Both the position numbers and the translations under genes were made by a program. Shown here piece after piece: positions 1 through 64,000 of a stretch of 64,000 nt of DNA. How positions within the stretch are numbered: the stretch's first letter is position 1; every line of letters begins with the position of its first letter. Origin of the DNA: Escherichia phage Murica; the sequence record NC_041871.1. The stretch is one strand, 5' to 3'. The notes below the pieces were generated by a model, which searched no databases, was not told the origin of the DNA, and saw only the letters and a program-made list of their open reading frames with translations.

Positions 1-1
1 G

Positions 2-556
2 AGGATCATAGCATTTTTTACCAACCTTGACAAGTGTAACGTTTGGCAACCCAAAAGGAAACTTGTTAGGGTCAAACCTGAAGCTGGCACGTAGCCAACT
101 GATCCCTCTACCTATCATGTCGGGTGACCATGATGGGCAGTGTGTACCCATGAAAGGATCAGATGTTTTTCTGTCGTTATGTAGCTCCCACGATACCAGA
201 TCTCCATACGAGGAAATAGGATTACCGTCGATAAGTATATCTTCTATACCTTCCAGAGGGTGATTGGCAAGAACAATAGCACAATGGAGGGTTCTGTCGC
301 TATCCTGCTCCAAAAACGCAAGCAATCCGGATGTGCGTGTCTTCCCATACACTACAGAGCAGGGTGCAGCAGAAGATCTGAGAAGCTTTTGTCTATCTTG
401 CTGACTTCTGTAAGATTTGTTGCCCTCAAAAATCTTATCCAGAGTTCTGGTGGTAACAGTGTTCAGGCTGTCAGCCAGAGCTGCCTTGGATGCGTTCCAG
501 TCATAACTTGAAGATCTTGCAGAAGCAACGATGTTATCAATCATTGCAATTGGCAT
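2..556 (-). CDS. tail protein, N-terminal part; gene runs off the window start (3' end missing)
   Basis: ATG at 554-556 overlaps the upstream stop (TAATG coupling); reverse frame has no stop from 556 down to position 2; the ORF track omits it because no stop lies in the window. Confidence 0.5.
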   Translation of the reverse strand, partial: MPIAMIDNIVASARSSSYDWNASKAALADSLNTVTTRTLDKIFEGNKSYRSQQDRQKLLRSSAAPCSVVYGKTRTSGLLAFLEQDSDRTLHCAIVLANHPLEGIEDILIDGNPISSYGDLVSWELHNDRKTSDPFMGTHCPSWSPDMIGRGISWLRASFRFDPNKFPFGLPNVTLVKVGKKCYDP

Positions 557-981
557 TAATACCTCCAGACATCAACAACTATAGAATCTTTCATGTCGAA
601 CATAAAGACCCCTTTATCACCTTTCGCCAAAATCTGGTTGTTCCAGAACACACCAGCGGTGAGCCCGTTCAGACCTTCGAAGATAACAATATCGCCACGC
701 TGAACCTGTTTAGGAGTATCTAGTCGAGTCATAAAGAGATCAAAAACAGTAGGCAGGTGTGTGGTTTTGAAACGGAGCATGCACCATCTTTTGCTTTCCA
801 ACTCTGTTTTATACGTTCCTTCGAAGTTAGAAAGAAAATCTGTTCCGTATTGGGCATCAACACACTTAGCTGCAAAGGTGCAGCAATCGTGGAATCCCCA
901 TTCAAAAGGTATGGTGGCCTCTTCGTCAAACACTTTCCACAATCTTTCTTGCCAATCCACTAAACGAGGGTGTGTGCTCAT
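556..981 (-). CDS. hypothetical tail-associated protein (possible Cys peptidase-like FHDCC motif)
   Basis: ORF track 556..993 trimmed to the ATG at 979-981, which has a GGGAGG RBS and TAATG coupling with the upstream gene. Confidence 0.5.
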   Translation of the reverse strand: MSTHPRLVDWQERLWKVFDEEATIPFEWGFHDCCTFAAKCVDAQYGTDFLSNFEGTYKTELESKRWCMLRFKTTHLPTVFDLFMTRLDTPKQVQRGDIVIFEGLNGLTAGVFWNNQILAKGDKGVFMFDMKDSIVVDVWRY

Positions 982-1532
982 TAAACCTCCCAAATGATCG
1001 GGCGGCTCGCCACCTGATCCACATATTTAAAAAATCTGTCATTATCGTTTCTTGAGCTGTGGCTTTCCTCCGTGTACCGATAAGGAAAACCTCTTAACCA
1101 ACTGTTGAAGATGGAAGAAATGGATATGGACAAAGCACTATTCTCACCCGTCTGAATAGCCATATCTGTTATAAGGCCGTCAAACAAGCCATTGGTTGTA
1201 ACAGGCAGACCATTCTCCATAGCGGTAATGTACAACGTGGCACGACACCCAGAATACTCCGTCTTCAGCAGATCACCCACATACTTAGGATCAAACCCGT
1301 TCAATGTCGCTACCACAGATCCGAAGTTGGTGGCATCTTTCTCAGACACAGCAGTTAATGTTGCTGATCCACCTATCCCTATAAAATGTTGCCCCTCAAT
1401 TACTACAACACCAGTGCCTGAGCACACCCTGACAGTTCCTGTCGGTAGCTCCAGCTTTGCAGCAATTAAGATCTCAACACCATCAAGCTCCAGCTTTTCA
1501 AGAAATAAATTATCTAATGGCGCTCTAATCAT
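981..1532 (-). CDS. hypothetical tail protein
   Basis: ORF track 981..1547 trimmed to ATG at 1530-1532 (GAGGA RBS); lies in the tail gene block. Confidence 0.5.
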   Translation of the reverse strand: MIRAPLDNLFLEKLELDGVEILIAAKLELPTGTVRVCSGTGVVVIEGQHFIGIGGSATLTAVSEKDATNFGSVVATLNGFDPKYVGDLLKTEYSGCRATLYITAMENGLPVTTNGLFDGLITDMAIQTGENSALSISISSIFNSWLRGFPYRYTEESHSSRNDNDRFFKYVDQVASRPIIWEV

Positions 1533-1533
1533 C

Positions 1534-2124
1534 TTAGAAATCCTCAAAGAAGTTGATAACTATATTATCACCTTTTTGCATAGCATCGACTTTTTGCTTA
1601 ATTTTATAAATATCTCTGATATGAAACCTACCCTTTGGGGATTGAGTTATTATCTCCATAGTATCCCCTGCGGCAATAGGTTTTCTAAGTCTTGGAGATA
1701 TGCTTATAACAGCAGACCCAACACCATCGCTACGCACTGGAGCGGTTACCACTTTCAATTCATCATTGACAGATATTTTATCCCCAGCTCTAGCTATGTC
1801 TCTGTTTGGCTCCCACCCAACCGTCTTCAAAAAATCGTCGTTACCAGTAGGCCCAAGGGCGATTGGCTCATTAGCTGTAACTGAGTGACCGTAAGTTTTA
1901 ATAAGAAAGATGTTTCCATCTTTATACACCTGATCAACAAAGCTCTTAAGCTCTAGCAACTGTGACTCGCTGATATTGGAAACCGTCAAAGTGCCTTTCC
2001 AGTTAGGTGTGGCATAGGTTACTTTTTGCGTTTTACCTGTAAACGGACTTTTAAACGTAACAATATCTGCCAGCAGCTCCAATCTAATATCTGGAAGGTA
2101 TCTAGGCCTTTCCCATAAAAACAT
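1534..2124 (-). CDS. hypothetical tail protein
   Basis: 196-aa ORF with GGAGG RBS upstream of ATG; position downstream of the long fibre gene. Confidence 0.5.
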   Translation of the reverse strand: MFLWERPRYLPDIRLELLADIVTFKSPFTGKTQKVTYATPNWKGTLTVSNISESQLLELKSFVDQVYKDGNIFLIKTYGHSVTANEPIALGPTGNDDFLKTVGWEPNRDIARAGDKISVNDELKVVTAPVRSDGVGSAVISISPRLRKPIAAGDTMEIITQSPKGRFHIRDIYKIKQKVDAMQKGDNIVINFFEDF

Positions 2125-2223
2125 TGTGCCTCCAGGTTAAACAATCATGATAGTTATTTTACCAGATTTTAAGTTAATACGCAATACAAACAAAAAGCCC
2201 CCGCCGAAGCGAGGGCAAAACAG

Positions 2224-5200
2224 TTACTTCAGTTTCTCTTGCAACCCAGTAACAACCTCTGTCAATTTTTTAACCTGCTCCTCAAGGGCGGTTATTTTAT
2301 CGTCCTGTTCCCTGCAAACCTGGACAAGCAAGCCTGTTACAGCTGCGTAGTCAACGTTATAGAACCTTTCTTCTGTTATCAAAGGAGTTCCATCTTGATC
2401 AGGATTTGGGATTTCCTTCCTTTTCACGAAAGACCCTACTGCCTCTGGCAATGCTTCCATGACCTCTTGAGCAATTACCCCCGCGTGAGGCATACCATTC
2501 TCTTTTAAAGTGTAGGTATAGCCCTTCATCTTACGGATAGCTTCCAGCGCGTTAGGAATAACCTCTATATTGTCCTTCAGGTCTCTATCAGAGCTCTGGC
2601 TCACAGTGGTGCACTCTACTACACCGTTGACAGCAAAATATCTTGACTTAGCCTCGTCTGACCTAGTGCCACAGTGGAATACCCAGCTAGCAGATGCAGC
2701 GTTGTCGTTTACCTGAAACTCAAGCACGTTCTTCCTGTCTGCGTTACCCCAATAGAACATTCTACCTGTATTGGTAGGTAAGTTATCGGCGTTGCTAGAA
2801 AGACTATTAGCACCGACATGAATTTCCAGTTGATTACTGGTTTCACCAAAAGTGTAATTAGGTCTTAACTGAATGCCTTTACCAGCATCGTGTCTCCATT
2901 CTTCCCAAGTAAAGACATCGCCAACGTAGTTACCAGCACGAGTATATCTGTCACCAAAATAGGTGATATATTCCTGCACACAACCTTGAGGTCTGTTAGC
3001 TGTGTTTTTGTAAACAAGCAGTGTACCAGCGTACGGAGCAGGGTAGTGGCGATCTATTACAAGTGCGTCAGCGTTTGAACCTTGGTGATAGAAACCTTCA
3101 CGGCTACCATCGTAGGCATTAAGGTCTTCTGTCCCCAGACCTTGACCACGGTGCTGAATAACTTTGTTCCACGCCCTGTGGTTACCACCCTCAATAGATC
3201 TGGTGTATAACTGATCAAGGCGACCAGCCATTTGGAAAGCATAGTTTCCAGAAAACGCCACAGACAGTCCACCAACAACCATCGAACCTTCCGGTCCGTT
3301 GACATTGCCAGCCATTATCTTGGAGGGGTTTGTATTACCAAACTGATTGTTCCAGTCAGCACCTGTCTGGCAAACATAGCCTCCAGGAGGGAAAAATGTG
3401 CCGTCTTTGTTGAAATTGTAGAACTTATGAGCTGTACCTACAACATCGCGAACGATAACTTGACCAGCTTCCGGAGTAGATCTGAACTCTGCCTGGCCTT
3501 GCAGTCTTGCACCATTACCACATTTAGAGGTAAAGGTGTTGTTGATCAGATCCTCTGTTCCTTCCGATGCAGCTTGGAACCCTGCGTTAGAGAACAGTGC
3601 TTTTCTAGTGGTCTGACTACCAGGACAAATGTAGTCAATACCGTCTGCCCAAAGCTCGACTTTAGGCATGTTCATTTTGCTCATCACTGCATAGCGTTCA
3701 GGAGTCCCCAGGTAGTGCCACATAGTTCCACCACCAGTGTAGAAACCTGATGTTCCTTTGAACTCAACCAGAGGTCTGGTGTTTGTTACATCATCACCTT
3801 TGATTGCAAGACTCAAATCTGCAGATTCCAGAGGAGCACAGAACTTGACACCATCTTGGTTACCTGTCACGTTGCCTACCTGCCAATCAGCCTCCCTGGT
3901 TGACACTTCTATTACAGTAGCGCCAGCATATACCGTAACAGGGAATGCACGTGCCTCTACATAGAATGCAACATACTCCTGCTTACCTCTGGTTGGAGAT
4001 ACACATCCGAGGATTGCTCTCTCGTTTTGGTAGAAATTAATAACCCCTTGGAAAGAATCACCTCTGTCTGTCCAGCCACCAGTTCTGTAGTGACACTGTA
4101 GTGTAGCACAGTTCATTGGGTCGCCGCCAGAAGAAGATCTGGTGACAATGGTTAAATCTGTCCCGATAGTTGCTGCAAAGTTGGGGTCAGTTCTGACGAT
4201 AATAGGATAATACTTACCGTCCTGCATAGCTGCAGTTCTAGGCAGGTTTACATATGGTCTAGCACCTGCTGCCAGAGGGATTCTGAATTGTGCTTGAGCA
4301 TCCCCTACAGTCCTGGCACTGGTACCACCACAAGCTATCGGTAGTGGTTCCCATTTGGCTTTCCGGTTGTTATAAACACCCCACTCAAGCGTTCCTTCAC
4401 CTTGCTCGTCCATACCGCCATCCCAAATGACCATCTTGGCGGCTTTCTTAGATCCCCAGAAACCTCTTTCTGCTCCTGAACTGCGGATCCATTCTCCAAG
4501 TCCCCAGTTTGTCAGCTGACCAGTAAGATCCCCAACCTGCATATATTTAGGGCAGTCTAATACGCCGTCTTCGCGGAAACCTAAATATTTATGAGTTTCA
4601 GATCCTTTTGCACCTTTGTGCAGGTGGATTGTCAGCCAAGCCTTATTGTCGTTTCTTACCTCAGAGTAGATCCTATATCCATGCTCAAGAACACCATCGG
4701 TGTTATATTTATCTCCATGGAGAATACCTGAGGCCGATTTAACATCTCCAGAGTATTGAGCTAAGTAAAGGTGCCCAAAGGCTGGCGAGTTGTTTTTACC
4801 AAGGCCAATATGAGATCTGAAGGTATCATCGTTACGAGGTCTGACCATCGGCTGCCATGCAGTCCACTGATTTGTGTTGGCCTGATAGGTTCTCAAATAC
4901 CAAACATCTACGTTAGAGAATGGATAGTATTCCTGACGACAACCTGTACCTCCGTTAGCATTGTTCTGCCAAACAATCAAGTGACCAGCACCAGAACCTG
5001 CAGGGTAACCATTTGCCTCGGTTGCATAAGCAGTCATCGGCTGGTAGTATACACCATCCTGATTACCAGTCAAGTTATTGATATTGAAATTTGACTCAAG
5101 AGCTGCACGTTGCTTATAGAAAGCCCCTAAGTTAATGCGTGCACCTGCGGCATCTCTGGCCCCCGTACCGCCTTGCTCTATAGCAAGAGGCTGCCACGAG

Positions 5201-6036
5201 GCTGTTTGTTGGTTCCACATGCCCCAACGGCCTGTTGCGTCAAGCTGCAAGTACCCTGCCGTGTTTAAATCATCTCCAGCACGGATAACTGTTCTTGTTG
5301 GGTTGTTTGCCTCCAGGCGTTTAAATTCATCACGAAGTGCTATTCTTTTTGTTGTTGCTACACCGTTGGTTACTGCGATGGTATACATGGCTCCGGATGT
5401 AGCGCCACGGAAAATACCATCAACAGTTGTAGTATCACGACGAGATACCACACCGTTCAGAAATTTTTCACCAGCTGCTACAGAAGGGTAGTTGGTGGTT
5501 CTTCCCTCTTCAATAACTGCAGGACCCACAAAGTTATCAAGGTGAATAACATCACCTACAGTGTGCACCGTACCAAAATCTACACGCTGTGCAAGTGCTT
5601 TAGCATCGTTAGCTGTCTGAACAGTAACATCCATTACATCCTGGACAGACTGCCCTTCGGCTGTCATGATCATAGATGCGCCAATGGTAGATTCCAGCTC
5701 CTCCCTTAGGGACGGGTCAGTATATACCATCCATGCAGCGTCAGTAATCCCACCATCGGAGTACGGTGAAGATAGTGCAGGAACAGTGTGTGGAAATTCG
5801 CCTTTCCAACGCAGGTAGAGATCTTCCTCTTCGAAATAGGCAAAATCCATTGGGCCGTTTAACTTACCACCTTCCTTAAAGGAGATTACATGAGAAACAG
5901 TCCCATCCACATGGACAACATCGCCAATTTTTACACGACGGGTCAGGTCTGGTTGTTGAACAACCAGGTAATCATCCTCTGTCACTGCGGTAGTGGCAGG
6001 AAGAGATTCAATTCTGACAACTTTAATATCAGCCAT
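2224..6036 (-). CDS. long tail fibre protein with C-terminal intramolecular chaperone (peptidase S74-like) domain
   Basis: 1270 aa; N-terminal motif shared with the 8671..9339 protein; C-terminus carries an SDRDLKDNIE...GYTY motif typical of autoproteolytic fibre chaperone domains, followed by a coiled coil. Confidence 0.75.
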   Translation of the reverse strand: MADIKVVRIESLPATTAVTEDDYLVVQQPDLTRRVKIGDVVHVDGTVSHVISFKEGGKLNGPMDFAYFEEEDLYLRWKGEFPHTVPALSSPYSDGGITDAAWMVYTDPSLREELESTIGASMIMTAEGQSVQDVMDVTVQTANDAKALAQRVDFGTVHTVGDVIHLDNFVGPAVIEEGRTTNYPSVAAGEKFLNGVVSRRDTTTVDGIFRGATSGAMYTIAVTNGVATTKRIALRDEFKRLEANNPTRTVIRAGDDLNTAGYLQLDATGRWGMWNQQTASWQPLAIEQGGTGARDAAGARINLGAFYKQRAALESNFNINNLTGNQDGVYYQPMTAYATEANGYPAGSGAGHLIVWQNNANGGTGCRQEYYPFSNVDVWYLRTYQANTNQWTAWQPMVRPRNDDTFRSHIGLGKNNSPAFGHLYLAQYSGDVKSASGILHGDKYNTDGVLEHGYRIYSEVRNDNKAWLTIHLHKGAKGSETHKYLGFREDGVLDCPKYMQVGDLTGQLTNWGLGEWIRSSGAERGFWGSKKAAKMVIWDGGMDEQGEGTLEWGVYNNRKAKWEPLPIACGGTSARTVGDAQAQFRIPLAAGARPYVNLPRTAAMQDGKYYPIIVRTDPNFAATIGTDLTIVTRSSSGGDPMNCATLQCHYRTGGWTDRGDSFQGVINFYQNERAILGCVSPTRGKQEYVAFYVEARAFPVTVYAGATVIEVSTREADWQVGNVTGNQDGVKFCAPLESADLSLAIKGDDVTNTRPLVEFKGTSGFYTGGGTMWHYLGTPERYAVMSKMNMPKVELWADGIDYICPGSQTTRKALFSNAGFQAASEGTEDLINNTFTSKCGNGARLQGQAEFRSTPEAGQVIVRDVVGTAHKFYNFNKDGTFFPPGGYVCQTGADWNNQFGNTNPSKIMAGNVNGPEGSMVVGGLSVAFSGNYAFQMAGRLDQLYTRSIEGGNHRAWNKVIQHRGQGLGTEDLNAYDGSREGFYHQGSNADALVIDRHYPAPYAGTLLVYKNTANRPQGCVQEYITYFGDRYTRAGNYVGDVFTWEEWRHDAGKGIQLRPNYTFGETSNQLEIHVGANSLSSNADNLPTNTGRMFYWGNADRKNVLEFQVNDNAASASWVFHCGTRSDEAKSRYFAVNGVVECTTVSQSSDRDLKDNIEVIPNALEAIRKMKGYTYTLKENGMPHAGVIAQEVMEALPEAVGSFVKRKEIPNPDQDGTPLITEERFYNVDYAAVTGLLVQVCREQDDKITALEEQVKKLTEVVTGLQEKLK

Positions 6037-6071
6037 TCTTTCTCCTGAAAGGGGGCAAACAGCCCCCTATG

Positions 6072-8669
6072 TTAAAGGTACAATCCACGGTATTGAGCAT
6101 AAAGGCCCAGACCGCGAAGGATTTCGCCAGAGTGATAGCCCACCGGATCAGAAACTGCCCAGCAGCCGTTTAAAACATTATCCCCATTGATGAAGTGGTG
6201 CTTTTGCAGTAGCTTCATACAGGCTTCTACAACAATGTCTATTTGAGGTATTGTCTCTGAATACCCGCACAGACCTAGCCAGCAGCAACCTGCAAGCCAT
6301 TCACCTACCACCCACATCCTGTCCCCTCTGTCTTGATAAGAATATCCCCCAGAGGTGTTAAAGTCTGTAGGCAGATTTCCTGAATGAGATGACTGGAATC
6401 TGTTGAGGAACCATGCCCATTTCTGGCAGAACAGGAATAATCTTTCATCAACAGGTTCTTTATGTTTCTTGAGCTCATAGATTGTGCGGCACGCAGCAAC
6501 AAAAGATCTTGACTGGAGCTTAGAGTTATCTACCATCTCCCACCAACCAGTCAGCCCTTCATTACCTCTCTGCCATACATAACGCGAGGCAACTGGACCC
6601 TCTGTCTTAAATGTATTATTATACCAGACTTGAGCGTCATACAGAAAGCCTATTGTATTTGACAATCTATGGCGATCTATGTTTTCTGCACCCATGCAGT
6701 ATACTGCTGGGTATTGCATGCCAGGGTAGGGCCAATTTGGCTTTTCCTCTAAGAGATAGTTTTCCTTATCTATCACCTTTCCGGCAGGGAACACACCTGG
6801 TGTGTGCCTGTATGCACCTTGCTTGTAGTTTCTGACATAGCAATCACCAACCTTAGCGGTTGATTCTGTCTTGCTTGCCATCCATACGCTAAACCATATT
6901 AGATAAGCATCCCTATCTGCAATATAGAACTGCGGCAGCGTGTTTACGCAGTACAGATCAAACAAGCCATTACCTATCTGCCTGTCGCTTAGGCTGAAAT
7001 CTACAGAGGTGAGCCCCTTAGGATTAGCAAAGAAAGGTTTAATCTCTTCTTCGGTGTGATGAGGTTGTGTCGGATCTAGTTTGAAATCTCCTAGAGTAAG
7101 AGTTTCTGTTATCCATTGTCCATTAGTGGCATATAGATCAGCATACCATAACCACCTATCTTTGTCAAGAAATTTGACCCTTACCATCTCATCATCTGAT
7201 CGATAAGTTACTGAGTTTAAAGAAATCTCTCTACCAAAATTGAAAGTTACTTTACCTCTTGCTATATTACAACGGGTGAAGTTGTCAGAGTGGTTGTAAA
7301 TGTCGGTATCATACTGCATACTAACACTAGCGCCACCGCTTACGACAATGTTTTCCTCTTTAGGTAAGAGATACGGATTACCGTCTTTACCAACTACCTC
7401 TACGAAATCAGTAACCTTGGCAACTATTTCTGTTACCTCTGCCCCTCCAAAAGGAACCCCTATCCTGTACTGTTTTTTGTTATTGTTGCCATCATTAAGG
7501 ATGAAATGTGGCTGGAACAGAACCCCTTCTCCTCCGAAATTCATAACAATTTCAGCATCTCTGCCTATTTTGTATGTAGTCCCTTTTTGAATTATTTCGC
7601 AAGGCTGGCGTGCGTTCATTCTAAAATTGATATACCCGTCACTGTCCCTGCTCATGGCAGGAACTGTTCCTGCAACAAGGCAAGTACCATCTGTAAACGG
7701 TGCCTTAATCAACGTGGTCTTCCTAAACAGTTTGTCGTAGGCGTTTATATCACTGAAATTAAGCAATTTGTTGTAAGACTGTTTAAACGCGGTGTAATAC
7801 TTTTCCTCACCTGTCAAGGTGTAGAGTTGATAACAAGCGTCACACCACATTTCTTCCCCGTCCAACTCTGGGGCCTGATTATCTGCAACCACGTTTATAG
7901 GATTTACAATTACAGGGGATCCTGCAGGTATCACCGATCCGCCCTGCTCTTGAGGTAATCTTACACAATAGGTCACCTTGTGGCTGCCTGTAACACCCTT
8001 ATCTTGTAATTGGATTGTGCCGAACTCTACAGACGTATGACCACTGTCGGCTATGCTACCGTTAGCCCAATAGCGGTTACCATCCCATGCTATGTACCAC
8101 TCAACCCACCAACTTAATCCGGATGTTGTCCAATCTGGGTTAGCATCTGTGCCACCGTAAACATCAGAGTCTACAGTGTTTCTTCCTAACACACCGTTAT
8201 ACGCTTGGAATGCCTTGTCAAGGTATTCCCCCCATGTCGGAGATCCAGCTGGGATTTTTCCTCTACCGTTGGTAAAAGACACCACCACATCTTTAAACCC
8301 ACCATGTGATGGAACCCCATCTGTGGATAGAGGGTAGTGGGACAATCTTTGCATTTTACTTTCTACTGCATATGTACCCAGAAGATGGCTATTGTAAGCT
8401 TCCCAAGCATCTTTTGCCCTATCCAGATAGAAATCGCTTTTCGATGCCCTGTATGCTTCAATGTATCCCAGAATCAACACAGCTTGGGACTCATGCATTG
8501 CCCAATCATTATTTATCTTATTACCTGCCCACCCTGCAGCTATAAGACCATCAGGGTTTACTAGCTTATTTTGTGTAGAGGTGTTGGTAATACCTGTGTT
8601 GTTATCGAGGCACTTCCTGTGCCCCTCAATCATCTGAAATACGTTATCAATGTTATGTTGAATACGCAT
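6072..8669 (-). CDS. tail-associated protein, putative polysaccharide-degrading enzyme (depolymerase-like)
   Basis: 865-aa ORF immediately after the short anchor-domain protein; Trp/Tyr/Asp-rich sequence suggestive of a carbohydrate-active fold; no anchor domain of its own. Confidence 0.45.
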   Translation of the reverse strand: MRIQHNIDNVFQMIEGHRKCLDNNTGITNTSTQNKLVNPDGLIAAGWAGNKINNDWAMHESQAVLILGYIEAYRASKSDFYLDRAKDAWEAYNSHLLGTYAVESKMQRLSHYPLSTDGVPSHGGFKDVVVSFTNGRGKIPAGSPTWGEYLDKAFQAYNGVLGRNTVDSDVYGGTDANPDWTTSGLSWWVEWYIAWDGNRYWANGSIADSGHTSVEFGTIQLQDKGVTGSHKVTYCVRLPQEQGGSVIPAGSPVIVNPINVVADNQAPELDGEEMWCDACYQLYTLTGEEKYYTAFKQSYNKLLNFSDINAYDKLFRKTTLIKAPFTDGTCLVAGTVPAMSRDSDGYINFRMNARQPCEIIQKGTTYKIGRDAEIVMNFGGEGVLFQPHFILNDGNNNKKQYRIGVPFGGAEVTEIVAKVTDFVEVVGKDGNPYLLPKEENIVVSGGASVSMQYDTDIYNHSDNFTRCNIARGKVTFNFGREISLNSVTYRSDDEMVRVKFLDKDRWLWYADLYATNGQWITETLTLGDFKLDPTQPHHTEEEIKPFFANPKGLTSVDFSLSDRQIGNGLFDLYCVNTLPQFYIADRDAYLIWFSVWMASKTESTAKVGDCYVRNYKQGAYRHTPGVFPAGKVIDKENYLLEEKPNWPYPGMQYPAVYCMGAENIDRHRLSNTIGFLYDAQVWYNNTFKTEGPVASRYVWQRGNEGLTGWWEMVDNSKLQSRSFVAACRTIYELKKHKEPVDERLFLFCQKWAWFLNRFQSSHSGNLPTDFNTSGGYSYQDRGDRMWVVGEWLAGCCWLGLCGYSETIPQIDIVVEACMKLLQKHHFINGDNVLNGCWAVSDPVGYHSGEILRGLGLYAQYRGLYL

Positions 8670-8670
8670 C

Positions 8671-9339
8671 TTAGATAGCTCCTGCGATAATCAGTGCCCC
8701 GTACCAAGTTAACCCGTTGTCGTAGGTTTCCAACTTGAAAATATCTGTTGCACCAGCTGTAAATGTTAGGATAGGATCTCTTCCGTAGGACCATTTAACA
8801 TTACCAGGCCAATAGACTTTGTTGCCGCCAGAGGTCTGAGTAATGCATACGGTTATAGTTCTCGCCACCCCTTCAAGACCTTCTGTTTGATTTTCAAAAG
8901 AGATTGTGGTATTTGAAGTTAGTCGAACCTTAAAGGTATCCGCAACTTCAAGATCCATATCAAGCTGACCACCGATAGATCCGTAATCAACTATTCTGCC
9001 AGAAGAAGTTGCAGCAAGCTCACCAAAAACAGACCAGGCATTTGCAGACACGCCCCCAGCACCCTCTACGGTGGAGTCTGGGAGGATTATTTTAGGATAA
9101 TCCCCGTTCCACGTGTAGTAGCGCTTAGTCTCTGGGTCATAAGCAAAGTCCTTCTTGCTCTTAAGATAACCACCCTCTGTGAAATAGACTATCTTAGTAA
9201 TACTAAGATCGTTGACAACATCGTCAATCTTAGCCTTTCTTGTCCCATCAGTCTGGTTGACAACCAAGAAGTCATCACTCAGGACTGTTTCTGCATCTTC
9301 AAGATCTGGAATTGGTATTGTAGGATAAGCTACAGCCAT
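8671..9339 (-). CDS. tail fibre-like adaptor protein (N-terminal anchor domain)
   Basis: 222 aa; its N-terminal 100 aa share a conserved pattern with the N-terminus of the 1270-aa fibre. Confidence 0.55.
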   Translation of the reverse strand: MAVAYPTIPIPDLEDAETVLSDDFLVVNQTDGTRKAKIDDVVNDLSITKIVYFTEGGYLKSKKDFAYDPETKRYYTWNGDYPKIILPDSTVEGAGGVSANAWSVFGELAATSSGRIVDYGSIGGQLDMDLEVADTFKVRLTSNTTISFENQTEGLEGVARTITVCITQTSGGNKVYWPGNVKWSYGRDPILTFTAGATDIFKLETYDNGLTWYGALIIAGAI

Positions 9340-9348
9340 GATTTCTCC

Positions 9349-10065
9349 TTAGTTAACATCAATAGCACGACCAGACTGGTTGGCAATAGCCTCATCATTG
9401 GAGGTAGCAATAACACCAGAGTATTCGCGCTCATCTGGAGCAAGCGTCCAGGTATTGCGGTTAATGGTTTGTTCTGCCTCAGTCATCAGCAGATCTTTAT
9501 CCTGAGTCAACAGAGAGCCTACAGGGATCGGGTTTTCCATCTCAGGGCCAGCATACTGGTTCCACCATGTGGCATCTCCTGTTCTAGGCAATCTGAAGTT
9601 GATCAGATAGTACAGTTTATTAGCCCACTTAATCCAACCCTCATCATCACAGAGAGAGGTTGTCCCAGAATCAGGCTGTGGGTAGGTGAACTGATCAAGA
9701 CCTACGAAAGCCAGCCTTACAATCTCGTTCTCTTTGGTAACAACCTCGAAGAACGCTTGGTATGTTCTCGATCTTCGGTCCATGGTAGACTGGAAGTTTA
9801 TGATGTTTAGCACATCCGGCTCTTGTCTTGCCACTTCCATGATCTTGTTATCAAGAACAGTCTTCATGACCTTCTTGCTGAGAAAGTCCATATAAGGGAA
9901 GCCAAACAGCTCGTCAAAGTACCAGCTCCCCTTCCACGTATTAAACCTCATCCACAAGCGCTGGCGCAGACTTACCTGGTTTGAATCTATCAACTCAAGA
10001 CCTTTGTCTATCGCCAAATCGCCTGTCTGCGGGTCCATCAATATATCACTATAAAGCGTAGCCAT
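9349..10065 (-). CDS. hypothetical baseplate/tail protein
   Basis: 238-aa ORF in the tail block, ATG start. Confidence 0.45.
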   Translation of the reverse strand: MATLYSDILMDPQTGDLAIDKGLELIDSNQVSLRQRLWMRFNTWKGSWYFDELFGFPYMDFLSKKVMKTVLDNKIMEVARQEPDVLNIINFQSTMDRRSRTYQAFFEVVTKENEIVRLAFVGLDQFTYPQPDSGTTSLCDDEGWIKWANKLYYLINFRLPRTGDATWWNQYAGPEMENPIPVGSLLTQDKDLLMTEAEQTINRNTWTLAPDEREYSGVIATSNDEAIANQSGRAIDVN

Positions 10066-10077
10066 GAAAGCCCTCTA

Positions 10078-10755
10078 TTAGTGCGGTCCACTTGTCTCGC
10101 CATCAGGGCAAGAGTGGGTATGACCTTTATATTCTGCATAGAATGAATCCAAATCCACGCCAGCAGCAGTTATAATTCTACCAGATGGGTCTATTGTAGC
10201 ACCATTCATTCTGATATTCCCATCCACAGCAGCTCGCAAATTGGCAGCCCCGTTAGTGAAAGAAAACTCCCCGCTGCTGTCGCACCGTAATGTCCCACCA
10301 GGTGTTTGAAGCTCAAAATCGCCAGAAGGTGTCAGTTTAAAATAAACCCTATCATTCCATAACTCTACGTTATCAGGATCGATCTGTAAGGCGTTTGAGT
10401 CTGAATGAACAGAGGTGATTGCCCACCCTGGAAACAGGCCGTGAGTTTGTTGATCGTCGTTATTGTTTTCATTTCTCTCTGAAAACTGCAATCCTACAAC
10501 ATCTCCAGCCTTAATAGGGAGTGTTAACCTTGCCTTTCCGCTGTTTGCAGACATCACCTGAATTGGAACGTCATAGATAAGAGGGTATCTCTCCACATCT
10601 CCGTCATCAAACGTAGTTTCAGCTATTGGCTGCACGGCTGCAGAAGGTATACTGTAGTCTACACTGACAACTCTGGCCCTGATACTGGTGTGGTAGTCCC
10701 TCATTATTTTTTCTATAAAAGATCTTACAGCAGCATCTTTCCTATTTATTGCCAT
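10078..10755 (-). CDS. putative baseplate central spike / puncturing protein
   Basis: 225 aa; C-terminal GHTHSCPDG (HxH) motif resembling the metal-binding spike tip of gpV/gp5-type proteins; sits between tape measure and fibre genes. Confidence 0.45.
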   Translation of the reverse strand: MAINRKDAAVRSFIEKIMRDYHTSIRARVVSVDYSIPSAAVQPIAETTFDDGDVERYPLIYDVPIQVMSANSGKARLTLPIKAGDVVGLQFSERNENNNDDQQTHGLFPGWAITSVHSDSNALQIDPDNVELWNDRVYFKLTPSGDFELQTPGGTLRCDSSGEFSFTNGAANLRAAVDGNIRMNGATIDPSGRIITAAGVDLDSFYAEYKGHTHSCPDGETSGPH

Positions 10756-11759
10756 TATACCTCCTCAGTTTTGTCAACAACTCCACCCACTGTTTCCCCA
10801 AGGCCAAGCTCTGTAGTGTAATCACCACCTTCTATGGTGCCCTTATGATGCACCGTGATCACCTTATAGAAGCCTGTATATTGCTTGCTTTTAAGATAAA
10901 TAGTGGACTCTGGGAGGATAGCTCCGTTAAGGCATGTGGTTACAGTAAGGCCAACATCCTCTCTCGGGTTTTTCTTTTTCTTTTTAGATGTCGAACCACC
11001 TTTGGCAGCAGCTTTAGCTTTTCGTTTTTTAGCAGGTTCTGGGTTTTTAGGGGTAGGAGATCCGTGCATCCCAGACTCTGCACTTATTTCAAACACAGAG
11101 TCTTTGAACCTTTTTCCAACCTTGGTCCAATACAAAGCCCCATCCTGAACGCTAAATGTTGAGTTGGTCAGCCTTGCAAACCTGCGGAGGTTCTCTGCAG
11201 TGTTTCCAGAGAAAGCCATAGAGTATTGCAAAGTCTGGTTTCCAAAACCAACAACCCTACCTTTTGGCAAGTTCATATCCTTCAGTAGGTCATTAAGCAC
11301 AGAGTTCAGAGGTGTACCTTTCTGATAAGATCTTGTGCTTTGGCACTTAATGATGTTCTCAGTGCCATCCCCAAAGATGAACTTAGTTTTTCTGGTCGGA
11401 CCTTCCCACCTGTCTTCAACAAACTCCACAGTTCCGGAGAATATCAACTGGTTCTCATTATCATAGCCAGCTTCAAACATAACTGCAAGGGCATCAGCCT
11501 GATGCATATCCAGATAGTTAACTGTATCGTCAGACAGGTTGTAAACTGTCACATAACCTTTGTTTGGCTCTTTGGTATTGTCCTTTTGTATGTCAAACTC
11601 TATATTGGCAGCACCAGTGTCCGAGCTAACTTCATAAACTCCGGAATCACTCTCCCCTTTCTTTTCAACAGATTTTGGGATATTGGTTTTTGATTTACCG
11701 CCATGTTCTACAGGACGACCAAACAATAATCGCCATGTTCTACGTCTGTACTCTGCCAT
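10755..11759 (-). CDS. hypothetical tail/baseplate protein with internal Lys-rich low-complexity segment
   Basis: 334-aa ORF, ATG start; KKRKAKAAAKGG..KKKKK tract. Confidence 0.5.
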   Translation of the reverse strand: MAEYRRRTWRLLFGRPVEHGGKSKTNIPKSVEKKGESDSGVYEVSSDTGAANIEFDIQKDNTKEPNKGYVTVYNLSDDTVNYLDMHQADALAVMFEAGYDNENQLIFSGTVEFVEDRWEGPTRKTKFIFGDGTENIIKCQSTRSYQKGTPLNSVLNDLLKDMNLPKGRVVGFGNQTLQYSMAFSGNTAENLRRFARLTNSTFSVQDGALYWTKVGKRFKDSVFEISAESGMHGSPTPKNPEPAKKRKAKAAAKGGSTSKKKKKNPREDVGLTVTTCLNGAILPESTIYLKSKQYTGFYKVITVHHKGTIEGGDYTTELGLGETVGGVVDKTEEV

Positions 11760-12139
11760 TATTCTAACCCTTGCTGTTCCTTGTAAAGATCAACCGGGGT
11801 GCCGTATACAAGTTGTAGCTCAGATCTCGCCCCAAGGTTATATCTTCCAACTCTACCCCAATATTGATCGTCTTTAAACGACAGCACCATCAGTCTTCCT
11901 TTCGGTAAATCATCTCTGTAATGCAGTCCGTCTAAAATATCTTGACAAGCTGTTACTTTTCTGGTTACTAAAGGGCTATCACCTACTGGACCAAGAGATA
12001 ACCACCAGGACTCATCCCTCTCATTCCATTGCATACGCATTTCATACGTTTCATTGTCTAAAACAACACGCATGGTTTGGTCAGGAAAGCCGTCAATGTC
12101 CCACACAAAGGTGATTATGCACCAATCTTTAAGCTCCAT
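11759..12139 (-). CDS. hypothetical tail protein
   Basis: 126-aa ORF, start/stop coupled with neighbours. Confidence 0.45.
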   Translation of the reverse strand: MELKDWCIITFVWDIDGFPDQTMRVVLDNETYEMRMQWNERDESWWLSLGPVGDSPLVTRKVTACQDILDGLHYRDDLPKGRLMVLSFKDDQYWGRVGRYNLGARSELQLVYGTPVDLYKEQQGLE

Positions 12140-12151
12140 TATACGCTCCCC

Positions 12152-13063
12152 TTATTTCCCGTTAACTTTGTTGTAGTTTCCCTGCTCAGATGGGACTATG
12201 GTAGAAGGTCTTCCATATTCCTGATAATACCAATCCGCAGCCGATTGGGTAACACCGTTTTCATCTGTCCACATCATAGATTTGTATGGCTGCCACTCCT
12301 CTGCAGCGTTTGTGGATGCAGTGTCTGCGAATGCTCCTGTGTCCCTCTTGTTACCTACGTTACTACCATTCTTACAGTCGTTGACAGCGCCTTTTTGTTG
12401 GGTCTTGCCTACTTTCTTAGGATTGCTGTATACAGTTGCATTAACAACCTTATTCAAGTAGAATGTGCGGAACTCTGTAAGTTCTACATCAAACACCATT
12501 GCAGCGCCTTCACCAACAGACTTGTTGGCAGAAAGACTGGTTATGATGTAGTTCTCAAGAAGTCTCTCCTCGGTAACCAAAGAAACCAACTGTCGCTTAT
12601 TGATAATCTCAGTCAAAGCCTCCAATGCAGCGCCTGGTCGCATAGATGCTGCAGGGTTTTTAGAGTCAGTATTCCTATCAATGTAGTTTTGCTCATAGAT
12701 TATGTGTGGGGATGTATTTACCCTACCAGTAAAAGAAAATACACCATCTTTAATTACGGCGTGGTCTGACAGGGTAGATTTATCTTCCACCGCAAACCCA
12801 GTCTTATCAACAGAATGTTTGAAAGAGTAATTCTCAACCTGATCGAAGATAATGGCAAGATCGTTAGTAAAGTTTTTACCCTTCATCTCCGTATTGCGAC
12901 CGCCATAGTTAAGACCGCTGACAAACATAGTGTACTTTACATCGCTTTCAGTTTGCTGCTCTGCCTTTTCAGCCTTTGGAGATTTAACCTCTTGAGGCTT
13001 GTACAGGTCTTTTTCATCAACTATATTGCTTGGCATAACCTCTCCAGGACACTCCGATACCAT
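12152..13063 (-). CDS. hypothetical tail protein (distal tail candidate)
   Basis: 303-aa ORF directly downstream of the tape measure gene. Confidence 0.45.
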   Translation of the reverse strand: MVSECPGEVMPSNIVDEKDLYKPQEVKSPKAEKAEQQTESDVKYTMFVSGLNYGGRNTEMKGKNFTNDLAIIFDQVENYSFKHSVDKTGFAVEDKSTLSDHAVIKDGVFSFTGRVNTSPHIIYEQNYIDRNTDSKNPAASMRPGAALEALTEIINKRQLVSLVTEERLLENYIITSLSANKSVGEGAAMVFDVELTEFRTFYLNKVVNATVYSNPKKVGKTQQKGAVNDCKNGSNVGNKRDTGAFADTASTNAAEEWQPYKSMMWTDENGVTQSAADWYYQEYGRPSTIVPSEQGNYNKVNGK

Positions 13064-13102
13064 CTAGATATTGTATCATAAAATAGCCGTTTTTACAACA
13101 CC

Positions 13103-13130
13103 GATAAAATAAAGGGGGCCGGAGCCCCCC
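13103..13130 (-). terminator. rho-independent terminator-like hairpin after the tape measure gene
   Basis: GGGGGC-N4-GCCCCC stem followed on the minus strand by TTTATTTTATC. Confidence 0.5.
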
Positions 13131-13141
13131 TGCACAGTTTA

Positions 13142-15478
13142 TTACCAAAGGTCGGTAGACATGAAGTTGATATCTTTATTGTTCTCCCACTCAAGTTTTG
13201 CATCAAATATTTTGTTAAACTCACCCTCATCTATTGAAATCGTGATTTTCCCATCACTGATCTCTAAAGGTAGCATTTCCATAGTTCTTAACTGAGAAGC
13301 AAAACCAGGGCCACCCGGCAACGGAAGAGTCCCGCCAGGCAAGGTGTCCAAAGGATTAACAAACCCGTTACCTCCCGATATGATATCTTTGCGAATCATA
13401 TCGCTGATAGTATCCAGCTGCTGATTTCTTTCACTTAGTGGGTTGTAACGGTCATTAAATAATTCCCCGGCGCTTAGTATTGTACCGATAATGCCCAGCT
13501 TACCGAGCAGACCAACTTTGCCACCAGGTGTCTTGAGGCCACCTCCACCTTTTCCTGCCGGAGCTCCACCACCAGATCCTTCTGTAGTAGCGGCACCTGC
13601 TGCTCCAGCTGCACCCCTTAGAGAGTTAAGGAATTTAAAGGTTTTTACAAGCATAGATGCCATGACAAAACCTTTTGTTAGGGCGTTGACGACCAGCATG
13701 ATGGCAGCAGCAAACCCTGCCCATTTAGCATAGCTAAAGGTGTCATGAAGCTCTTCAGAATATTCCTTCGTCTTAGCTGTTATGAACCCCCATTTAATCC
13801 CCCATTCAAGGAAAAACATGCGGATCTTGACTATAGTGTTGTTTAGTTCACCAACTACCCAGTTAAGGCCTCTCACAAACCCGCTAACAAAATCACCAGA
13901 GGCATCCCACACAAATTGCAGAGTCTCGCCCGTGCGGATCAGTGTATAATAGAACTCTGTTAGTTCGTCAGACCAACGGGTGAACAGTTTCTGACGAGTC
14001 AGTTCGATGAAGGTTTTCAGTCTGTTTTCTGCCAGCACGTTAGACTTCTGCATTCTTTCATAACCAGCTGCAGATGCCTCGTTCATGTACTTAGCCACAT
14101 ACTTCATGATCTTGGCTGTTTTAACCTCACCTTTCTTCATCATGTCCATGAACTGATCCATGGAGAGTTCAGAAAGACCAAAAGCCTCTTTGGTGGCCTT
14201 GATAAAAGGTTCGTATGCACCAGGCAATGCTTCGGCAAGTTGTTGCTTCAGTTCTTCGGACATTACTTGTCCTTTCCCAAGCATCTGTTGGATTGCCATG
14301 ATACCACGCTGGTATTTTACCTCATCGGCACCATAAGCAGCAGCATACTGGGAGTATGCAGAGAACAGCTCATGAACCTCCTGATTTGTCATCTGGTTTT
14401 TGGCGTTTACCGACATCTGGGCGTAACCTTGAAGACCAGATTTGAGATCAAAACCAAGACGCATAGCCTCTTGCTGGACAAACGCAACCTCACTGTTGGC
14501 TTTGTTTGGATCTCCAGTAACAGCAGTAAGAGCAGCACTTGCCCCCTCCATCATGTGACCGGATCTGTTAACCGCAGCAAATCCAGAAAAAGCTGTATAC
14601 GCAGCTGTTGCATTAATAACAGATCTACGTAAGTCTCTCATGGCATCGCCTAGTGTAAGCGTTTGGCTGGTGGCGCTTTTAAACCCAGACTGCAGCGCTG
14701 ACAGGTGGGCGTTAAAGGTTGACTTCTTCATCTCCCCGCGAGCAAACCTGGACTCTAACTCTGAGTATCCTGGCAAGCTTCCACGGAATCCGGCCCCATA
14801 CTTGGCAGAAAGTCTTATCGCGGAGTTGTAGAGGTGGGTTCTCCTTGCCTCACGATCCGACATAAGCCTATTATCCATACCAGCTTTACTGTCTCTTCTT
14901 AGCTGTCTATGATAACGATTCATAGCGGCTGTCTGAGCTTTCACAAGGTTAGGGTCGGAAGCCACACCACCCATATTAGGGTTACCGGGGATATATTTGA
15001 AAGATTTGGCATTAGCCAAAACTCTTGCCTTAGGTGCCTTATAACCACCGTAAGACACTGGTGCAGATTTGGCAGCCTTTTTGGCCTCTTTAGCTTGCTG
15101 CTGGTAGAACTTACGCATCCTAGCCATTTCTGGATTTTTAGCGGTAAGATTACCTACAGCTTGTTTACGTCTCGCATTCTCCCTACGTTCTATTGCAGCC
15201 CTTACTGCAGCCTCTTTCTTGGCCTGTGCTACGCTCTCTCTGTGCAGTTTAGCATTTGCCTGAGATTGCTGTCTGGCAACCCTCTGCATTGTCTGCTGGG
15301 TTTTAACAGCTACCGCCTGCCATCTACTCATGGGGTTGGCTGAGTTAAAATCCTCGCCCAGTTTCCTGAACTCCCTCCCAATACTGCGAATTTTCTCTAC
15401 AGCTTTTTTGTAGGAGGAGTTCTCTATCTCAAAGCCAATCTTGTTGACTGTTGTGGCAACTATTTTGTTTGTAGCCAT
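13142..15478 (-). CDS. tail tape measure protein
   Basis: 778 aa, alpha-helical/charged N-terminal part, Gly-rich hydrophobic segment, preceded by chaperone genes; GAGGA RBS. Confidence 0.8.
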   Translation of the reverse strand: MATNKIVATTVNKIGFEIENSSYKKAVEKIRSIGREFRKLGEDFNSANPMSRWQAVAVKTQQTMQRVARQQSQANAKLHRESVAQAKKEAAVRAAIERRENARRKQAVGNLTAKNPEMARMRKFYQQQAKEAKKAAKSAPVSYGGYKAPKARVLANAKSFKYIPGNPNMGGVASDPNLVKAQTAAMNRYHRQLRRDSKAGMDNRLMSDREARRTHLYNSAIRLSAKYGAGFRGSLPGYSELESRFARGEMKKSTFNAHLSALQSGFKSATSQTLTLGDAMRDLRRSVINATAAYTAFSGFAAVNRSGHMMEGASAALTAVTGDPNKANSEVAFVQQEAMRLGFDLKSGLQGYAQMSVNAKNQMTNQEVHELFSAYSQYAAAYGADEVKYQRGIMAIQQMLGKGQVMSEELKQQLAEALPGAYEPFIKATKEAFGLSELSMDQFMDMMKKGEVKTAKIMKYVAKYMNEASAAGYERMQKSNVLAENRLKTFIELTRQKLFTRWSDELTEFYYTLIRTGETLQFVWDASGDFVSGFVRGLNWVVGELNNTIVKIRMFFLEWGIKWGFITAKTKEYSEELHDTFSYAKWAGFAAAIMLVVNALTKGFVMASMLVKTFKFLNSLRGAAGAAGAATTEGSGGGAPAGKGGGGLKTPGGKVGLLGKLGIIGTILSAGELFNDRYNPLSERNQQLDTISDMIRKDIISGGNGFVNPLDTLPGGTLPLPGGPGFASQLRTMEMLPLEISDGKITISIDEGEFNKIFDAKLEWENNKDINFMSTDLW

Positions 15479-15487
15479 GGTTTCCTC

Positions 15488-15529
15488 ATAATAAAAAGGG
15501 CCAGATCCCAGAAAAGGAATCCGGCCCTT
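15488..15529 (-). terminator. terminator-like hairpin between chaperone and tape measure genes
   Basis: imperfect GC-rich inverted repeat followed on the minus strand by TTTTTATTAT. Confidence 0.4.
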
Positions 15530-15532
15530 AGA

Positions 15533-15907
15533 TTATCCTCTCCTGCGCTTAGCTTTCGCAGCAGCTGCGGCAGCCTTCTGCTCCCGCTCCATTTCCCTGT
15601 TTTGGACGGTATCTAGGAATTCTTCGATATCAAGATACTCACAGAGCTTCAGGAAATACGCCATATCTGCAAGATTTAGCGATTCAAAATTTTCCCCTTT
15701 GAAATTCTTGAGCACCCTACACCAAAGAAAGTCGAACCAGTTGAGTGAACTGTTCTTGGCTGCCCACTCACTGGCCCTCACAACAACCTTGCTTATTCCT
15801 GCTCTTCCGGAGTCTGATCCAGGTTGTTCACCTGCTGAATCATACCCATCTGCTGTAACATCTCCAGAAGGCTTCCTAAACCGTCTTGTGTGAAAAAACA
15901 GCCGTAG
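15533..15907 (-). CDS. -1 frame extension of the tail assembly chaperone (putative frameshift product C-terminal part)
   Basis: the frame of ORF 15533..15781 is open upstream to 15907 and is the -1 frame relative to the chaperone ORF. Confidence 0.4.
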   Translation of the reverse strand, partial: LRLFFHTRRFRKPSGDVTADGYDSAGEQPGSDSGRAGISKVVVRASEWAAKNSSLNWFDFLWCRVLKNFKGENFESLNLADMAYFLKLCEYLDIEEFLDTVQNREMEREQKAAAAAAKAKRRRG

Positions 15908-16266
15908 TTAACCTCCAGAACCTTACCTGCCAGCTTAATCATCTCCAGCAGATGCCCTGCAAACACAACATCTGGGTTAAGCTTATCCACACCATCTACG
16001 GTAATATCTTCGAACAAGATTTTAAATAACTCTTCAATAGAGCTATCATCAAGTTCTTGGAACAGGTAAGCCAGAGCAGTAGGAAGGACCTCTGCCATAT
16101 TCTGACCACCAGAGATAATAGATCCACCGATAGCACCTAGCGGGACAGCCACAATCTTACCGATTTTAGGCATGTTTTTCATTGCTTTCATCGGTCCCCA
16201 GTGGGTGATCACAAAGTTGTGCCCTGCTAAATCAATCTCTGTTGTAGGTCTAAAGTTTATAGCCAT
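15793..16266 (-). CDS. tail assembly chaperone
   Basis: 157-aa acidic protein immediately upstream of the tape measure gene; AAGGATG RBS. Confidence 0.6.
   Translation of the reverse strand: MAINFRPTTEIDLAGHNFVITHWGPMKAMKNMPKIGKIVAVPLGAIGGSIISGGQNMAEVLPTALAYLFQELDDSSIEELFKILFEDITVDGVDKLNPDVVFAGHLLEMIKLAGKVLEVNYGCFFTQDGLGSLLEMLQQMGMIQQVNNLDQTPEEQE
15892..15898 (-). other. candidate -1 programmed ribosomal frameshift slippery heptamer T_TTT_TTC
   Basis: heptamer in the 0 frame of the chaperone ORF (codons C-F-F-T); the -1 frame stays open to 15533. Confidence 0.45.
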
Positions 16267-16293
16267 TTTATAGCATCCTTATTAGTCATGTTG

Positions 16294-16337
16294 TGCACCA
16301 TATTTGTGTATTTTACCATGATTATGGTGCATTGTCA
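16294..16337 (-). promoter_or_regulatory. minus-strand promoter (TTGACA-17-TAAAAT) overlapped by a 9-bp inverted repeat TGCACCATA/TATGGTGCA
   Basis: -35 at 16332-16337 and -10 at 16309-16314 on the minus strand; inverted repeat arms at 16294-16302 and 16323-16331. Confidence 0.5.
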
Positions 16338-16377
16338 ATTTAACCTTTCAAGCAATTCAAGAACGTGTGTCAAAACC

Positions 16378-16411
16378 ATAAAAGCAAAAAGCCCCACCCG
16401 AAGGTGAGGCT
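16378..16411 (-). terminator. rho-independent terminator after the tail tube/sheath genes
   Basis: AGCCTCACC-TTCG-GGTGGGGCT hairpin followed by TTTTTGCTTT on the minus strand. Confidence 0.6.
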
Positions 16412-16428
16412 TATGCTAAAGTGTGCCC

Positions 16429-16902
16429 TTAGATAATACCTGCAAGACCTGCGAGGCCAGTAAGAGCACCAGTGATGTTATCACGGTTGAGCCATGCATC
16501 CAGAATACCGATATCCCAGTCCAGCTGACCTACTTCGGTTCCGTAAGTCAGGTCAGGCTGTTTCTGGATCCAACCAATTGTGGAAATACCAGGACCCTGG
16601 CTACCTTCCAGCAGAACTGGGAAGAATACCAGACCAGTAATCGATGCCTGTTTCTGCCAGTCAGAAAGGTAAGCGTTCCATACAGAAGTGTTCTGCAAAG
16701 ATACAGTCATAACACCAGATTGGTTACGAGACAGGGCCGCAGACATTTCGCCATCCACACCAACGTGAGGGTAGATGTTGTCTTCGTTTCTTGAAACAAC
16801 GATCTTGGTGTCAGCAGCGAAGCCAGTGACACGCTGCTGCATCAGGTACAGTTTGACCTTTTTAGGGTCATACGCATAAGGAGTTAAAATTTGAGTTTCC
16901 AT
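16429..16902 (-). CDS. putative tail tube protein
   Basis: 157-aa ORF immediately after the major tail protein gene; AAGGAAG RBS. Confidence 0.45.
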   Translation of the reverse strand: METQILTPYAYDPKKVKLYLMQQRVTGFAADTKIVVSRNEDNIYPHVGVDGEMSAALSRNQSGVMTVSLQNTSVWNAYLSDWQKQASITGLVFFPVLLEGSQGPGISTIGWIQKQPDLTYGTEVGQLDWDIGILDAWLNRDNITGALTGLAGLAGII

Positions 16903-16912
16903 CTAGTCTTCC

Positions 16913-18289
16913 TTATTCAGTCATTGCAACAGCATTGGTGGATTTAGAACCAACTTTGTCCAGAAGAACGTTGATCCGGATACGAACGAAGTGCAGGGCG
17001 TTGTTATACACCAGTTCTACTTTCACACCTTCCAGAACACGAGCAGCCAACTGATTGGTTGGGATTTCTGCACGTTTAGGAACTGTGATGATCGGGTCGT
17101 AGAATACATTATTGTCTTCGTCGAAACCTGTCAGGATCGCACCATTCTTAATGCCAGTGTTGATTGGGTTGTTCATCAGGACAGACTTGATAACCGGAAG
17201 ATCATCATCAGACATCTTCATGCTTAAACCCATGTTGGAGCGACGATGCATGTACCCAAACATAGATTCTTCAGATCTGAACTTGATCCAGTGTGCAAAA
17301 CGAATAGCGTCTGCATACTGACCTGAAGCACACTTACCTTCCCAGAAAGCGCCAACACCGTTAATCATTCTGTAGAAGTTAACGTGGTTTTCCCAAATAG
17401 CCATACGCTGAGTTAAAGTCAGAGACGGTGCAATCACACCTGGCATCTGTTTTAAGTGCAAGCTGTCGCCGTAAGACGGATCGTTGGATGCCATAGCACC
17501 TATGATACCACCCTCCGGGAAGTCCTTATCTGCACGAGGATCGTACATGCCGACACTGTCATATTGTGCAGCTTTCAGTTTGGTGGCGATGTTATTATCT
17601 TTACCAGTCACATCTTCTGCAGTAGAGTAGACATGCAGCTTGTAGTTAGCCTGAGCCCACTTAGCACATGCTTCAATGTCGGTGTGGTCTTCATGGCACA
17701 GGAAGTACCAATTGTCACGCTCAGCATTGATCTTATCAACTACTGTAGAAGGTTTTTCAGCATTGGCGATATTTTTGATTGTATAGTTACCAGTATGGTA
17801 ACCAACAGTACAGTCACCAGTGATGGTGATAACACCATCAGCAGCCTCTACAGTGATATCGTCCAAGTTATCATCTGCTTCGATTTTAGTCTTCATTGAC
17901 TCTGCAATCTGAGTTGCAGCTGTTCCACCAGAGATAGGGACTATCAAAGAGGTATTGTAGCTACCTTTTGCAATAGTCATTACGACATCGGTATCAGCTG
18001 CGGCAGCAATACCTTTAAAATCTACAGTGGTCTTTTCTTTGGCCTGTCTGCCGATCATAACGTATTGTGGAGGGAATACACCACCAAAAGCTTTTGCTGC
18101 AAACTCATACGCTGCAGAGCCTTGTGCGAAACCATCTTCCACCATCTGATCCAGCTCTGCATATACGCGAGCTCGCTCAGTAAAGTTGTTGTGGATAGCG
18201 ATGAACAGGGGAGTTTCGAAACCTACAGTGTCAATAGGCTGGGTTCCGAGGTTAACTGTAACATCTACCACTTTATCTAAATATGGCAT
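16913..18289 (-). CDS. major tail protein (sheath-like structural protein)
   Basis: 458-aa ORF with a strong RBS, between head and tube/chaperone genes; by recollection resembles phage sheath-like structural proteins. Confidence 0.5.
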   Translation of the reverse strand: MPYLDKVVDVTVNLGTQPIDTVGFETPLFIAIHNNFTERARVYAELDQMVEDGFAQGSAAYEFAAKAFGGVFPPQYVMIGRQAKEKTTVDFKGIAAAADTDVVMTIAKGSYNTSLIVPISGGTAATQIAESMKTKIEADDNLDDITVEAADGVITITGDCTVGYHTGNYTIKNIANAEKPSTVVDKINAERDNWYFLCHEDHTDIEACAKWAQANYKLHVYSTAEDVTGKDNNIATKLKAAQYDSVGMYDPRADKDFPEGGIIGAMASNDPSYGDSLHLKQMPGVIAPSLTLTQRMAIWENHVNFYRMINGVGAFWEGKCASGQYADAIRFAHWIKFRSEESMFGYMHRRSNMGLSMKMSDDDLPVIKSVLMNNPINTGIKNGAILTGFDEDNNVFYDPIITVPKRAEIPTNQLAARVLEGVKVELVYNNALHFVRIRINVLLDKVGSKSTNAVAMTE

Positions 18290-18329
18290 TTGTTTCCTCT
18301 TAATATCTGTGCACGGATATCAAACACGC

Positions 18330-18346
18330 AGTGTAATCATTACACT
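18330..18346 (-). promoter_or_regulatory. perfect palindrome AGTGTAAT-C-ATTACACT upstream of the major tail gene
   Basis: 8-bp arms around a single centre base, between a TATAAT-like element (minus strand, 18352-18357) and the RBS. Confidence 0.4.
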
Positions 18347-18361
18347 ACACAATTATAACGA

Positions 18362-18913
18362 TTACTGACCACTGTCTGTAACCGCTTTACCAGAATTGGG
18401 TGAAGGGAAGTGTGTGGTTATTTCAGCCTTAATTCCCTGAAGATCCTCAAAAGCCCCAATGTCTGTTTCAACAAACCTTACGTTAAATGTCAGCATCACA
18501 GTGGCTCTATTTTCATACGTCTGCTTATTCAACGGCACTCTTTGAGGTGAGATTGTTGAATTGTTAGAGTAGGCAAAGCACGATCCCAGAGGGAAATACT
18601 TGTCATAAAACATTGGAAGGTTTATTGCTTGCAATACTCTGCTAAGTGCAGCATATGCTCTGCCACGATAAGCTGTTAGCAGATAGGTAACAGTGTAGCT
18701 GTGGGTGACGTAAGCATTACCCTCCGCATCTTGAAACTCATTATCTTCCCAAGTGGTGGGATTGATCGCCAAGGTTTGTAAGAGTACAAACTCACCTTCC
18801 GGCTTCGGTATGGTAGAGCTTTCTGCCAGAACTACAGTTCTTCCTGTGGCAACCTTGACAAGCTTAGCAATGGTTGTTTCAAGATCAGAAAAAACTTTTT
18901 CGAAAGCTTCCAT
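18362..18913 (-). CDS. hypothetical head-tail joining/neck protein
   Basis: 183-aa ORF with AAGGAG RBS. Confidence 0.4.
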   Translation of the reverse strand: MEAFEKVFSDLETTIAKLVKVATGRTVVLAESSTIPKPEGEFVLLQTLAINPTTWEDNEFQDAEGNAYVTHSYTVTYLLTAYRGRAYAALSRVLQAINLPMFYDKYFPLGSCFAYSNNSTISPQRVPLNKQTYENRATVMLTFNVRFVETDIGAFEDLQGIKAEITTHFPSPNSGKAVTDSGQ

Positions 18914-19338
18914 CAGTTTTCTCCTTCAGGCTCTTCTACCACAAAAAATCTATATCTCCCACCACCAGAGGTAACATATGCATCGCATTTTAAAACAGTA
19001 AACCATTTCAAGTCACCACGGATGTCAGGCAGCTGAATTTGGTCAGCCATTGCATATGTTCCTTCGTCCGGACTATACAACTTGGTTGAGGAGTAAACTG
19101 TAAAAGCCTCGTACTGTCTGTCACCTTCAGGGTTTATTTGAGAGGAGTAATCTTTAGCTGCCCTTCCTGTCAACGGCTGCACAACACACTCTAAGACATC
19201 AAACTCTTCATACTCAAGTTCTAACCCCTCGTTGGCAAAAGGGCCACCAACTGTTTTGTTATACACTCTGTGGCGACCTTTGAATGTTTTACGAGGTATT
19301 AGTCTGTTCTTTCCTATCAGCTTATAACCTGCTGCCAC
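18913..19338 (-). CDS. hypothetical head-tail joining protein
   Basis: 141-aa ORF, GTG start preceded by AAGGGGG. Confidence 0.4.
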   Translation of the reverse strand: MAAGYKLIGKNRLIPRKTFKGRHRVYNKTVGGPFANEGLELEYEEFDVLECVVQPLTGRAAKDYSSQINPEGDRQYEAFTVYSSTKLYSPDEGTYAMADQIQLPDIRGDLKWFTVLKCDAYVTSGGGRYRFFVVEEPEGEN

Positions 19339-19354
19339 TCAACCCCCTTATTTT

Positions 19355-19813
19355 TTACTGTCCGATTTTAAAGGTTGCAGATTCAAGCAGCACATCGTAA
19401 TGCCGCATAGCCTCGTTGAAGCCTTTCTCTTGTGCCCACTGCTCGCTAACAGTAGGATTACTAAACTGCCCAGCCTCAATAACAAACTGGATAGCTTTGG
19501 CCCCTGTGTCCCCCATCTGCTTAAGAATAGCCTCTGCACTTGATCCTCTAGCCATAGCTCTCAACAATTTTTCTGTCAAGGTCTGTAGTTGAGTGCTGTG
19601 AAATGCAAAGGCTGTCTCCATGAAATTGCGAACAGGCAGCCCGTTCCAACCGAAGTTGTGAATGGCTGCCAATGTTGCCATATTTAAGCCTGACGGGTGA
19701 GGTTCATCATAAAAGCCGTAGGTTATTGTTTTACTTTCAAGTCTCACAAGTTCTTTGTAGAAGCTATCTAAACGCTTTAGGTTGAACCTTGTTTGACATT
19801 TAACCTTTAGCAT
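19355..19813 (-). CDS. hypothetical protein (head completion candidate)
   Basis: ORF track 19355..19825 trimmed to ATG at 19811-19813 with GAGGG RBS. Confidence 0.4.
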   Translation of the reverse strand: MLKVKCQTRFNLKRLDSFYKELVRLESKTITYGFYDEPHPSGLNMATLAAIHNFGWNGLPVRNFMETAFAFHSTQLQTLTEKLLRAMARGSSAEAILKQMGDTGAKAIQFVIEAGQFSNPTVSEQWAQEKGFNEAMRHYDVLLESATFKIGQ

Positions 19814-19866
19814 TATATCCCTCACTAATGTATTTTACCACAAAGATACATCAAAAGCAACAATTT

Positions 19867-20487
19867 TTAAAAACTGCGTTTGCGTCTTGGGTGGCGGGGA
19901 GGTTGGTTATTTAGACCACTGATAGGTGTAATACCCTGGACATCGAACGGCCCGTTGCTGTTTTCATTAAATTTAACCCGAATTCCTTCATCTACACGAA
20001 CACCACCAATGATAATCATTCTACTGTAAGCATCTAGCTCAGAATCTACATAGTCGGGGTGTGCCAGCAGCCAATCAAGGAAATCTTTCCATTGAGCGTA
20101 GGAAGATCCACCACGAATCTCTATAGTCTCATCACCTATTTTTTCCAGACGGGAAGTTATACTTGCATTACCGCTGGACACTTCCTGCATCATCAGCCAC
20201 CGCACAAGTTGCACAAGCACATTGTACTTAAGCAGAGGTAGCTTATCAGGATCTGCCGGATAATTTAGTTTCAACTTCTCCATGTCAAGGAATGTTTTAA
20301 TTACCTCATCAGGGAGAGTTTCCTCATCAACATTGCCGAGCAACAACCTCATAATATTAATAAGAGGTTGGTCTGGATCAGGTTCCGGAAGTACAGGATC
20401 TTCTTTTGGTGGTTCTTCTGGGGTATCGACTACACCATCATGGTTAGGCGGTGACGGGATAATCTCTTCATCTTCATACCATGCCAT
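19867..20487 (-). CDS. hypothetical acidic protein
   Basis: ORF track 19867..20544 trimmed to ATG at 20485-20487 (RBS GAGGT). Confidence 0.4.
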   Translation of the reverse strand: MAWYEDEEIIPSPPNHDGVVDTPEEPPKEDPVLPEPDPDQPLINIMRLLLGNVDEETLPDEVIKTFLDMEKLKLNYPADPDKLPLLKYNVLVQLVRWLMMQEVSSGNASITSRLEKIGDETIEIRGGSSYAQWKDFLDWLLAHPDYVDSELDAYSRMIIIGGVRVDEGIRVKFNENSNGPFDVQGITPISGLNNQPPRHPRRKRSF

Positions 20488-20546
20488 TTGAAAATACCTC
20501 GTAAAAATAAAGCCCCATTCCTGATTTGGAAGGGGCCTTAACAAAA

Positions 20547-21392
20547 TTATGCCAGTGCAGCCTCAAAATCTTTCATCATATTTTGGAAAGTTTTTGCCTT
20601 ACTTAAGGTAACACCGTGCTCTTTGGCGAAGGTTTGGAGTGCATCTTTTGAACCACTTTTGTCATCTTCGTTGTTAAGAGCTGCGGCCTGCTGCAGTATG
20701 GCATCAATATCACTGCGAGAAGATCTTGATTCTTGTGCCTGTTCAGGATCCTGCTCAGTGCCTCCCGGTGCAGCCGGATCTGGGGATTCTTCACCGTCAC
20801 CACCAGGTTCAGTAGGACCTACAGGCGGCTCCGGTTCTGGTTCAGGCGGTGGAGCTATTGTAGAAACCAGTCCAAGATTTACAACCTGAGAACGTTTCTT
20901 AGGCCACTCAATGGTGAAAGTTTGGGTATCTTCTTCATAAACAATGTTGCATTGCTCATCGTTTATGGTCACTTTTTTAGGCATCCCTACAGGGTCCCAT
21001 AGATGGCCCTCTGCCACGGAAACTTGGAAAGCAGCATCTACCTCTTTAAACACTGACGGGGTGAGTGTGATATTGACATCCCCGCTTTGCAGTGTTAAAG
21101 TGCTTTCATCAAGGTTCTCTGTGAAGAACAGAAGAATAACACCCATACGGATAGTTGAAATACCAGTATCAATTGGCAGGCCTGTATGTTTTGCAATCTT
21201 CTCGAAGAAGTCTACAATCGTTCTGCACGGATAGTGAACACTGCCAATAACGAATTCTGTTGGTGGCAGCAGGGCTGATAAACCAACATTGATTTCTGGG
21301 TTATATTGTGCTAAAAATTGATAAAAACTTAACTGATTGTTGAAAACTCTTAATAGAGGATCATACTCAACTGGATATACGGCTCTCTTCAC
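20547..21392 (-). CDS. hypothetical structural protein with Pro/Glu-rich linker (PPPEPEPEPP)
   Basis: 281-aa ORF, GTG start with AGGAG RBS; low-complexity linker encoded at 20763-20855. Confidence 0.45.
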   Translation of the reverse strand: MKRAVYPVEYDPLLRVFNNQLSFYQFLAQYNPEINVGLSALLPPTEFVIGSVHYPCRTIVDFFEKIAKHTGLPIDTGISTIRMGVILLFFTENLDESTLTLQSGDVNITLTPSVFKEVDAAFQVSVAEGHLWDPVGMPKKVTINDEQCNIVYEEDTQTFTIEWPKKRSQVVNLGLVSTIAPPPEPEPEPPVGPTEPGGDGEESPDPAAPGGTEQDPEQAQESRSSRSDIDAILQQAAALNNEDDKSGSKDALQTFAKEHGVTLSKAKTFQNMMKDFEAALA

Positions 21393-21411
21393 GGGGCACT
21401 CCTGTTAAACC

Positions 21412-21449
21412 CTAATAAATAAAAAGGGGAGGGGGAGAACCCCCTCCCC
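21412..21449 (-). terminator. strong rho-independent terminator after the major capsid gene
   Basis: GGGGAGGGGG-N4-CCCCCTCCCC hairpin followed on the minus strand by TTTTTATTTATT. Confidence 0.7.
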
Positions 21450-21473
21450 ATATGGGATGAATCACCTTAGTGA

Positions 21474-22481
21474 TTAGTCACCTTTCAGAGTTGCTTTAAC
21501 AACCAGCTCTGGGCGGGTGTTAACTGCCAGCATAGAAGTTTCAGATTCAATCTTCTCTTCACGCAGGTATGCAGAGTGTTTATACCACATGTACAGTTCC
21601 TGTGCTGGAGTGTTTGCTTCGTTAACATCGTCTGCCGGAGCAAAGTGCAGCTGGAACATCTGATCAATACCCATCGGCAGGATGCGGGCCTCTTTCTTAG
21701 GAATATTGCCAGAGATATCTTCGATAAAGGTGATACCTTTATGCTCAAACACACGGTATACGCTGTCTTGACCGCCAGCACCCAGACGGCGACGCAGAGG
21801 TTCCTGAGCAGAGCCGTAATAGGTGTATGCCAGTTCTACCAGCGGGTGATGGGTAATAGCACTGAAGAACTCCGGTGAGCACAGGGCTACGATGCGATAG
21901 CCAGCTGCGTTATCGCCAGCCTGCAGTGCAATGTGCAGACGAGCTTCTTCCAGAACCTCCATGGGATCCTGATCTGCTTTTGCAGGGTCAATTTCAACAG
22001 ATTTCTGAGACACACCCCACAGAGTGTAGTAATCATACTGACAGGTGGTGTCACCAGGTGCATAGGATTTACCCAGAATAGCCTGGAACAGCGCTTTCTC
22101 ACGCAGTGCTTCATGAGAAACACGGATACGGCGAACAACGCGGGTTACTACGTCCTGAACAGTTTTCGGAGCATCAGGAGTGAAGTAACGACGGAAGTTC
22201 TGAACATCTGCGGCAGTGATGCCTTTGTCCAGAGGGAAGAACGGGATGTTCAGGTTTTTAACCTGAGCACGTTCACTACCAACGTAGTTACGCTCACCAC
22301 CACGACGGCGTGCCGGAATGTCGGTTACAACTTCATCAACACGTTCGATCTGAGCAATTGTTGAGGTGCCGAGACGAGTTTCGAACAGATCCATACCAGT
22401 AATCAGGCGGAATTGACGCGGAACAAGGTCCAGAGTAGCACCTAAATCAACAATGCCAAATTCATCTTTACGAGTAATCAT
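21474..22481 (-). CDS. major capsid protein (lambda gpE-like)
   Basis: 335 aa; size, position after scaffold/decoration genes and a strong downstream terminator; sequence pattern recalled as lambda E-like. Confidence 0.75.
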   Translation of the reverse strand: MITRKDEFGIVDLGATLDLVPRQFRLITGMDLFETRLGTSTIAQIERVDEVVTDIPARRRGGERNYVGSERAQVKNLNIPFFPLDKGITAADVQNFRRYFTPDAPKTVQDVVTRVVRRIRVSHEALREKALFQAILGKSYAPGDTTCQYDYYTLWGVSQKSVEIDPAKADQDPMEVLEEARLHIALQAGDNAAGYRIVALCSPEFFSAITHHPLVELAYTYYGSAQEPLRRRLGAGGQDSVYRVFEHKGITFIEDISGNIPKKEARILPMGIDQMFQLHFAPADDVNEANTPAQELYMWYKHSAYLREEKIESETSMLAVNTRPELVVKATLKGD

Positions 22482-22529
22482 TTATTTCTCCAAAATAAAA
22501 CTTAAATATTTTCCCGAACAATTTAGGGC

Positions 22530-22919
22530 TTACTCTTCACCAAGAGTCTGGACCTGAACCTTGTTGCCCAGAGCCTCAAGCTTGTCTAACACAGCCTGTT
22601 CTGCTTTAGCGCCACCAGTTGCCAGCAATTTATCCTTGGCAAAAGTAACACCACGCACAGCAACAACCAGTTTATATTTCTTTGTGCCAAGAGGTTCAGC
22701 GATATGTACTTTACCAGCAGCGTCCGGAATTAAAGCACGATCCACCAGAACGCCATAGGCGTCTGAACCGTCCTGATTGGCAATGCTACCATCTTTGGTC
22801 ACAACCGTGCCAGCATGATGGTGCTCTGTCAGTGTAATTTCCATCTCTTTAAAATTGTAGCCAGCATCGCTAGAATCAACTTTGCCGAGCACGATATCAG
22901 AATATTGAGCGGTAATCAT
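22530..22919 (-). CDS. head decoration protein
   Basis: 129-aa ORF immediately upstream of the major capsid gene, Gly/Ala/Val-rich. Confidence 0.55.
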   Translation of the reverse strand: MITAQYSDIVLGKVDSSDAGYNFKEMEITLTEHHHAGTVVTKDGSIANQDGSDAYGVLVDRALIPDAAGKVHIAEPLGTKKYKLVVAVRGVTFAKDKLLATGGAKAEQAVLDKLEALGNKVQVQTLGEE

Positions 22920-22939
22920 TTATTTCCCCCGTTAATGTC

Positions 22940-23917
22940 TTATTTGTTAGATTCTGCACGTGCACGAGCAAGTGCTTTTGCAACGTTTTCAGCAAGAATT
23001 TCTTCTGCGGATTTTGCAATATCATCCACAACAGGTTCGCCATCATTACCATGTTCAGTGGTGGCAAACTCTTCTTTGGTTTTATGCACCTCTGCTTCCA
23101 GCTCTTCAATTTTTGCTTGAGCTTTCTCCAGCATAGCTACGATAGGTTCGTTAGCTTTTTCCAGCATGAAGTCAACCAGGGTTGCATGATCTTCTTCACC
23201 AACAAAGCTTAAAGCTTGAGCCTTAGTCAGCATTTTAGCTTTTTCAACTTCAACCTGGGCCTTGATGATTTCTTCAGCTTTACTCTGGGTTGCTTTCAGC
23301 TCTTCTACTTGCTTCAGCAGATCCAGATACTCTTTAGTTTTGGTTACGTCCACCGGATTCTCCTCGGTATTTGCGGATTTTGCAATATCATCCACCTCGG
23401 TAGTTTTATCCACCTCAGCAGGTTCCTGTACCGCCTTGATCAGGTTCCCTTCTTTATCGAAGAGATCAGCGGTTACTTGTTCAAAAATCTGTTGTGTTTT
23501 TAACAGGCTGTACTGATCTACCACACTAAGCTGCTTGCCTTCTTTTGCAGCCTTATGAATGGTCACGTTATCACAACGCTCTTCCAGCCATGCAATACAA
23601 GACTCTGCGTCAGCTTGCGCCCATTCCCAATCAGGATGCTCTTTAGCCCAAGCCTCCTCTTCAATCTCAAAACCAAGAATGTGTGCAAGTGCTTTAGCAT
23701 CATCATACCACATATCGAAGAAACGACGCAGGTATTCTTCAAAACTAAGCTCCACAGTAACTTGGCGAAGTGCCTTAACAATATCGTCTGTTAACTGCTC
23801 CGGCTTAAGATCACTCTTCATCAAAAGAGATACAGGTCTGTTGTTAGCGCTATAGCCTTGCGCCTTATGGCACAGGGCGATCCCCTTCTCTTTAATAGTA
23901 ATCGTTTTTTCAGACAT
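22940..23917 (-). CDS. scaffolding protein
   Basis: 325 aa, highly acidic, long predicted coiled coil with E/K/A repeats; between portal and capsid. Confidence 0.6.
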   Translation of the reverse strand: MSEKTITIKEKGIALCHKAQGYSANNRPVSLLMKSDLKPEQLTDDIVKALRQVTVELSFEEYLRRFFDMWYDDAKALAHILGFEIEEEAWAKEHPDWEWAQADAESCIAWLEERCDNVTIHKAAKEGKQLSVVDQYSLLKTQQIFEQVTADLFDKEGNLIKAVQEPAEVDKTTEVDDIAKSANTEENPVDVTKTKEYLDLLKQVEELKATQSKAEEIIKAQVEVEKAKMLTKAQALSFVGEEDHATLVDFMLEKANEPIVAMLEKAQAKIEELEAEVHKTKEEFATTEHGNDGEPVVDDIAKSAEEILAENVAKALARARAESNK

Positions 23918-24348
23918 TATTCATTGCCCTCTTCTACAACACTGATCCCGAAGTTTACGTTGGTAATTTCACCAGTTTCTTCATCAACATTACCTGTTGC
24001 CTGAATGCTTAGGCCACCAACAATGCCAGCCTTCTTAGCTTCCCATAATTCAGGATTATTGTATTTAACTTTAGCAACCCAAGAGCCAGCCTTGATGACC
24101 TGCTCAGTGCCAATTACTACAACATCAAACTCTTCTTGAATCCACGTCTTTTCAATAGTGAAAGCATCTGTAGAGGTCAAGTGGAAAAGGTTTTCAGAAA
24201 CTAGGCCTGCGGCGTATGCTGCGTCCCAGTTATCTTTAGCCTTTTTGATGGTGTCTTTACTCATCCACTCACCGTGAGCATCTTTAGTGTCAGGTTCGTA
24301 GATGATTTCGTAGGAAATCATTTCTTCCTGTGGCATCTTATTCCCCAT
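23917..24348 (-). CDS. head morphogenesis protein (possible XkdF-like/protease-associated)
   Basis: ORF track 23917..24492 trimmed to an internal ATG; overlaps the portal 3' end in the longer form; start uncertain. Confidence 0.35.
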   Translation of the reverse strand: MGNKMPQEEMISYEIIYEPDTKDAHGEWMSKDTIKKAKDNWDAAYAAGLVSENLFHLTSTDAFTIEKTWIQEEFDVVVIGTEQVIKAGSWVAKVKYNNPELWEAKKAGIVGGLSIQATGNVDEETGEITNVNFGISVVEEGNE

Positions 24349-24403
24349 GTGGATTATTTTATCACGCCAAAGGAGGTTTTGCAACCCCCTGTGTTGATAA
24401 TTT

Positions 24404-25960
24404 TTAATTTTCCATGTTGGATATGGAATTATCTCTGGTTGATGACATCTTAGAAGTGCCGTTACCAGTGGATCCTGCAGCCATTCCATCACCAGCTCTA
24501 CTGATGTCCTGGCCCAAGAGCTTCATCAGCTCTTCCTGATCCATGTCCTCGTCAAATCTTTCATCAAACCCACCTACTTCAAGAATCTTATTAATTACTG
24601 CAGGAGTTTTTGGCAAGTAACCTACAGCACCGATCCTCTGGACAAACTTGGAGAAGCTCTCCATGTCCACCTCTTCAATCAGACCAGGTTTCAGTTTAGG
24701 CATATCATCATCTTCAAGGATGATACCATTCAATGCCAGAAGTTGTGGAATAAGATCTTTGTTGAAGGCTTCAGTGATAATATCTATATCACGCTGAACA
24801 AAATGACCATGGATAGACTGTTTTGACTCAGACAGAGAGAAGGATCCAACGTTATCGTTACCGAGGTTAATAAAGCCAGCACCGAAACGGTCAAGAATCG
24901 CCTTCTTACGGGCATCAATCAAATCTTTAGTGGAATACTGCTTACCCATACCGTCAACCCCCTTCAGGGTCATGGAGTAAAGCTCTTTACCAGACTTATC
25001 TCTATCAGACGGAAGTATAAAGAAACTTTGCTCACCACTATGGGCGTTTGCTGCGTCAAGCATAAGGTCTGCAACCATTCTCCCCTCCATTGAATTCGGG
25101 TCAATGCTGGCCTTGTTCAAAATATTGGAAGGAATTTTCAGCTCAAGCACACCACCAAGGTCTTTGGAACAGCCAACAACCTCAAGGTTTTCAATCAGAA
25201 CTTTCTCACGGAAAGATCTGTAGCAACCTATCATAGGTGACACACCTGCAGGGTTAGATTCTGTTCCTGACAGGGTCATGAGCATAAGCTTTTTAGCAGG
25301 GATGAAAATTTCAGGCTCATTAAAGCCTTTTGAAGGCATTGCAGCAAGAGGTCCAGCCCAGCGTGCATTCTGAGTGTTTAGAAATGCATTAGGTGACTGA
25401 TAAATACCTGTCAGTGTTCTACTGTTCTTGTCAAAGACAAACGGCTCTGATCTGGACAAACTGGCCTGAGGTCGGAATGCAATTTTATCAATAAGAAGCA
25501 TCCCGGCGTATTTACCTTCTTTCTCTCTGCGGTATACTTTCTCAAACAGTGAAAAACCATACTCGTTAAAGGTAGCTGCGCTTCTTGCAATATCTCGAAG
25601 AGTTTGTTGGTTTGCCAAATTACGCAAAGAATACTCTATAAGCTCTGCAGCTTTCTTAGAGTCTTCACTTTTAACATTATAAAGGATCTTAAAATCATTG
25701 AATGCTTTCGTGATGAAAACATATTTTGTATCTAAGGCAGTAGCAACTGTGGAATCACATTTCATAGTCTCCACTGTAGCAATCAGCTGAGGCCAACGCA
25801 ATTCCTCAACCATCATAGATTGCGATTCTGCCATAATTTGGGAAAGTGCGCCAGAACCGATCTCACTCATACGAACATTATGAGTTGGTGCGCCTGCGTT
25901 CCCAGATTTATTCACAGTTTTGGCTGTGGCGTTGTGTTTCCTGCGGTTCTTTTTGGACAC
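24404..25960 (-). CDS. portal protein
   Basis: 518-aa ORF immediately downstream of the large terminase; GTG start with GAGGGG RBS. Confidence 0.65.
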   Translation of the reverse strand: MSKKNRRKHNATAKTVNKSGNAGAPTHNVRMSEIGSGALSQIMAESQSMMVEELRWPQLIATVETMKCDSTVATALDTKYVFITKAFNDFKILYNVKSEDSKKAAELIEYSLRNLANQQTLRDIARSAATFNEYGFSLFEKVYRREKEGKYAGMLLIDKIAFRPQASLSRSEPFVFDKNSRTLTGIYQSPNAFLNTQNARWAGPLAAMPSKGFNEPEIFIPAKKLMLMTLSGTESNPAGVSPMIGCYRSFREKVLIENLEVVGCSKDLGGVLELKIPSNILNKASIDPNSMEGRMVADLMLDAANAHSGEQSFFILPSDRDKSGKELYSMTLKGVDGMGKQYSTKDLIDARKKAILDRFGAGFINLGNDNVGSFSLSESKQSIHGHFVQRDIDIITEAFNKDLIPQLLALNGIILEDDDMPKLKPGLIEEVDMESFSKFVQRIGAVGYLPKTPAVINKILEVGGFDERFDEDMDQEELMKLLGQDISRAGDGMAAGSTGNGTSKMSSTRDNSISNMEN

Positions 25961-26062
25961 AAGCTTTACCCCTCAAAACAGTATAACAAAATAGCCCTCG
26001 TGTTAGAGGGCTAGTATCTCCGATTACTCTATTCTACCACATCTAATTAAGATTGGCAACAC

Positions 26063-27610
26063 TTAGATAAAACGCTTGAACATAGAAGGTGATGAGATTG
26101 ATGGAATCACACAAGGAAGTGCTACCTCCTCTTTCTCCAGGAAATTAATCGCAGAAGCTACACAGTCTGCCCAGTCGTCTTTTCTGTTAAATGTTGATCT
26201 TTCTCCGTTGAATTTTTCAAGTTCAGTCAGAAATGCTTCCAGAGTATCAGGATGGAAACTGGATTTTACAATCCTCACCATTCCTTGTTGTGCAAGATTG
26301 GCAAAAGGTGAGAACCTTGTCAGTTTAGATTTGTTGGAAGGCATTGGGTCTTCTTCAACCCTGAACCCTTCGGCGAGCAAGGATCTGGATGAGGTTAAGA
26401 ACTCACTCTTACCTGCCTGACCAGGGTCCACAGAGAATACGATTATGCAATCATCACCATCAAACTGCGCCTGTTTCCTGATGATCACATCTCGTTCACC
26501 AGCCTTTTTACAGAACTTGCCTTCCAGACCTGTGGAATACCTCCCGTCATCCACGTTCTCAGGACAATAATCACCGGACAGGTAATAAAAGCCGTCGCTA
26601 TCTTTACTTACCTTAATACTGGCGGTAAAGTCAGGAAATTTATTACCGGAAGTTCTCTCGGTTCCTGCCTTATCCCATGCCCTGCAAGATACTGATCCAA
26701 TGGGTACTCTATCGGCATCACGAAGGAAAGATCTTTGAAAATAGTTTGCACCCTCAGGCTTTGCAAACCAGTTACCATGAAGAAGCTGAGCTTTTTCCAG
26801 TTCCGGCAGACCTTCAAGGAAAGCAAGGTATTCTGGGTTGTCTCTTAAGCAGACAGGATTATCGAATATTGTTGCGCCTATAAACGAGAATGACAACGGT
26901 CTTGGCTTGATCTCTACGCCAAGTCCGTTAACCGTGGTGTATTTCTCTATCAACTCTTCTTTAGAGTCTCCCCAGATAAATTCACCGTCGCGTCGGATAA
27001 AATATCTTTTCTTACCGCATTTCTCCGGATCTGGATACCCTTCATCGTCCAACCACCATCTAACCAGTTTGGCAAGCATGTGTTCTGAATCGGGGTTACA
27101 GCTGATAACCATTCTTGATGGATACTTTGACTGAGATCGCAGACGAGACATCAGATAGTCTATCTGCTCCCATTCGAACTGCGTGCCCTCATCGAAGCAA
27201 ACCATGGTGTACTCAAGCCCCTGATGGTTAAGCTTATCTTGTACATACTCCATATGGCAGTATTTTACAACAGCTCCCTTTTTGCTTCTATCCCACTTAC
27301 CAGTGTTCGGATCAAACCGTGGAAAAATGAACTTATGATCCTTCTCTCTGAACTTTGGCTTAATGTTTTCAGGCAGATCACTGTAAATAGCTACTGCTTT
27401 AGGCCATAGTCCACCCTCACCTTCCAACTGTGGGGTTGTTCTTCGGAACATAACCACAGAGCTGTGGGGGTCATCAATAATTTTAAGTGGCATCAACTGC
27501 AAGAGGAACGACTTGCCAGACCCTGCGGCACCGCCGATTACCAAAATATCTGCATCGTTTTCTAGGATCATCTTCTGCTTTTCAGAACACGGTCCGTAAA
27601 TCTTAGACAT
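26063..27610 (-). CDS. terL: terminase large subunit
   Basis: 515 aa; N-terminal Walker A GGAAGSGKS, ATPase then nuclease-domain organisation; strong RBS. Confidence 0.85.
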   Translation of the reverse strand: MSKIYGPCSEKQKMILENDADILVIGGAAGSGKSFLLQLMPLKIIDDPHSSVVMFRRTTPQLEGEGGLWPKAVAIYSDLPENIKPKFREKDHKFIFPRFDPNTGKWDRSKKGAVVKYCHMEYVQDKLNHQGLEYTMVCFDEGTQFEWEQIDYLMSRLRSQSKYPSRMVISCNPDSEHMLAKLVRWWLDDEGYPDPEKCGKKRYFIRRDGEFIWGDSKEELIEKYTTVNGLGVEIKPRPLSFSFIGATIFDNPVCLRDNPEYLAFLEGLPELEKAQLLHGNWFAKPEGANYFQRSFLRDADRVPIGSVSCRAWDKAGTERTSGNKFPDFTASIKVSKDSDGFYYLSGDYCPENVDDGRYSTGLEGKFCKKAGERDVIIRKQAQFDGDDCIIVFSVDPGQAGKSEFLTSSRSLLAEGFRVEEDPMPSNKSKLTRFSPFANLAQQGMVRIVKSSFHPDTLEAFLTELEKFNGERSTFNRKDDWADCVASAINFLEKEEVALPCVIPSISSPSMFKRFI

Positions 27611-27897
27611 TAACCTCTCTCCTTTGGAAACAGTGTTCTAATATAGTCTTGCAAAATGATCAATTTAGCTCTATCATTGCTACAAGACAGATTATTATCC
27701 CTCATAATGCCAGAATTCACTGCATCTGGCGCACCTTTCTTCAAAGGCATAGCTTTAGCAGGTGGTTTCATGGCACCTTCCGGGGGTTTAACAATCAACC
27801 TTCCTACATCCGGAGGGTCAATCTTGTATTCTCTCTCAACGCTGGTTGCACACCCACATAATAACAAGCACACAATAAACAGTGTAGCAACTCTCAT
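27610..27897 (-). CDS. outer-membrane spanin lipoprotein (Rz1-like)
   Basis: 95 aa; signal peptide with lipobox LLCGC, Pro-rich mature part; coupled to the upstream i-spanin. Confidence 0.6.
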   Translation of the reverse strand: MRVATLFIVCLLLCGCATSVEREYKIDPPDVGRLIVKPPEGAMKPPAKAMPLKKGAPDAVNSGIMRDNNLSCSNDRAKLIILQDYIRTLFPKERG

Positions 27898-28292
27898 CTA
27901 CCCTCCTGATTAATACTCTCATTATAAATATCTATAAGCTGATCAGGAAGTGTTGACTTCTTACCCTCAGGTGACTGGAGGTAAATAATCTGCTTTTCTT
28001 TACCTGCCTTCTCAGCCATATTTAATTTATCCTGTAGATCAGAAAGGGATTTTTCAAGGTTTTTAACCTCCTCTGCGTGGCCCATTTTAATTTTGTCGGC
28101 CTGCTTTTGTTGCTGATCAAGGATCCGTTCCCACTTTAACTCTGTTGCTGACACACCTTCTTGGTAGGCATCATTAAGCTTAGAGTTAAACCAATACACG
28201 GCCCCAAGATAAGCTGTACCTATCGCAGCTGCAAAAACTAAACCTTTTATGATCCCTCTATACCTGCTCAGCCATGTTAAAACTGAAATCAT
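27894..28292 (-). CDS. inner-membrane spanin (Rz-like)
   Basis: 132 aa; N-terminal TM helix then charged coiled-coil region; overlaps the o-spanin start. Confidence 0.6.
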   Translation of the reverse strand: MISVLTWLSRYRGIIKGLVFAAAIGTAYLGAVYWFNSKLNDAYQEGVSATELKWERILDQQQKQADKIKMGHAEEVKNLEKSLSDLQDKLNMAEKAGKEKQIIYLQSPEGKKSTLPDQLIDIYNESINQEGR

Positions 28293-28304
28293 TTTAAGGC
28301 TCCA

Positions 28305-28340
28305 GAAACGAAAAAACCCCGCAGCTATACAGCTAACGGG
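28305..28340 (-). terminator. rho-independent terminator upstream of the spanin genes
   Basis: CCCCGTTAGCT..AGCTGCGGGG hairpin followed by TTTTTTCGTTTC on the minus strand. Confidence 0.5.
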
Positions 28341-28397
28341 GCGGGTTAAAATTGAGTAACCTAAATAGATCGAAACTAACTAAAAGGAGACTAATAC

Positions 28398-28667
28398 TTA
28401 TCGAGGCACTCGGTGGATGATTCTAACAGTAACTGCGTTTTCATTCATCAAGTATGCATCTACATCTCTGTAAATATAAAACTTCTGCTCACTATCAACA
28501 ACACAAGCTACCGCCCCTTCAGAGTTGTCTTCAAAAAAGACCACCACTGCATCGCAGCTGAGTTCATGATATGACTCTCGAAGATTTACAGCCAGAGGAT
28601 TGAAATCGTCACGAAAATCTACGGTATGGGTTGGATTTACACGCTCTACAATTTTAAGTGTATACAT
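28398..28667 (-). CDS. hypothetical protein
   Basis: ORF track 28398..28757 trimmed to ATG at 28665-28667 (AAGGAAC RBS); the longer form would overlap tRNA-Pro. Confidence 0.45.
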   Translation of the reverse strand: MYTLKIVERVNPTHTVDFRDDFNPLAVNLRESYHELSCDAVVVFFEDNSEGAVACVVDSEQKFYIYRDVDAYLMNENAVTVRIIHRVPR

Positions 28668-28713
28668 TTTAAAGGTTCCTTTTGTTTGTATATGTTTAAA
28701 GTATAACTGAAAG

Positions 28714-28790
28714 TGGTCTCCACGGAGTGATTCGAACACTCGACCTCCTGATCCCAAATCAGGCGCTCTACCAAGCTGAGCTACGCGGAG
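28714..28790 (-). tRNA. tRNA-Pro (anticodon UGG)
   Basis: cloverleaf folded by hand: 7-bp acceptor, T-loop TTCGAAT, anticodon loop TTTGGGA, encoded CCA. Confidence 0.8.
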
Positions 28791-28801
28791 TATTTATTAT
28801 T

Positions 28802-28876
28802 TGGTGGCCCTGGGTGGAATTGAACCACCGTCTGGCGATTATGAGTCGCTTGCTTGAACCTTCCAGCTACAGGGCC
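28802..28876 (-). tRNA. tRNA-Met (anticodon CAU; could be lysidine-modified Ile)
   Basis: acceptor GGCCCTG/CAGGGCC, anticodon loop CTCATAA, T-loop TTCAATT, encoded CCA. Confidence 0.75.
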
Positions 28877-28877
28877 T

Positions 28878-28953
28878 TGGTGCTGATGGCAGGACTTGAA
28901 CCTACAACCTATTGATTACAAATCAATTGCACTACCGATTGTGCTACATCAGC
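28878..28953 (-). tRNA. tRNA-Thr (anticodon UGU)
   Basis: acceptor GCTGATG/CATCAGC, anticodon stem ATTGA/TCAAT with loop TTTGTAA, T-loop TTCAAGT, CCA. Confidence 0.8.
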
Positions 28954-28960
28954 AAAAAGG

Positions 28961-29057
28961 TGCTAGGTGATGGAATCGAACCACCTATGTATTCAACGAC
29001 TACCTCGTCTATTTTCAGGATTAAAAATCCTCGCCCTTGCCAAAGGGCTTACCTAGC
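28961..29057 (-). tRNA. atypical 97-nt tRNA-like element (anticodon unresolved, possibly UUU; very long variable region)
   Basis: perfect 7-bp acceptor pairing GCTAGGT/ACCTAGC, canonical T-arm GGTGG-TTCGATT-CCATC and D-arm, but 65 nt between; no encoded CCA. Confidence 0.45.
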
Positions 29058-29155
29058 TCAGTATGTTGACCATGTTGCTAGTCGGCGATGACGACTGTAA
29101 CATTTGATAATCCGGTTCTGCTTCCGGCTTTCGCTTAATTACAAGGTCAACAATG

Positions 29156-29246
29156 TGGCGGAGAGTAATGGAATCGAACCATCATCGAGTCATCCTCAAC
29201 GGGACGGTTTTCAAGACCGCTTGAGCACCATTGCTCCCTACCCTCC
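29156..29246 (-). tRNA. tRNA-Ser (anticodon UGA), type II
   Basis: 91 nt, acceptor GGAGGGT/ACTCTCC, anticodon loop CTTGAAA, long variable arm, T-loop TTCGATT, CCA. Confidence 0.8.
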
Positions 29247-29360
29247 TTTATAAATTATACTGATAATGACACTGATTTTCGAGCAGTTAGTGACTAGTAT
29301 AAACGACGATAAATATCAATGCCATTATCTGTATTATTTATGCATCTAAAAATATAAATT

Positions 29361-29447
29361 TGGTGGGGAGTGGTGGAGTCGAACCACCCGAGTCGCAATG
29401 ACAATAGATTTACAGTCTACACCGCTACCTCTACGGGATAACTCCCC
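29361..29447 (-). tRNA. tRNA-Tyr (anticodon GUA), type II
   Basis: 87 nt, acceptor GGGGAGT/ACTCCCC, anticodon loop CTGTAAA, long variable arm, T-loop TTCGACT, CCA. Confidence 0.8.
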
Positions 29448-29451
29448 AATT

Positions 29452-29526
29452 TGGCACCCCGTACTGGACTCGAACCAGTGTCAACGGCTTAGAAGGCCGC
29501 TGCTTTATCCACTAAGCTAACAGGGC
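29452..29526 (-). tRNA. tRNA-Arg (anticodon UCU)
   Basis: 75 nt, anticodon loop CTTCTAA, T-arm ACTGG-TTCGAGT-CCAGT, acceptor with two G-U pairs, CCA. Confidence 0.75.
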
Positions 29527-29622
29527 ACTGGGTGGCTTTCTTTTACACCTTAGCCGCCAGAAAAGGTGGGAGACCATGTTTACAATATTACACTGTTAAG
29601 CAAAGTTTGTCAAGAAAATATT

Positions 29623-29961
29623 TTAGCTATTGCTAACAGGCTGTATTTCTGTAGTAAATGGCATAAAAGGTGCTGGTTTTTCAGCCTCTTCCACTACCAC
29701 CTCTTCCTCTTCACCAAACATCTCATCATATTCTTCCTGCATTCGGTCTGCCTTATCAAGAACATACTCTGCAATGCTTTGACGAATATTTTGTTTGGTT
29801 TTCGGGTCCAACATCAGCTCTCTTAAAACTTTGTGAGCTTCTGGAACCATCGCTATAAAAGATTCCTTCATATCAAGGATGTTCTTCTCTAGCTGAATGG
29901 CGTTGGACTCCTCTTTCAGAGGTCTGCCTCTACGGCGACGCTTTTTAGTTGTATCCGCCAT
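29623..29961 (-). CDS. small protein with N-terminal AT-hook-like basic motif (KKRRRRGRP) and acidic C-terminus
   Basis: ORF track 29623..30081 trimmed to the ATG at 29959-29961, preceded by GGAGGAAAC. Confidence 0.45.
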   Translation of the reverse strand: MADTTKKRRRRGRPLKEESNAIQLEKNILDMKESFIAMVPEAHKVLRELMLDPKTKQNIRQSIAEYVLDKADRMQEEYDEMFGEEEEVVVEEAEKPAPFMPFTTEIQPVSNS

Positions 29962-30305
29962 GTTTCCTCCATTATCACGTGATAGGTGGATTTTATCATA
30001 GCAAATACTGATTGTCAAGTTCGCCGCAGGGTGGTATTCCCTGCGACTTGTCCAGCGTCCTGGACCAGCAAGACCCAACAAGTGGGTTACCAGAGCCCAT
30101 TACCGCACTTTGGCTCGACCTTATTACAGGTTGGCCGGGGTCACATCGTCATGTGCTGGCTGCCCCTACCATTTTAAGTGTGGTGCACTATCAAGCCCTC
30201 TAAGGGGAACTCAGCCTTCTCCGAACCCTGTTTCAAAGCATCCGGAGATAAAGCCATCAAATTCATCTTTAAATTGGATATTCATCATGATACACGAAAA
30301 CAACC

Positions 30306-30548
30306 TCATTGTAAAGCACAAATAAATAAAACATACTTAATTTGTTTGTTATCAGGCTCAGGGTAGAAGTAGAAGATCTTGCTATCACCGATCTGAACAC
30401 CACCATCCCAACAGCATAGCCCATAACCAGTATTCATACAAGCTAAGTCGTTGGCAAAATCTATTGCATCATCCAGTGCACGAAATTCACCTTCATCTTC
30501 TAAATAATCCTCATTCATGGAACGAAAAACGAGCTTAACCTTAAACAT
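30306..30548 (-). CDS. hypothetical small protein
   Basis: 80-aa ORF, ATG start, weak RBS. Confidence 0.35.
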   Translation of the reverse strand: MFKVKLVFRSMNEDYLEDEGEFRALDDAIDFANDLACMNTGYGLCCWDGGVQIGDSKIFYFYPEPDNKQIKYVLFICALQ

Positions 30549-30624
30549 AGCATTACCTGTAGACCTCGTAAGTTAAAATTGCATCACATCATATTGCAGA
30601 TCTTATCAGGTAACACTATTTTTG

Positions 30625-30834
30625 TCAACAGATTCCGGCCTTATCCTTCCTGTCTGCGTATTCTTTAATCGCAACCTCATCTGCATTAGTGACCAGGTCT
30701 TCAAAGTAACTCTCAAGCTCCTCGTCAATGTCAGGAGACCAGCTCTTTTTCCTGTCAGTGTGAATTGCAGACTTGTTGAACTTATTACAGTTCTTTGCTA
30801 CCGGGTTGTTCATTAAGCGCTCCTCAGCGTTCAT
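30625..30834 (-). CDS. hypothetical small protein
   Basis: 69-aa ORF, coupled to the upstream gene. Confidence 0.35.
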   Translation of the reverse strand: MNAEERLMNNPVAKNCNKFNKSAIHTDRKKSWSPDIDEELESYFEDLVTNADEVAIKEYADRKDKAGIC

Positions 30835-31402
30835 AGTAAATCTTATTTAACATTACCTCATCCTTTGCAGAAAGGATATCAAGATATGCATCACCAAATC
30901 TTCCTGCAACAACCTCTGCATGATACATCACTTCGTTAACATCGTCAAGAGTGATAACCGGATGACCATATCTTTCTGAATATTGTCTCAGGGTGCGATG
31001 TAACGAGTCGTCATCATATGCAGACTTTTTAATATCACAAACACGACGAATAGCCTTGATGTCGAAAAAACCTGTGCGATACCACCCAAGAAAAAGGTTT
31101 CGTGCAGTGTCAACATCTACATTGATACCATCAAGAACCTTATCTACAAGATAGCTGTCATCCTTTGGACCAGCGTCCTTAGTGCGAATGTAGTTGCCAT
31201 CTTTTCCAGGCGACATCTCCTTCTCATCCCCAACATGCATGCCATCATTTGGCGGTGTTAGCCACTTATCCGGATGCTTACGATCACGAGCGTTAGAATG
31301 ATTACGCTGGAAACCTGGCTTCCACTTGAAAGTTTTCTCCATCTGTTCTTCATTCTGATAACGTTTTGCAATCTTTTCACGGTCATCTTTGCGTGGACTC
31401 AT
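30824..31402 (-). CDS. hypothetical protein
   Basis: 192-aa ORF with a strong GAGGAGG RBS. Confidence 0.5.
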   Translation of the reverse strand: MSPRKDDREKIAKRYQNEEQMEKTFKWKPGFQRNHSNARDRKHPDKWLTPPNDGMHVGDEKEMSPGKDGNYIRTKDAGPKDDSYLVDKVLDGINVDVDTARNLFLGWYRTGFFDIKAIRRVCDIKKSAYDDDSLHRTLRQYSERYGHPVITLDDVNEVMYHAEVVAGRFGDAYLDILSAKDEVMLNKIYYER

Positions 31403-31884
31403 AGCTGCCTCCTCTTCAAGTTATAGAAAAACTCGCTGTATCGCTTTGTAACGAGCTTTTCTATCAAACTGGTGCGATTGCCTTACTTGGTATAGTTTAT
31501 ATGGCTGTGGAGCGATTTAGGGGCCTCATTGTCCGTTTCCACACATAAACTTTATCCAAACTCGCGCGGGAGGCTCTCAACCGACTCCTTACGGCGCTGG
31601 CAAGCTTTCGTCGGTGGTCCACATTAGTGCTCGGCCTTTGGCCTGCGCCGCTTCGCTCCCACACATGTTAACAGACCTGCATGTGTGCACTATGGAGGCC
31701 CGGCATCTCGCCCCTCGTAGGCGAGTGCCAATGAAGGGCCGACACTACCTATAGAAAGTAATAAATTTAAAACATGGTACTTAGGATCTAGTATATTCTA
31801 CATAAGTTAAGTATATGTACTTAGTACCATAAGTACTAGATCTTTTATTTTTTATTATTTAGTTATTTTAGTTATATTCTTTAT

Positions 31885-31967
31885 GTGTCCGTATCACGGA
31901 CAGTTAGTGTCCGTATTACGGGCAGATGTGTCCGCGTGACGGACAGTGGTGTCCGTATCACGGACAG
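31885..31967. repeat. four tandem copies of a palindromic 19-bp iteron (GTGTCCGTATCACGGACAG), period 21-22 bp
   Basis: copies at 31885-31903, 31907-31925, 31928-31946 and 31949-31967; each contains inverted half-sites GTCCG-N5-CGGAC. Confidence 0.85.
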
Positions 31968-32041
31968 TTAATAGTTTCTGTTCCATGGTGAACATAAAAC
32001 ATACAAACCCTTATAGTACAGATATTTAAGTTTTTACTGGT

Positions 32042-32392
32042 CTAACCAGTTGTTGACATTCGAATAACTTCTTCTGGTGGCAAAACTTTGGAAAATGTGC
32101 ATCTTTTACCTCTCCCTTGTGTGGATGTTTCAACCACTCCTGCACATTCTAAAGTTTTAACGCACGCTGCTGCTTTTGTTTTCTTTATCCCAACATCTGC
32201 TGCAATTTTCCTTGTGCTTGGTGTGAAGCGGGAATTTCCTCCAAGCTTATACCAGTTGTGCAGGTAGCAGTATACAATCTTGTCATACAAGTCAAGAACA
32301 ACAACCTCCCCAGTTGTGTCATTCAAAACTTTTGACATAGATAGTATTTCAAGGGGGACTTTAAGATATAGCAGCTTATCCCCATCTTTCAT
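32042..32392 (-). CDS. putative helix-turn-helix DNA-binding protein
   Basis: 116 aa with AGGAGAT RBS; HTH-like segment STRKIAADVGIKKTKAAACVKTLECAGVV; lies next to the iteron array. Confidence 0.4.
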   Translation of the reverse strand: MKDGDKLLYLKVPLEILSMSKVLNDTTGEVVVLDLYDKIVYCYLHNWYKLGGNSRFTPSTRKIAADVGIKKTKAAACVKTLECAGVVETSTQGRGKRCTFSKVLPPEEVIRMSTTG

Positions 32393-32439
32393 ATCTCCTG
32401 ATTCTCCTTGTGTGGCAATTTTCTTTAAAATAGCAGGGA

Positions 32440-32994
32440 TTACTCCCTGCTGTCAATATCAAAACTCATTGCAATACGGTATGCCTCTTCTAATGGTAAG
32501 AGTCTCCCCCACACATCCCAACCGACATCAAGCTGCCTGCCAAACAACTGTTGTGTGGTTCCGTGAGCATGACCGAACAGTTGGACTGATCCGTGAGGCT
32601 TTCTGTTCCACTTTGCAAACTGGTAATGGCTCATACAGATCAAATTCTTGTTGTGGCGAAGCTCGTAATAATCTACAACCTCATGACCGAACTCTTTCAT
32701 AATTCTGACAGTCGTCCTTGTGTCATGGTTGCCACGAACAAGAATAATATGTCCGTTCAACATATTTAGAATATCTGGAAGTAAGTTGTTGATATTCTTA
32801 TCATTAGTGCACGCAATATCTCCCAGGTGGAACACAGTGTCTGCAGGTGACACAACGGAGTTCCACTCGGTGATGATTCCCGCATTCATACTGTCAAGAT
32901 TGTGATCATATTGAGATCTGTGTTTTTGACATGAATCAAACTCCATGACCCGCTGGTGGAGAAAGTGCGTATCGCTTGTTACAAAGTATTTCAT
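32440..32994 (-). CDS. calcineurin-like metallophosphoesterase (putative polynucleotide 2',3'-phosphatase)
   Basis: motifs SDTHF, GDIACT and GNHD; ORF track 32440..33099 trimmed to ATG at 32992-32994 with GAGGAA RBS. Confidence 0.65.
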   Translation of the reverse strand: MKYFVTSDTHFLHQRVMEFDSCQKHRSQYDHNLDSMNAGIITEWNSVVSPADTVFHLGDIACTNDKNINNLLPDILNMLNGHIILVRGNHDTRTTVRIMKEFGHEVVDYYELRHNKNLICMSHYQFAKWNRKPHGSVQLFGHAHGTTQQLFGRQLDVGWDVWGRLLPLEEAYRIAMSFDIDSRE

Positions 32995-33001
32995 ACATTC
33001 C

Positions 33002-33412
33002 TCATTTAAGTTTAATGCAGTTTTTAAGCTGGCGTTCCATACGATCCACAACCTTGTCTGGAACATCATGAATGCTTTTATTACCGTGGCGGTTTTCAAC
33101 CACGATTACGGTATAACTATACCCATGACTGATTGCCATGTCAACATATTCCTGCACATGTTTTTCTTTTGTAAACGTATTACTTACCACGATACGGTCG
33201 TATCCCATACGCATCATATCTTCTACGTTATCTTTGCACCATTTTGCTGCGAGTGTTACTTTACTTGCATCCCAGTTGTAATTGCCGTCATCGTCATACC
33301 AAAACATGTCATTCTCAAAATGTGGATACAGACCTTCTAAAGATAGCGCATTTGCCAGTGTTGATTTGCCAGACCCTGGCAGACCACGCACGATATATAG
33401 CATTTTAGACAT
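33002..33412 (-). CDS. P-loop polynucleotide 5'-kinase-like protein
   Basis: Walker A GLPGSGKST at the N-terminus; ORF track 33002..33469 trimmed to ATG at 33410-33412 with GGAGGATTGCT RBS. Confidence 0.6.
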   Translation of the reverse strand: MSKMLYIVRGLPGSGKSTLANALSLEGLYPHFENDMFWYDDDGNYNWDASKVTLAAKWCKDNVEDMMRMGYDRIVVSNTFTKEKHVQEYVDMAISHGYSYTVIVVENRHGNKSIHDVPDKVVDRMERQLKNCIKLK

Positions 33413-33440
33413 AGCAATCCTCCGTTTTAATTTTAATGAT

Positions 33441-33469
33441 AGTATACCTAACTGTTTTGTTAATTTCAA
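33441..33469 (-). promoter_or_regulatory. minus-strand early promoter (TTGAAA-17-TATACT) for the kinase/phosphatase operon
   Basis: -10 TATACT is the complement of 33441-33446, -35 TTGAAA of 33464-33469; RBS and ATG follow. Confidence 0.5.
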
Positions 33470-33472
33470 GTG

Positions 33473-33501
33473 TTGACACTAGGTTATTTGTGTGGCAGGA
33501 T
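33473..33501 (+). promoter_or_regulatory. plus-strand early promoter (TTGACA-17-TGTGG-CAGGAT, extended -10-like)
   Basis: consensus -35 TTGACA at 33473-33478; TG-containing element before a weak -10; back-to-back with the minus promoter. Confidence 0.4.
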
Positions 33502-33530
33502 AGACTGACAAAATGACAAATGAGGAACGT

Positions 33531-34448
33531 ATGATGAAGTATTTTAATGCAGATGACCTAGTAGACAAAGGTCTTGTAACCAGTCGGTATTATCCAGATC
33601 TTGGATTAAAGATCTATAAATATGCCAGAAAAGTATTCTACAACGATCTGTGGCATTTGTCTCCGCGTTTACTGGAGTGCCGAGGTATTGTTGTTGGCAA
33701 TGAGGGGAATGTTGTGGCATGGCCTTTCACAAAAGTATTCAACTTAGGAGAAAACTCCACCAACCTACCGGACAGTAAACTTGTTACTGCGGTAGAGAAA
33801 AAGAACGGATTCCTCGGTGTGGTATCATCTCATAAAGGTGAACTATTGTTCTCAACAACCGGGTCTCTTGATTCCCCATATTGTAACCTCGCAAAAGAAA
33901 CCATCAGGGAGCAATGTGGTAATTTAGATCTTATCAAGAAGGTTATGGGCAATGAAAACATGACATTCATGTTTGAAATTTGCCACCCTTCAGATCCGCA
34001 TATTGTTCAGGAAGATCATGGCGCATATTTGATAGGTTGCAGATATAATGATTCTGGAATAATGCTACCAGAAGCAGCTTTAGATGGGATTGCCAAATAC
34101 CTTGGTGCAAAACGTCCTCACACTGTGCGTGAAATTCCGTTCAGCTATGCAAAAGAATTAGCTGCAGAAACAAGAGGTGAAGGGTATATGATTCGTAAGC
34201 CTTACTACCCTTATGATCTGCAGCTGAAGATCAAGTCTCCATACTATCTGGCACGGAAGGCAGTAATGAGGGGTAAAGCTTGGAAGATTTGGGATGATGA
34301 TATCTTTAAACGTGTTGACGAAGAGTTTTACGGTATGGTAAAATTTATTCGTAGCAACTATACAGAAGATGTGTGGAATTGCTTATTAGAGCAGGAGCGT
34401 CGTGAGATACTGGACTACTATTTCCACAACGAGGACTATATGCAATGA
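33531..34448 (+). CDS. RNA ligase, T4 RnlA (Rnl1)-like
   Basis: N-terminal pattern LLECRGIVV...WPFTKVFNLGEN recalled as matching T4 RNA ligase 1; KxNG nucleotidyl-transferase motif (EKKNGF); start chosen at ATGATG after GAGGAA (track start 33513). Confidence 0.65.
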   Translation: MMKYFNADDLVDKGLVTSRYYPDLGLKIYKYARKVFYNDLWHLSPRLLECRGIVVGNEGNVVAWPFTKVFNLGENSTNLPDSKLVTAVEKKNGFLGVVSSHKGELLFSTTGSLDSPYCNLAKETIREQCGNLDLIKKVMGNENMTFMFEICHPSDPHIVQEDHGAYLIGCRYNDSGIMLPEAALDGIAKYLGAKRPHTVREIPFSYAKELAAETRGEGYMIRKPYYPYDLQLKIKSPYYLARKAVMRGKAWKIWDDDIFKRVDEEFYGMVKFIRSNYTEDVWNCLLEQERREILDYYFHNEDYMQ

Positions 34449-34795
34449 AGAAGTGGATTGTGTGGCTGGATGATTTGAGAGATCCGTCAAATTATGGACT
34501 CCCAGACGCTATTTGGCTGAAGAATTCCTCAGAGTTTATGGATTTTATTAACGATAAGGGAAAGCTCTACAGACGCGTTTCTGAGTGGCATATGGACAAC
34601 GACCTAGGAGAAGTATTCGAAGGATACGATTGCCTATCCATGTTGGAGGAAAAATTTGTATTCGGTAAGCCTCCAGTGATTGACAACGTGAAGATTTTCG
34701 TACATACTTCTAATCCATCGGCAGCTCGTAAATTTATGCTTGCTGCTGACTCATTCAAGAAGTTTGGAATAGAGATTAAACAAAACATCTACTGA
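34445..34795 (+). CDS. hypothetical small protein (possible receiver/flavodoxin-like fold)
   Basis: 116 aa, coupled to the ligase stop; pattern WLDD...D-DLG...HTS loosely resembles a CheY-like receiver domain. Confidence 0.35.
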   Translation: MKKWIVWLDDLRDPSNYGLPDAIWLKNSSEFMDFINDKGKLYRRVSEWHMDNDLGEVFEGYDCLSMLEEKFVFGKPPVIDNVKIFVHTSNPSAARKFMLAADSFKKFGIEIKQNIY

Positions 34796-34803
34796 GGACA
34801 CTT

Positions 34804-35565
34804 ATGCGACGACTGATTATTATCTCCGGTGCTGGTTTGAGCGCTGAATCTGGTATTCCCACTTTCCGATCTGGTAGCACTGCAATGTGGGAGAATTTCA
34901 GCATCGATGAGGTGTGCAACATCCACACCTTTGCCAAGAACTACTATAAGGTGCATGACTTTTACAATGCACGTCGTGTAGCTCTGGGCAGTGTTGATCC
35001 TAACCTTGCACATCTTCGGATCGCTGAGTGGTATTCCCGCTGGTCTGGTCGTGTGATCAACCTTACCACCAATGTAGATGATTTGCTGGAGCGTGCTGGT
35101 GTAAAACATGAAGATATTTTACATGTCCACGGGTATTTGCCTGAAATCACCTACGAAGATGCTGAAGGTAACGATGTAATTAAAAATATCGGATACACGG
35201 AGGTAGATACAGGCAAGTATACCTGGGTTAAGCCTAATGTAGTGTTCTTCGGTGAGGTTGCTCCTAAGTATACAGACATGTATGACCTGTTGACATCTCT
35301 CACAAGCAATGATATGGTGATCCTGGTGGGTTGTTCTAACACAGTTATTAATTTTAACTGGGAATTGTTTCCTGCTACTTGTAAAGGCACAAAACTGCTG
35401 ATTGTAAACAAGTATGACTCGCAGAGTGCAGATGGAAGTGGCATTTCACGTAGCGACCTTTATCAATATGAGGATCGCGGGATCCCTGTATGGTTTAACG
35501 GTGCTGTTGACGCTTTCTCTGATAAAGCATTTATTGAAACTGTAGAAAACTTTATGGAACTTTAA
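34804..35565 (+). CDS. Sir2-family (sirtuin-like) NAD-dependent enzyme lacking a Zn-ribbon
   Basis: GAGLSAESGIPTFR NAD-binding motif, TTNVDDLLERAG and HVHG catalytic His motif; no CxxC pairs. Confidence 0.8.
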   Translation: MRRLIIISGAGLSAESGIPTFRSGSTAMWENFSIDEVCNIHTFAKNYYKVHDFYNARRVALGSVDPNLAHLRIAEWYSRWSGRVINLTTNVDDLLERAGVKHEDILHVHGYLPEITYEDAEGNDVIKNIGYTEVDTGKYTWVKPNVVFFGEVAPKYTDMYDLLTSLTSNDMVILVGCSNTVINFNWELFPATCKGTKLLIVNKYDSQSADGSGISRSDLYQYEDRGIPVWFNGAVDAFSDKAFIETVENFMEL

Positions 35566-35578
35566 AAGGAGACCTTTA

Positions 35579-36292
35579 ATGCTGAATACTAAACTGATCG
35601 ACAACCTGGAAAAACTGTCTCAGCCTGAAAACTACCTTTGGTCTGCCAACTGGGTGGAAAACTGGAACCGTGTGGCAGCTAAAGTGAAAAAATCATACAC
35701 ACCATTCGAATTACAGCTTAGCTTCATTGAGGAAGAGTTCAATGAGGTTTTGGAAGAGCTGGAGAAAGGTGATGGTGGAGATCACCTGTTAAAAGAGGCC
35801 TGCGATCTTCACGTTGTCACAAGTTATGCCGCCTATCTTGTTAATGACAATCACGAAAAGTGGTCAAACCTGTTTGATAATCCACGAGGTCTTAAGTTCA
35901 AGATCGGTGAGTTCTATGATACACTGATCGCTGCGAAAAACACATCCAAGCAAAGAGCGTCAGCTTACCGCTTAGCGGAGTTGTCAACAGCTTTGCTGTT
36001 CCAGCTTCGCGGCGATGTGTGTGGGATGATGCGGAAGGTTCTCAAATCTAATGACAGTAAGTTTGCACGGATCAACCATCTACGGCATTCACACGGTGCC
36101 AGTGCAGATATGCCTGCTGAACAACTCATCGAGTTGGAGATTAAAGATCTTGAGCGTCGTTTTGGTGGTCGCTACGAAGGTTTTGTTGCTAAGGAAGAGT
36201 TCTACAACGGTAATAAAGTTATCATATTCCTTGACAGTAAAGGTAAGATCATGAAGCCTTCGAGCTTCAAGGATGTAACAGAGTATATTTGA
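35579..36292 (+). CDS. putative MazG-like nucleotide pyrophosphohydrolase
   Basis: 237 aa; EEEFNEVLEELEK...D acidic helix pattern typical of all-alpha NTP pyrophosphatases; AAGGAG RBS. Confidence 0.4.
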   Translation: MLNTKLIDNLEKLSQPENYLWSANWVENWNRVAAKVKKSYTPFELQLSFIEEEFNEVLEELEKGDGGDHLLKEACDLHVVTSYAAYLVNDNHEKWSNLFDNPRGLKFKIGEFYDTLIAAKNTSKQRASAYRLAELSTALLFQLRGDVCGMMRKVLKSNDSKFARINHLRHSHGASADMPAEQLIELEIKDLERRFGGRYEGFVAKEEFYNGNKVIIFLDSKGKIMKPSSFKDVTEYI

Positions 36293-36298
36293 CAACAT

Positions 36299-36322
36299 AG
36301 CCGGGTAATCCCGGCTTTACTT
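36299..36322 (+). terminator. terminator-like hairpin AGCCGGG-TAAT-CCCGGCT followed by TTACTTATTAT
   Basis: perfect 7-bp stem directly after the stop codon of the preceding gene. Confidence 0.45.
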
Positions 36323-36354
36323 ATTATGGAAAGTATGCAGCGAGGTAGTTAGTT

Positions 36355-36663
36355 ATGTACAAGCATTCCAGAGATCTTGAAAAAGATGCTGTGTTTGGCG
36401 ACCAGATGAAGGAGCTGATCAAACTTATAGGTAGAATGGAAGATAAGTTTGACACTAAAATCTACATCGATAGCAAGATCTTCAACCACAAAATATGGAC
36501 AAATGTGTGTGTTGGGCTACATGGTGATAAAGATATTGTAAATTTGGTTGTAATAAAGTTCATAGTGTGGCAGAATAAGACTATACGTTATTCCGATCCA
36601 CACTTACTTGTTTATCCTATAAAAGACCTACTACAGAAGGAGGACTGCAATGCCGTTATTTAA
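36355..36663 (+). CDS. hypothetical protein
   Basis: 102-aa ORF with RBS. Confidence 0.4.
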   Translation: MYKHSRDLEKDAVFGDQMKELIKLIGRMEDKFDTKIYIDSKIFNHKIWTNVCVGLHGDKDIVNLVVIKFIVWQNKTIRYSDPHLLVYPIKDLLQKEDCNAVI

Positions 36664-36919
36664 TCTTGCTAAACCTGTAGAAGCCCACCAGTTTGACGGA
36701 AGCTCTTCATCAGTATCTGATCTGCAACGGTGGATTGATACAGGTGTGTTTACATCGTCACCTGTTCGGACCAGAGATCTTCGTCGCATGTGTGAGCTTG
36801 TCGAGCCTTTTGGTAACCTTGTCTTGTACCAGGGAGATTGGCTAGTTGACTTTATGGGAGACTGGTTGGTAATGAGTAAAGAAGAGATGTTTAAAATTTT
36901 TAAGGAAGAGGCCGAGTAA
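36650..36919 (+). CDS. hypothetical protein
   Basis: 89-aa ORF with AAGGAGG RBS. Confidence 0.4.
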   Translation: MPLFNLAKPVEAHQFDGSSSSVSDLQRWIDTGVFTSSPVRTRDLRRMCELVEPFGNLVLYQGDWLVDFMGDWLVMSKEEMFKIFKEEAE

Positions 36920-38202
36920 TGCATCAAATCAAAACAACACTGTACGCACTGAACAAAGATGGCAGCTACCAACAGTGGAAAGTATTCACTGATGGCGAAA
37001 AGGTTATCGTAGAGTTTGGCAAGCTTGACGGTAAATTGCAGTACAAAGAGACGGTATGCACACCTAAGAACGTAGGTCGTGCCAATGAGACTACAGCTGA
37101 GCAACAGGCCGAGCTTGAGGCTATCAGCAAGTGGGAAAAACAAGTCCGTCTGGGGTATGTTGAAAACATGGAAGATTGCGAGCAGGGTGTTGACCTTTTA
37201 CCCATGCTGGTGCATGACTACCTGAAGCGTGGCAAGGCACTTAAATTACCTTGCTGGATCTTGCGTAAGTTAGATGGCCTTCGTCTGCTTGTTGTTTTCC
37301 AAAATGGTGAGCCTAAATTTATTTCCCGTGGTAATAAGTCCTACCCTATTCAAGGAAAGCTTTTAGAGCAACTTCGTTCTTTCCATTCTACCACTGGGAT
37401 TAAACAACTTGATGGGGAACTATACATTCATGGTCTTCCTTTGCAGAAAATAGTGTCTCTTGCTAAACGGTGGCGCACACAGGAAGAGATTCAGGCCGAG
37501 ATCGATAAAGACTATGAGGCAGATAAAAAACGCCGTCATGCCGCAATTAAGGCAGGCTTATCAACATACAAAAACTTCAACAAGGTAGATATTCCTGTCG
37601 ATGTTGAGCCTGTTCGTGATGATTTGCGTTACGGTGGGTACTGTAGCTACGATCTGGAGTATCACATTTTTGATATTCCTAGCGACAAGGTGTGGTGGGA
37701 TCCAGAAACAGAGTCTGGACGCTGCAAGGATCTTATGGATGCAGAGGATACCGTTACCACTCTGATGCTTGATCATATCAAGGTTGTTGACGCAGAGCTT
37801 GCGTACACAGTTGATCATTGCGAAGAATCTGTTGGTATATTCATGTCCGAAGGATATGAAGGTACTATCATGCGTAATTTCTGCGGTAAATACGAGTACG
37901 GTCAGCGAACATCTGAAGCATTGAAATGGAAAAAGTTCAACGACGCAGAGGTGAAAGTTATTGACGTTGAGAAAGATAAGAATGATGAAGGTGTTCTTAT
38001 CTGTGTTGACAAGGAAGGTGTTGTTGTTAAAATGAAGATGAAAGGCACGCACGAGGAGCGTAGCTATGACAGGATGCAGGAAATGATCGGCAAGTTTGTC
38101 ACCTTCAAATACCAAGCAAGGACAGAAGACAACAACTACCAATTCCCTGTCGGTATCTGCGTCCGAAATGTTAACCCAGACACTTGGGAGGTGCTTGAAT
38201 GA
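36919..38202 (+). CDS. ATP-dependent DNA ligase
   Basis: motif I KLDGLR, motif III DGELYI, motif IV EGTIM, motif V LKWKK in correct order. Confidence 0.7.
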   Translation: MHQIKTTLYALNKDGSYQQWKVFTDGEKVIVEFGKLDGKLQYKETVCTPKNVGRANETTAEQQAELEAISKWEKQVRLGYVENMEDCEQGVDLLPMLVHDYLKRGKALKLPCWILRKLDGLRLLVVFQNGEPKFISRGNKSYPIQGKLLEQLRSFHSTTGIKQLDGELYIHGLPLQKIVSLAKRWRTQEEIQAEIDKDYEADKKRRHAAIKAGLSTYKNFNKVDIPVDVEPVRDDLRYGGYCSYDLEYHIFDIPSDKVWWDPETESGRCKDLMDAEDTVTTLMLDHIKVVDAELAYTVDHCEESVGIFMSEGYEGTIMRNFCGKYEYGQRTSEALKWKKFNDAEVKVIDVEKDKNDEGVLICVDKEGVVVKMKMKGTHEERSYDRMQEMIGKFVTFKYQARTEDNNYQFPVGICVRNVNPDTWEVLE

Positions 38203-38325
38203 TGTAGGAAGGTTCAGTAGGTAACGGTAGCCAATTGAATGATGGTTTTCAATCGGCACATACATAACCACACTGTGTAGTGTTGTTGATCGTGTTAGTT
38301 ATGAGTAAACTGGAGAGTATGAAAA

Positions 38326-38796
38326 ATGAAACTTGATAAAAATGTTCAACGAAAAGCTTTCTTGGATATGATCGCATATTCGGAAGGCACAGATAATGGT
38401 AGGCAACCCACTAAGGATCGTGGATACGATGTCATAGTTGGTGGCAAGCTGTTTAGCGATTACAGCAAGCATCCAGGTGTGTACGTTAAGCTAAATGCTA
38501 AACTTACCTCCTCCGCTGCTGGTCGTTACCAGGTTTTGGAGAAGTTTGCTAAACACTACATGGAACAGTTAGGATTGCCAGATTTTGGCCCTGCCAGTCA
38601 GGACAAGATTGCGTTGCAACTGATCCGTGAGTGCAAGGCTCTCGCCGACATTGACGAAGGGCGTATCCACGAGGCTATCCATAAATGCCGTTCCCGCTGG
38701 GCTTCGTTACCTGGTGCTGGATATGGTCAGCATGAACAGAAGATCGAGAAGTTGATCGAGGTGTTTAAAAAGGCAGGCGGTGTTGTCCTTGATTGA
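38326..38796 (+). CDS. endolysin, lambda R-like lytic transglycosylase
   Basis: QRKAFLDMIAYSEGTDNGRQ...YDVIVGG is near-identical in pattern to the lambda R N-terminus, including the catalytic Glu. Confidence 0.85.
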   Translation: MKLDKNVQRKAFLDMIAYSEGTDNGRQPTKDRGYDVIVGGKLFSDYSKHPGVYVKLNAKLTSSAAGRYQVLEKFAKHYMEQLGLPDFGPASQDKIALQLIRECKALADIDEGRIHEAIHKCRSRWASLPGAGYGQHEQKIEKLIEVFKKAGGVVLD

Positions 38797-38799
38797 TCA

Positions 38800-38828
38800 T
38801 TGACATAACCACACGGACGTGGTATTGT
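38800..38828 (+). promoter_or_regulatory. promoter TTGACA-17-TATTGT with CCAC-N6-GTGG palindrome in the spacer
   Basis: -35 at 38800-38805, -10 at 38823-38828, TG-containing extended -10; upstream of the 38860 gene. Confidence 0.5.
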
Positions 38829-38859
38829 TACCTCATAAAATGTTTAGGAGGGCTTAACC

Positions 38860-39066
38860 ATGAAAGATTTTCTGTTGGCAATTTTGTTCATGGCAGCATG
38901 TCTGGCCTGTGGTGTCGTGTTTGCAGGTGAAACAGCGTATCTTGTCGATGTATATCGGGACAATGGTAAACGTATTTGCCTTTATGAGACAAGTCAAGGT
39001 GAGCTCTACGAGCTTGTGAAACAAGGCGAGGCTGGATCTTGTCCTCGCACCCATTTCTTTGAATGA
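38860..39066 (+). CDS. small membrane/secreted protein adjacent to the endolysin (holin or lipoprotein candidate)
   Basis: 68 aa, strong AGGAGG RBS, N-terminal hydrophobic segment LLAILFMAACLACGVVFA. Confidence 0.4.
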   Translation: MKDFLLAILFMAACLACGVVFAGETAYLVDVYRDNGKRICLYETSQGELYELVKQGEAGSCPRTHFFE

Positions 39067-39075
39067 GGAGAATAC

Positions 39076-39540
39076 GTGGAAGACGGACGTTTAATGAAGT
39101 CTGAACGCAGGCTTATTGTGCAACTGATCCCAGAAACAGCTTGGTATAATAACCTCCGAAACGCTGTGAAGAAGAGTGAGTGGGATAAGATCCGTAAGAA
39201 GTGCTACAGAGAAGCCAACTACACTTGCGAGGTGTGCGGAGGTAAAGGCAGCAAACATCCAGTTGAGTGTCATGAACTTTACACTTTCGAAGAAGGAGTG
39301 ATCCGGCTTGTCGGACTGATAGCGTTGTGCCCAGATTGTCACACATCGGTGCATCCTGGGTTAGCAAATATCCGTGGAAAGTATGCTCAGGCAGTTAATC
39401 AGTTGGCTAAGGTGAATAAGATCACCAAGGGTATGGCAGAGGCGTATTACCGAGACTGCTTTGCAGAGTGGCGTGAGCTTAGTAAAGTTCCAGAATGGAA
39501 GACTGACTTTTCGTGGATAGAGGGTTACCTTGATGGCTAA
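39076..39540 (+). CDS. putative HNH-like zinc-binding endonuclease
   Basis: CEVCGG...ECHE...CPDCH arrangement; GTG start after GAGGAG. Confidence 0.4.
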   Translation: MEDGRLMKSERRLIVQLIPETAWYNNLRNAVKKSEWDKIRKKCYREANYTCEVCGGKGSKHPVECHELYTFEEGVIRLVGLIALCPDCHTSVHPGLANIRGKYAQAVNQLAKVNKITKGMAEAYYRDCFAEWRELSKVPEWKTDFSWIEGYLDG

Positions 39541-39823
39541 GAAACCTGTAAAAGAGAAATTTGATAAGACAGCTTTTGTATTCGATACACCTTTGGACGA
39601 TATCATCAGAGGTATGCAAGCCTTGTATCGGAAGTCTGAATCTGAGCAGCTGTCGGAATCAGAGCTTTACTGGTTAGGTTGGTGGGAGCTTAATCTACCT
39701 AAAGCTGAAAGCTCTGATCTAAAAACCGTTAAAACGTGTGCCCAAGAAAATGCTGCACTTGGAATTTACCACAAAAGAAAAAGATCAACAAAAAGCTCTC
39801 CAAGAAAGACTAAAAAGTCTTGA
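39533..39823 (+). CDS. hypothetical basic protein
   Basis: ATG at 39533 after GAGGG; Lys-rich C-terminus. Confidence 0.35.
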   Translation: MAKKPVKEKFDKTAFVFDTPLDDIIRGMQALYRKSESEQLSESELYWLGWWELNLPKAESSDLKTVKTCAQENAALGIYHKRKRSTKSSPRKTKKS

Positions 39824-39849
39824 CAAATGAGTCTCTGATCTGATATTAT
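39820..39849 (+). promoter_or_regulatory. promoter TTGACA-17/18-TATTAT
   Basis: consensus -35 and near-consensus -10 hexamers upstream of the 39883 gene. Confidence 0.55.
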
Positions 39850-39882
39850 CAGTTAACTATTTATTAACTAGGAGAACTAGGT

Positions 39883-40191
39883 ATGCTTAAAATTTTTATT
39901 GTTGAAGATAAAGATATCGTCCAGTTGTATGCAAACGAGAATCACAAAGGTATGATTCTGAAGAAGGCAAAAAACCTTCATGAAAACACAATTCAACCGG
40001 GTGATGTAATTAAGATCTGTGGTTATATGATACCAGACTCCTTGATGAAAATAACCCACCACTGGGGGTCTAATCCGTTCCTTTTTGAAAAGTATTGGGA
40101 TGTTGAGTCACTTATTGCAGAGAGTGATGATGCATTTCATTACAGCATCCAACCATCTTGCAGAATAACTAACAGGAGGGGCTTTGAGTAG
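39883..40191 (+). CDS. hypothetical protein
   Basis: 102-aa ORF with AGGAG RBS. Confidence 0.4.
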   Translation: MLKIFIVEDKDIVQLYANENHKGMILKKAKNLHENTIQPGDVIKICGYMIPDSLMKITHHWGSNPFLFEKYWDVESLIAESDDAFHYSIQPSCRITNRRGFE

Positions 40192-41323
40192 AGAATATCC
40201 ACTTATTGAATCTGTAGATTGTCTTGCTGATCTTCTCGAACCTGACGCTATAGTTTATTATGACTTCGACCAGGTTGCATATCAAGCTGCGGCAAGTTGT
40301 GAAAAAAGGACAATTGAGGTAACACACAAAGCCTCCGGACGTAAGAAGATGTTTAAAACACGAACAGAGTTCTGGGGTCGGCAGAAGAACACCGTTGGTG
40401 GTTGGTTAAAAGCTGAGAATACCAACCGTGAAGCCGCATGTAAAAAGTCTGGTAAGGAGTTTATTCCGTGGACACGTGAAGATTTTGATGTCTTGGATAT
40501 ACAAACACCTGACCCTGTAGAGAACTGCTTGCACACAATAAAATGTAAGGCAAATGCAGTTCTTAACTATCTTGGTATTCCGGAAGAGCGATGCGTCGGG
40601 GTGTTGGGAGGCACAGGTAACTTCAGACTAGATCTTCCAATGCCGGAAAGATACAAAGCCAACCGTAACAATACCCTTCGACCACTGCTGCTTGGAGATG
40701 CAAGACAGTATCTCCAAAAGCAGTATAATGCTCAAGTGATCAACGGTATCGAGGCTGACGACTGGTTAGCTATCCAGCAATTTGAAGGTTGGAACCACTA
40801 CCAAAAAACAGGTAAGTTCAACAAGTTTATTATCTCTATTGATAAGGACCAAAGAACACTACCGGGGCTTGTGTTCGATCCTATGCGAAACGATAAGGGA
40901 GATTTTGTAAGGGAAACCCCTATGCTGATCGATAACGGTATGGGGAACATCTTCATGAAGCCTAATGGAGAGGTTGGTGGTTACGGAATGCTGTTCTTCG
41001 GATACCAAATGCTGTGTGGTGACTCTGCTGACAATATCAAGCCGTATCAAGGACTTATCGGTAAAGGTAAGTTCGGGGATGCCTCAGCATTCTACCTGCT
41101 GTCTCAGTGCAGCACTCCAAAAGAGATGTGGGTGGCTATTATTGATCAGTACAAGAAGTGGTTCCCGAAAGGTGTTGTTAAGTATACTGACTTCAATGGT
41201 ATTGATCGTAGAATTTCCGTAGGTCAATGGATGAGTATAATTTTTGACTGTTTGTATATGAAGCGAACATTCAATGATCAAACAAAACTTGTTAACGTTC
41301 TTAGAAATGTTGGAGCAATTTGA
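40184..41323 (+). CDS. 5'-3' exonuclease / flap endonuclease (FEN/RNase H-like)
   Basis: GIEADDW acidic motif and H3TH motif CGDSADNIKPYQGLIG; TTG start after AGGAGGGG. Confidence 0.65.
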   Translation: MSREYPLIESVDCLADLLEPDAIVYYDFDQVAYQAAASCEKRTIEVTHKASGRKKMFKTRTEFWGRQKNTVGGWLKAENTNREAACKKSGKEFIPWTREDFDVLDIQTPDPVENCLHTIKCKANAVLNYLGIPEERCVGVLGGTGNFRLDLPMPERYKANRNNTLRPLLLGDARQYLQKQYNAQVINGIEADDWLAIQQFEGWNHYQKTGKFNKFIISIDKDQRTLPGLVFDPMRNDKGDFVRETPMLIDNGMGNIFMKPNGEVGGYGMLFFGYQMLCGDSADNIKPYQGLIGKGKFGDASAFYLLSQCSTPKEMWVAIIDQYKKWFPKGVVKYTDFNGIDRRISVGQWMSIIFDCLYMKRTFNDQTKLVNVLRNVGAI

Positions 41324-41646
41324 TGACTAAAAATTCTGTAGATAGTGCAATTATGGAAGCTGTTTTTGAGGATGATCATACAACAGGGACCATTAAAACA
41401 AAAAATACATTTATTGTTGCCACAGGTATGTGGCGGTTGTATGAAGATGACACTATTGCATACATCTTGTATACTGATGATTACGCAGATGATCGTGTAT
41501 GGTCTGCTGTGTTAAAAGAGGATTGTGAGCTGATTGAGGGCGAGCGGCTATGCATGTTTACCAGCGTGGAAACAGACGTTAAGCTTTGCTCTCTTGTGCT
41601 GTTCAAAGACAAAGCTTATTCCCCAGATGAAGAGGAAACAGTATGA
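41320..41646 (+). CDS. hypothetical protein
   Basis: 108-aa ORF coupled to neighbours. Confidence 0.4.
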   Translation: MMTKNSVDSAIMEAVFEDDHTTGTIKTKNTFIVATGMWRLYEDDTIAYILYTDDYADDRVWSAVLKEDCELIEGERLCMFTSVETDVKLCSLVLFKDKAYSPDEEETV

Positions 41647-42272
41647 GAGAAAGACTGCTGTCTATAGATCAGTCTCTTACCCACACAGCCTGCGTTGTAT
41701 GGGACGATGGAAAGCCTGTTCATAAGGTTGTGTTACGAACTCAAAGCTCATCTGCAAAAGAAAAGAAACCAGGGACGGTTTCTTTTGCAACAGCTGCTGA
41801 GCGTATTGACTGGATCTGCAAACAGGTCAGATATTATATCCACACGCACGGAGTTGACACCGTGGTTATGGAAGGGCTTTCCTTTGGATCACGCGGGGAT
41901 GCCACACGTGAACTGGCCGGGTTGTTTTACGGTCTTGAAATTATGCTTTGGGATGCCTTAGCTGATTGTGCAAATGACGGCCTGTTTAAGGTCCACACAG
42001 TGACACCAACAACTGCCAAAAAGTTTGCTCGTAGTCATCTTCCTGAAGAACTTGCTTTTGAGGAGAAGAAAAAGCTTGACAAAAAGACAGGTAAAGAGCA
42101 TACTGTGAAGAAACCTGTTACAATGGATAAAAAGTTGATGGTTAAGGCCTGCGAAGTATCTGAACCTGGGTTCCTAGACGGGATCAATTTGGTACAAGGT
42201 AAGGCCGATCTCGCAGATGCTTATTGGATAGGCAGGGCTCATCTGGAGGGATTATCGCAAAGCGTAAAATAA
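41643..42272 (+). CDS. putative RuvC-like Holliday junction resolvase
   Basis: N-terminal LSIDQSLTHTACVV resembles the RuvC catalytic start IDPGxxxTGxxV. Confidence 0.4.
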   Translation: MRERLLSIDQSLTHTACVVWDDGKPVHKVVLRTQSSSAKEKKPGTVSFATAAERIDWICKQVRYYIHTHGVDTVVMEGLSFGSRGDATRELAGLFYGLEIMLWDALADCANDGLFKVHTVTPTTAKKFARSHLPEELAFEEKKKLDKKTGKEHTVKKPVTMDKKLMVKACEVSEPGFLDGINLVQGKADLADAYWIGRAHLEGLSQSVK

Positions 42273-42829
42273 GAAAGAAAGCTGTCAAAGCCCCAGTTCA
42301 TAACGGGTGGTTAAAAGATTCTAAGGACATAGCCAACTTTCGAAAAGAATTGTCAGAGGAGCAGGATGGTCTTGATCCGATCTTGTGCGAGCCACTTCGT
42401 AAGCCTTGTTTAGATCATGATCATCTGACTGGTCGTTGCAGGGGTGTTTTGTCTCAATGCACTAATACCTTTGAGGGGTATGTGCTTAAATACTGGATGA
42501 AATACTGTAACGAGTATACAGATTGCAGTTTATCAGAGGCGTTGCGCCGGATGGCTGACTATTTGGAGAAAGACTACAGCGACTTCCCACTCCACAAAAA
42601 CTACAGAGATGATATGACAAAGTTCTTGAGGAGATGCTCTAAAGCTACGATTATTGCACGAGCAGAATCAGATCTCAATCTTGTCATTAATCCGGAGTGC
42701 ACCAAGCATGAGGCTATTGAGTTCTACATGCAGGAGTTTATAAAGAAAACTGAGGAGAGAGATTTCTATGGGGATGAAAAAGGTATTCAATCCTTGCGAC
42801 TCAGTCCTGATCAGGATGAAATACCGTAA
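42224..42829 (+). CDS. endonuclease VII-like junction-resolving enzyme (T4 gp49-like)
   Basis: CLDHDHLTGRCRGVLSQCTN matches the endo VII zinc/catalytic motif HLDHDH..G..RGLLC..CN; start codon uncertain (TTG at 42224). Confidence 0.65.
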   Translation: MDRQGSSGGIIAKRKIRKKAVKAPVHNGWLKDSKDIANFRKELSEEQDGLDPILCEPLRKPCLDHDHLTGRCRGVLSQCTNTFEGYVLKYWMKYCNEYTDCSLSEALRRMADYLEKDYSDFPLHKNYRDDMTKFLRRCSKATIIARAESDLNLVINPECTKHEAIEFYMQEFIKKTEERDFYGDEKGIQSLRLSPDQDEIP

Positions 42830-42989
42830 CTGGAAAGGTGTTGTTGCAGATCGCTGCGTTACTGAGCCTAATTTATGGTTTGGCTCTACAGAGTATCATA
42901 AAGAAGAGCAGTGGTTGATGCGTGCCTTCGATGTAGACAAGGGCGAATATCGTGACTTCGCTTTAAAAGACATTCTTCAGTTTTACTAA
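42768..42989 (+). CDS. hypothetical small protein
   Basis: 73-aa ORF. Confidence 0.35.
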   Translation: MGMKKVFNPCDSVLIRMKYRNWKGVVADRCVTEPNLWFGSTEYHKEEQWLMRAFDVDKGEYRDFALKDILQFY

Positions 42990-43001
42990 GGAATCTTAAC
43001 G

Positions 43002-43985
43002 ATGATGACAAAGTTAACTCTTGAGCAAATTTTAACACTAAAGCAACAGGGATACACTAATAGACAAATTGCTCGTGAATTTTTAGGCCGTGAGTCACGT
43101 GAGAGCTGGATCCGACTACAGCTTAAACGTGCACAAGATAATATGTCAGAGATTGTAGGAGAAGCAACGGAGCGCTTCCTTGAAGAGCACAAAGGTGCTA
43201 AAGTTTGGGTGTATGATACAGAGACATCCCCAACAAACGGCTGGTTCTTTGGGCACTATAAGACCAACATTCAAACCTGCGGTATTGAAGTTATGCCCTA
43301 TATGCTAACTTTCGCAGGTAAGTGGTTAGACAGCCCTAGTGTGGTTGACTGCGCTCTTCCAGATTACAAAATGTGGGATGAAGATATTCACAATGATCTC
43401 GAATTGATTCAGGATTTGTGGTATTATCTGGATAAATGCGATGTCGCAGTAGCCCACAATTCAGGTTTTGACTGCGGGTGGGCCAACCAACGATTTGCAT
43501 TTCACGGGTTGCCTCCAACAAGCCCTTACAAAGAGGTTGACACCCTTAAAATGATCAAGAAGGCATTCCGTTTGAATGCAAACACTTTGGAGTATGCATG
43601 CAAATACTTCCAACTGGCCCGACAGAAACTGATTGATCACACATTTGAAATGTGGATCAAGTGTGTCCATGGCGATCTTGAGGCATTTAAACAGATGCGA
43701 GAGTATAATGTTGGTGATATCCTGTCTCTGGAAGGACTGTATTTGCTGGCTCGCCCGTTTGCTAAGCAGCACCCAAACATGTCATTGTACTACCAAGACG
43801 AGGAGCCAAAGGTTCGTTGCCCACGCTGTGGTGGAGAACACTTTCACGAGGAAGAAGCTTTGGCATATACTCAGCTGAGTGCATTTAAAACATACCGCTG
43901 TGAAGGTTGTGGATCTGTTGTTCGTGACCGTAACAACATCCGTACCAGAGAAGAAATGAAAAACACCCTGATTCAGATAATCTAA
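43002..43985 (+). CDS. DEDD-family 3'-5' exonuclease with N-terminal HTH and C-terminal zinc ribbon
   Basis: Exo I VYDTET, Exo II HNSGFD; HTH-like YTNRQIAREF; CPRCGG...CEGCG. Confidence 0.55.
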   Translation: MMTKLTLEQILTLKQQGYTNRQIAREFLGRESRESWIRLQLKRAQDNMSEIVGEATERFLEEHKGAKVWVYDTETSPTNGWFFGHYKTNIQTCGIEVMPYMLTFAGKWLDSPSVVDCALPDYKMWDEDIHNDLELIQDLWYYLDKCDVAVAHNSGFDCGWANQRFAFHGLPPTSPYKEVDTLKMIKKAFRLNANTLEYACKYFQLARQKLIDHTFEMWIKCVHGDLEAFKQMREYNVGDILSLEGLYLLARPFAKQHPNMSLYYQDEEPKVRCPRCGGEHFHEEEALAYTQLSAFKTYRCEGCGSVVRDRNNIRTREEMKNTLIQII

Positions 43986-43993
43986 CAATTATA

Positions 43994-44021
43994 GGGAGGC
44001 TTGCGCCTCCCTTTTCCTTTT
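43994..44021 (+). terminator. rho-independent terminator
   Basis: GGGAGGC-TTGC-GCCTCCC hairpin followed by TTTTCCTTTT. Confidence 0.65.
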
Positions 44022-44030
44022 GGAGGCACT

Positions 44031-44849
44031 TTGAGCAAGAAAGAGTCCAACGACAAATATTACACAAACCCTAAGTATGCAGAATATCTTGTTGGTAAAG
44101 TAAAAGACAAGTATGGGAATTGTGCATACGTTGAGCCTTCTGCTGGAAGGGGTTCTTTTTCAAAACTATTTTCAGAGATACTGTCGTACGATCTAGTACC
44201 AGATCCTGAATTTGAAGGACCAACACAGTGCATTCAGGCAAACTTCTTGGAGGTGCATCCTAAGGCAGATGTCTTCATAGGTAACCCACCATTTGGCAAG
44301 AATTCATCTTTAGCTTGCAAATTCTTTAACCATTGTGCATCATTGCTAGAGCTTGGCGGGGCTATAGCCTTCATCTTGCCACGGACATTTGAAAAAATAT
44401 TTTTTGCAAACAAACTGGACATGTCTATGCACCTTGTCTACAGCGAAAGGTGCCCTAAGAACTCGTTTTTACTTAATGGCAAACCTTACGACGTGCCATG
44501 TGTTTTCCAAATTTGGGAGAAAAAGGCGTGCAATAGGGATCCTGTAGAGATTGGAGAGAATAAGTTATTTTCTTTTAGCACACCGGATGACTACGACTTC
44601 TGTGTAAGACGTGTTGGGTATAACGCTGGAAAAGTATTGGGTGATGATGATCCAAAATCTGAAGAATCTACGTATTTCATAAAATCTTTAGTTGACGGTG
44701 TTGACAGAGTGTTTGCTGAATGCTATTCTTCTTTTCAAGAAGAAGCAGGTAAGACTGCTGGAATGAAGAGTATAGGCAAGAAAGAACTACAATACATTTT
44801 GGAGACCTGGTATGATCAAAAGCATAGACTTGACAAAAGAACTTACTGA
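44031..44849 (+). CDS. N6-adenine DNA methyltransferase (gamma-class, NPPF motif)
   Basis: YYTNP...EPSAGRGSF...IGNPPFG motif order; TTG start after GGAGG (track start 44001 lies inside the terminator hairpin). Confidence 0.6.
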   Translation: MSKKESNDKYYTNPKYAEYLVGKVKDKYGNCAYVEPSAGRGSFSKLFSEILSYDLVPDPEFEGPTQCIQANFLEVHPKADVFIGNPPFGKNSSLACKFFNHCASLLELGGAIAFILPRTFEKIFFANKLDMSMHLVYSERCPKNSFLLNGKPYDVPCVFQIWEKKACNRDPVEIGENKLFSFSTPDDYDFCVRRVGYNAGKVLGDDDPKSEESTYFIKSLVDGVDRVFAECYSSFQEEAGKTAGMKSIGKKELQYILETWYDQKHRLDKRTY

Positions 44850-45270
44850 TGCAAAAGCTTTTGGTGAGACAGCGGTACAAAGAGGCCAGGCGATGGGACT
44901 GGCACTACCTTTCGTCTTAAAAGAGCACTTTACAGATTTTCAACTTATCAAAGGTGATAAGGGAATGCTTATCCTGGAGCATAAGTTGAGTAAGAAACGC
45001 TACAAAGTTGTTTTTAATTCTAAAGCCCCAACAAAACTTGGATTCAGAACTTACAATCTCAACCCATCCTATACTAAGGGTGTTGGAAGGGTAGAACAAC
45101 AGCATTTCAGCGCTAGAGCTTCTTTAGCTCCTTTGATGCTAAATTTCTCAGGGGTGGCTTTAGGATACCTTGATAAGAAAAGAGTTCTTCATGTCCGTTT
45201 CACAGACTTTGTAACGCTTTTAGCTAACAACGAAGTTGATGAAAAGGGACGTGTAAAAACAAACTTCTAA
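44812..45270 (+). CDS. hypothetical protein
   Basis: 152-aa ORF with GGAGAC RBS. Confidence 0.4.
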   Translation: MIKSIDLTKELTDAKAFGETAVQRGQAMGLALPFVLKEHFTDFQLIKGDKGMLILEHKLSKKRYKVVFNSKAPTKLGFRTYNLNPSYTKGVGRVEQQHFSARASLAPLMLNFSGVALGYLDKKRVLHVRFTDFVTLLANNEVDEKGRVKTNF

Positions 45271-45285
45271 TAACGCATAGTATGA

Positions 45286-45489
45286 TTGGAGACTACAATG
45301 ACACTAAAGTTAACAATTCCAGACAGCTTTTCAGAAAACTTTATCCCAGAAATGATGGGTAAGATGCGATCATTGCTTGATCAGATTGAGGAAGCTGTTT
45401 GGGAAGACGATGCTGTAGTGGCTAACGAGCTAGTAGATAAGTGTAAAAGTATTATTGATGCAGTTGAAGAATACCACGGAGGTTTTTGA
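45286..45489 (+). CDS. hypothetical small acidic protein
   Basis: 67-aa ORF. Confidence 0.35.
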   Translation: METTMTLKLTIPDSFSENFIPEMMGKMRSLLDQIEEAVWEDDAVVANELVDKCKSIIDAVEEYHGGF

Positions 45490-46103
45490 TGGATATTATT
45501 GTTCTTAACGCCCCACCCAGCAGTGGTAAGGATCACATTGCAGATCTCTTGTTGGAAGCTATTCCTAACTCACACCACCGTGAGGTTAAGGAGATGCTCT
45601 TCAGTGTGGCAATTAAGGCAGCTGGTGTAACTCCTCAACTCTGGAATGCACTTTATGACCGCCACTACAAAGAAGATCCTTGCCCTTTCTTAATGATAGA
45701 CGGCAAGCATGTTTCTCCGCGAGAGTGGATGATCCATTGTAGTGAAAATCTGATTAAACCTATCTTTGGTGAAGATGCTTTCGGTAAGGCCGCAGTCACA
45801 TCCTTGAAGAAAGATTTCCCTAAAGGTAAAGGGGTTGTTGTTTACTCCGATGGTGGATTCAAAGAGGAGCTGGCATGCCTTAGTGAGTACGCATACAGCA
45901 CAGGTGGAGATCTGTTGTTGTTCCGTATTCACCGTGTAGGATATGACTGGGGAAATGATTCCAGAACCTATCTAAGTCTGGAAAAGAACGGAATAAAAGG
46001 GGTTGAGTTTGATGTTGTAAACCCTGAAGGTGCACCTTGGGAGTGTGCATCGGAGATTGTGTGCAAGTATATTGATGCTAAAGAGGCCCAAGAAGAATGT
46101 TAA
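45486..46103 (+). CDS. putative deoxynucleoside monophosphate kinase
   Basis: N-terminal IVLNAPPSSGKDHIAD resembles the T4 gp1 P-loop LSGVKRSGKDTTAD. Confidence 0.5.
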   Translation: MMDIIVLNAPPSSGKDHIADLLLEAIPNSHHREVKEMLFSVAIKAAGVTPQLWNALYDRHYKEDPCPFLMIDGKHVSPREWMIHCSENLIKPIFGEDAFGKAAVTSLKKDFPKGKGVVVYSDGGFKEELACLSEYAYSTGGDLLLFRIHRVGYDWGNDSRTYLSLEKNGIKGVEFDVVNPEGAPWECASEIVCKYIDAKEAQEEC

Positions 46104-46690
46104 TCGGAATTGATGTAGATCTGACACTGGTAGATTCAGGAACAGCATGGTGGGAGTGGTTGGAGCGTTTGTATGGTCCAGCCAGTAAGACAGTAGCTAA
46201 ACCTTCTAATGGGCTAATGTATTACGATCTGTCAAAGTATTGGCCTGATCGTCCCAAAGAAAACATCATAGGACCTTTTGATTTCTGGAGTGATCCGTTC
46301 CTCTACGACTTCCTTAAGCCTGAAGAGGGGGCTATTGAGGTTATGAAAGATTTGGTGGCTCGTGGTCACAAGCTTGCATTTATCTCGGTATGCAAGAAAG
46401 GTCACCTTGCATCTAAATCAAGGTTCTTAAAGCGTTGGACCAGTGATTTTATGGATCTGGACGATCACACCCAAGGCCACGGCTTCTACGCCACACATTT
46501 CAAAGGGAATGTGGCTGTAGATGTTATAATTGACGACAGGCATGAATACCTGAACCAATTCGCTTCACGACCTGAAGTTATTAAAATCCTAAAAGATACA
46601 CCTTATGAGCAATTCGAGGAGTTAAAGGTCAGTGTTGACTATACCGCTAATAGCTGGTATAAAATAGGAAAATTTTTAGAAGGTATTTGA
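46097..46690 (+). CDS. HAD-family phosphatase (possible 5'-deoxynucleotidase)
   Basis: N-terminal DxDxT motif IGIDVDLTLVD. Confidence 0.45.
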   Translation: MLIGIDVDLTLVDSGTAWWEWLERLYGPASKTVAKPSNGLMYYDLSKYWPDRPKENIIGPFDFWSDPFLYDFLKPEEGAIEVMKDLVARGHKLAFISVCKKGHLASKSRFLKRWTSDFMDLDDHTQGHGFYATHFKGNVAVDVIIDDRHEYLNQFASRPEVIKILKDTPYEQFEELKVSVDYTANSWYKIGKFLEGI

Positions 46691-46691
46691 A

Positions 46692-46892
46692 ATGGGCAGA
46701 TGTTCTAAAGGTGGCGATCCTGTAGTCAGATACGGTGACTGGCTAGAGGTGTATGATCTAGGAGGTAAGCTAGTGTATGCCTCCAGGATCACCCAAGACA
46801 TGTGCTCCGATATGTTCAACAGATACCTTGCATTTAAGGCCAACATAAACCCAGACGAAATTTCCAAAATTAAAACAAGGAGAGCTAAATAA
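46692..46892 (+). CDS. hypothetical small protein
   Basis: 66-aa ORF with RBS. Confidence 0.35.
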   Translation: MGRCSKGGDPVVRYGDWLEVYDLGGKLVYASRITQDMCSDMFNRYLAFKANINPDEISKIKTRRAK

Positions 46893-47875
46893 TGCTAAAA
46901 CTGTGCACTGCAAAGATCATTGCTGACAGCATTTCCGAGAAAGGTAAGCGCATCACCACTTTTGAGCTAGAGTATCCTCGAATTATTCACTCAGAGCTTA
47001 TGACGCACCGAGTGTTCAGCCGAAACGCCATGTCTTCCCGTGCAGTGCCTGTCGGAAAGATGCTGCAACAGATTGTGGAGAATCCGGCAATGCCAGTTCG
47101 CTTCGGTGTAAATAAGCGAGGAATGGAAGATGGTGGGGAACACGATCAAAAGATCCGTGTAGAGTACACTGATATGGAGCTAACTCCGGAAGAGTTTTGG
47201 AAAGAAGCTGCAAAAAACGCCGCTTGGCATGCAGAGAAGTTTGCCCTTGCTGGTTACCATAAGCAAGTATGTAACCGCTTAGTGGAGCCTTTTCAGCGCA
47301 TGAAAACAGTTGTAACAAGCACCGAGTGGAATAATTTTTTCCACCTCCGTTGCTGGCACGATGCGGATCCTACGATTCAGATGTTAGCTAATTGTATGTG
47401 GGAGGCTCTTGTGAATAGCACTCCTGAAATCCTTAAACCGGGTCAATGGCACACTCCATATGTAGAGCACGTTTATTTGGACGGGGAGTTTAACTACGCT
47501 GTACGTGACACAGAAGGAAAGCTCTGCATTCTCGATACTAAAGAAGCTCTGTCTATCAGTGCTAGTTGCTGTGCACAAGTATCTTATCGAAATATTGACA
47601 GCACGTTTGAAAAGGCAGACAGTGTGGCTAAAAAATTGATTGGTGGGGATCGTATTCATGCAAGCCCTTACGAGCACCAGGCAACACCTATGGATCACGA
47701 TAACGCAATGGAACGTTTAAACTACTACCTGTCTTCATGTGAAATCACACAAGACATCAGTACTTGGCAGGAAGGTGTAACCCATCAAGACCGTGATGGT
47801 AAATTCTGGTCTGCCAACTTTTGTGGGTGGGTTCAGCACAGACAACTGCTTAATAACCACTTCGTGAAAGGTTAA
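46892..47875 (+). CDS. thyX: flavin-dependent thymidylate synthase
   Basis: ThyX-like motif ELMTHRVFSRNAMSSRA (HR-x7-S-x-R); sits in the nucleotide-metabolism block. Confidence 0.6.
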   Translation: MLKLCTAKIIADSISEKGKRITTFELEYPRIIHSELMTHRVFSRNAMSSRAVPVGKMLQQIVENPAMPVRFGVNKRGMEDGGEHDQKIRVEYTDMELTPEEFWKEAAKNAAWHAEKFALAGYHKQVCNRLVEPFQRMKTVVTSTEWNNFFHLRCWHDADPTIQMLANCMWEALVNSTPEILKPGQWHTPYVEHVYLDGEFNYAVRDTEGKLCILDTKEALSISASCCAQVSYRNIDSTFEKADSVAKKLIGGDRIHASPYEHQATPMDHDNAMERLNYYLSSCEITQDISTWQEGVTHQDRDGKFWSANFCGWVQHRQLLNNHFVKG

Positions 47876-47904
47876 TCCTATCACAGCGATAGGTAACTTT
47901 TGTG

Positions 47905-47933
47905 TTGACTAATAGTATTAGATAATCTATAAT
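47905..47933 (+). promoter_or_regulatory. promoter TTGACT-17-TATAAT
   Basis: near-consensus hexamers with 17-bp AT-rich spacer; the downstream gene start was moved accordingly. Confidence 0.6.
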
Positions 47934-47973
47934 AATGGCTCACTTTGTTGGTGAGCCAGAAATGGAGACAGAT

Positions 47974-48435
47974 ATGAGTAATGTTATGATTCCTAAAAAG
48001 ACATTTATTTCAGTTACTTTGGATTTCCTATCTACCGTTCCCGGGTTTAACGTTCGCACACGAAACGGTCTCCGAGCTGCACTCTTTGCCGTAGGGTTTG
48101 ATTTAAAAAGTATTGATGTTCTTCGTGGAAAAAACGTTCGATGCAAAAATAAGCCAACACATTATCGAAAGGCAGATGTATTTGCTGGTGTCATGCGTGC
48201 AGACTTTAGATACCCGCAAATGTATAACGGTGTAGATATTTTAGATGTGGATAAAGCACCTGGTGAGGCAATGCTTGTTCAAGATCTTCCGTATGATATT
48301 CCTGTAGAGGATCGTGTTAATGTAAGAAAGTATACAAAACAATCTGAAAAGGCTGAAGATATTCATATTGTTGATGAACCTTTCAATTTTGAAGATCTGC
48401 ATCGCCTGGAAAAATTATTCGGTATTGAAAGCTAA
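47974..48435 (+). CDS. hypothetical protein
   Basis: ORF track 47935..48435 trimmed to the ATG after GGAGACAGAT, downstream of the promoter. Confidence 0.4.
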   Translation: MSNVMIPKKTFISVTLDFLSTVPGFNVRTRNGLRAALFAVGFDLKSIDVLRGKNVRCKNKPTHYRKADVFAGVMRADFRYPQMYNGVDILDVDKAPGEAMLVQDLPYDIPVEDRVNVRKYTKQSEKAEDIHIVDEPFNFEDLHRLEKLFGIES

Positions 48436-48445
48436 GGTGGTGAAG

Positions 48446-48676
48446 ATGAGTCATAACTCCAAGTGGAAGGATCTTGGTTTTGCAAGTCGGTCAGAGTATG
48501 TTGGTTGGCTTTGGTTCAACGGCCTGACAAACGATATTAAAATGTATGATGATGTTTATTATGACGAGTATACAGGCAAAATTATAAATATCTCTGTAGA
48601 AGAGGATACCTTTATCCAGCAAGATACTGATACCTGCCTTGATAAATACGTTGATGAAGTGGAGGAAGCAAATTGA
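48446..48676 (+). CDS. hypothetical small protein
   Basis: ATG after AAGGTGGTGAAG; coupled to the nrdA start. Confidence 0.35.
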   Translation: MSHNSKWKDLGFASRSEYVGWLWFNGLTNDIKMYDDVYYDEYTGKIINISVEEDTFIQQDTDTCLDKYVDEVEEAN

Positions 48677-50988
48677 TCACCAAGGTAATTAAAAGCAACG
48701 GATGTGAAGTGGCATTCGATCCAGAACGTTTAAATAAGGCAGCTATTTTCGGTGACGACGGTAACGGCAATTGGTCACATATTGCACTGGATGCATACAA
48801 ACGACTGTATGATGGATGTACAACCAAAGAAGTTAACCAAGCTATCATAGACTCCTGTGTTAGCCGTAAAGACGAAGCACATTCCCGTATGGCTGGTCGT
48901 GTTCTTATTGGTCAGATTTATAAAGAGGCTTTTGGAGGGTTTACAAAGATCCCTTCCTTACCATCATTTTACAACGACATGGTTGAGAAAGGGTATTGGG
49001 AGGATATGGGATATAGCTTTACCGAGCTAAACACTTTAGACGCTGTTATTGACCACAGTAAAGATCTCGGTTATGGCTATGCAGTCCTTAAACAGTTTCG
49101 CGACAAATACGGGATCAAGGATACTCTTAAAGACACCTTGTTTGAATCTCCCCAGATGATGTTTATGGGGATAGCAATGGCTGTCATGAAGAATATGCCG
49201 AAAGAACGTCGTATCAACGATGTTGTAAAATTATACACTTATCTGTCCGACTTAAAGATCAATGCCCCGACACCGTACTTAAACGGGCTGCGCACAGGTA
49301 AGACAGGGTATGCATCTTGTTGTGTAATAAAAGCTGACGATACAGCAAAATCTATTGGTGTGGCACGTGAAGTTGCGTACACAATGACGGTTAACCAAGC
49401 AGGTATCGGCTACTATTTATCATCAAGATCTGCAGGTGATGGTGTTCGCGGTAACACTATTAAACACATGGGTAAGATTCCATATTATCGAGGTATTGAC
49501 GCTGGGGTTAAGGAGAACAGGCAACAATCACGTGGCGGTTCTGCAACAGTATCATTCCTTGCACTAGACCCGCAGATTGATGAGCTAATCCGCTTGAGAA
49601 ACCCTATGACTGTTGCTTCAAAAAGAATCAACACCATGGACTACTCCATCGGTATTAATAGGTCGTTTATCAACCGTGTGGCTAAGAATTTAGATTGGAT
49701 GCTTGTTTCTTATAAGCACGCTCCTCAACTGCATGAGGGTATCTTCACCATGTCTATGGAGGAGTTTGATGCAGAGGTTGATCGTATTGCTAAAGATGAC
49801 AGTATCCCTAAAACATGGATCCGAGCCAGAGATCTTGCTGTTGAACTGATCACGCAGCGTACTGAGGTGGGAAGGCTGTATGTATACTGGACAGATGAGA
49901 TGAATAGACATACACCTTTTAAAGATGTGATCTATTCAAGTAACCTGTGTGCAGAAATAGCCCTCCCTACAAAAGGCTATTCAGATATGCGTAATATCTT
50001 CAAGTACGATGCTGATGATGGAGAGGTTGCATTGTGCTTCCTGTCATCTCTTGTAGCTGGAAGGGTTACTCCAGAGGAGTATGAGGATGTTGCATACTAC
50101 ACGGTGCTTATGATTGACAATGTTATGGAAATCATGACATATCCGTATGAAAATATGGAAAGCACAGTTAAAAAACGCAGATCCATCGGGGTTGGCCTTA
50201 CCAATGTTGCACATTTTATTGCCAGCCACAAGGTTACTTACGGATCTCCTGAAAGTAAACAGCTTGTTCACGATCTTGCAGAACTTCACAGCTACAGCTT
50301 GCATAAGGCAAGTTTACGGTTGGCAAAAGAGCGTGGTGTCTGCGAGTGGATGCATAAAACAAAATATCCAGAAGGTTGGTTACCAATCGACACCTATAAC
50401 AAAGAGGTCGATAGCGTGGTGAAAGATCCTTCTCTTAAACAGGATTGGGAAGGGTTACGTAAAGAAATTATTGAAAATGGTGGGCTACGTAATAGCGTTC
50501 TTGAAGCATATATGCCTAATGAAAGCTCTTCGCTGGCAACAAACACCACTAACGGGGTTTATCCTGTCCGTGAGCACATTATCTTTAAAAAGTCGCCACA
50601 AGGGCAGGTGCTGTTTATCGTTCCTGACTATGATGAGTTGAAAGAGTATTACACCTCGGCTTGGGACGTTGATACTAACGACATGATCGATATGTATGCT
50701 GTGATTCAAAAATTTACAGGTCAGGCAATCAGCGCGGATTTATACATAGATTACACCAAGTTGAAAGATGGTAAAATTTCAATGAAGGAGCAGCTAGGGT
50801 ACCTTATCCGTGCCACTAAATTCGGGATGAAGACATGGTATTATTTAAACTCCAGGGTTGGTGCTGGTGACTCATTGGCAGAGGAACTTCATGCCAAGAA
50901 ACAGGCTGAAGATGAAACCAGAAAGAACTACCCTTTGATTGCAGATAGTTCGGTTGAAGATCCGTATTGCGAAAGTTGTGCACTATAA
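48673..50988 (+). CDS. nrdA: ribonucleotide reductase class I large subunit
   Basis: N-terminal ATP-cone, NLCAEI active-site region, C-terminal CESCAL tail; TTG start with GGAGGAAG RBS. Confidence 0.9.
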   Translation: MITKVIKSNGCEVAFDPERLNKAAIFGDDGNGNWSHIALDAYKRLYDGCTTKEVNQAIIDSCVSRKDEAHSRMAGRVLIGQIYKEAFGGFTKIPSLPSFYNDMVEKGYWEDMGYSFTELNTLDAVIDHSKDLGYGYAVLKQFRDKYGIKDTLKDTLFESPQMMFMGIAMAVMKNMPKERRINDVVKLYTYLSDLKINAPTPYLNGLRTGKTGYASCCVIKADDTAKSIGVAREVAYTMTVNQAGIGYYLSSRSAGDGVRGNTIKHMGKIPYYRGIDAGVKENRQQSRGGSATVSFLALDPQIDELIRLRNPMTVASKRINTMDYSIGINRSFINRVAKNLDWMLVSYKHAPQLHEGIFTMSMEEFDAEVDRIAKDDSIPKTWIRARDLAVELITQRTEVGRLYVYWTDEMNRHTPFKDVIYSSNLCAEIALPTKGYSDMRNIFKYDADDGEVALCFLSSLVAGRVTPEEYEDVAYYTVLMIDNVMEIMTYPYENMESTVKKRRSIGVGLTNVAHFIASHKVTYGSPESKQLVHDLAELHSYSLHKASLRLAKERGVCEWMHKTKYPEGWLPIDTYNKEVDSVVKDPSLKQDWEGLRKEIIENGGLRNSVLEAYMPNESSSLATNTTNGVYPVREHIIFKKSPQGQVLFIVPDYDELKEYYTSAWDVDTNDMIDMYAVIQKFTGQAISADLYIDYTKLKDGKISMKEQLGYLIRATKFGMKTWYYLNSRVGAGDSLAEELHAKKQAEDETRKNYPLIADSSVEDPYCESCAL

Positions 50989-50995
50989 TTTTAAA

Positions 50996-51014
50996 GGGGC
51001 TTCGGCCCCATTTT
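50996..51014 (+). terminator. terminator-like hairpin after nrdA
   Basis: GGGGC-TTCG-GCCCC followed by ATTTTAG. Confidence 0.5.
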
Positions 51015-51027
51015 AGAGGTTAGAATA

Positions 51028-52116
51028 ATGGCTGTATTTAATGCTGAGAACACCGCTCATAAAACTGGTGACTATCCGCTGTTTCTAGGACAGCAAATGG
51101 GTATGTATGACTCTATCAACAAAAAATATCCACAACTGTTTGAACTATACAAAAAACAAAAAGAGCAAGATTGGGCAGAGGATGAAGTGGATTTGTCGCA
51201 ATCTATTTCAGATTTTGTAACATGCTCCAAGTCAACTTATGACGTGATGGTGCAGACCTTGATGTGGCAATGGGAGGCTGATAGCGTTGCGGCAAGATCG
51301 ATCATCTGCCTCTTTTCACCATTCATCACTAATAGTGAGCTTTTCACTCTATTGATGAAACAGTCAGAGATTGAAGTTCTTCACGCACTAACTTACTCAG
51401 AGATTGTTAGACAATGCCTCCCAAATGCCCGTGAGATTATAGAAGAGATTCAGGAAAACCAAAACGTTCTGAGCAGATCTGGCGTTATTGTCAAATACAT
51501 GCAAGAGCTTGAGGTTATTGGTGCAAAATACCGACTGGATCCTTCTAGTGTTGAAGAAGATATTGTGCGGAAATGCATTCTTAGAGCGCTTTTTGCACTT
51601 TTAGCCCTGGAAAGTATTGAGTTTATTGCAAGTTTTGCATGCACTTTCGCAGTAGCTGAACAGGGTATCTTTGTTCAGGTGGCGCAGCTTGTTCAAAAAA
51701 TCATGCTTGACGAAATGCTGCATTCGAAAGGTGATTTTGCCATCATTGATATCCTGCTTAATGATCCCGCATGGGAGAAAAGCTTCCTTGAGATAAAGGG
51801 GGAGTTAAAAGAGATTCTTGATGAAGTACGAACCAAAGAGTACGGTTGGAGTGACTATATTTTCAGCGAAGGAAGAGCGATTATAGGTCTTAACTCACCG
51901 TTGCTTAAAGAATGGGTTGACTATAACTGCTCACCGATTTATGATTACTACGACATCGACAAAGACTTTGTGCCGCCAACAAAGGACCCGCTACCGTTTA
52001 TGCAGGTGTGGATGAAACCTTCATTGCAACAGACGGCAAACCAAGAAATGTCGAACACTGACTACCGCGTCAACACAACTGTTAATGACGCTGAAGAAGA
52101 AATTTGGGAGTTTTAA
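51028..52116 (+). CDS. nrdB: ribonucleotide reductase class I small subunit
   Basis: N-terminal pattern FN...P.F.G...G.Y....F.EL...Q..DW..DEVDL recalled as T4 NrdB-like. Confidence 0.85.
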   Translation: MAVFNAENTAHKTGDYPLFLGQQMGMYDSINKKYPQLFELYKKQKEQDWAEDEVDLSQSISDFVTCSKSTYDVMVQTLMWQWEADSVAARSIICLFSPFITNSELFTLLMKQSEIEVLHALTYSEIVRQCLPNAREIIEEIQENQNVLSRSGVIVKYMQELEVIGAKYRLDPSSVEEDIVRKCILRALFALLALESIEFIASFACTFAVAEQGIFVQVAQLVQKIMLDEMLHSKGDFAIIDILLNDPAWEKSFLEIKGELKEILDEVRTKEYGWSDYIFSEGRAIIGLNSPLLKEWVDYNCSPIYDYYDIDKDFVPPTKDPLPFMQVWMKPSLQQTANQEMSNTDYRVNTTVNDAEEEIWEF

Positions 52117-52119
52117 TAC

Positions 52120-52398
52120 ATGAGCTGTGAAAAATCTTTTTTCTTTATTATTTACGGTAAAGATAACTGCCCACATTGTGTAAGAGCAAAAGAATTTGCA
52201 GTCAGTAAAGGTCTGCCTTTTGTATATAAGACACTTGGCGAGGGTTACACAAAAGAAGAGCTTATTGAGAAGTGCAGTCCAATCGTACCCAGAACGTTGC
52301 CGCAGATCTTCTTAGAAAGCAATCTTGAAAGTGTCCATATAGGCGGTGCCGACGATTTCATCTCTTTTGTTAAGAATGGTTTTGGAGAGAAAAAGTGA
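52120..52398 (+). CDS. glutaredoxin-like redoxin
   Basis: 92 aa with CPHC active-site motif after a beta strand. Confidence 0.65.
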   Translation: MSCEKSFFFIIYGKDNCPHCVRAKEFAVSKGLPFVYKTLGEGYTKEELIEKCSPIVPRTLPQIFLESNLESVHIGGADDFISFVKNGFGEKK

Positions 52399-54518
52399 AA
52401 GTTGTAAAACGGGACGGTAGAGAAGAGGTCTATAACGGAATTAAGGTGATCAAGGCGGCAGAGTCCGCCTTACTTGAGTCTGGACATACTGAAGAAGAAG
52501 CTTACCGGATCGCTTGTGCGGTTAATGAAGTTGTTGCTAACAATCTACCAACCGACCAGTGCACAATCTCTGTAAAAAATATCCATATCCTTGTTGAAGA
52601 TGCTCTTATGGATATGGGTTTAAAATGTGCAGCCAGAGAATACATCCAGTATAGACAGACAAGAGATAATAACAGAGAGGCAGGTGGAAAACTGCTTGCA
52701 GATATTAGTGGCTTCTTGGATCGAACTTGTGATGAATTTACAAAAGAAAACGCAAATAAGCCTACCAATCATGTACACACTCATCGTGACCTGCTTGCAG
52801 GCATCCTTAGCAAACACCTTGCATCAACACAGATCCTGCCAGACCGTGTCTCAGAAGAGCACAATAAAGGCTTCATCCATGTGCATGATCTTGACTACTT
52901 GATCAGTCCGTTAACAAACTGTTGTTTGGTAAATTATCCAGATATGTTGGAAAACGGATTCAACATTGGTAACGCCCATGTCAGTAAGCCGAAGTCAATA
53001 GGGGTTGCAACAACAATCCTTAGCCAAATCTCTAGTGCGGTAGCTAGTGCTCAATATGGGGGTCAGACTATGAGCCATATTGATCATTATCTGGCACAGT
53101 ATGCTGAGGCGACTTATGAGAAGAACCTTAAATTTTGCCAGGAACATTGGTTGCCAGATGCTGAGACTGTTGCAATGCAGATGACAGATAAAGACGTATT
53201 TGACAGCATGCAGACTTTACTCTATCAAATCAATACGTTAACTTCTGTCAACGGGCAAACCCCATTCATCACATTAAGTTTAGGTCTGGACACCTCAGTC
53301 TTTGGTAGAATGATTACCAAAAACTACTTGAAAGTCCACAAAATGGGTCTTGGTGAAGAACGTATCACACCTGTGTTCCCTAAAGTGTTGTTCTTCCTAG
53401 AAGAGGGTGTCAACATGAACCCTGGAGATCCTAACTATGATTTGAAACGATTAGCTCTGGAATGCTCTGCAGAGCGGATTTATCCTGACTTTGTTTCTGT
53501 TCCACTAAATCGTAAAGTGACAGGCTCGACAGATGGCAAAGTAACGAGCATGGGTTGCCGGAGTTTTCTTAGCAAATACAGTGACTTGGAAACAGGCGAG
53601 GAGAAATATCTTGGCAGATTTAACTTAGGCGTTGTTAGCCTTAACCTACCAATGATTGCGGCAAAAGCTAAGACGGAAGGTGTTGATTTCTTTGCAGTTC
53701 TTGACGAATACTTGGATCTTGCATACGAGGCTCACCTTGTAAGGGTTAACCGTCTAAAAGGAACAAAGGCAGGGCAGAACCCCATCATGTGGTGTGAAGG
53801 AGCTCTTGCTCGCCTGGATCCTGAAGAGAGTGTTGATAAACTCTTCTATGACGGGTACGCTTCCATCAGTATTGGGTATATTGGTGTGTATGAAACCTGT
53901 CAGATTTTGGGTAGAGAGGGTGACAAGGCTTTAGCTCTTGGAATCCTTCAGCACATGAGAGATGCTTGTGAGCGATACAAGAAGGAAAGTAGACTAGCGT
54001 TTAGCTTGTACGGCACTCCTTCTGAGAGTCTATGCTATAAAGCTGCAACCTGTCTGGATCGTGAATATCCGGAAGTGTTGAAGCACGAGCATGAATATCT
54101 CACCAACAGTTTCCATCAGCCAGTATGGATAAATAGCTCTCCTTTTGATAAGTGGGAGTATGAGGAAGGTTTTGCTATGATCTCCTCTGGTGGCAACATC
54201 GGATACGTAGAGACACCTAACCTGAAAAACAACTTGGATGCTTTAGAGGCTCTTGTTGACTTCGGGTATAAACACATTATGTATTTTGGTATTAACCAAC
54301 CTGTGGATAAATGTCTCAAGTGTGGTTTCTCTGGTGAGTTCAGTGCAACAGCTAAAGGGTTCTGCTGCCCTGCGTGCGGATGCCACGATGAACAATATAT
54401 CTCAGTGATCCGAAGAGTGTCTGGATATCTTTCCAGTCCTAACTCCCGTCCTTACAATAAAGGTAAGCAAGCGGAAGTTATCGAGCGAGTTAAGCACTAC
54501 GGAAGTTGTGGTTGCTGA
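52395..54518 (+). CDS. nrdD: anaerobic ribonucleotide reductase class III
   Basis: N-terminal ATP-cone; C-terminal Cys cluster CLKCGF...CCPACGC and glycyl-radical motif RRVSGYL. Confidence 0.85.
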   Translation: MKVVKRDGREEVYNGIKVIKAAESALLESGHTEEEAYRIACAVNEVVANNLPTDQCTISVKNIHILVEDALMDMGLKCAAREYIQYRQTRDNNREAGGKLLADISGFLDRTCDEFTKENANKPTNHVHTHRDLLAGILSKHLASTQILPDRVSEEHNKGFIHVHDLDYLISPLTNCCLVNYPDMLENGFNIGNAHVSKPKSIGVATTILSQISSAVASAQYGGQTMSHIDHYLAQYAEATYEKNLKFCQEHWLPDAETVAMQMTDKDVFDSMQTLLYQINTLTSVNGQTPFITLSLGLDTSVFGRMITKNYLKVHKMGLGEERITPVFPKVLFFLEEGVNMNPGDPNYDLKRLALECSAERIYPDFVSVPLNRKVTGSTDGKVTSMGCRSFLSKYSDLETGEEKYLGRFNLGVVSLNLPMIAAKAKTEGVDFFAVLDEYLDLAYEAHLVRVNRLKGTKAGQNPIMWCEGALARLDPEESVDKLFYDGYASISIGYIGVYETCQILGREGDKALALGILQHMRDACERYKKESRLAFSLYGTPSESLCYKAATCLDREYPEVLKHEHEYLTNSFHQPVWINSSPFDKWEYEEGFAMISSGGNIGYVETPNLKNNLDALEALVDFGYKHIMYFGINQPVDKCLKCGFSGEFSATAKGFCCPACGCHDEQYISVIRRVSGYLSSPNSRPYNKGKQAEVIERVKHYGSCGC

Positions 54519-54521
54519 TTC

Positions 54522-54551
54522 TTGACAAAAGCCACAAGGATGTGGCATATT
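54522..54551 (+). promoter_or_regulatory. promoter TTGACA-18-CATATT with CCACA-N4-TGTGG palindrome in the spacer
   Basis: -35 at 54522-54527; palindrome 54532-54545 ends in a TG-containing extended -10. Confidence 0.45.
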
Positions 54552-54581
54552 ATTGACACACAGTGAGCTAGGAGGTGCAGT

Positions 54582-54698
54582 ATGTCATCAGGTATTTATA
54601 AAATTTGCAAGTGCGGCTGTAGTTGCAATCTTCGTTGGTGCAAGGCACTAGACGATTTTATTTGGCATTGCCCTAAATGTGATGCGGAGTATCTATGA
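54582..54698 (+). CDS. small Cys-rich zinc-ribbon-like protein (38 aa)
   Basis: not in the ORF track (below 60 aa); GGAGG RBS then ATG; CKCGCSC...CPKCD; stop overlaps the nrdG ATG. Confidence 0.35.
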   Translation: MSSGIYKICKCGCSCNLRWCKALDDFIWHCPKCDAEYL

Positions 54699-55168
54699 AC
54701 ATTGTCGGATACGCAGAAATATCTTACACCGAAGGGCCAGGTATTAGAACTGCCTTGTGGGTATCTGGGTGCCCACACGCTTGCCCTGGTTGCTTTAATC
54801 AGGCATTTTGGTCAAAAGATAAGGGGAGGGAGTTCACTGAAGAAGACTTGCAAAAAATCTTGTCAGGTTTAGATAACCCGTCTGTGTGCGGTATCTCTCT
54901 GCTGGGTGGAGAACCCTTAGCATACTATAATGAGCCAGATATTATTAGCCTGATGGAGAAAATTAAGGAAAAATTTGGTGACAAGAAAACTATTCTTGTA
55001 TATACTGGGTTCACATTTGACCATATCTCTAGTGATGTTCTTAAACTGGCTGATATCATCATTGACGGTAAGTATGTAAAAGATTTACCAACCAAGAAAC
55101 CGTTCCGAGGCAGTGATAACCAAAGAATGTTTAAAAAAGTATCAGGCGGTTGGGTTCAGGTAGACTAG
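54695..55168 (+). CDS. nrdG: anaerobic ribonucleotide reductase activating protein (radical SAM)
   Basis: N-terminal Cys cluster GCPHACPGC characteristic of NrdG. Confidence 0.8.
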   Translation: MNIVGYAEISYTEGPGIRTALWVSGCPHACPGCFNQAFWSKDKGREFTEEDLQKILSGLDNPSVCGISLLGGEPLAYYNEPDIISLMEKIKEKFGDKKTILVYTGFTFDHISSDVLKLADIIIDGKYVKDLPTKKPFRGSDNQRMFKKVSGGWVQVD

Positions 55169-55171
55169 TTG

Positions 55172-55201
55172 TTGACAAAGCTTTGTTTAGATAGGTATAA
55201 T
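55172..55201 (+). promoter_or_regulatory. promoter TTGACA-18-TATAAT
   Basis: consensus hexamers immediately after the nrdG stop. Confidence 0.6.
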
Positions 55202-55232
55202 TATCGTAAAATGAAAGCAGAGGAGGTGCCAA

Positions 55233-55346
55233 ATGGCTAAAAAAGCCTTGAAGAAGGCGTACAAGAAAGAGATTGCGCTTGAGCTTAAGAAAAAACACAA
55301 GCGTGAAAAGAAACATCATGAAGATGAAGAGGGGGTGCAACAGTGA
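55233..55346 (+). CDS. small basic protein (37 aa)
   Basis: not in the ORF track; GAGGAGG RBS; Lys-rich MAKKALKKAYKKE... Confidence 0.3.
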   Translation: MAKKALKKAYKKEIALELKKKHKREKKHHEDEEGVQQ

Positions 55347-55693
55347 CACAAGAACGTATCGATTTGGCTAATAAGTTTGTAGATCTCATTTTGCCACGGT
55401 TAGTTACTCAACATGCAGATGCTATTTCTACTAATCTTGATGGCTTACGCCTAATGCTGAATCGCACAGATGACCCTCGTATTCGGGCTGATTTAGAAGC
55501 CTCTGCCAACAAACTGGAAAAGTTCTTGCAAGTAGACACGCAAGAAGCCTTGCACAAGATTATGGTGGAAGGTTTCTCTAAAGAATTTACCATTAAAGAG
55601 CTTAAGGAGCTGATCCACCAAGAAGAGATGAATATCCGAGTTCAGGCTGTTGCAAGCAGCATGGAAGCGGCTATTGAAAAACTGTTGCAGTAA
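55343..55693 (+). CDS. hypothetical protein
   Basis: 116-aa ORF, GTG start. Confidence 0.4.
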   Translation: MTQERIDLANKFVDLILPRLVTQHADAISTNLDGLRLMLNRTDDPRIRADLEASANKLEKFLQVDTQEALHKIMVEGFSKEFTIKELKELIHQEEMNIRVQAVASSMEAAIEKLLQ

Positions 55694-55731
55694 AAGTACT
55701 TGGCACATCTCAATCTGAAAGGAGTCCCAAC

Positions 55732-56520
55732 ATGGGTCGAGCTAAAGAAACAAAACGCATGCGTGATGAAGCTAGAGAGGCTCGCAAATCTGATCGCCTG
55801 CGTAAGGCTGCTGAGAAATTTGCTGACGAAAGAGAGCACACCGCTCCAGCTCTCCGACCAATGAATAAGAAGCAGCAAAAGTATCTTGATTATCTAGGGT
55901 CACGTAAGATTATTATTGTAAACGGTGTGTTTGGATCCGGTAAGACATTCATGGCATCTGCATATGCAGGTGATCTTCTGCGTAAGAACGAGATTGATAA
56001 GATTATTGTTGCACGTCCTTACGTTCAGACAGGAAAGACTTCAGGATTTAAACCTGGAAATGCAATGCAGAAACTGTGGCCCTATCTTCGAAGCATGATG
56101 GACACGATTTGTCGTCGTGTTGGCAAAGGTGCTTTTGCCGCAATGCTGGGAGACGGTCAGAACAGCCGTATCGAGATTTGTGAAGTTGAAAGCATTCGTG
56201 GTCGTAGTTTCGATGAGCGATGCTTTGTCCTGATTGACGAGGCACAGCAAACTAACCCTGAAGAAATGTTGTCAATTATCACAAGGATCTCTGATCAAGC
56301 CACCCTTGTAATTATGGGTGATAATAGCCAACGTGACATCCCTGGTAAATCTGGCCTTGCATGGGTGACGGATTTCTTTACTCGTCATCCAGATCCTGAG
56401 GTTGGAATGATCAGCTTTGATAGTCCAGACGATGTCGTTCGTTCCGGGTTGGGTCGTCAGATCGCACTCAATCTTATTGATGATCGTGCAAATCATATTT
56501 GGACCCCTGTTTCCGAGTAA
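55732..56520 (+). CDS. phoH: PhoH-like ATPase
   Basis: Walker A GVFGSGKTF, Walker B LIDEAQ; AAGGAG RBS. Confidence 0.8.
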   Translation: MGRAKETKRMRDEAREARKSDRLRKAAEKFADEREHTAPALRPMNKKQQKYLDYLGSRKIIIVNGVFGSGKTFMASAYAGDLLRKNEIDKIIVARPYVQTGKTSGFKPGNAMQKLWPYLRSMMDTICRRVGKGAFAAMLGDGQNSRIEICEVESIRGRSFDERCFVLIDEAQQTNPEEMLSIITRISDQATLVIMGDNSQRDIPGKSGLAWVTDFFTRHPDPEVGMISFDSPDDVVRSGLGRQIALNLIDDRANHIWTPVSE

Positions 56521-56525
56521 TACAG

Positions 56526-56546
56526 AAGGGTGGTTATTCCACCCTT
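56526..56546 (+). terminator. hairpin after phoH (no U-tract; weak terminator or RNA processing site)
   Basis: 8-bp stem AAGGGTGG/CCACCCTT with 5-nt loop. Confidence 0.3.
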
Positions 56547-56564
56547 AAATATCTAAAACAGTTG

Positions 56565-56593
56565 TTGACAAATAGGTAAGCTTTAGATATTAT
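56565..56593 (+). promoter_or_regulatory. promoter TTGACA-17-TATTAT
   Basis: consensus -35 and near-consensus -10 upstream of the 56622 gene. Confidence 0.55.
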
Positions 56594-56621
56594 TATCGGA
56601 CAAAACAGAGAGAAGGACAGT

Positions 56622-56933
56622 ATGGCTACAATACAAGAGAAACTGAATAAAATATACTGCCTGTTTGTCTATAACGGCGAGACAATTTTGGCAAATAAGG
56701 GATCCAAGAATGTGTGGACCAAGGACAGCGGTGGTAATATAATTAACTTAGCGTTGCTACGTGAGCGCCGACACAGATTCTTTATCGAGTCTAGAATTAT
56801 TGAAAGCAGCACTTGCTACAGAACAGGCGATAAAGTAATTGTTGACAATGATACGTGGTATGTGGTAGACTGGCAATCATTGAGTTGTGATGCTTCTGAC
56901 AATCGTAAGTATTCCATAGTGATTGCTAAATAA
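56622..56933 (+). CDS. hypothetical protein
   Basis: 103-aa ORF with RBS; contains an internal promoter-like element at 56842-56871. Confidence 0.4.
   Translation: MATIQEKLNKIYCLFVYNGETILANKGSKNVWTKDSGGNIINLALLRERRHRFFIESRIIESSTCYRTGDKVIVDNDTWYVVDWQSLSCDASDNRKYSIVIAK
56842..56871 (+). promoter_or_regulatory. promoter-like TTGACA-18-TGTGG-TAGACT inside the 3' end of the preceding ORF
   Basis: same TTGACA..TGTGG architecture as at 33473 and 38800; about 120 bp upstream of the ClpP-like gene. Confidence 0.35.
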
Positions 56934-56993
56934 AGGTAAATGTGAATCAGGTTTAAATAAATAGCTTTCAACTTCCAATATTAAGGATTTCTC

Positions 56994-58043
56994 ATGAATT
57001 TAACACCTCGCAGAACCATGGTACACGGCATGAAAGAAAAACAGAACGGTTTCGAACCTATGAGTAATAAAATGTTTGGTATGCCGGGCGGTATCATGGA
57101 AACATACAGCTACCCAACACCTGTTGTTGACCACGTTCTTTATATCGACGATTTGGAAGACTTACAAGATCATATGTCTCGCCTGCAGACGATCCGTATG
57201 GCTCAGCCTGAAGAAAGCATTCGAGTGATCATTAACAGCCCTGGTGGTTGCGTGCACATTGCGATGGCTTATCTGCAGGCATTCCGCGAGTCTCAGGCAA
57301 GCGTTGTTGCACATGCTGAAGGAATGTGCTGCTCTGCGGGAACAATCTTATGGCTGGGTTGCAAAGAACGCACTGTGGCTCCGGACACAGAGTTTATGTT
57401 CCACTACTATCAAGGTGGCACTTATGGTAACGGTGTGAACATGAATACTCAGGTCAGCTACTGGAAAAAACGTTTTGAACGCCTGATTGAAAAATACTAC
57501 GGTGGGGTGCTGACAGAAGATGAGATCGCATCCATCACAGCTGGTGGCGAAGTGTGGTTGGACGGAGAAGAGCTGGCAGCACGCACTGGAGCTATTATTC
57601 TGGATGAAGGCAACATACAACGCATCCAGAACGGACAAAAACCGAAAAAGCTTCTGGCAAAAGGTGATGAAGAAGGCGTGTTAGGTGAAGCAGGTCTCCC
57701 GGAGATTCACCAGTGCACATCTTTAGATGAGTTAGTTCATGCTGTTGAATCTGCAAAAGCGGGTGGTTCGAAAGGTGATGTTCACACTGTGTTCCTGAAT
57801 CTGCAGATGGAAAGTGGCGAGACCGTCAGAATTGCCCTGGGTGAGATTACTTCAGAAGATCTGCAGAGATTCTCTGTCGTTGAACTTCAGGATATTCTGT
57901 CTCAATTGAAGACTACTCTGAACGGCGGTGAAGAGGTTAAGGTGAAAGATAAGACTCGCAAGCGTCTGGTGGACAATATTATTAAAACAGCAAAAGAGCT
58001 CAATGAAAAAATCCTGGGTGCAGGAATTGTCGAAGAAGCTTAA
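56994..58043 (+). CDS. ClpP-family serine protease-like protein with C-terminal extension
   Basis: IINSPGG, GMCCSAG (Ser) and MFH (His) motifs in ClpP order within the first 180 aa; about 170 aa of extra charged C-terminal sequence. Confidence 0.6.
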   Translation: MNLTPRRTMVHGMKEKQNGFEPMSNKMFGMPGGIMETYSYPTPVVDHVLYIDDLEDLQDHMSRLQTIRMAQPEESIRVIINSPGGCVHIAMAYLQAFRESQASVVAHAEGMCCSAGTILWLGCKERTVAPDTEFMFHYYQGGTYGNGVNMNTQVSYWKKRFERLIEKYYGGVLTEDEIASITAGGEVWLDGEELAARTGAIILDEGNIQRIQNGQKPKKLLAKGDEEGVLGEAGLPEIHQCTSLDELVHAVESAKAGGSKGDVHTVFLNLQMESGETVRIALGEITSEDLQRFSVVELQDILSQLKTTLNGGEEVKVKDKTRKRLVDNIIKTAKELNEKILGAGIVEEA

Positions 58044-58057
58044 ACATTAATTCTAAA

Positions 58058-58079
58058 GCCCTCTTCGGAGGGCTTTTAT
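58058..58079 (+). terminator. rho-independent terminator
   Basis: AGCCCTC-TTCG-GAGGGCT followed by TTTAT. Confidence 0.6.
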
Positions 58080-58094
58080 GATCTGGAGATTTGC

Positions 58095-58628
58095 ATGACT
58101 TGTGCTAGAAAACCTGATGAACAACGTAACGCCTACGATGAGTATGTGACACCGGAGTGGTGTGCAGAAGGGCTGTATGACCTTATTCAGTTCCCAGAAG
58201 ACTGGACCTACTTAGAGCCTTGCAGGAATAGTGCCTCAGGTGTGTTCTACTCCCGTATGCCGTTAGGATCTGCATGGGGAGAAATACAAGAAGGTGTTGA
58301 CTATCTGAATACAGAATACAACCATGTTGACTGTATTATCACCAACCCACCATACAGCCTGGCTCGTGAGTTTGTAGACAAGGCGTTGAAAGATGCTGAC
58401 GTAGTTATTATGCTTTTGCGTCTTAATTTTCTGGAAAGCAAAGCCAGATTTGAATGGTGGCTTGATAATGCACCTACTACTGTGATCACAATATCTAAGC
58501 GTCCATCATTTCAATCAAACGGCAGAACTGACGGGCAAGCATATGCATATTTTGTGTGGGATAAGAAAAACCGTTTAGACTTGCCGCCGTTTATGTGGTT
58601 GGCACCCCCAGAGGTAGACCTGAAATGA
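58095..58628 (+). CDS. small N6-adenine methyltransferase-like protein (NPPY motif)
   Basis: 177 aa with TNPPY motif IV. Confidence 0.5.
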   Translation: MTCARKPDEQRNAYDEYVTPEWCAEGLYDLIQFPEDWTYLEPCRNSASGVFYSRMPLGSAWGEIQEGVDYLNTEYNHVDCIITNPPYSLAREFVDKALKDADVVIMLLRLNFLESKARFEWWLDNAPTTVITISKRPSFQSNGRTDGQAYAYFVWDKKNRLDLPPFMWLAPPEVDLK

Positions 58629-58909
58629 AAATGAGTGCTAAGGACAAATTACACCATCTAGCGCTAAAACGCCCTGTAACGCTCCCTGACGAACTTAACT
58701 CCATTTATGATGCGATTGTAGGGGAGATACAAAATAAAGCGTTAGCAGGCTTTCTGGGGTGCGGATTTTCGATAAATCTACCCTCGCATCTCTCAGATTA
58801 CTTCCCGCACATTGTTGGAGATTTAAGGGCAGGAGGTCTGCAGGTAGATGTTGTTGGCATCTCCCCAGAGAAAAATAATACGGTTGCCTACTTGACAGTA
58901 ACCTGGTAG
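58625..58909 (+). CDS. hypothetical protein
   Basis: ATG overlapping the preceding stop (ATGA), RBS GAGGTAGACC. Confidence 0.35.
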   Translation: MKMSAKDKLHHLALKRPVTLPDELNSIYDAIVGEIQNKALAGFLGCGFSINLPSHLSDYFPHIVGDLRAGGLQVDVVGISPEKNNTVAYLTVTW

Positions 58910-58945
58910 TTGTGTATTGTTGTTTTCAACAAGAGGGGGTCATTT

Positions 58946-59185
58946 ATGTACAAGTCATTTTCAATCTACTCAAGACAGGCGAAACACTACACAGAGATCC
59001 TGATCACTCAGAAAAAATCTGTGGAAGGTGAGTGGGAATATCACCATAAAATGTTGCGTCCAGACTGGGTTTTTGATAGACTTATTGCTATGATCCCTCT
59101 CGGAGAAGTATACCCTCTGACAGCCCATCGCGATGCTTGGGATTTAATTGATTACATAGATTCATTTAAGGAGCCTAGATTATGA
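58946..59185 (+). CDS. hypothetical protein
   Basis: ATG after AAGAGGGGG (track start 58910 is TTG). Confidence 0.35.
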   Translation: MYKSFSIYSRQAKHYTEILITQKKSVEGEWEYHHKMLRPDWVFDRLIAMIPLGEVYPLTAHRDAWDLIDYIDSFKEPRL

Positions 59186-59580
59186 AGATTGAGATTACTA
59201 AAGAAGGTAAGAAAGTGTCCGGCAACTATGCAACAGTAATTCGGGATTTAATGTTTGAAGCCACCAAGATCGGTACATCTAAAGTTGGTCAAACTGTTAG
59301 TGTGAAAAGTAATATCTCCACAGGAGAGAAGGTATTCATTGTGGTCAAAGGGCAGGATCCCGTGGAAGGAACAGTGGGCCGAGGTGGCTACCTGTGCATT
59401 TCTGAAGAGCCGCGTATGTTAGTGGCTGACGCTACTATGGGTGGGAAACGTGTGTGCGAGGCGGATGAGGTAATGATTATCCAACCTGTTGATCCAGATG
59501 ACCCAGCAACTTGGGTGGTAGGAAATGAAATCTTCTCTTTAGAAGAGTTATCCTTCCCAGCACCGCGCTCTGTTCAGTAA
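59182..59580 (+). CDS. hypothetical protein
   Basis: 132-aa ORF with AAGGAG RBS. Confidence 0.4.
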   Translation: MKIEITKEGKKVSGNYATVIRDLMFEATKIGTSKVGQTVSVKSNISTGEKVFIVVKGQDPVEGTVGRGGYLCISEEPRMLVADATMGGKRVCEADEVMIIQPVDPDDPATWVVGNEIFSLEELSFPAPRSVQ

Positions 59581-59617
59581 TAATTTATCTTACCAGGGAC
59601 GGTAGGTAGGAGGTAGC

Positions 59618-59851
59618 ATGAAAGTTAAATTTCTTACAGATTTAGGGTACCCTTCCTTGGTTGACTGTGTTGGTAAAATTGTGGAAGCAAAACGGCTATC
59701 TGCAAACGAGAATGTTGTCCTGGTTAAAGGGAAGGATTTACTAGCTGCAGGTGCAGAGTCTGGCAGGATCTCTCCTGATTATATGTATTACCTATCTTTA
59801 AGTAATCTGCCAGAGCGAGGCGGTAAAGGCCTTGAAGTTGTGGAGGAGTGA
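59618..59851 (+). CDS. small protein, member of a three-copy paralogous family (MKVK-L...DLLAAGA)
   Basis: 77 aa; shares N-terminal MKVKxL and central G(K/A)DL(I/L)AAGA motif with 63180..63404 and 63394..63648. Confidence 0.45.
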   Translation: MKVKFLTDLGYPSLVDCVGKIVEAKRLSANENVVLVKGKDLLAAGAESGRISPDYMYYLSLSNLPERGGKGLEVVEE

Positions 59852-59856
59852 CAGGT

Positions 59857-60381
59857 ATGCTTCTGATTAACTGGGAAGACCTCTATGGGGACAAAGACCC
59901 TGTTGCGTTTGTTGATCGTAGGTGGAGATACACTGAAGAACAACTGGCGGCAAAAAATTTAACTGCAAAACGCAGAAAGATCATCCAGTGCAAGTACAAA
60001 TACGCACAGTTTGCTGCAAAAGTGTCTCCACAAATCGAGAGCTTTGTGCTTAAATTGTATGACGAGTACCTCAAATTCAAATTGGATTTTGTGCAGGTGT
60101 ACCGTGCACAGGTACGACCAGATACCAACATATGTAGATGGAAGGTTGTTTGTGAAGGTAAAGATTTGCCGCTCAGCTTGACAATTGAGTGGCGTTATGG
60201 GTATCATGAGTGTGGTCTGTATGATATTTGGGATGTCATTGTAGATCCTGCTAAGCATCTGAACACAGAGGAGCTGGAATATATCAATAAGGTTATTCTC
60301 GATATGTTTTTCAGCTACACACATGAAAACTCTGAGAAAGAACGGGATAATTTTCTTGACACCCTCAGCGACCATTTGTAG
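59857..60381 (+). CDS. hypothetical protein
   Basis: ATG after GGAGGAG (track start GTG 59848). Confidence 0.4.
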   Translation: MLLINWEDLYGDKDPVAFVDRRWRYTEEQLAAKNLTAKRRKIIQCKYKYAQFAAKVSPQIESFVLKLYDEYLKFKLDFVQVYRAQVRPDTNICRWKVVCEGKDLPLSLTIEWRYGYHECGLYDIWDVIVDPAKHLNTEELEYINKVILDMFFSYTHENSEKERDNFLDTLSDHL

Positions 60382-60411
60382 TATACAATTTAACCTACAA
60401 AGGGAGGACCA

Positions 60412-60639
60412 ATGAGTATAAATGTTGTGCTAATAGGTTACCTGGTAATGTCCGTTATAACAGCGGTATTCTTGACAGGTGTATGCATCGTGTCCAGACG
60501 AAGGGTGAAGTTTGATGATTTTATCACCATCATCACTGCTGCACCTTTTTGGCCTGTTGTTATCTTCATCGTAATAATGTGCCTAGTTGATTACTACAAG
60601 AATATCAGGAAGGAGAGTAGGGATGGAGACCGCACCTAA
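60412..60639 (+). CDS. small membrane protein (two predicted TM helices)
   Basis: 75 aa with two hydrophobic stretches; RBS AGGGAGG. Confidence 0.4.
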   Translation: MSINVVLIGYLVMSVITAVFLTGVCIVSRRRVKFDDFITIITAAPFWPVVIFIVIMCLVDYYKNIRKESRDGDRT

Positions 60640-60858
60640 AACTATCTATACTGTTCTTAAAGAGATTGCGTTCTACGCAGATCTTAGCCAGGCACCTTTA
60701 TGGGAAAAGAGCATGTATTTAAAATGGTGCGTTAATTTAGGGAGACCTTCCAGTGTTTCAAGCCATGTTTATTGAGATGCTATCTGGGATATTGTTACTA
60801 GTAGCCATCTTAGGTGGTGCAGTTCTGATGTATAACTATCTTGAAAAAGGAGACAGCA

Positions 60859-61044
60859 ATGGTAAAAAATAAATCTTTAGAGCAGGCTGAAAACCTTCTC
60901 CACGAGCTGGTAAAGGAGTGGAAAGTTGAATACTCAGATTTTAATGCACGAGAGGGTGAAGATTATTGGCCTACGGAGCGCTCAGAGGGCGAATGGTATC
61001 AAGATTTTATAGAGTGGTTATATCAGACGTGCGATGAGGGGTGA
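60859..61044 (+). CDS. hypothetical small acidic protein
   Basis: ATG after AAAAGGAGACAGCA (track start TTG 60841). Confidence 0.35.
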   Translation: MVKNKSLEQAENLLHELVKEWKVEYSDFNAREGEDYWPTERSEGEWYQDFIEWLYQTCDEG

Positions 61045-61046
61045 CG

Positions 61047-61511
61047 ATGTTTGTTAAATATGTAAAAACGTGCCTCAACAGTCTTGGCAGAGAGCATTGG
61101 TACACCTTGCTTGAAAAAGGGGAAATTTTAACAAAATCTGGAAAGATAACTTTGATACCTCTTGATAGTAAAGGTAAAGACCCGTCACGACTTGTTATAG
61201 ATGATTACGTTACAGGTGTGACGTTCGAGGTCTCTGTGGAGAGGTTAATACGCAGAGCTGGCGGCCCTTATGACCGAAGAGAGTATGTTTTCGATTCCGT
61301 TACAGAGATGGGGGAGCATCCGTCTTTAATGTTCAGGATGGTAATCAGAGATATGAGGTCATCTATAGATAGGATCGTAAAGGACATTAAGGAACCTTTT
61401 AGAGTAAAAGTTAAGAAGTTTTTCGATTCTAAGATTAACATACTCGCCGTTGCACTAGGTGTAGTTCAACTTCTGTTAATTTTGCACTATTTTGAACTAC
61501 TATTTAAGTAG
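61047..61511 (+). CDS. hypothetical protein with C-terminal hydrophobic helix
   Basis: ATG just after the upstream stop; C-terminal ILAVALGVVQLLLIL. Confidence 0.4.
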   Translation: MFVKYVKTCLNSLGREHWYTLLEKGEILTKSGKITLIPLDSKGKDPSRLVIDDYVTGVTFEVSVERLIRRAGGPYDRREYVFDSVTEMGEHPSLMFRMVIRDMRSSIDRIVKDIKEPFRVKVKKFFDSKINILAVALGVVQLLLILHYFELLFK

Positions 61512-61573
61512 TAGTTGAGATATGGCACAAAGGATGTGCCATAGTGAAATAAACTAAGAAAGAGGTAGAGAGA

Positions 61574-61921
61574 ATGCCAAAGATTAAAACGTTATTACTG
61601 TGGGTAGCTGTTTTAGCTTTTATAGGGTACTGGACTTGGGAAACTGAATTAAAAGATATCGGATATACCAGTCTTGAGAGCAAGGCGTGCATTGGCATAA
61701 CCGATGCGTTCAGGCAAAATGCTATGGATCACGAATGTGTTGATGCAGATATAGATGAGAAACTGTCTAAGGACAAAGATTTTTACCATGGGCATGCTTT
61801 ACTTGATAGTGGTGACACTGTAGAGTTCTGGTCGTGGTTTCGTGAAGATGGAACAATAAAAACAGCAGTAAAGATCTCTAACAAAGAGTTAATGCTGTTG
61901 CAGCAAAAGGAGGCTCAATGA
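61574..61921 (+). CDS. hypothetical secreted/membrane-anchored protein
   Basis: N-terminal hydrophobic segment LLLWVAVLAFIGYW; RBS AAGAGG. Confidence 0.4.
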   Translation: MPKIKTLLLWVAVLAFIGYWTWETELKDIGYTSLESKACIGITDAFRQNAMDHECVDADIDEKLSKDKDFYHGHALLDSGDTVEFWSWFREDGTIKTAVKISNKELMLLQQKEAQ

Positions 61922-62205
61922 TCTGGATATCCTATGCTGATGGCACCATGCTGTATACTGCAGGTACCAGATATGAAGTTCAGGAGAACGATAAAAAATT
62001 TATCGTAAAAACATTTGACAAGGACGACAACCTTTTGCTAGAATTGACTTACAAAGTTGGAGAGGTATCCAATATCCAGTTGGATTGTGGTCATAAAGAT
62101 AATCCACTCAAAAAACCTGGAGTAGGTAAGGCTTCAGAAGAACGTCTGTCTCGTATTGCAGAAAGCGTTTCTCCCCAAAAATCTAAGAAGAGGACTAGAA
62201 AATGA
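61918..62205 (+). CDS. hypothetical protein
   Basis: 95-aa ORF, ATGA coupling, AAGGAGG RBS. Confidence 0.4.
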   Translation: MIWISYADGTMLYTAGTRYEVQENDKKFIVKTFDKDDNLLLELTYKVGEVSNIQLDCGHKDNPLKKPGVGKASEERLSRIAESVSPQKSKKRTRK

Positions 62206-62396
62206 AAAACTTACGTTTTAACACTTATTACTACAACACATTGAATGATTTGTATTATATTGTTCGAAGTAAAAGTCCTGAAACAGTCCTATTCTGCCGC
62301 GAACCTTTCAAAGGGGAGGAAGTAGAGTCTGAGATGAATGTTAGCCAGATCACCTCTTTGTTGCTCTCAGGCGCAATGGAAGAAGCAATATTCTAA
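62202..62396 (+). CDS. hypothetical small protein
   Basis: 64-aa ORF coupled to the upstream gene. Confidence 0.35.
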   Translation: MKNLRFNTYYYNTLNDLYYIVRSKSPETVLFCREPFKGEEVESEMNVSQITSLLLSGAMEEAIF

Positions 62397-62414
62397 ACCA
62401 GGCAGGAGGGTTTT

Positions 62415-62603
62415 ATGAAGCACTATTGCCTGTCTGGTAGAATGGGTGCAGATTGTGATTGGGTTTTCTTAAAACTTGTCAGCATTCGAGAGTTCATCCC
62501 AGAGGAAGAGCAAGAAAGCGAGCTGATGTCATGGATCAACCATTACGGTAACACTTTTCGGCATGTTAAGGTAGAAGAGTTGCCAAGCGAGGCTGAATTA
62601 TGA
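62415..62603 (+). CDS. hypothetical small protein
   Basis: 62-aa ORF with AGGAGGG RBS. Confidence 0.35.
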   Translation: MKHYCLSGRMGADCDWVFLKLVSIREFIPEEEQESELMSWINHYGNTFRHVKVEELPSEAEL

Positions 62604-62896
62604 AACTTTTTGAGTGGTTTAAAAAGTTTAAATATAAAGCTGTAGCCATCGTGCCGTGGTCCATTCAGTGGGTTGATGAAGGTGGTCTACCGATACCTGG
62701 TGACAAAGATACTGGGTACTGGATTATGATGGAGAACGGGTTTGGAAAGCGAAAGTATACGTGCACAAACTCTACTCGATCTGCACTTAATAGAGTGCCC
62801 GGTTACAAACTTATGGTTGTGTGGAAAATGTCAGGCGTGCCTCCAGCCAATGCTCAATTTCTTACTGACAATCCGACCACGGTAGAGGGAGATTGA
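62600..62896 (+). CDS. hypothetical protein
   Basis: 98-aa ORF, ATGA coupling. Confidence 0.35.
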   Translation: MKLFEWFKKFKYKAVAIVPWSIQWVDEGGLPIPGDKDTGYWIMMENGFGKRKYTCTNSTRSALNRVPGYKLMVVWKMSGVPPANAQFLTDNPTTVEGD

Positions 62897-62898
62897 TA

Positions 62899-63180
62899 AT
62901 GAAAAAGATTAACAGTAGTGAAGTAGAGTTTAAACTTGTCGGAAAAGGCACTTACTGGGAAGTTCGTCAAAAGGTATATTTGTTCGGTCTTATTCCCTAC
63001 TGGTCTAAATTCTACTGGGGAGCTAACGAGTTGGGAAGATATGCCACCAAATCAATGGCACTTATTGGTATAGCAGAGTACATTGCAGCCCGAGACAGGG
63101 TTGGAACCACTTATTACTACACTGCTGACGATATTCGTAACAGTGTTTACGTCCCACAACCACCTGATGGAGACCGTTGA
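62899..63180 (+). CDS. hypothetical protein
   Basis: ATG after GAGGGAG (track start TTG 62893). Confidence 0.35.
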   Translation: MKKINSSEVEFKLVGKGTYWEVRQKVYLFGLIPYWSKFYWGANELGRYATKSMALIGIAEYIAARDRVGTTYYYTADDIRNSVYVPQPPDGDR

Positions 63181-63404
63181 TGAAAGTTAAAGTTTTAGAT
63201 TCAAGCTTCTATATTGGTCAGGAGCCTTTAGTAGGAAAAGTGTTTACTGCTGTCCCTAACGAAGATTACCCTGACCTTTTAAAAATAAAAGGAGCAGATC
63301 TTATTGCCGCTGGTGCATCTCAGGAATGCTTTGACAGTCAGTGGACCTATAACTTTGCCCTAGGTGAGGATGTAGAGGTAGTGGAGGACGATCATGAAGG
63401 TTAA
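63180..63404 (+). CDS. small protein, paralogous family member (MKVKVL...DLIAAGA)
   Basis: ATG at 63180; motif shared with 59618..59851 and 63394..63648. Confidence 0.45.
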   Translation: MKVKVLDSSFYIGQEPLVGKVFTAVPNEDYPDLLKIKGADLIAAGASQECFDSQWTYNFALGEDVEVVEDDHEG

Positions 63405-63648
63405 AATTCTTGATTCTAACGTCTACTTGGGGCAATCCTTCCTGAATGGAAAGGTCGTTCCTGCGGTATACTTTGAAGGGTTGCCGTGGGATGATCCTGT
63501 GCGGCAACATCACAATTATGTAGGCCACAACGTGGTGTTTATCTTGGGATCAGACCTGATCACCGCTGGTGCACCTGAATATTATTTCGGGGAAGAGTCC
63601 TACTATGCCTTTGGGGTAGGGTCAGATGCAGATATTGTAGAGCTGTGA
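63394..63648 (+). CDS. small protein, paralogous family member (MKVKIL...DLITAGA)
   Basis: overlaps the previous paralogue by 11 nt; RBS GGAGGACG. Confidence 0.45.
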   Translation: MKVKILDSNVYLGQSFLNGKVVPAVYFEGLPWDDPVRQHHNYVGHNVVFILGSDLITAGAPEYYFGEESYYAFGVGSDADIVEL

Positions 63649-63687
63649 TGGGTAACCGTTGTGAAAAATAAACTGTTTAAAGTTACA

Positions 63688-64000
63688 ATGAAAATTCGCG
63701 GGGCTTGGAGCGTAAAGCAAGGGCGTATTCCAGAATTTGAGAAAGACTTCTACGTAGTCTCCACCTCTGAGGAGGCTGCATGCTGGCAGGCTGGCTATGC
63801 CTATGCAAGAACCTGGTACGAAGGATACCAGACTGGGGGCTATGACGGAGAAATTATCAGCAAGGGTGTAGAAGAAATTAATGTGTTGACAAGTGAAAAA
63901 GTTTTTGTTATAGTGCATCCAGATTCCAGAGTGAAGCATTACTGGAATGCCAGAACAAAAACTTGGACACCGTTTGCAGATTCTGCTACGCCACTTTTAA
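63688..64000 (+). CDS. hypothetical protein, 5' part (open to the window end)
   Basis: ATG at 63688 opens a frame with no stop to position 64000; weak RBS; contains a promoter-like element. Confidence 0.3.
   Translation, partial: MKIRGAWSVKQGRIPEFEKDFYVVSTSEEAACWQAGYAYARTWYEGYQTGGYDGEIISKGVEEINVLTSEKVFVIVHPDSRVKHYWNARTKTWTPFADSATPLL
63886..63914 (+). promoter_or_regulatory. promoter-like TTGACA-17-TATAGT
   Basis: consensus -35 and good -10, but inside the putative ORF at the window end. Confidence 0.35.

Follow-up and report, generated by a model that had tools for sequence, protein, structure and literature searches.

Bacteriophage T4 counters the anticodon nuclease PrrC with a tRNA-repair pathway in which Pnkp (PseT), a 5' kinase fused to a DxDxT (HAD) 3'-phosphatase, acts together with the RNA ligase Rnl1 (RnlA). 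In bacterial Pnkp, known from the Pnkp/Hen1 system of Clostridium thermocellum and the Pnkp1-Rnl-Hen1 system of Capnocytophaga, a P-loop kinase, a lambda-phosphatase-like binuclear metallophosphoesterase (MPE) and an ATP-dependent RNA ligase share a single polypeptide. Two members of the MPE superfamily, C. thermocellum Pnkp (CthPnkp) and lambda phosphatase, heal 2',3'-cyclic phosphate ends (PMC2190708). For phages, a "type 2" sirtuin-centred RNA-repair neighbourhood, with phage V5 and Proteus phage Mydo as its prototypes, was described by Iyer, Burroughs, Anantharaman and Aravind, who also counted a MazG-like gene in it (Iyer et al., 2022; Viruses 14:1977, section 3.7.3; PMC9503650).

All six genes of the V5/Mydo neighbourhood (sirtuin, T4-like ligase, cREC, nucleotide kinase, MazG and calcineurin-like phosphoesterase) are present at 32440-36292 of the window, that is, the whole 64,000-nucleotide stretch of Escherichia phage Murica (NC_041871.1) analysed here. 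The cluster is already known, having been predicted for phage V5 by comparative genomics (PMC9503650), and it is already annotated. In our assessment, with a probability of roughly 70%, its kinase, MPE and ligase belong to a phage RNA end-healing and sealing set composed of separate small proteins. The features of the locus are as follows.

32440..32994, minus strand: MPE, 184 aa, N-terminus MKYFVTSDTHF
33002..33412, minus strand: kinase, 136 aa, N-terminus MSKMLYIVRGLPGSGKST
33413..33530, no strand: intergenic, separating the divergent genes for kinase and ligase; strand-switch point
33531..34448, plus strand: ligase, 305 aa from 33531 or 311 aa from 33513
34445..34795, plus strand: cREC (PF20274 cREC_REC, 2e-14; phrog_1479, 3.9e-35)
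34804..35565, plus strand: Sir2-family protein (PF02146 SIR2, 6.9e-28; phrog_2162, 1.5e-108)
35579..36292, plus strand: MazG-like nucleotide pyrophosphohydrolase (phrog_671, 1.5e-21; no Pfam match)
36919-38202: ATP-dependent DNA ligase, 2.5 kb downstream

The window belongs to a Vequintavirus with 99.9% identity to phage vB_EcoM-Pr121LW and, across the module region, 97% identity to phage V5. Identical gene calls recur among near-identical phages, in 116 records that take in rV5 (ORF 80-82) and the BASEL phages. The three ORFs on which the original prediction was built lie where it had put them. A GGAG motif precedes the kinase ATG by 8 nt, and 7 nt separate the kinase stop from the MPE start. 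The ligase has candidate starts at 33513, 33531 and 33534, with homologue alignment pointing to 33531 or 33534, and the intergenic gap from kinase start to ligase start measures 100-121 bp. Longer ORFs with TTG starts (33469, 33099) were discarded, as homologue alignments gave them no support. Downstream of the ligase, cREC, Sir2 and the MazG-like gene continue in a tight run (a 4-nt overlap, then gaps of 8 and 13 nt), with the MazG-like gene last. The three-gene module proposed originally is thus real and incomplete, having left out these three genes of the published neighbourhood. Pfam and PHROG scans of the locus genes found no HAD domain, no methyltransferase was detected among the nine neighbouring genes scanned, and an Rfam scan of 27.5-38.5 kb returned tRNAs only, with no known riboswitch or sRNA linked to the module.

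The 136-aa protein encoded at 33002..33412 is predicted to be a minimal P-loop 5'-OH polynucleotide kinase-like protein, and its modelled fold lies nearer that of polynucleotide kinases than that of small-molecule kinases. It matches AAA_33 (1e-10) and phrog_505, "polynucleotide kinase" (4.7e-10), and is already annotated as a polynucleotide kinase in the BASEL records. As a sole query against the PDB it yielded P-loop noise only; a profile built from 34 sequences gave near-full-length matches to polynucleotide and tRNA kinases, with one weak exception (AvrRxo1, E 0.28), and similarity to small-molecule kinases that was restricted to the P-loop. Following weak PDB searches, the T4 pseT and rnlA genes were used as references in hhalign. 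The kinase aligned with the PseT kinase domain at 95.9% probability (E 5.5e-9; T4 residues 1-141 only), placing K16/S17 of its Walker A P-loop (GLPGSGKST) on T4 K15/S16 and the invariant D35 on the general base, D35 in T4 and D38 in the C. thermocellum enzyme. An invariant E106-N-R108-H-G stretch falls in the region equivalent to the lid arginine, T4 R126, where the hhalign register is uncertain. An AF2 model (pLDDT 84.6) had its best TM scores with CthPnk, T4 Pnk and PSTK (TMq 0.75-0.78), compared with TMq 0.46-0.60 for gluconate, shikimate and UMP-CMP kinases. The kinase of Vibrio phage Kuja is fused to a region of ~210 aa without a Pfam match and is thus uninformative on fusions between the activities. 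In phrog_8238 (737 positions), the kinase matches the N-terminus and the ligase the C-terminus, a pattern that hints at a kinase-ligase fusion.

The product of 32440..32994 belongs, by its motifs and its model, to the calcineurin-type binuclear metallophosphoesterases and, within them, to an aq_1665-like family. It matches phrog_547 (1.9e-51) and, above the Pfam cutoffs, both Metallophos_2 (1.1e-6) and Metallophos, and its five metal-ligand motifs (D8xH10, GD59, GNH90, H123 and GH142xH144) do not vary across 37 homologues. Its AF2 model (pLDDT 93.8) matches 1xm7, the Aquifex protein aq_1665, along with other MPEs, and aq_1665 is its best solved relative over the full length (profile E 7.6e-29; Foldseek 1.2e-8, TM 0.64). 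This protein has no known function or substrate and is therefore uninformative on RNA-end activity. The profile matches in the PDB comprise aq_1665, GpdQ, YfcE, PptH, Rv0805, an MPE nuclease, ApaH and Vps29; the more distant relatives are cyclic-nucleotide or glycerophospho-diesterases, ApaH and nucleases, and not RNA 3'-phosphatases. Neither Pnkp nor lambda phosphatase was among the profile matches at E <= 1, and neither CthPnkp nor lambda phosphatase was among the best 50 Foldseek matches. The proposal that the phosphatase is of the type found in bacterial Pnkp accordingly holds at the level of the superfamily and fails for any closer kinship. A role for the MPE in converting 2',3'-cyclic-phosphate or 3'-phosphate ends is proposed here.

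The ligase is, by sequence, a compact member of the Rnl1 family of ATP-dependent RNA ligases. It covers the whole PF09511 (RNA_lig_T4_1) profile (9.3e-15; 55.5 bits against a cutoff of 28.3), matches phrog_562 (1.2e-65), and aligns with T4 RnlA in hhalign at 97.6% probability (E 4.7e-12) over T4 residues 47-250, which represent the nucleotidyltransferase domain only. Motifs I (KxxG), III, IV and V and the Rnl1-specific upstream residues that define membership are all present: in the numbering of the 311-aa form (start 33513), the ligase/T4 pairs are K96/K99, R57/R54, K74/K75, F76/F77, E155/E159, E223 G224/E227 G228, K239/K240 and K241/K242, and K96, E155, E223-G224, K239/K241, R57, K74 and F76 are invariant in seven homologues. 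Against the NCBIfam T4-RnlA equivalog the score is 37.5 bits, with a cutoff of 242, over profile positions 32-250 of 373. The C-terminal domain of T4 Rnl1 is implicated in tRNA specificity; neither hhalign nor NCBIfam detected a T4-type C-terminal helical domain (T4 residues about 255-374) in the ligase, which extends ~60 residues past motif V. Searches of the PDB with the single sequence or a small profile gave no matches. No fusion linking the activities was seen among the ligase homologues listed, and the 422-aa homologue P0227 carries an N-terminal extension only.

Profile searches thus confirmed the kinase, MPE and ligase families named in the original prediction, and its contrast with the fused kinase-HAD Pnkp of T4 was correct. 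The locus is predicted from its genes to have the 5' kinase, 3'-end phosphoesterase and Rnl1-type ligase chemistries of T4, and homology to T4 is detectable in its kinase and in the nucleotidyltransferase domain of its ligase. In contrast to T4, the kinase stands alone, the phosphoesterase adopts another fold, that of a binuclear MPE, the ligase is without the C-terminal domain, and the genes straddle a strand switch. Bacterial Pnkp has the P-loop kinase, binuclear MPE and ATP-dependent RNA ligase in common with the locus, and the kinase fold matches both CthPnk and Pnkp1; however, the three activities would here reside in separate genes on two strands, with an MPE of the aq_1665 family in place of a lambda-phosphatase-like one and a ligase of the Rnl1 type.

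The arrangement around a shared divergent promoter, which the original prediction took as the organising feature, fared less well. On the minus strand, a sigma-70-like site (TTGAAA-17-TATACT, 33469..33441) does lie upstream of the kinase, whereas on the plus strand a perfect -35 (TTGACA, 33473-33478) is paired with a weak -10 (CAGGAT after TG) that is under the scan threshold. The gap coincides with a strand switch of the entire window: on the left of the intergenic region 23 of the 24 long ORFs run on the minus strand, on its right all 22 run on the plus strand, and the GC skew changes sign at 33413..33530. Together with the co-directional layouts of relatives, this global switch led us to reject a dedicated bidirectional promoter as the organising principle. 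The layout is divergent in this genus because the kinase-MPE pair sits across the genome's strand switch; it is incidental, with no dedicated regulatory design.

Comparison across distant phages showed that the genes travel together in other arrangements. A single strand carries the MPE, ligase and kinase genes, side by side or almost so and in varying order, in PVP-SE1, Mydo, PHB05, Vibrio phage F88, PaP1 and an Acinetobacter phage. A survey of 80 uncultivated viral loci containing the kinase found the MPE family in 59, in every case on the kinase strand and directly adjacent in 23. An RNA ligase was present in 44 (Rnl1-type, 24; PF09414 plus OB-fold type, 22) and was not found within reach in the other 36, many of which are incomplete loci. 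Further partners were cREC (22 loci), NUDIX (21) and HAD "Swiss-army-knife RNA repair" proteins (8), and 70 of the 80 loci had at least one RNA-repair partner. Ligases of both families directly adjoin the kinase-MPE pair, with stop and start codons that frequently overlap, and the two types represent displacement between non-orthologous families. The kinase-MPE pair is the most conserved core, and the ligase families are interchangeable; this differs in emphasis from the published description of the same gene content, which is built around Sir2 and gives the MPE as an occasional member. Across 50,697 phage records, the counts of kinase and ligase per genus almost coincide. The domain set occurs in about 600 sequenced phages and had been described by Iyer et al. 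(2022), so it is not the unusual assembly that it was first taken to be.

Roles for two of the three genes downstream of the ligase have been put forward elsewhere. cREC, in which D9 D10, D51xD53 and H87xxN90, the catalytic Asp residues among them, are invariant across 10 homologues, is predicted to be a metal-independent 2',3'-cyclic phosphodiesterase (PMC7824862; PMC9503650), and Sir2 has been hypothesized to remove an RNA 2'-phosphate with NAD+, by analogy with KptA/Tpt1 (PMC9503650). In PaP1, the kinase adjoins genes for ribose-phosphate pyrophosphokinase and nicotinamide phosphoribosyltransferase. The co-occurring NUDIX, Sir2, MazG and NAD-salvage genes also fit a nucleotide- or NAD-centred role.

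Of the explanations considered, RNA end-healing and sealing, as originally predicted, is the best supported by motif conservation, predicted folds and gene linkage in distant phages. Counting against it are the solved and more distant relatives of the MPE, none of which points to RNA 3'-phosphatases, the loss from the ligase of the T4-type C-terminal domain, the 36 kinase loci in which no ligase was detected, and the nucleotide- and NAD-related genes among the partners. We infer the enzymatic activities, the RNA (tRNA) substrate and an anti-defence role, with anticodon nucleases as the presumed trigger. Cleavage by a metal-independent host ribonuclease, most plausibly in a tRNA anticodon loop, would leave a 2',3'-cyclic phosphate and a 5'-OH. 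The kinase would then phosphorylate the 5'-OH, and the MPE, possibly once cREC has opened the ring, would turn an end bearing the cyclic phosphate or a 3'-phosphate into a 3'-OH, after which the compact ligase would join the ends using ATP. Sir2 and the MazG-like protein may be accessory, with uncertain roles in 2'-phosphate removal or in the clean-up of NAD/ADPr by-products.

The same genes could be assigned to other substrates. The ATP-dependent DNA ligase downstream of the module, which directly follows Sir2 in PVP-SE1 and Mydo, suggests that the kinase and the MPE might heal DNA ends (3'-phosphate, 5'-OH) for that enzyme, or ends of any nucleic acid, in phage DNA replication or repair. Both T4 and Clostridium Pnkp act on DNA ends too. 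The MPE is also weakly similar to PdeM, a ligase-associated DNA-damage endonuclease (NCBIfam E 2.5e-4, far under the cutoff), and to the Pseudomonas "Nuclease MPE" (profile E 0.007). We regard this explanation as unlikely: the recurring partners in the 80 loci are RNA ligases, cREC and HAD_SAK phosphatases, with the DNA-ligase cluster in nine only, and it is with the Rnl1-type ligase that the kinase nearly shares its genus distribution. Just as improbable, in our estimate, is a module that mainly handles small molecules, with MPE, cREC, MazG, NUDIX and Sir2 breaking down or using up derivatives of NAD/ADP-ribose or immune signals made of cyclic (oligo)nucleotides; the P-loop protein would then act on nucleotides, as a nucleotide kinase, and the ligase would be an unrelated neighbour. 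Iyer et al. name the kinase only as a "nucleotide kinase" and assign the cluster to an NAD-ADPr network (PMC9503650); the frequency of NUDIX, the co-occurrence of Sir2 and MazG, the NAD-gene context in PaP1 and the profile matches of the MPE to Rv0805 (a cyclic-nucleotide phosphodiesterase), GpdQ and ApaH are in line with such a role. However, the profile and fold of the kinase are nearest to those of polynucleotide and tRNA kinases, small-molecule kinases match at the P-loop only, and ligases of two separate families directly adjoin the kinase-MPE pair.

Existing records name the ligase "RNA ligase and tail fiber protein attachment catalyst", a label inherited from T4 RnlA, and if it were taken at face value the protein would serve mainly in attaching tail fibres, as T4 gp63 does, with the kinase and the MPE as incidental neighbours. 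We consider this very improbable, as the annotation reflects homology alone and the linkage to kinase and MPE is kept across families. Transposon data point the same way: in supplementary file 9 of the HIDEN-SEQ study (10.1101/2025.11.20.689424), with the column layout as interpreted here, the Bas54 orthologues tolerate insertions on E. coli K-12, and the mean counts are ~192 over 60 sites for the Bas54 ligase orthologue, compared with ~36 for T4 rnlA and ~6 for Bas37 rnlA, both of which tolerate insertions poorly. The tolerance in Bas54 fits the expectation for an accessory module. Counting against the RNA-repair reading, the rows examined of the uropathogenic-isolate comparison in the same source show no significant depletion for the Bas54 orthologues (adjusted p 0.75-1.0). 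These were the only experimental data on the module that we found in the rV5 and Vequintavirinae literature.

A more elaborate version of RNA repair at this locus, which we hold to be doubtful, would combine two parallel 3'-end healing branches, one through the MPE and one through cREC and Sir2, with an autonomous split analogue of Pnkp made up of the kinase and the aq_1665-type MPE. The MPE branch may yield 2'-OH/3'-OH ends, and in the other branch cREC may open the cyclic phosphate to a 2'-phosphate that the sirtuin removes with NAD+, before or after ligation. To our knowledge, RNA 2'-phosphotransferase chemistry of the Tpt1/KptA kind has never been demonstrated for any sirtuin. The split Pnkp analogue may be widespread in phages and may pair interchangeably with Rnl1-type or PF09414-type ligases.

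RNA repair is one of the means by which phages counter tRNA-cutting host defences, among them PrrC, RloC, PARIS, Cas13 and some retron effectors, and the module described here would represent a second widespread solution beside the T4 paradigm, built from different parts. If the RNA end-healing and sealing reading is true, it would provide the first function for aq_1665-like phosphoesterases and put the predicted cREC and sirtuin chemistries to the test. It would also help to forecast which phages resist RNA-targeting defences, including therapeutic Vequintavirinae and Pakpunavirus.

The metallophosphoesterase (MPE), kinase and ligase genes lie at the originally predicted positions in our ORF list, and Pfam and PHROG matches agree with the domain family claimed for each; three further genes follow the ligase.

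32440-32994, minus strand: calcineurin-type MPE
33002-33412, minus strand: P-loop polynucleotide kinase-like protein, with GGAG 8 nt upstream of the ATG
33531 or 33534 (both preferred over 33513 by homologue alignments) to 34448, plus strand: RnlA-like RNA ligase
34445-34795, plus strand: cyclic-phosphate-processing receiver-like protein (cREC; PF20274, 2e-14), overlapping the ligase stop by 4 nt
34804-35565, plus strand: Sir2
35579-36292, plus strand: MazG-like protein

The three-gene module of the original prediction is thus present but incomplete, as cREC, Sir2 and the MazG-like protein had been overlooked. Its observation is real, and its functional reading, RNA end healing and sealing by the MPE, kinase and ligase, is probably right (probability about 0.7), although its emphasis on a promoter was misplaced and the reading is not new. 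The module is already known from work with phage V5 as prototype, which proposed that the neighborhood cleans 2',3'-cyclic phosphate RNA ends for ligation and that the sirtuin acts in a KptA-like manner (Iyer et al., 2022; PMC9503650); a 2021 jumbo-phage paper from the same group had already mentioned that calcineurin-like phosphatases act alongside ATP-grasp RNA ligases and polynucleotide kinases. The acidic pair, DxD motif and HxxN motif of cREC are all kept.

Across 32.0-36.3 kb the sequence shares 99.9% identity with Escherichia phage vB_EcoM-Pr121LW and 97% with phage rV5 (V5); BASEL Vequintavirus isolates are also near, and at least 80% of this segment is covered in 116 phage records. 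In near-identical records, the MPE is annotated as a putative phosphoesterase, the kinase as a conserved hypothetical protein, an ATPase or (in BASEL) a polynucleotide kinase, and the ligase as RNA ligase (1 and tail attachment protein). Approximately 23 "Campylobacter phage" records (matches H11-H13, H27, H33 and others), with C. jejuni as listed host, are at least 97% identical to E. coli rV5-like phages at this locus and look like contamination or mislabelling.

All five binuclear-metal motifs of the MPE are invariant among 37 homologues, and its predicted model has a pLDDT of 93.8. Among solved structures, Aquifex aq_1665 is nearest (profile E 7.6e-29; Foldseek E 1.2e-8), followed by MJ0936, GpdQ, YfcE, PptH, Rv0805, a Pseudomonas MPE nuclease and ApaH. 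The phosphatase had been likened in fold to that of bacterial Pnkp; the common superfamily stands, but since neither the CthPnkp phosphatase domain nor lambda phosphatase was recovered in a PDB profile search at E <= 1 or among the 50 best Foldseek matches, the likeness goes no further than that level. CthPnkp and lambda phosphatase are themselves the precedent for healing of 2',3'-cyclic phosphate ends within the superfamily (PMC2190708).

The kinase is a member of a very large family of ~130-aa stand-alone P-loop proteins, in which the Walker A motif, D35 and the SNT and ENRHG motifs, among others, are invariant. Alignment with T4 PseT by hhalign spans the T4 kinase domain (probability 95.9%, E 5.5e-9) and equates K16/S17 with T4 K15/S16 and D35 with T4 D35. 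A nucleoside or nucleotide kinase, the alternative raised with the original prediction, is disfavored by both fold and profile. The AlphaFold model (pLDDT 84.6) gives its best superpositions with C. thermocellum Pnk, T4 Pnk, PSTK and Capnocytophaga Pnkp1 (TMq 0.71-0.78), as against only 0.46-0.60 for gluconate, shikimate and UMP/CMP kinases. Against PDB sequences, the top two profile matches are Mucorales kinases, in two separated stretches; most of the domain is spanned by Pnkp1, T4 Pnk, PSTK and CthPnk, the sole other long match is a weak one to AvrRxo1 (E 0.28), and small-molecule kinases match at the P-loop only.

A seven-sequence ligase profile aligns with residues 47-250 of T4 RnlA (hhalign probability 97.6%, E 4.7e-12), and K99, E159, E227/G228, K240/K242, R54, K75 and F77 of T4 Rnl1, reported as essential from Shuman-laboratory mutagenesis, all have invariant counterparts in the alignment. 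Because this alignment ends at motif V with just ~60 residues beyond, and the NCBIfam T4-RnlA equivalog matches only over profile positions 32-250 of 373 (37.5 bits; cutoff 242), the ligase is, as judged from sequence, an Rnl1-family catalytic domain that lacks the C-terminal domain of T4 Rnl1. Its subfamily is compact (~300 aa) and found chiefly on phage-sized contigs.

Linkage of these genes recurs in other phages. PVP-SE1 and Mydo carry MPE ... ligase-cREC-kinase-Sir2-DNA ligase on a single strand, PHB05 (Stephanstirmvirinae) and Vibrio phage F88 have contiguous MPE-ligase-kinase, an Acinetobacter phage has ligase-kinase-MPE, and PaP1 has MPE ... ligase-kinase, then NAD-salvage genes. In this last, a Pakpunavirus (locus L007, 3064-7244), ribose-phosphate pyrophosphokinase and nicotinamide phosphoribosyltransferase directly follow ligase-kinase, which ties the module to the supply of NAD+ even without Sir2. 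We also surveyed 80 uncultivated viral loci with a kinase homologue—phylogenetically non-independent and many of them truncated—using HMMs and all-against-all clustering of neighboring ORFs. At least one RNA-repair partner lay near the kinase in 70 of the 80. The same MPE family was found in 59, always on the kinase strand and directly adjacent, in either order, in 23; any RNA ligase in 44 (Rnl1-type in 24, PF09414 with a PHA02142 OB domain in 22); cREC in 22, NUDIX in 21, a HAD "Swiss-army-knife RNA repair" phosphatase in 8, and Sir2 and MazG in 7 each. The exchange of two ligase families beside a constant kinase-MPE pair argues for a functional tie between that pair and RNA sealing. Of 50,697 phage records, 619 match the kinase, 701 match the ligase and 1249 match the MPE, with near-identical genus counts for kinase and ligase. 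Two families without significant Pfam matches, of ~330 aa between kinase and MPE (15/80 loci) and ~415 aa just past MPE (19/80), may be further components (L018, L032, L041, L089 and others, e.g., L089:8387-9379; L067:9074-10321).

The divergent layout had been ascribed to a shared promoter. For the kinase, a promoter scan picked out a decent sigma-70-like site (33469..33441); for the ligase it gave no more than a weak candidate. The intergenic region (about 33413-33530) is the window's global strand switch, since GC skew changes sign at ~33.4 kb and long ORFs lie on the minus strand to the left (23/24) and the plus strand to the right (22/22). The kinase-MPE pair lies across this switch in Vequintavirus only. 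Just 7 nt separate the kinase stop from the MPE start; the region's strongest sigma-70-like match (33144..33116, minus strand; TTGACA-17-TATAGT, 11/12), promoter P80 in the rV5 annotation, lies within the kinase gene upstream of MPE, so the latter may also be transcribed independently. Two genes away from the intergenic region, an HTH gene (32042-32392, minus strand) matches the PHROG "replication initiation protein" (phrog_12838, 5e-80), and its orthologue in the BASEL phage Bas54 has low counts (~13.6) in the available transposon data. Together with the skew change and strand switch, this suggests a replication origin or initiator region beside the repair module.

On the same transcription arm as kinase and MPE lies a minus-strand cluster of seven tRNA genes (28714-29526): Pro-TGG, Met/Ile-CAT, Thr-TGT, an odd Lys, Ser-TGA, Tyr-GTA and Arg-TCT. 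The odd gene (28961-29057, minus strand, 97 nt) matches the Rfam tRNA model at 35.5 bits and was untyped by ARAGORN; its anticodon loop, TTTTTAA, reads by eye as UUU, hence tRNA-Lys, as BASEL annotates the homologue. Its variable arm, ~25 nt, is unusually long. Among these isoacceptors, those for Lys, Tyr and Arg are anticodon-nuclease targets, and tRNA-Lys(UUU) is the classic target of PrrC and PARIS. Lying 3.4 kb from the repair genes, this atypical tRNA-Lys may provide a second counter-measure, one based on replacement.

Transposon sequencing in a 2025 preprint (HIDEN-SEQ; 10.1101/2025.11.20.689424) covered Bas54, a Vequintavirus that shares this gene order. By our reading of the preprint's supplementary table, Bas54 on E. 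coli K-12 readily tolerates insertions in Sir2, cREC, ligase, kinase and MPE (mean counts ~88-406), and among the rows listed for the uropathogenic-isolate comparison, adjusted p values for ligase, kinase and MPE are 0.75-1.0; T4 rnlA and Bas37 rnlA tolerate insertions poorly. The tolerated Bas54 insertions argue against an essential, T4-gp63-like morphogenetic role for the ligase. Such tolerance fits an accessory module that is conditionally useful to the phage.

What the first reader, a model, noticed from the sequence alone, without database searches (positions are those of the whole stretch)
34445..36292. Early-gene Sir2-like enzyme flanked by a small receiver-like protein and a MazG-like protein: candidate NAD/nucleotide-targeting counter-defence module
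Seen directly: the Sir2 ORF (34804..35565) keeps the sirtuin NAD-pocket motifs (GAGLSAESGIPTFR, HVHG) but has no Cys pairs where cellular sirtuins carry the Zn-ribbon. It sits immediately after a 116-aa ORF with a receiver/flavodoxin-like pattern and before a MazG-like ORF, all just downstream of the first rightward promoter. Established knowledge: many bacterial anti-phage systems act by NAD+ depletion or use nucleotide second messengers, and phages counter them with NAD-salvage or signal-degrading enzymes. Inference: this trio may form a phage module that consumes, modifies or regenerates NAD-derived molecules, or ADP-ribosylates host targets, early in infection. I cannot assign it to a described system from sequence alone.
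Basis: partly seen in the sequence, partly recalled or inferred. Interest (0 to 1): 0.85.

Follow-up and report, generated by a model that had tools for sequence, protein, structure and literature searches.

The report
Phage RNA-repair cassette with sirtuin
The three genes are real, but they are the right-hand half of a six-gene RNA break-repair cassette of rV5-like E. coli phages whose odd zinc-less sirtuin was already described and predicted in 2022 to clean RNA ends using NAD+, a prediction that is still untested.

Summary
ORFs 34445-34795, 34804-35565 and 35579-36292 encode a cREC receiver-fold protein, a Zn-less class-III-like sirtuin and a MazG-superfamily protein.

The trio is not the functional unit. 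The window is a Vequintavirus (99.8% identical to vB_EcoM-Pr121LW). The genes sit in a divergent cassette: metallophosphoesterase and P-loop polynucleotide kinase leftward; Rnl1 RNA ligase, cREC, Sir2 and MazG-like rightward, ending in a hairpin.

Iyer et al. 2022 (PMC9503650) describe exactly this neighbourhood, with phage V5 as prototype. They predict that the sirtuin removes RNA 2'-phosphates as Tpt1/KptA does, and that cREC opens cyclic phosphates.

My comparisons reproduce their three contexts and refine them:
- cREC tracks RNA ligase and tRNA genes.
- The MazG-like gene tracks DNA ligase.
- Sir2 is a movable add-on, about 33 kb away in phi92-like phages.

Transposon data for Bas54 (93-100% identical proteins) call five of the six genes non-essential and cREC intermediate in E. 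coli K-12. None is depleted on clinical strain CFE311.

No biochemistry exists, and a plain CobB-like deacylase remains a serious rival. Counter-defence against RNA-cleaving toxins fits better. Already known as a prediction; interest is modest.

The parts
32440..32994 (-). Calcineurin-like metallophosphoesterase, the candidate 2',3'-cyclic/3'-phosphate end-healing enzyme. The longest ORF runs to 33099, but orthologues start at the ATG at 32994.
   Evidence: Pfam Metallophos_2 27.8 bits and Metallophos 26.4 bits; PHROG 547 'phosphoesterase' E = 1.9e-52. The DxH, GD, GNHD and GHxH motifs are visible in the translation. The FFH2 and Bas54 orthologues are annotated as 555 bp.
33002..33412 (-). P-loop (AAA_33) polynucleotide-kinase-like protein, the candidate 5'-OH kinase. 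The longest ORF starts at 33469; orthologues start at 33412.
   Evidence: Pfam AAA_33 E = 1.7e-10; PHROG 2071 E = 1.8e-58 and PHROG 505 'polynucleotide kinase' E = 7.6e-10. Annotated 'polynucleotide kinase' in Bas54.
33413..33512 (.). Divergent intergenic region between the leftward kinase/phosphoesterase pair and the rightward Rnl1-cREC-Sir2-MazG-like row. It holds a TTGACA at 33472-33477 with only a weak -10 element.
   Evidence: Sequence read directly. The scan found no + strand promoter of 9/12 or better here, and overall counts equal chance. The GC skew changes sign at about 33-34 kb.
33513..34448 (+). T4 Rnl1-type ATP-dependent RNA ligase, the first gene of the rightward unit. Its stop codon overlaps the cREC start codon (ATGA).
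   Evidence: Pfam RNA_lig_T4_1 55.5 bits (cut-off 28.3); PHROG 562 E = 1.2e-65. The overlap is seen in the coordinates.
34445..34795 (+). cREC (cyclic-phosphate processing receiver domain), a stand-alone 116-aa protein. The acidic pocket D9/D10/D51/D53 plus T88/S89 and K96 is conserved.
34804..35565 (+). Zn-less sirtuin of a phage-specific clade derived from class III (CobB/SIRT5-like) sirtuins.
   Evidence: Pfam SIR2 98.2 bits. PDB phmmer top hit is CobB 1s5p at E = 3e-21. The AF2 model has pLDDT 89.7, and Foldseek's top hits are CobB structures at E about 5e-18. Clade invariants include G9-A10-G11, S16, R22, Y54, R57, N90, D92, H109 and F148-F149-E151. The Zn cysteines are absent.
35579..36292 (+). 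MazG/HisE-superfamily (all-alpha NTP pyrophosphohydrolase-like) protein with a conserved C-terminal extension. It is the last gene of the unit.
   Evidence: PHROG 671 E = 1.5e-21. E52, E53, E56, D76 and SNDSK 157-161 are invariant. The profile's best PDB hits are MazG 3cra and PRA-PH 1yvw, at E about 0.1. The KpS8 orthologue scores 24.1 bits against PF01503, above the 21.3 cut-off.
36299..36316 (+). Terminator-like GC-rich hairpin (7-bp stem, 4-nt loop) 7 nt after the MazG-like stop codon. It probably marks the end of the Rnl1-cREC-Sir2-MazG-like transcription unit.
   Evidence: Terminator scan hit. RNA fold gives -15 kcal/mol, z = -3.2 against shuffles. Function as a terminator is inferred.

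Best explanation
The three ORFs are the downstream part of a six-gene RNA break-repair ('heal and seal') cassette typical of rV5-like phages. A metallophosphoesterase and a P-loop polynucleotide kinase are transcribed leftward. An Rnl1 RNA ligase, cREC, a Zn-less sirtuin and a MazG-like pyrophosphohydrolase are transcribed rightward as one tightly packed unit that ends in a hairpin.

The cassette most likely serves as conditional counter-defence against host endoribonucleases, such as anticodon nucleases and toxin RNases. These cut tRNA or other RNA and leave 2',3'-cyclic phosphate and 5'-OH ends.

Proposed steps, all inferred and none shown:
1. The kinase phosphorylates the 5'-OH.
2. cREC, using receiver-type aspartate chemistry, and/or the metallophosphoesterase open the 2',3'-cyclic phosphate.
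3. Rnl1 seals the break.
4. Where opening leaves a 2'-phosphate, the sirtuin uses NAD+ to remove it. [quoted passage not shown] This is the Tpt1/KptA reaction performed on an unrelated fold.
5. cREC, and possibly the MazG-like enzyme standing in for the Nudix partner seen in jumbo phages, then degrade that by-product.

This is the model of Iyer et al. 2022. My probabilities are about 0.8 that the cassette is an RNA repair unit, about 0.5 that Sir2 and cREC work within it, and about 0.3-0.35 that Sir2 is specifically a 2'-phosphotransferase.
For: Shown by domain assignment: Rnl1, kinase, phosphoesterase, cREC and Sir2.

Tight packing: Rnl1 and cREC overlap by 4 nt, the other two gaps are 8 and 13 nt, and a stable hairpin follows the last gene.

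The Sir2 clade sits beside RNA-end-processing enzymes in several lineages with different partners:
- Vequintavirus, Mydovirus and Henunavirus: Rnl1, kinase and metallophosphoesterase, with or without cREC.
- T5, Sds2 and Erwinia phage KEY: HAD_SAK_2, the 'Swiss Army Knife RNA repair' HAD, in two different gene orders.
- Eneladusvirus: a 2H protein, a Nudt16-like Nudix-cREC fusion and PIN-PhoH.
- A 140-kb metagenomic phage: Metallophos and HAD_PNKP.

cREC independently tracks RNA ligase in phi92-like phages and sits inside a tRNA gene array in Hongcheonvirus.

A 7-tRNA cluster lies about 3 kb from the cassette.

Literature:
- The same neighbourhood and mechanism are proposed in PMC9503650 section 3.7.3 and PMC7824862.
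- The Tpt1 two-step chemistry and the fungal 2'-phosphate ligation pathway are summarised in PMC11417386 and PMC10946426.
- The T-even PseT orthologue is flagged as conditionally important on a clinical E. coli isolate in the HIDEN-SEQ preprint. This is a precedent for RNA repair genes acting as host-specific counter-defence.
Against: - There is no biochemical or genetic evidence for any step.
- Kinase, metallophosphoesterase and Rnl1 already suffice for a T4-type repair that never creates a 2'-phosphate. The Sir2 step is therefore not required by the cassette's logic.
- Sir2 is unlinked from the cassette in phi92-like phages, at about 33 kb. It has no recognisable RNA-repair neighbour in a 121-kb phage or in Mt1B1_P17.
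- Synteny among Vequintavirinae and Stephanstirmvirinae may simply be inherited.
- I made no statistical test against the background frequency of such genes in phage early regions.
- The protein keeps every hallmark of a class III lysine deacylase, including the Y54-x-x-R57 pair.
- The clade is acidic, with median pI 5.1. A free-standing RNA-binding enzyme would not be expected to be acidic.
- Bas54 transposon data show that five of the six cassette genes are non-essential in K-12 and cREC is intermediate. None is depleted on clinical strain CFE311. No phenotype has yet been tied to the cassette.
Confidence: 0.5

Rival explanations
1. The Sir2 is an ordinary CobB-like NAD+-dependent protein lysine deacylase (deacetylase or desuccinylase). 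It would reprogramme host or phage proteins after infection, and its place in the RNA-repair cassette would be incidental or regulatory, for example de-acylating the repair enzymes, tRNA synthetases or RNases. cREC and the MazG-like protein would act independently of it.
For: - The closest sequence and structure relatives are E. coli CobB, SIRT5 and Sir2-Af1.
- All NAD-pocket and catalytic residues are invariant, as are the FGE loop and the class III Y-x-x-R pair. From my own knowledge (Du et al. 2011), that pair binds the succinyl carboxylate in SIRT5 and CobB.
- Sir2 occurs away from RNA-repair genes in phi92-like phages and in a 121-kb phage.
- The clade has an acidic pI similar to CobB.
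- Public annotations uniformly say 'NAD-dependent deacetylase', but these are unverified name transfers.
Against: - The Zn-binding cysteines that canonical sirtuins need for a stable small domain are lost across the clade.
- The clade is phage-specific and carries its own invariant residues.
- It recurs next to four unrelated kinds of RNA-end phosphoesterase (cREC, HAD_SAK_2, 2H, Metallophos/HAD_PNKP) in unrelated phage families.
- The host already supplies CobB.
Confidence: 0.27
2. The trio counters NAD+-depleting or nucleotide-signalling defences such as Thoeris, CBASS, type III CRISPR, DSR and SIR2-HerA. cREC would cleave cyclic nucleotide or cyclic-ADPR signals, the MazG-like enzyme would hydrolyse signalling or alarmone nucleotides, and Sir2 would process NAD-derived molecules.
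For: - In Eneladusvirus the gene two positions upstream of Sir2 matches Pfam Acb1 (anti-CBASS 2H phosphodiesterase) at 59 bits. NMNAT and NAMPT lie just upstream of it.
- NAMPT and PRPP synthetase genes abut the cassette in Mydovirus and Henunavirus.
- Iyer et al. list cREC among domains predicted to process ADPr derivatives.
Against: - The window has no NAD-salvage genes.
- None of the three proteins matches a PADLOC model, and the Sir2 is of the canonical PF02146 type, not the defence-type SIR2_2.
- A sirtuin consumes NAD+ rather than restoring it.
- The trio is not conserved as a unit.
- cREC's most constant partners are RNA ligase and tRNA genes.
- Insertions in the Bas54 orthologues are not depleted on clinical strain CFE311, while bona fide anti-defence genes are.
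Confidence: 0.08
3. The Sir2 acts as an ADP-ribosyltransferase on macromolecules rather than as a phosphate remover. It might cap RNA 5'- or 3'-phosphate ends with ADP-ribose to protect or mark broken RNAs, or it might ADP-ribosylate host proteins, in the way that phage T4 Alt and Mod do.
For: - Some sirtuins are ADP-ribosyltransferases, and Iyer et al. invoke that activity for phage sirtuins.
- The Eneladusvirus partner is a Nudt16-like Nudix. From my own knowledge, that family trims ADP-ribose and cap structures on RNA and protein.
- The Zn-less small domain implies an altered substrate-binding surface.
Against: - No macrodomain or ARH eraser accompanies the gene.
- The acyl-lysine-type catalytic set is fully retained.
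- There are no experimental data.
Confidence: 0.1

Closest known systems
Type 2 'sirtuin-centred NAD+-utilising RNA-repair' gene neighbourhood of Iyer, Burroughs, Anantharaman & Aravind 2022 (Viruses 14:1977, section 3.7.3; prototypes Escherichia phage V5 and Proteus phage Mydo)
   Same: The component list is identical: sirtuin, T4-like RNA ligase, cREC, nucleotide kinase, MazG-superfamily pyrophosphatase and calcineurin-like phosphoesterase. All six are found here. The window belongs to the same genus as phage V5.
   Different: Nothing structural differs. My additions:
- The MazG-like gene is adjacent to Sir2 only in Vequintavirus.
- Sir2 is unlinked in phi92-like phages.
- cREC is missing in Henunavirus.
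- The cassette is dispensable in Bas54 under the tested conditions.
Phage T4 Pnkp + Rnl1 tRNA repair pathway, which counters the PrrC anticodon nuclease
   Same: It has an Rnl1-type ligase and a P-loop 5'-kinase. It is a phage-encoded accessory function, non-essential in E. coli K-12.
   Different: The end-healing phosphatase is not the HAD domain fused to the kinase. It is instead a separate calcineurin-type metallophosphoesterase plus cREC. T4 has no sirtuin or MazG-like partner.
Fungal/plant Trl1 + Tpt1 (bacterial KptA) 2'-phosphate tRNA ligation pathway
   Same: The proposed logic is the same. [quoted passage not shown]
   Different: Two of the steps would be carried out by unrelated folds: cREC (receiver fold) in place of the 2H phosphodiesterase, and a sirtuin in place of the Tpt1/KptA ART-fold enzyme. 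No Tpt1 homologue is present. The activity is only predicted.
E. coli CobB / human SIRT5 (class III sirtuin lysine deacylases)
   Same: They are the best sequence and structure matches, at 26-27% identity and TM about 0.75. The GAGxS, TxN[VI]D, HxHG, FGE and Y-x-x-R motifs are all kept.
   Different: The four Zn-binding cysteines are lost, although the three strands of the small domain are kept. The clade is restricted to phages, has its own invariant residues and has extra C-terminal helices.
Clostridium thermocellum-type bacterial Pnkp/Hen1 RNA repair (kinase + calcineurin-type phosphoesterase + ligase)
   Same: It combines a P-loop kinase, a binuclear metallophosphoesterase and an ATP-dependent ligase for RNA end healing and sealing (own knowledge; domains shown).
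   Different: Here the three activities are separate genes, the ligase is Rnl1-type, and there is no Hen1 methyltransferase. cREC, Sir2 and the MazG-like protein are added.

Membership tests
Sirtuin / SIR2 family (Pfam PF02146) | Profile match above the curated threshold, and a Rossmann-type sirtuin fold | tested here: met
   98.2 bits against a cut-off of 24. The AF2 model matches CobB, Sir2Af and SIRT5 with Foldseek probability 1.00 and TM 0.72-0.75.
Sirtuin / SIR2 family (Pfam PF02146) | NAD+ pocket and catalytic residues: GAGxS, the conserved Arg of TFR, N and D of TQN[IV]D, and the catalytic His of HG | tested here: met
   G9-A10-G11, S16, R22, N90, D92 and H109-G110 are invariant in 44 clade members. 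They align to the CobB motifs.
Sirtuin / SIR2 family (Pfam PF02146) | Zn-ribbon small domain with four coordinating cysteines | tested here: not met
   There is no Cys at the CobB Zn positions. The HxHG...FFGE segment could be located in 92 homologues, and none has three or more Cys there, against four in CobB. The three strands of the small domain are still predicted.
Class III sirtuins (CobB/SIRT5 deacylases) | Y-x-x-R pair that binds acidic acyl groups, and closest similarity to CobB/SIRT5 | tested here: met
   FYNARR is present, with Y54 and R57 invariant. CobB and SIRT5 are the top PDB hits. The role of the pair is from my own knowledge.
Class III sirtuins (CobB/SIRT5 deacylases) | NAD+-dependent lysine deacylase activity | not testable with these tools
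   This needs an enzyme assay. No publication on this phage clade was found.
cREC (Pfam PF20274, cyclic-phosphate processing receiver domain) | Profile match above threshold | tested here: met
   54.5 bits against a cut-off of 27. All 55 homologue clusters carry PF20274.
cREC (Pfam PF20274, cyclic-phosphate processing receiver domain) | Receiver (CheY-like) fold that retains the acidic active-site residues | tested here: met
cREC (Pfam PF20274, cyclic-phosphate processing receiver domain) | Occurs with RNA-repair or NAD/ADPr genes and never with a histidine kinase or an output domain | tested here: met
   It is a stand-alone 116-aa protein next to Rnl1 here and in Mydovirus and phi92-like phages. 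It is fused to Nudix in Eneladusvirus and sits in a tRNA array in Hongcheonvirus. No histidine kinase was seen in any neighbourhood examined. The rest of the window was not scanned for one.
cREC (Pfam PF20274, cyclic-phosphate processing receiver domain) | [quoted passage not shown] | not testable with these tools
   This is a prediction only. The authors call it 'experimentally uncharacterized'.
MazG / HisE all-alpha NTP pyrophosphohydrolase superfamily | EExxE ... (E/D)xxD metal-binding helices | tested here: met
   E52, E53, E56 and D76 are invariant in 13 family members. The stretch aligns to the catalytic helices of E. coli MazG 3cra.
MazG / HisE all-alpha NTP pyrophosphohydrolase superfamily | Significant profile match to a curated family | tested here: inconclusive
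   The window protein scores 13.7 bits against PF01503, below the 21.3 cut-off. The KpS8 orthologue scores 24.1 bits, above it. PHROG 671 gives E = 1.5e-21. The PDB profile hits are only at E about 0.1.
Iyer et al. 2022 type 2 sirtuin RNA-repair neighbourhood | [quoted passage not shown] | tested here: met
   All six lie within 32440-36292. The definition was read.
Tpt1 / KptA RNA 2'-phosphotransferase family | Homology to the Tpt1/KptA ART-type fold | tested here: not met
   No Tpt1/KptA family was among the Pfam or NCBIfam matches of any cassette protein. The candidate enzyme has a sirtuin fold. Any relationship would be one of function, not of family.
Tpt1 / KptA RNA 2'-phosphotransferase family | [quoted passage not shown] | not testable with these tools
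   This needs biochemistry.
T4 Pnkp-Rnl1 tRNA repair system | Rnl1-type ligase plus a bifunctional kinase/HAD-phosphatase Pnkp | tested here: not met
   Rnl1 and a P-loop kinase are present. The kinase is only 136 aa and has no HAD domain, and the phosphatase role would fall to a separate metallophosphoesterase or to cREC.
Defence-type SIR2 NADases (ThsA, DSR, SIR2-HerA and similar) | Match to SIR2_2 or to PADLOC defence models, with sensor or partner domains | tested here: not met
   No PADLOC hit. SIR2_2 PF13289 scores 13.2 bits, below the 24.5 cut-off. It is a single-domain protein.
Phage NAD+ salvage / reconstitution modules (NAMPT, NMNAT, Prs) | NAMPT, NMNAT or PRPP-synthetase genes present in the locus | tested here: not met
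   tblastn with NAMPT, Prs and NMNAT probes from KpS8 and pEa_SNUABM_12 finds nothing in the 64-kb window. The probes do hit next to the cassette in Mydovirus, Henunavirus and Eneladusvirus.

The most novel reading that the evidence does not exclude
The phage sirtuin is a genuine NAD+-dependent RNA 2'-phosphotransferase, that is, a non-homologous functional twin of Tpt1/KptA and a new reaction class for the sirtuin fold. cREC is a new kind of cyclic phosphodiesterase that uses receiver-domain aspartyl-phosphate chemistry. Together with Rnl1 and the kinase they would rebuild, from unrelated folds, the fungal/plant '2'-phosphate' tRNA ligation pathway inside a phage, as a counter to tRNA-cleaving immunity. 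This has been predicted (Iyer et al. 2022) but never demonstrated.
Probability: 0.3. Interest if true: 0.7.

Novelty: already known. Interest (0 to 1): 0.3.

Why it matters
If the predicted chemistry is right, sirtuins would gain a nucleic-acid repair activity, and receiver domains would gain a catalytic role outside signalling. rV5-like, T5-like and jumbo phages (about 1,000 sequenced genomes carry this sirtuin clade) would then have an NAD+-dependent route to undo tRNA cleavage by host immune nucleases. This bears on phage-therapy host range, because Vequintavirinae are therapy candidates.

As it stands, the finding adds nothing conceptually beyond the 2022 comparative-genomics description. 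Its practical value is that a saturated Bas54 transposon library now exists. That makes the hypothesis directly testable on hosts carrying tRNA-targeting defences.

Tried and rejected
- **Defence-type SIR2 NADase or a known defence component:** rejected. There is no PADLOC hit and the SIR2_2 score is below threshold.
- **NAD-salvage module in the window:** rejected. tblastn with NAMPT, Prs and NMNAT probes found nothing.
- **The trio as a conserved three-gene unit:** rejected by the neighbourhoods in KpS8, Hena1, EF1-1, nieznany, T5, Sds2, KEY, D483 and pEa_SNUABM_12.
- **Hidden, divergent cREC copies next to Sir2 in T5, KEY, Hena1, D483 or the metagenomic phages:** none found with a family HMM.
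- **A promoter just upstream of the trio:** the scan is at chance level, and the unit starts with the RNA ligase.
- **Sequence searches of cREC against the PDB:** only noise, at E of 0.1 or worse. The fold search was needed.
- **The MazG-like protein alone against the PDB:** nothing. The family profile gives only marginal MazG and PRA-PH hits.
- **The search for related loci with cREC in viral contigs:** it returned only one near-identical locus, so I switched to tblastn against annotated phages.
- **Charge as a test of RNA binding:** the Sir2 clade is acidic. I treat this as weak evidence only.
- **Literature searches for experiments on phage sirtuins, cREC or a sirtuin 2'-phosphotransferase:** none found.
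- **The Bas54 comparison with clinical strain CFE303:** it could not be used. The sheet labelled CFE303 carries the CFE311 command line and numbers.

Full report
**What is there.** The window is an rV5-like myovirus genome segment. The region 33400-37000 is 99.8% identical to Escherichia phage vB_EcoM-Pr121LW and 96-98% identical to over a hundred Vequintavirus records.

**Sir2.** The Sir2 ORF (34804-35565) scores 98 bits against Pfam SIR2. Its nearest solved relatives are the class III sirtuins E. coli CobB, SIRT5 and Sir2-Af1, at E about 1e-21. An AlphaFold model built from 44 homologues is confident (pLDDT 89.7, pTM 0.88). It superposes best on CobB (Foldseek E about 5e-18, TM 0.72-0.75, 26-27% identity).

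The NAD pocket and catalytic residues are invariant across the clade: GAG, S16, R22, N90, D92, H109 and the FFGE loop. So is the class III Y54-x-x-R57 pair. CobB has four Cys between HxHG and FGE. That segment could be located in 92 of the 120 phage homologues, and none of them has three or more Cys there. The three strands of the small domain are still predicted.

**MazG-like protein.** The 237-aa ORF (35579-36292) belongs to the MazG/HisE all-alpha NTP pyrophosphohydrolase superfamily on weaker evidence:
- PHROG 671 scores E = 1.5e-21.
- EExxE...D is invariant.
- The family profile's best PDB hits are MazG and PRA-PH, at E about 0.1 and on the catalytic helices.
- The KpS8 orthologue passes the Pfam threshold, although this protein itself does not.

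**The real unit is larger than the trio.**
- Immediately upstream on the same strand, and overlapping cREC by 4 nt, is a T4 Rnl1-type RNA ligase at 33513-34448 (Pfam 55.5 bits; PHROG 562 at 1e-65).
- Across a 100-bp divergent gap lie a P-loop polynucleotide-kinase-like gene (33002-33412) and a calcineurin-type metallophosphoesterase (32440-32994).
- The four rightward genes are separated by -4, 8 and 13 nt. They are followed 7 nt after the last stop codon by a stable GC hairpin (-15 kcal/mol, z = -3.2).
- A cluster of seven tRNA genes lies about 3 kb to the left.

The promoter claim could not be verified. Consensus hits are at chance level (17 against 14.1 +/- 3.8), and the divergent gap has only a lone TTGACA.

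**Comparative genomics.** tblastn finds the Sir2 clade in 986 phage records and cREC in 355. I examined neighbourhoods across the range of divergence:

| Lineage | Arrangement |
|---|---|
| Mydovirus KpS8 | phosphoesterase ... Rnl1-cREC-kinase-x-Sir2-DNA ligase; MazG-like 2.4 kb further on |
| Henunavirus Hena1 | phosphoesterase-x-Rnl1-kinase ... Sir2-x-DNA ligase ... MazG-like; no cREC, even by HMM |
| Phapecoctavirus EF1-1 | cREC-x-phosphoesterase-Rnl1-kinase ... DNA ligase ... MazG-like; Sir2 about 33 kb away |
| Phapecoctavirus nieznany | keeps cREC, phosphoesterase, DNA ligase and MazG-like; lacks ligase and kinase |
| T5, Sds2, Erwinia phage KEY | Sir2 one or two small genes from HAD_SAK_2 ('Swiss Army Knife RNA repair' HAD), in two different orders |
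| Eneladusvirus (jumbo) | NMNAT, NAMPT, a 2H protein matching Pfam Acb1, then Sir2, a Nudt16-like Nudix-cREC fusion and PIN-PhoH |
| 140-kb metagenomic phage | Metallophos and HAD_PNKP nearby |
| 121-kb phage and Mt1B1_P17 | nothing recognisable nearby |
| T5-like Hongcheonvirus | cREC sits inside the tRNA gene array |

In short:
- cREC tracks RNA ligase and tRNA genes.
- The MazG-like gene tracks the DNA ligase.
- Sir2 is a mobile add-on that is repeatedly, though not always, parked next to RNA-end phosphoesterases of four unrelated folds.

I did not compute a background expectation for such adjacency. The Vequintavirinae and Stephanstirmvirinae cases may also share ancestry. The independent support therefore comes mainly from the T5-like and Eneladusvirus contexts.

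**Prior description.** This is not new. Iyer, Burroughs, Anantharaman and Aravind (Viruses 2022, PMC9503650, section 3.7.3) list three sirtuin-centred neighbourhoods. [quoted passage not shown] They propose that the sirtuin acts like KptA/Tpt1 to remove 2'-phosphates. [quoted passage not shown] They state that it is experimentally uncharacterised. Seven full-text searches found no biochemical or genetic study of this sirtuin clade or of cREC.

**Experimental data that do exist.** The HIDEN-SEQ preprint (doi 10.1101/2025.11.20.689424) gives a saturated transposon map of Bas54 (phage MaxBurger, MZ501093). Its cassette proteins are 93-100% identical to those of the window.

| Bas54 gene | TA sites hit | Call in K-12 | log2FC, K-12 vs CFE311 (q) |
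|---|---|---|---|
| MazG-like (0206) | 35/40 | non-essential | +0.17 (1.0) |
| sirtuin (0207) | 48/51 | non-essential | +0.13 (1.0) |
| cREC (0208) | 16/21 | intermediate | +0.32 (1.0) |
| RNA ligase (0209) | 56/60 | non-essential | +0.43 (0.89) |
| kinase (0210) | 33/36 | non-essential | +0.31 (1.0) |
| phosphoesterase (0211) | 26/27 | non-essential | +0.40 (0.75) |

In the competition of K-12 against clinical strain CFE311, none of the six is depleted. By contrast, the validated anti-defence genes bas54_0063 and bas54_0140 fall by log2 -7.2 and -5.5.

The sheet labelled CFE303 repeats the CFE311 command line and numbers, so I could not assess that strain. In the same study the T-even PseT orthologue is highlighted as conditionally important on a clinical isolate. 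That shows how a repair gene can be silent in K-12 yet matter elsewhere.

**Mechanism and rivals.** The best-supported reading is that the cassette is a conditional RNA heal-and-seal system aimed at host RNases that leave 2',3'-cyclic phosphate and 5'-OH ends. Sir2 and cREC would provide an NAD+-dependent branch.

The chemistry is plausible by analogy. In both sirtuins and Tpt1 an oxygen nucleophile of the substrate attacks C1'' of NAD+. The ADP-ribose 2''-OH then attacks the substrate's electrophilic centre (the Tpt1 mechanism is summarised in PMC11417386; the sirtuin part is my own knowledge). None of these steps has been shown.

Against this reading:
- Kinase, phosphoesterase and Rnl1 already suffice for a T4-type repair.
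- Sir2 is unlinked in phi92-like phages.
- Every deacylase hallmark is retained.
- The clade is acidic, with median pI 5.1.

The last has some support from NAD-salvage genes and an Acb1-like 2H protein near the module in other genera. But the window has no such genes, there is no PADLOC match, and there is no fitness signal.

**Verdict.** The object is a known, computationally described neighbourhood, of which this phage group is the named prototype. Novelty: already known. Interest: 0.3. What remains open is whether a sirtuin really performs RNA 2'-phosphate removal, and that question is now easy to test.

Noticed in passing
window 28959-29057 (- strand): A 97-99-nt tRNA-like element lies inside the tRNA cluster, between tRNA-Thr and tRNA-Ser. 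ARAGORN calls it 'tRNA-???' with a 4-base anticodon. Rfam tRNA scores 35.5 bits, above the 29-bit threshold. It is not annotated in the FFH2 record, which lists six tRNAs. It could be an intron- or insert-bearing tRNA, or a decayed one.
   Followed up: partly
L003 1-2133 (KpS8); L006 1-2357 (Hena1); L008 2812-5978 (pEa_SNUABM_12): NAD-salvage genes sit directly beside the Sir2/RNA-repair block in other genera: NAMPT + PRPP synthetase in the first two, and NMNAT/ADPRase + NAMPT in the third. They are absent from this 64-kb window. This could mean an NAD supply for an NAD-consuming repair step, or an independent anti-depletion function.
   Followed up: partly
L008 6281-6727 (Erwinia phage pEa_SNUABM_12): The 2H-family gene two positions upstream of Sir2 matches Pfam 'Anti-CBASS protein Acb1' at 59.3 bits, where the cut-off is 27. 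The jumbo-phage version of the module may therefore also touch cyclic-oligonucleotide signalling.
   Followed up: no
L012 4992-5336 (Pectobacterium phage DU_PP_V): A cREC homologue (HMM E = 2e-21) is embedded in the middle of a large tRNA gene array in a T5-like phage, with no RNA ligase nearby.
   Followed up: partly
window 36355-36663 and 36650-36919 (+ strand): Two small conserved ORFs of unknown function (PHROG 7684 and PHROG 14585) lie between the MazG-like gene and the DNA ligase. Their homologues sit at different positions in Mydovirus and Henunavirus. Both are non-essential in Bas54.
   Followed up: no
window 32440-33469 (- strand): The mechanically longest ORFs for the phosphoesterase (start 33099) and the kinase (start 33469) overlap by 98 nt. 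Orthologue annotations use later ATG starts (32994 and 33412), which remove the overlap.
   Followed up: yes
phage collection records MG065653, MG065654, MG065666, MG065676 and others: About 18-25 records named 'Campylobacter phage' are 97-100% identical to this E. coli rV5-like sequence. Host mislabelling or contamination in those deposits is likely.
   Followed up: no
L009 (CAKLQH020000011.1, 'Acinetobacter phage MD-2021a'): The cobB hit on this record is flanked by msbA, gcvH, sstT and an appY-like regulator. It looks like a bacterial chromosomal contig filed in the phage collection, and its Sir2 is an ordinary cellular CobB.
   Followed up: no
HIDEN-SEQ preprint, Extended Data Table 8, sheets Data S6 and S7: The sheet titled K-12 vs CFE303 carries the same command line (BW vs 311) and the same numbers as the CFE311 sheet. 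The CFE303 comparison for Bas54 appears to be missing or duplicated in the deposited file.
   Followed up: partly
window about 33000-34000: The GC skew flips from negative to positive at the divergent gene boundary. This matches the switch in coding strand rather than indicating a replication origin.
   Followed up: no
window 55906-56379: A PhoH-like ATPase segment was detected by tblastn with the Eneladusvirus PIN-PhoH protein (29% identity, E = 3e-13). PhoH genes also neighbour Sir2 in T5-like phages.
   Followed up: no

Follow-up and report, generated by a model that had tools for sequence, protein, structure and literature searches.

The sites at which GTGG stands just upstream of a poor -10 hexamer in Escherichia phage Murica (NC_041871.1) are best read as predicted promoters for host sigma70, of the '-35/TGn' type, that resemble the early promoters of T4 in construction and in three cases apparently carry a stem-loop of the kind found in promoter-early stem-loop (PeSL) cassettes; we put the probability of this reading, whose functional part is inferred, at about 60%. 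Judged by its sequence, the TG-containing element is an extended -10, which makes it mostly ordinary sigma70 biology of a sort already noted for phage rV5, and because one of the four sites first recognised has been published for rV5 as well, no new promoter class or regulator is needed. Nothing categorically new emerges apart from the occurrence of PeSL-like cassettes in a Vequintavirus and a GGA-loop hairpin shared with T4.

The window, that is, the whole stretch of 64,000 nucleotides analysed, comes from an rV5-like E. coli myovirus of the genus Vequintavirus, whose closest relatives are LL12 and vB_EcoM-Pr121LW at 99.5% over a 2-kb probe around the 38800 site, a probe that matched 125 phage records. 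According to the LL12 annotation and our own ORF map, genes between 1 and 33412 are read leftward and comprise structural genes, lysis genes and tRNAs, and those between 33513 and 64000 are read rightward and include RNA ligase, DNA ligase, endolysin and nucleotide metabolism. Genome-wide counts refer to the window joined to the remainder of Pr121LW (loci L070-L072), 134.6 kb in total. An Rfam search of the window returned tRNAs only and no other known RNA family, Pfam gave no match for the three ORFs downstream of the stem-loop sites, and scans of IMG/VR with endolysin and NrdG returned mostly unrelated prophage lysozymes, with only 4-5 relevant contigs. A literature search found no transcriptome, transcription start site or 3'-end study of a Vequintavirus.

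Direct reading located all four TTGACA plus GTGG sites where an earlier note on this DNA had placed them. Site 1 (38800..38828, plus strand) consists of a -35 TTGACA at 38800-05, a 17-nt spacer and a -10 TATTGT at 38823-28, with GTGG at 38819-22 and T-15 and G-14 at 38820-21, and it occupies a 63-nt gap between the endolysin gene and an ORF for a 68-aa membrane protein. Site 2 (54522..54551, plus strand) has TTGACA, an 18-nt spacer, TGg and the -10 CATATT at 54546-51, with TGTGG at 54541-54545; it too is in a gap of 63 nt, which separates nrdD from a small Cys-rich ORF of 38 aa ahead of nrdG. The site at 33473..33501 (plus strand; TTGACA-17-CAGGAT, with TGTGG at 33491-33495) lacks a palindrome and precedes the first rightward gene, that of the RNA ligase. 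These three are intergenic, in short gaps; the fourth, at 56842..56871 (plus strand; TTGACA-18-TAGACT, with TGTGG at 56861-56865 and a tandem GTGGTA-T-GTGGTA), is within a gene, ORF 56622-56933, 123 nt upstream of a ClpP-like gene, and its conservation is uninformative because of coding constraint. TTGACA-N12-14-GTGG has only these 4 matches in the window, all on the plus strand, compared with a shuffle mean of 0.61, and 4 was reached by 0 of 100 shuffles.

Two further sites are related to this group. Site 3 (61521..61545, plus strand) reads TATGGCACA-[AAGGA]-TGTGCCATA followed by TGc-CATAGT, in the same register as sites 1 and 2; its -35 is weak (TTGAGA at 61515, at 19 bp spacing) and is not kept in relatives. 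Its palindromic part (61521-61543), a stronger member of the set, was absent from the list in the earlier note. On the minus strand, 32427..32456 reads TTGACA-18-TATTTT, and its spacer is taken up by an 8-bp hairpin, AGCAGGGA-gtaa-TCCCTGCT, which is terminator-like and GC-rich, spans a stop codon and provides the TGc before the -10 (-14.6 kcal/mol; equalled by 0 of 300 spacer shuffles).

T-15 and G-14 are found one base before the hexamer in all four sites and in 61535-61545, where the sequence always reads TG(G/C), and GTGG additionally places a G at -16 and at -13. The hexamers of the four sites, TATTGT, CATATT, CAGGAT and TAGACT, have 3-4 of 6 consensus matches and retain A-11 and T-7. By sequence, then, GTGG is the sigma70 extended -10 (TGn), and together with a perfect -35 it constitutes the known '-35/TGn' promoter type, promoter activity being predicted: TG at -15/-14, a -35 at 17 ± 1 bp and a weak -10 are present in all four. 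This is a recognised sigma70 class, exemplified by gapA P1 and T4 Pminor, in which TGn is contacted by sigma70 region 3 and offsets a weak -10; promoters with TGn more often have three or fewer matches in the -10, and the -35/-10 and -35/TGn types belong to a mix-and-match continuum (Hook-Barnard & Hinton 2007, PMC2613000). In the sites described here, the extended -10 and the perfect -35 would make up for hexamers that keep A-11, T-7 and one or two more matches.

The proposal of two promoter classes holds in part, given that TTGACA with GTGG and a weak -10 does coexist with -35/-10 consensus promoters in this DNA; what it describes is the known sigma70 continuum and not a new class. One of the promoters cited as plain, that at 39820, itself carries a TGn, with TG in positions -15/-14 (TGaTATTAT), so the line between the two classes is blurred. 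Genome-wide, GTGG.A...T was not enriched in intergenic DNA (15 of 113 matches, against an intergenic fraction of 13.7%), and the -10 hexamers of promoter candidates with TGn were weaker in the expected direction but not significantly so (4.43 versus 4.74 matches, p = 0.16). It is reasonable to suppose, from the sequences and from established promoter biology, that the sites would represent one point on the normal mix-and-match continuum rather than a separately regulated class. The analysis of rV5 itself listed 33 predicted sigma70-like promoters, 11 of them with an extended -10, among which is P090, TTGACATAACCACACGGACGTGGTATTTT (Kropinski 2013, PMC3606486, Table S4); the 38800 site is the orthologue of P090.

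Comparative data at site 1 and at the 33473 site fit promoter function, as far as sequence conservation can indicate. At site 1 the -35, TGG and TAT are invariant in nine relatives, one of them an outgroup, and at 33473 the -35 and TGTGG are invariant, three spacer positions vary and the -10 of ECP2309 improves to CAGAAT.

The palindromes that the earlier note described in two of the spacers, CCACACGGACGTGG (38809-38822) and CCACAAGGATGTGG (54532-54545), are both present; they are identical at 12 of 14 positions and lie in the same register. Stem-loop 1 (38808..38823, plus strand) reads ACCAC-[ACGGAC]-GTGGT, with a predicted energy of -6.4 kcal/mol and a loop of the form A-N-GGA-X, and its 3' arm is the extended -10. 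Stem-loop 2 (54531..54546, plus strand; core ACAAGGATGT) reads GCCACA-[AGGA]-TGTGGC, at -9.3 kcal/mol. The 6-bp stem of the latter was reached by 1 of 300 spacer shuffles and the fold energy at site 3 has a z of -5.3; the 5-bp stem of stem-loop 1 is not individually significant (p = 0.08). All three hairpins are on the sense strand and have an invariant GGA in the loop, and their 3' arm, TGTG(G/C), abuts the -10. Among 817 promoter pairs genome-wide, the spacers of sites 1 and 2 are the most similar, bar one truly repeated cassette, and 3 of 41 promoter candidates have a spacer inverted repeat at p<0.01. The motif CACA.{1,2}GGA[CT]GTG occurs exactly three times on the two strands of the 134.6 kb, always intergenic and on the sense strand, against a shuffle mean of 0.37, a count that overstates its significance because the motif was defined after the sites had been seen.

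Several other identities for these elements were considered and set aside. The generic pattern CCAC-N6-GTGG could not be sustained as a genome-wide site: the window has 6 copies, with 0.75 expected, yet these are the only 6 in 134.6 kb, the other 70 kb adding none, the same arms at N3 spacing are just as frequent (6), and four of the N6 copies fall in coding sequence. A simple scan flagged stem-loop 2 as terminator-like on both strands, but an intrinsic terminator was rejected for weak stems and interrupted U-tracts. A MerR-type promoter does not fit spacers of 17/18 bp instead of 19-20, nor a palindrome that abuts the -10 and is not centred. The CRP site is TGTGA-N6-TCACA, and sigma54 recognises sites at -24/-12. 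Judged against these consensus sequences, the phage palindrome has the CRP half-sites in the wrong order, a DnaA box is matched at only 6-7 of 9 positions, the spacing of TGGCAC... is wrong for a sigma54 -24/-12 site, and restriction sites of the BstXI/DraIII type do not fit.

Within the genus the stems of stem-loop 1 are invariant, and the loop positions N and X flanking GGA vary (ECP2309, ECP32). Its left arm is absent from the nearest outgroups, IMG/VR L002/L004, where TTGACA-17-(cTGG)TATACT follows the endolysin gene with an unrelated spacer. Site 2 is conserved in seven genomes, six of them identical and one, YP-6, with a single C-to-T change, and the core of site 3, GGCACAAAGGATGTGCCATA, is invariant in five genomes in which the upstream '-35' region and adjacent intergenic positions vary.

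The same hairpin also occurs well beyond the genus. A 35-nt query taken from site 2 found matches in intergenic DNA of T4-like phages, namely TTTACTTTGCCACAAGGATGTGGTACTAT in Klebsiella phage Mineola, TTTACTTTGCCACAAGGATGTGGTATAAT in Tequatrovirus UGKSEcP1 and TTTACAATACCACAAGGATGTGGTATATT in Serratia phage X20, together with AGCCACAAGGATGTGGCC, lacking a -35, in the Salmonella Vequintavirinae phage SSBI34; a 15-mer of site 2 is identical in T4, Mineola, UGKSEcP1 and SSBI34. In T4, GCCACAAGGATGTGG is inside the promoter upstream of nrdC.4, in the nrdC.5-nrdC.4 gap; it also occurs in T4-like phages of Klebsiella and Serratia. The 78-nt T4-type promoter region around the T4 copy matched 707 T4-like records, T4 included. 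Two neighbouring T4 gaps contain shorter versions, AGCCA-AGGA-TGGCT and TACCA-AGGA-TGGTA, the second of which runs straight into TATAAT. A scan of IMG/VR with NrdC.4 recovered five identical T4-like promoters with no variation, and among the phages of E. coli, Klebsiella, Serratia and Salmonella the -35 and -10 around the hairpin differ. That rV5-like phages and T4 have this GGA-loop hairpin in common is a new point and the one unexplained detail.

The T4 early-promoter consensus is GTTTAC(N14)gtggTAttaT (Miller 2003, quoted in the T4-like GenBank record MZ726795), and T4 early promoters combine UP, -35, TGn and -10 elements with a GT-rich run 5' of -12 (Hinton 2010, PMC2988021; Nolan 2006, PMC1524935). 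GTGG stands directly 5' of -12 in all four sites, and 38819-38828 (GTGGTATTGT) agrees with gtggTAttaT at 9 of 10 positions. In IMG/VR contigs, GTTTAC-N14-GTGGTATAAT has 127 matches, an unknown share of which probably arose by chance, given that a 16-base pattern recurs randomly in a collection that large. Only 4 of these 127 GTGG promoters carry CCAC in the spacer and only 1 has GGA[CT] before GTGG, indicating that the left arm and GGA are additions to the promoter consensus.

The arrangement that these sites most resemble is that of the PeSLs described in the T4-type phages RB49/phi1, PST/T4 and nt-1/KVP40 (Arbiol et al., Comeau et al.; PMC2839356, PMC4122927), in which a stem-loop is located between the -35 and -10 (PMC2839356). 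Sites 1-3 and the minus-strand site at 32456 all present this layout: each is an intergenic, sigma70-like promoter whose spacer contains a stem-loop, or whose -10 is overlapped by one, with a Shine-Dalgarno (SD) sequence and a start codon further on. The early region of the same phage has a 4-copy promoter/stem-loop cassette, in which the stem-loop encloses a -35. Module breakpoints appear to fall at the promoters. Four genomes have unrelated sequence in place of the endolysin, up to exactly 38791-38796, with the promoter and the downstream gene intact; phage I29 has an extra gene inserted after nrdD; and in muut, a phi92-like phage, the nrdD and nrdG genes overlap and have neither the small ORF nor a promoter between them. 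Efficient termination has been shown for the PeSLs of RB49, but it is doubtful for sites 1-3 because their hairpins are weak and their U-tracts poor (-6.4 to -12.5 kcal/mol, compared with -12 to -25 for the phage's own terminators, and without proper U-tracts).

If these cassettes work as their layout suggests, the TGTG(G/C) of sites 1, 2 and 61521 would double as the 3' arm of a promoter-embedded stem-loop. Transcripts reading through from upstream genes would then fold the cassette into an intercistronic hairpin, which could be an attenuator, a 3' stabiliser or a protein-binding site, and transcripts begun at the internal promoter would start downstream of it. The cassettes may also mark module boundaries at which genes are swapped or inserted. 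Among the observations that do not sit well with this explanation are the lack of a conserved -35 at site 3 and the location of the 56842 site inside a gene, and a structural role alone leaves the loop GGA and the identity of the 15-mer across unrelated phage families unaccounted for.

The earlier note suggested that a phage or host regulator might bind the palindrome, which would then be a DNA operator where a regulator, taken here as dimeric, would occlude RNA polymerase or assist it at the extended -10. The MerR family and P22 Arc provide examples of operators in promoter spacers. The best argument for such a link at the DNA level is that the inverted repeat is in fixed register with the -10 at all three sites; it is also conserved in the genus, and a gene for a small helix-turn-helix protein, with weak HTH_36/DUF6945 matches in Pfam, lies nearby at 32042-32392. 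However, N6 lies between the arms of sites 1 and 2 but N7 between those of site 3, and GGA, the conserved centre, lacks symmetry and in every case reads on the sense strand. The outer pairs, which were tabulated by hand from direct reading of the three sites, differ between sites and are complementary within each (A-T/C-G, G-C/C-G and G-C/G-C), and single-base variants give wobble pairs on the sense strand only, U.G in YP-6 and a G.U outer pair in T4 and Mineola, the outer pair being A-U in X20 and site 1. Each of these four observations on spacing, asymmetric GGA, outer pairs and wobbles is weak and the sample is small, and together they favour base-pairing over a symmetric protein-DNA site. 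Also difficult to reconcile with an operator are the presence of just three sites in 134.6 kb, none of them in the early region, the occurrence of the element in T4-like phages that encode different regulators, a nearest outgroup promoter without the left arm, and spacers of 17-18 bp as against 19-20 bp in MerR-type promoters; no MerR domain was found in the ten neighbouring proteins scanned. An operator seems to us very improbable, and the evidence leans towards the palindrome being an embedded PeSL-like stem-loop.

A reading that dispenses with function altogether is that the left arm does nothing, the likeness among the sites reflecting shared descent or horizontal spread of one promoter cassette of the T4 nrdC.4 type, with incidental complementarity. 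Aligned without gaps, the 14 nt preceding the -10 agree at 10 positions between sites 2 and 3, and they become almost the same once an additional loop A is accommodated; T4-like and rV5-like copies share an identical stretch of 15 nt; and the stem of site 1 could by its p value be fortuitous. Nevertheless, sites 2 and 3 differ by a compensatory pair (GCCACA/TGTGGC versus GGCACA/TGTGCC), the hairpin has been kept while flanks, -35 and -10 diverged, and at site 3 its core is invariant while adjacent intergenic positions vary, so that we consider mere descent quite improbable. Unlikely too, in our estimate, is that CsrA of the host, or some other RNA-binding protein, recognises the hairpin as an RNA site in a sequence-specific way. 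In that case CsrA bound to an mRNA that reads through the site would link the ANGGA loop to the GGA of the SD further downstream and so set translation or stability of the small gene, and transcripts from the internal promoter, lacking the hairpin, would escape this control. CsrA targets have A(N)GGA in apical loops according to CLIP data, and CsrA represses the ColE7 lysis gene via a loop site and an SD site. The phage loops read A-C-GGA-C, A-A-GGA-U and AA-A-GGA-U on their stems; site 2 matches the 'ANGGAX hexaloop' form and also ACARGGAUGU, the core of the SELEX consensus RUACARGGAUGU, at 10 of 10 positions. Sites 1 and 2 have a second GGA as well, 32-33 nt further downstream, within the SD. 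The invariance of GGA between variable loop bases, the wobble variants that work on the sense strand only, the same 15-mer in phages of four host genera with differing -35 and -10, and the single GGA[CT] among the 127 IMG/VR promoters are also as such a site would have them. On the other hand, chance alone would by our own calculation give about 0.5 occurrences of ACARGGATGT in a genome such as this one, so that one perfect match to the CsrA core is weak evidence, and this motif too was defined after being seen. At site 3 the loop is one base longer and the SD contains no GGA, the hairpin would enter RNA only through transcription continuing from upstream, and an RNA role does not need a fixed register with the -10 hexamer; our search found no literature linking CsrA to T4 or rV5 mRNAs. 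In its widest form, the proposal would make (G/A)CCACA-AGGA-TGTGG(C/T) a sequence-specific RNA signal common to unrelated myoviruses of enterobacteria, namely rV5-like phages, T4 and the T4-like phages of Klebsiella and Serratia, read by CsrA or another host RNA-binding protein and overlaid on internal promoters, which we hold to be distinctly unlikely. Were it true, the confinement of the hairpin to read-through transcripts would couple small accessory genes to the Csr state of the host, a rare instance in which accessory genes of lytic phages are wired into a global post-transcriptional circuit of the host.

Compared with known systems, the phage sites are like the '-35/TGn' promoters gapA P1 and T4 Pminor in their good -35, T-15 and G-14 and a poor -10 that keeps A-11 and T-7, and differ from them in having a perfect TTGACA and, in three members, a TGTG that doubles as a hairpin arm. 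As in T4 early promoters, gtgg immediately precedes their -10, whereas their -35 is TTGACA instead of GTTTAC, they are situated in the DNA-metabolism and lysis region and not among early genes, and the A-rich UP element that T4 early promoters have at -40 to -44 is not apparent at 38800 or 54522, where the sequences gtccttgattgatca and tgtggttgctgattc upstream are not A-rich. The putative late motif of rV5, TggTAaAAtA (PMC3606486), likewise joins GTGG to TA and can be recognised on the minus strand of the window, at 19841 and 26040; the same paper does not list orthologues of the sites at 54522, 33473, 56842 and 61521 and does not mention spacer stem-loops. MerR-family promoters also have an inverted repeat between the hexamers, but in the phage this repeat abuts or overlaps the -10 within a 17-18 bp spacer, and no MerR-like gene is among the neighbours scanned. 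CsrA/RsmE sites (RUACARGGAUGU; ANGGAX hexaloop) resemble the phage hairpins in that GGA is in the apical loop of a short hairpin (ACGGAC, AAGGAU and A-AAGGAU), with a second GGA in the SD about 32 nt on; unlike them, the phage hairpin lies upstream of the predicted transcription start, hence on read-through RNA only, and the likeness was noticed afterwards.

The comparison with PeSLs goes furthest. There are differences, since the phage subfamily is another one, the stems are short and weak with no G/C runs, 38800 and 54522 show no clear sign of the A/T-rich block that PeSLs typically have upstream, and the three related copies, even with the different 4-copy cassette of the early region, are far fewer than in RB49. 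PeSL stem-loops are associated with a terminator or attenuator role and with recombination into mini-circles; for the present sites the fold energies and U-tracts point to weak termination at most. What the two have in common is a near-consensus sigma70 promoter with a stem-loop, then an SD and ATG, in an intergenic position; moreover, PeSLs precede small ORFans and mark the breakpoints of indels and replacements, and the three copies described here precede small ORFs. If rV5-like phages do have PeSL-like cassettes at module boundaries, modular shuffling by this mechanism, until now reported from T4-type phages only, would extend to them as well.

A third member of the family of GGA-loop inverted repeats that occupy the -35/-10 spacers of the promoter-like sites at 38800 and 54522 was identified at window 61521-61545 on the plus strand, where the strongest hairpin of the family, TATGGCACA-AAGGA-TGTGCCATA, is followed by CATAGT. 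Its core showed no variation across five genomes, and the '-35' upstream of the core was not conserved. On the minus strand (window 32427-32456), the spacer of a further element, TTGACA-18-TATTTT, is filled by a GC-rich hairpin of 8 bp, AGCAGGGA-gtaa-TCCCTGCT, with a folding energy of -14.6 kcal/mol. This hairpin includes the phosphoesterase gene's stop codon, and the element, with a small HTH gene (32042-32392) downstream, looks like a terminator and a promoter that overlap.

In several Vequintavirus genomes (loci L076, L077 and L066) the gene 5' of the 38800 promoter has been swapped for unrelated sequence, with the breakpoint at window 38791-38796, precisely where the promoter begins; the promoter and its downstream ORF remain near-identical. 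At 54522, the two small genes 115 and 116 of the close relative LL12 are missing from the window between the 38-aa Cys-rich ORF and nrdG (window 54582-55168 versus L001 36592-37566), and phage I29 instead carries a T5orf172-domain gene inserted 3' of nrdD (L082). The surroundings of the 54522 promoter form a hyperplastic spot. Across the loci compared, about 20 GenBank records titled 'Campylobacter phage' (host C. jejuni) shared 97-100% identity with rV5-like phages of E. coli, and C. jejuni as their host looks doubtful.

Two minus-strand copies of TggTAaAAtA, the putative late motif of rV5, were found upstream of structural genes, GTGGTAAAAT at window 19832-19841 and GTGGTAGAAT at 26031-26040. 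Both lack any -35 and look like extended -10 promoters independent of a -35. In the LL12 annotation the terminase large-subunit gene contains an intron and is joined from two pieces (window counterpart about 25720-27586, minus strand); a simple ORF map of the window gives a 297-nt gap (25766-26062) flanked by ORFs 24404-25765 and 26063-27610.

In the nrdC.3-nrdC.8 cluster of T4, each of three intergenic gaps (NC_000866 49860-49913, 50916-50972 and 53303-53357; L098) contains a CCA(CA)-AGGA-(TG)TGG hairpin, one lying within an early-type promoter, one ahead of a TATAAATC late-like box and one within a MotA-box/TATAAT middle-like promoter. The phi92-like phage muut has a sigma70-like promoter, TTGACA-AGCCCagggatcGGGCT-TATACT (L092 3037-3065), whose spacer hairpin also carries GGA in its loop; the subfamily of muut differs from that of the window. 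In the early region of Pr121LW, which belongs to the same species as the window, four copies of a cassette of about 57 nt, TTTATTTTTAGATGGCCTTGACTCCAGGGCCATCAATAAAGTAAACT (L071 3413-3469, 4032-4088, 7751-7807 and 4366-4422), sit between small early ORFs, each with a -35 TTGACT enclosed by a stem-loop (-17.8 kcal/mol) and followed by TAAACT. As a repeated promoter/stem-loop unit, this cassette resembles PeSL, the promoter-early stem-loop cassette of T4-type phages.
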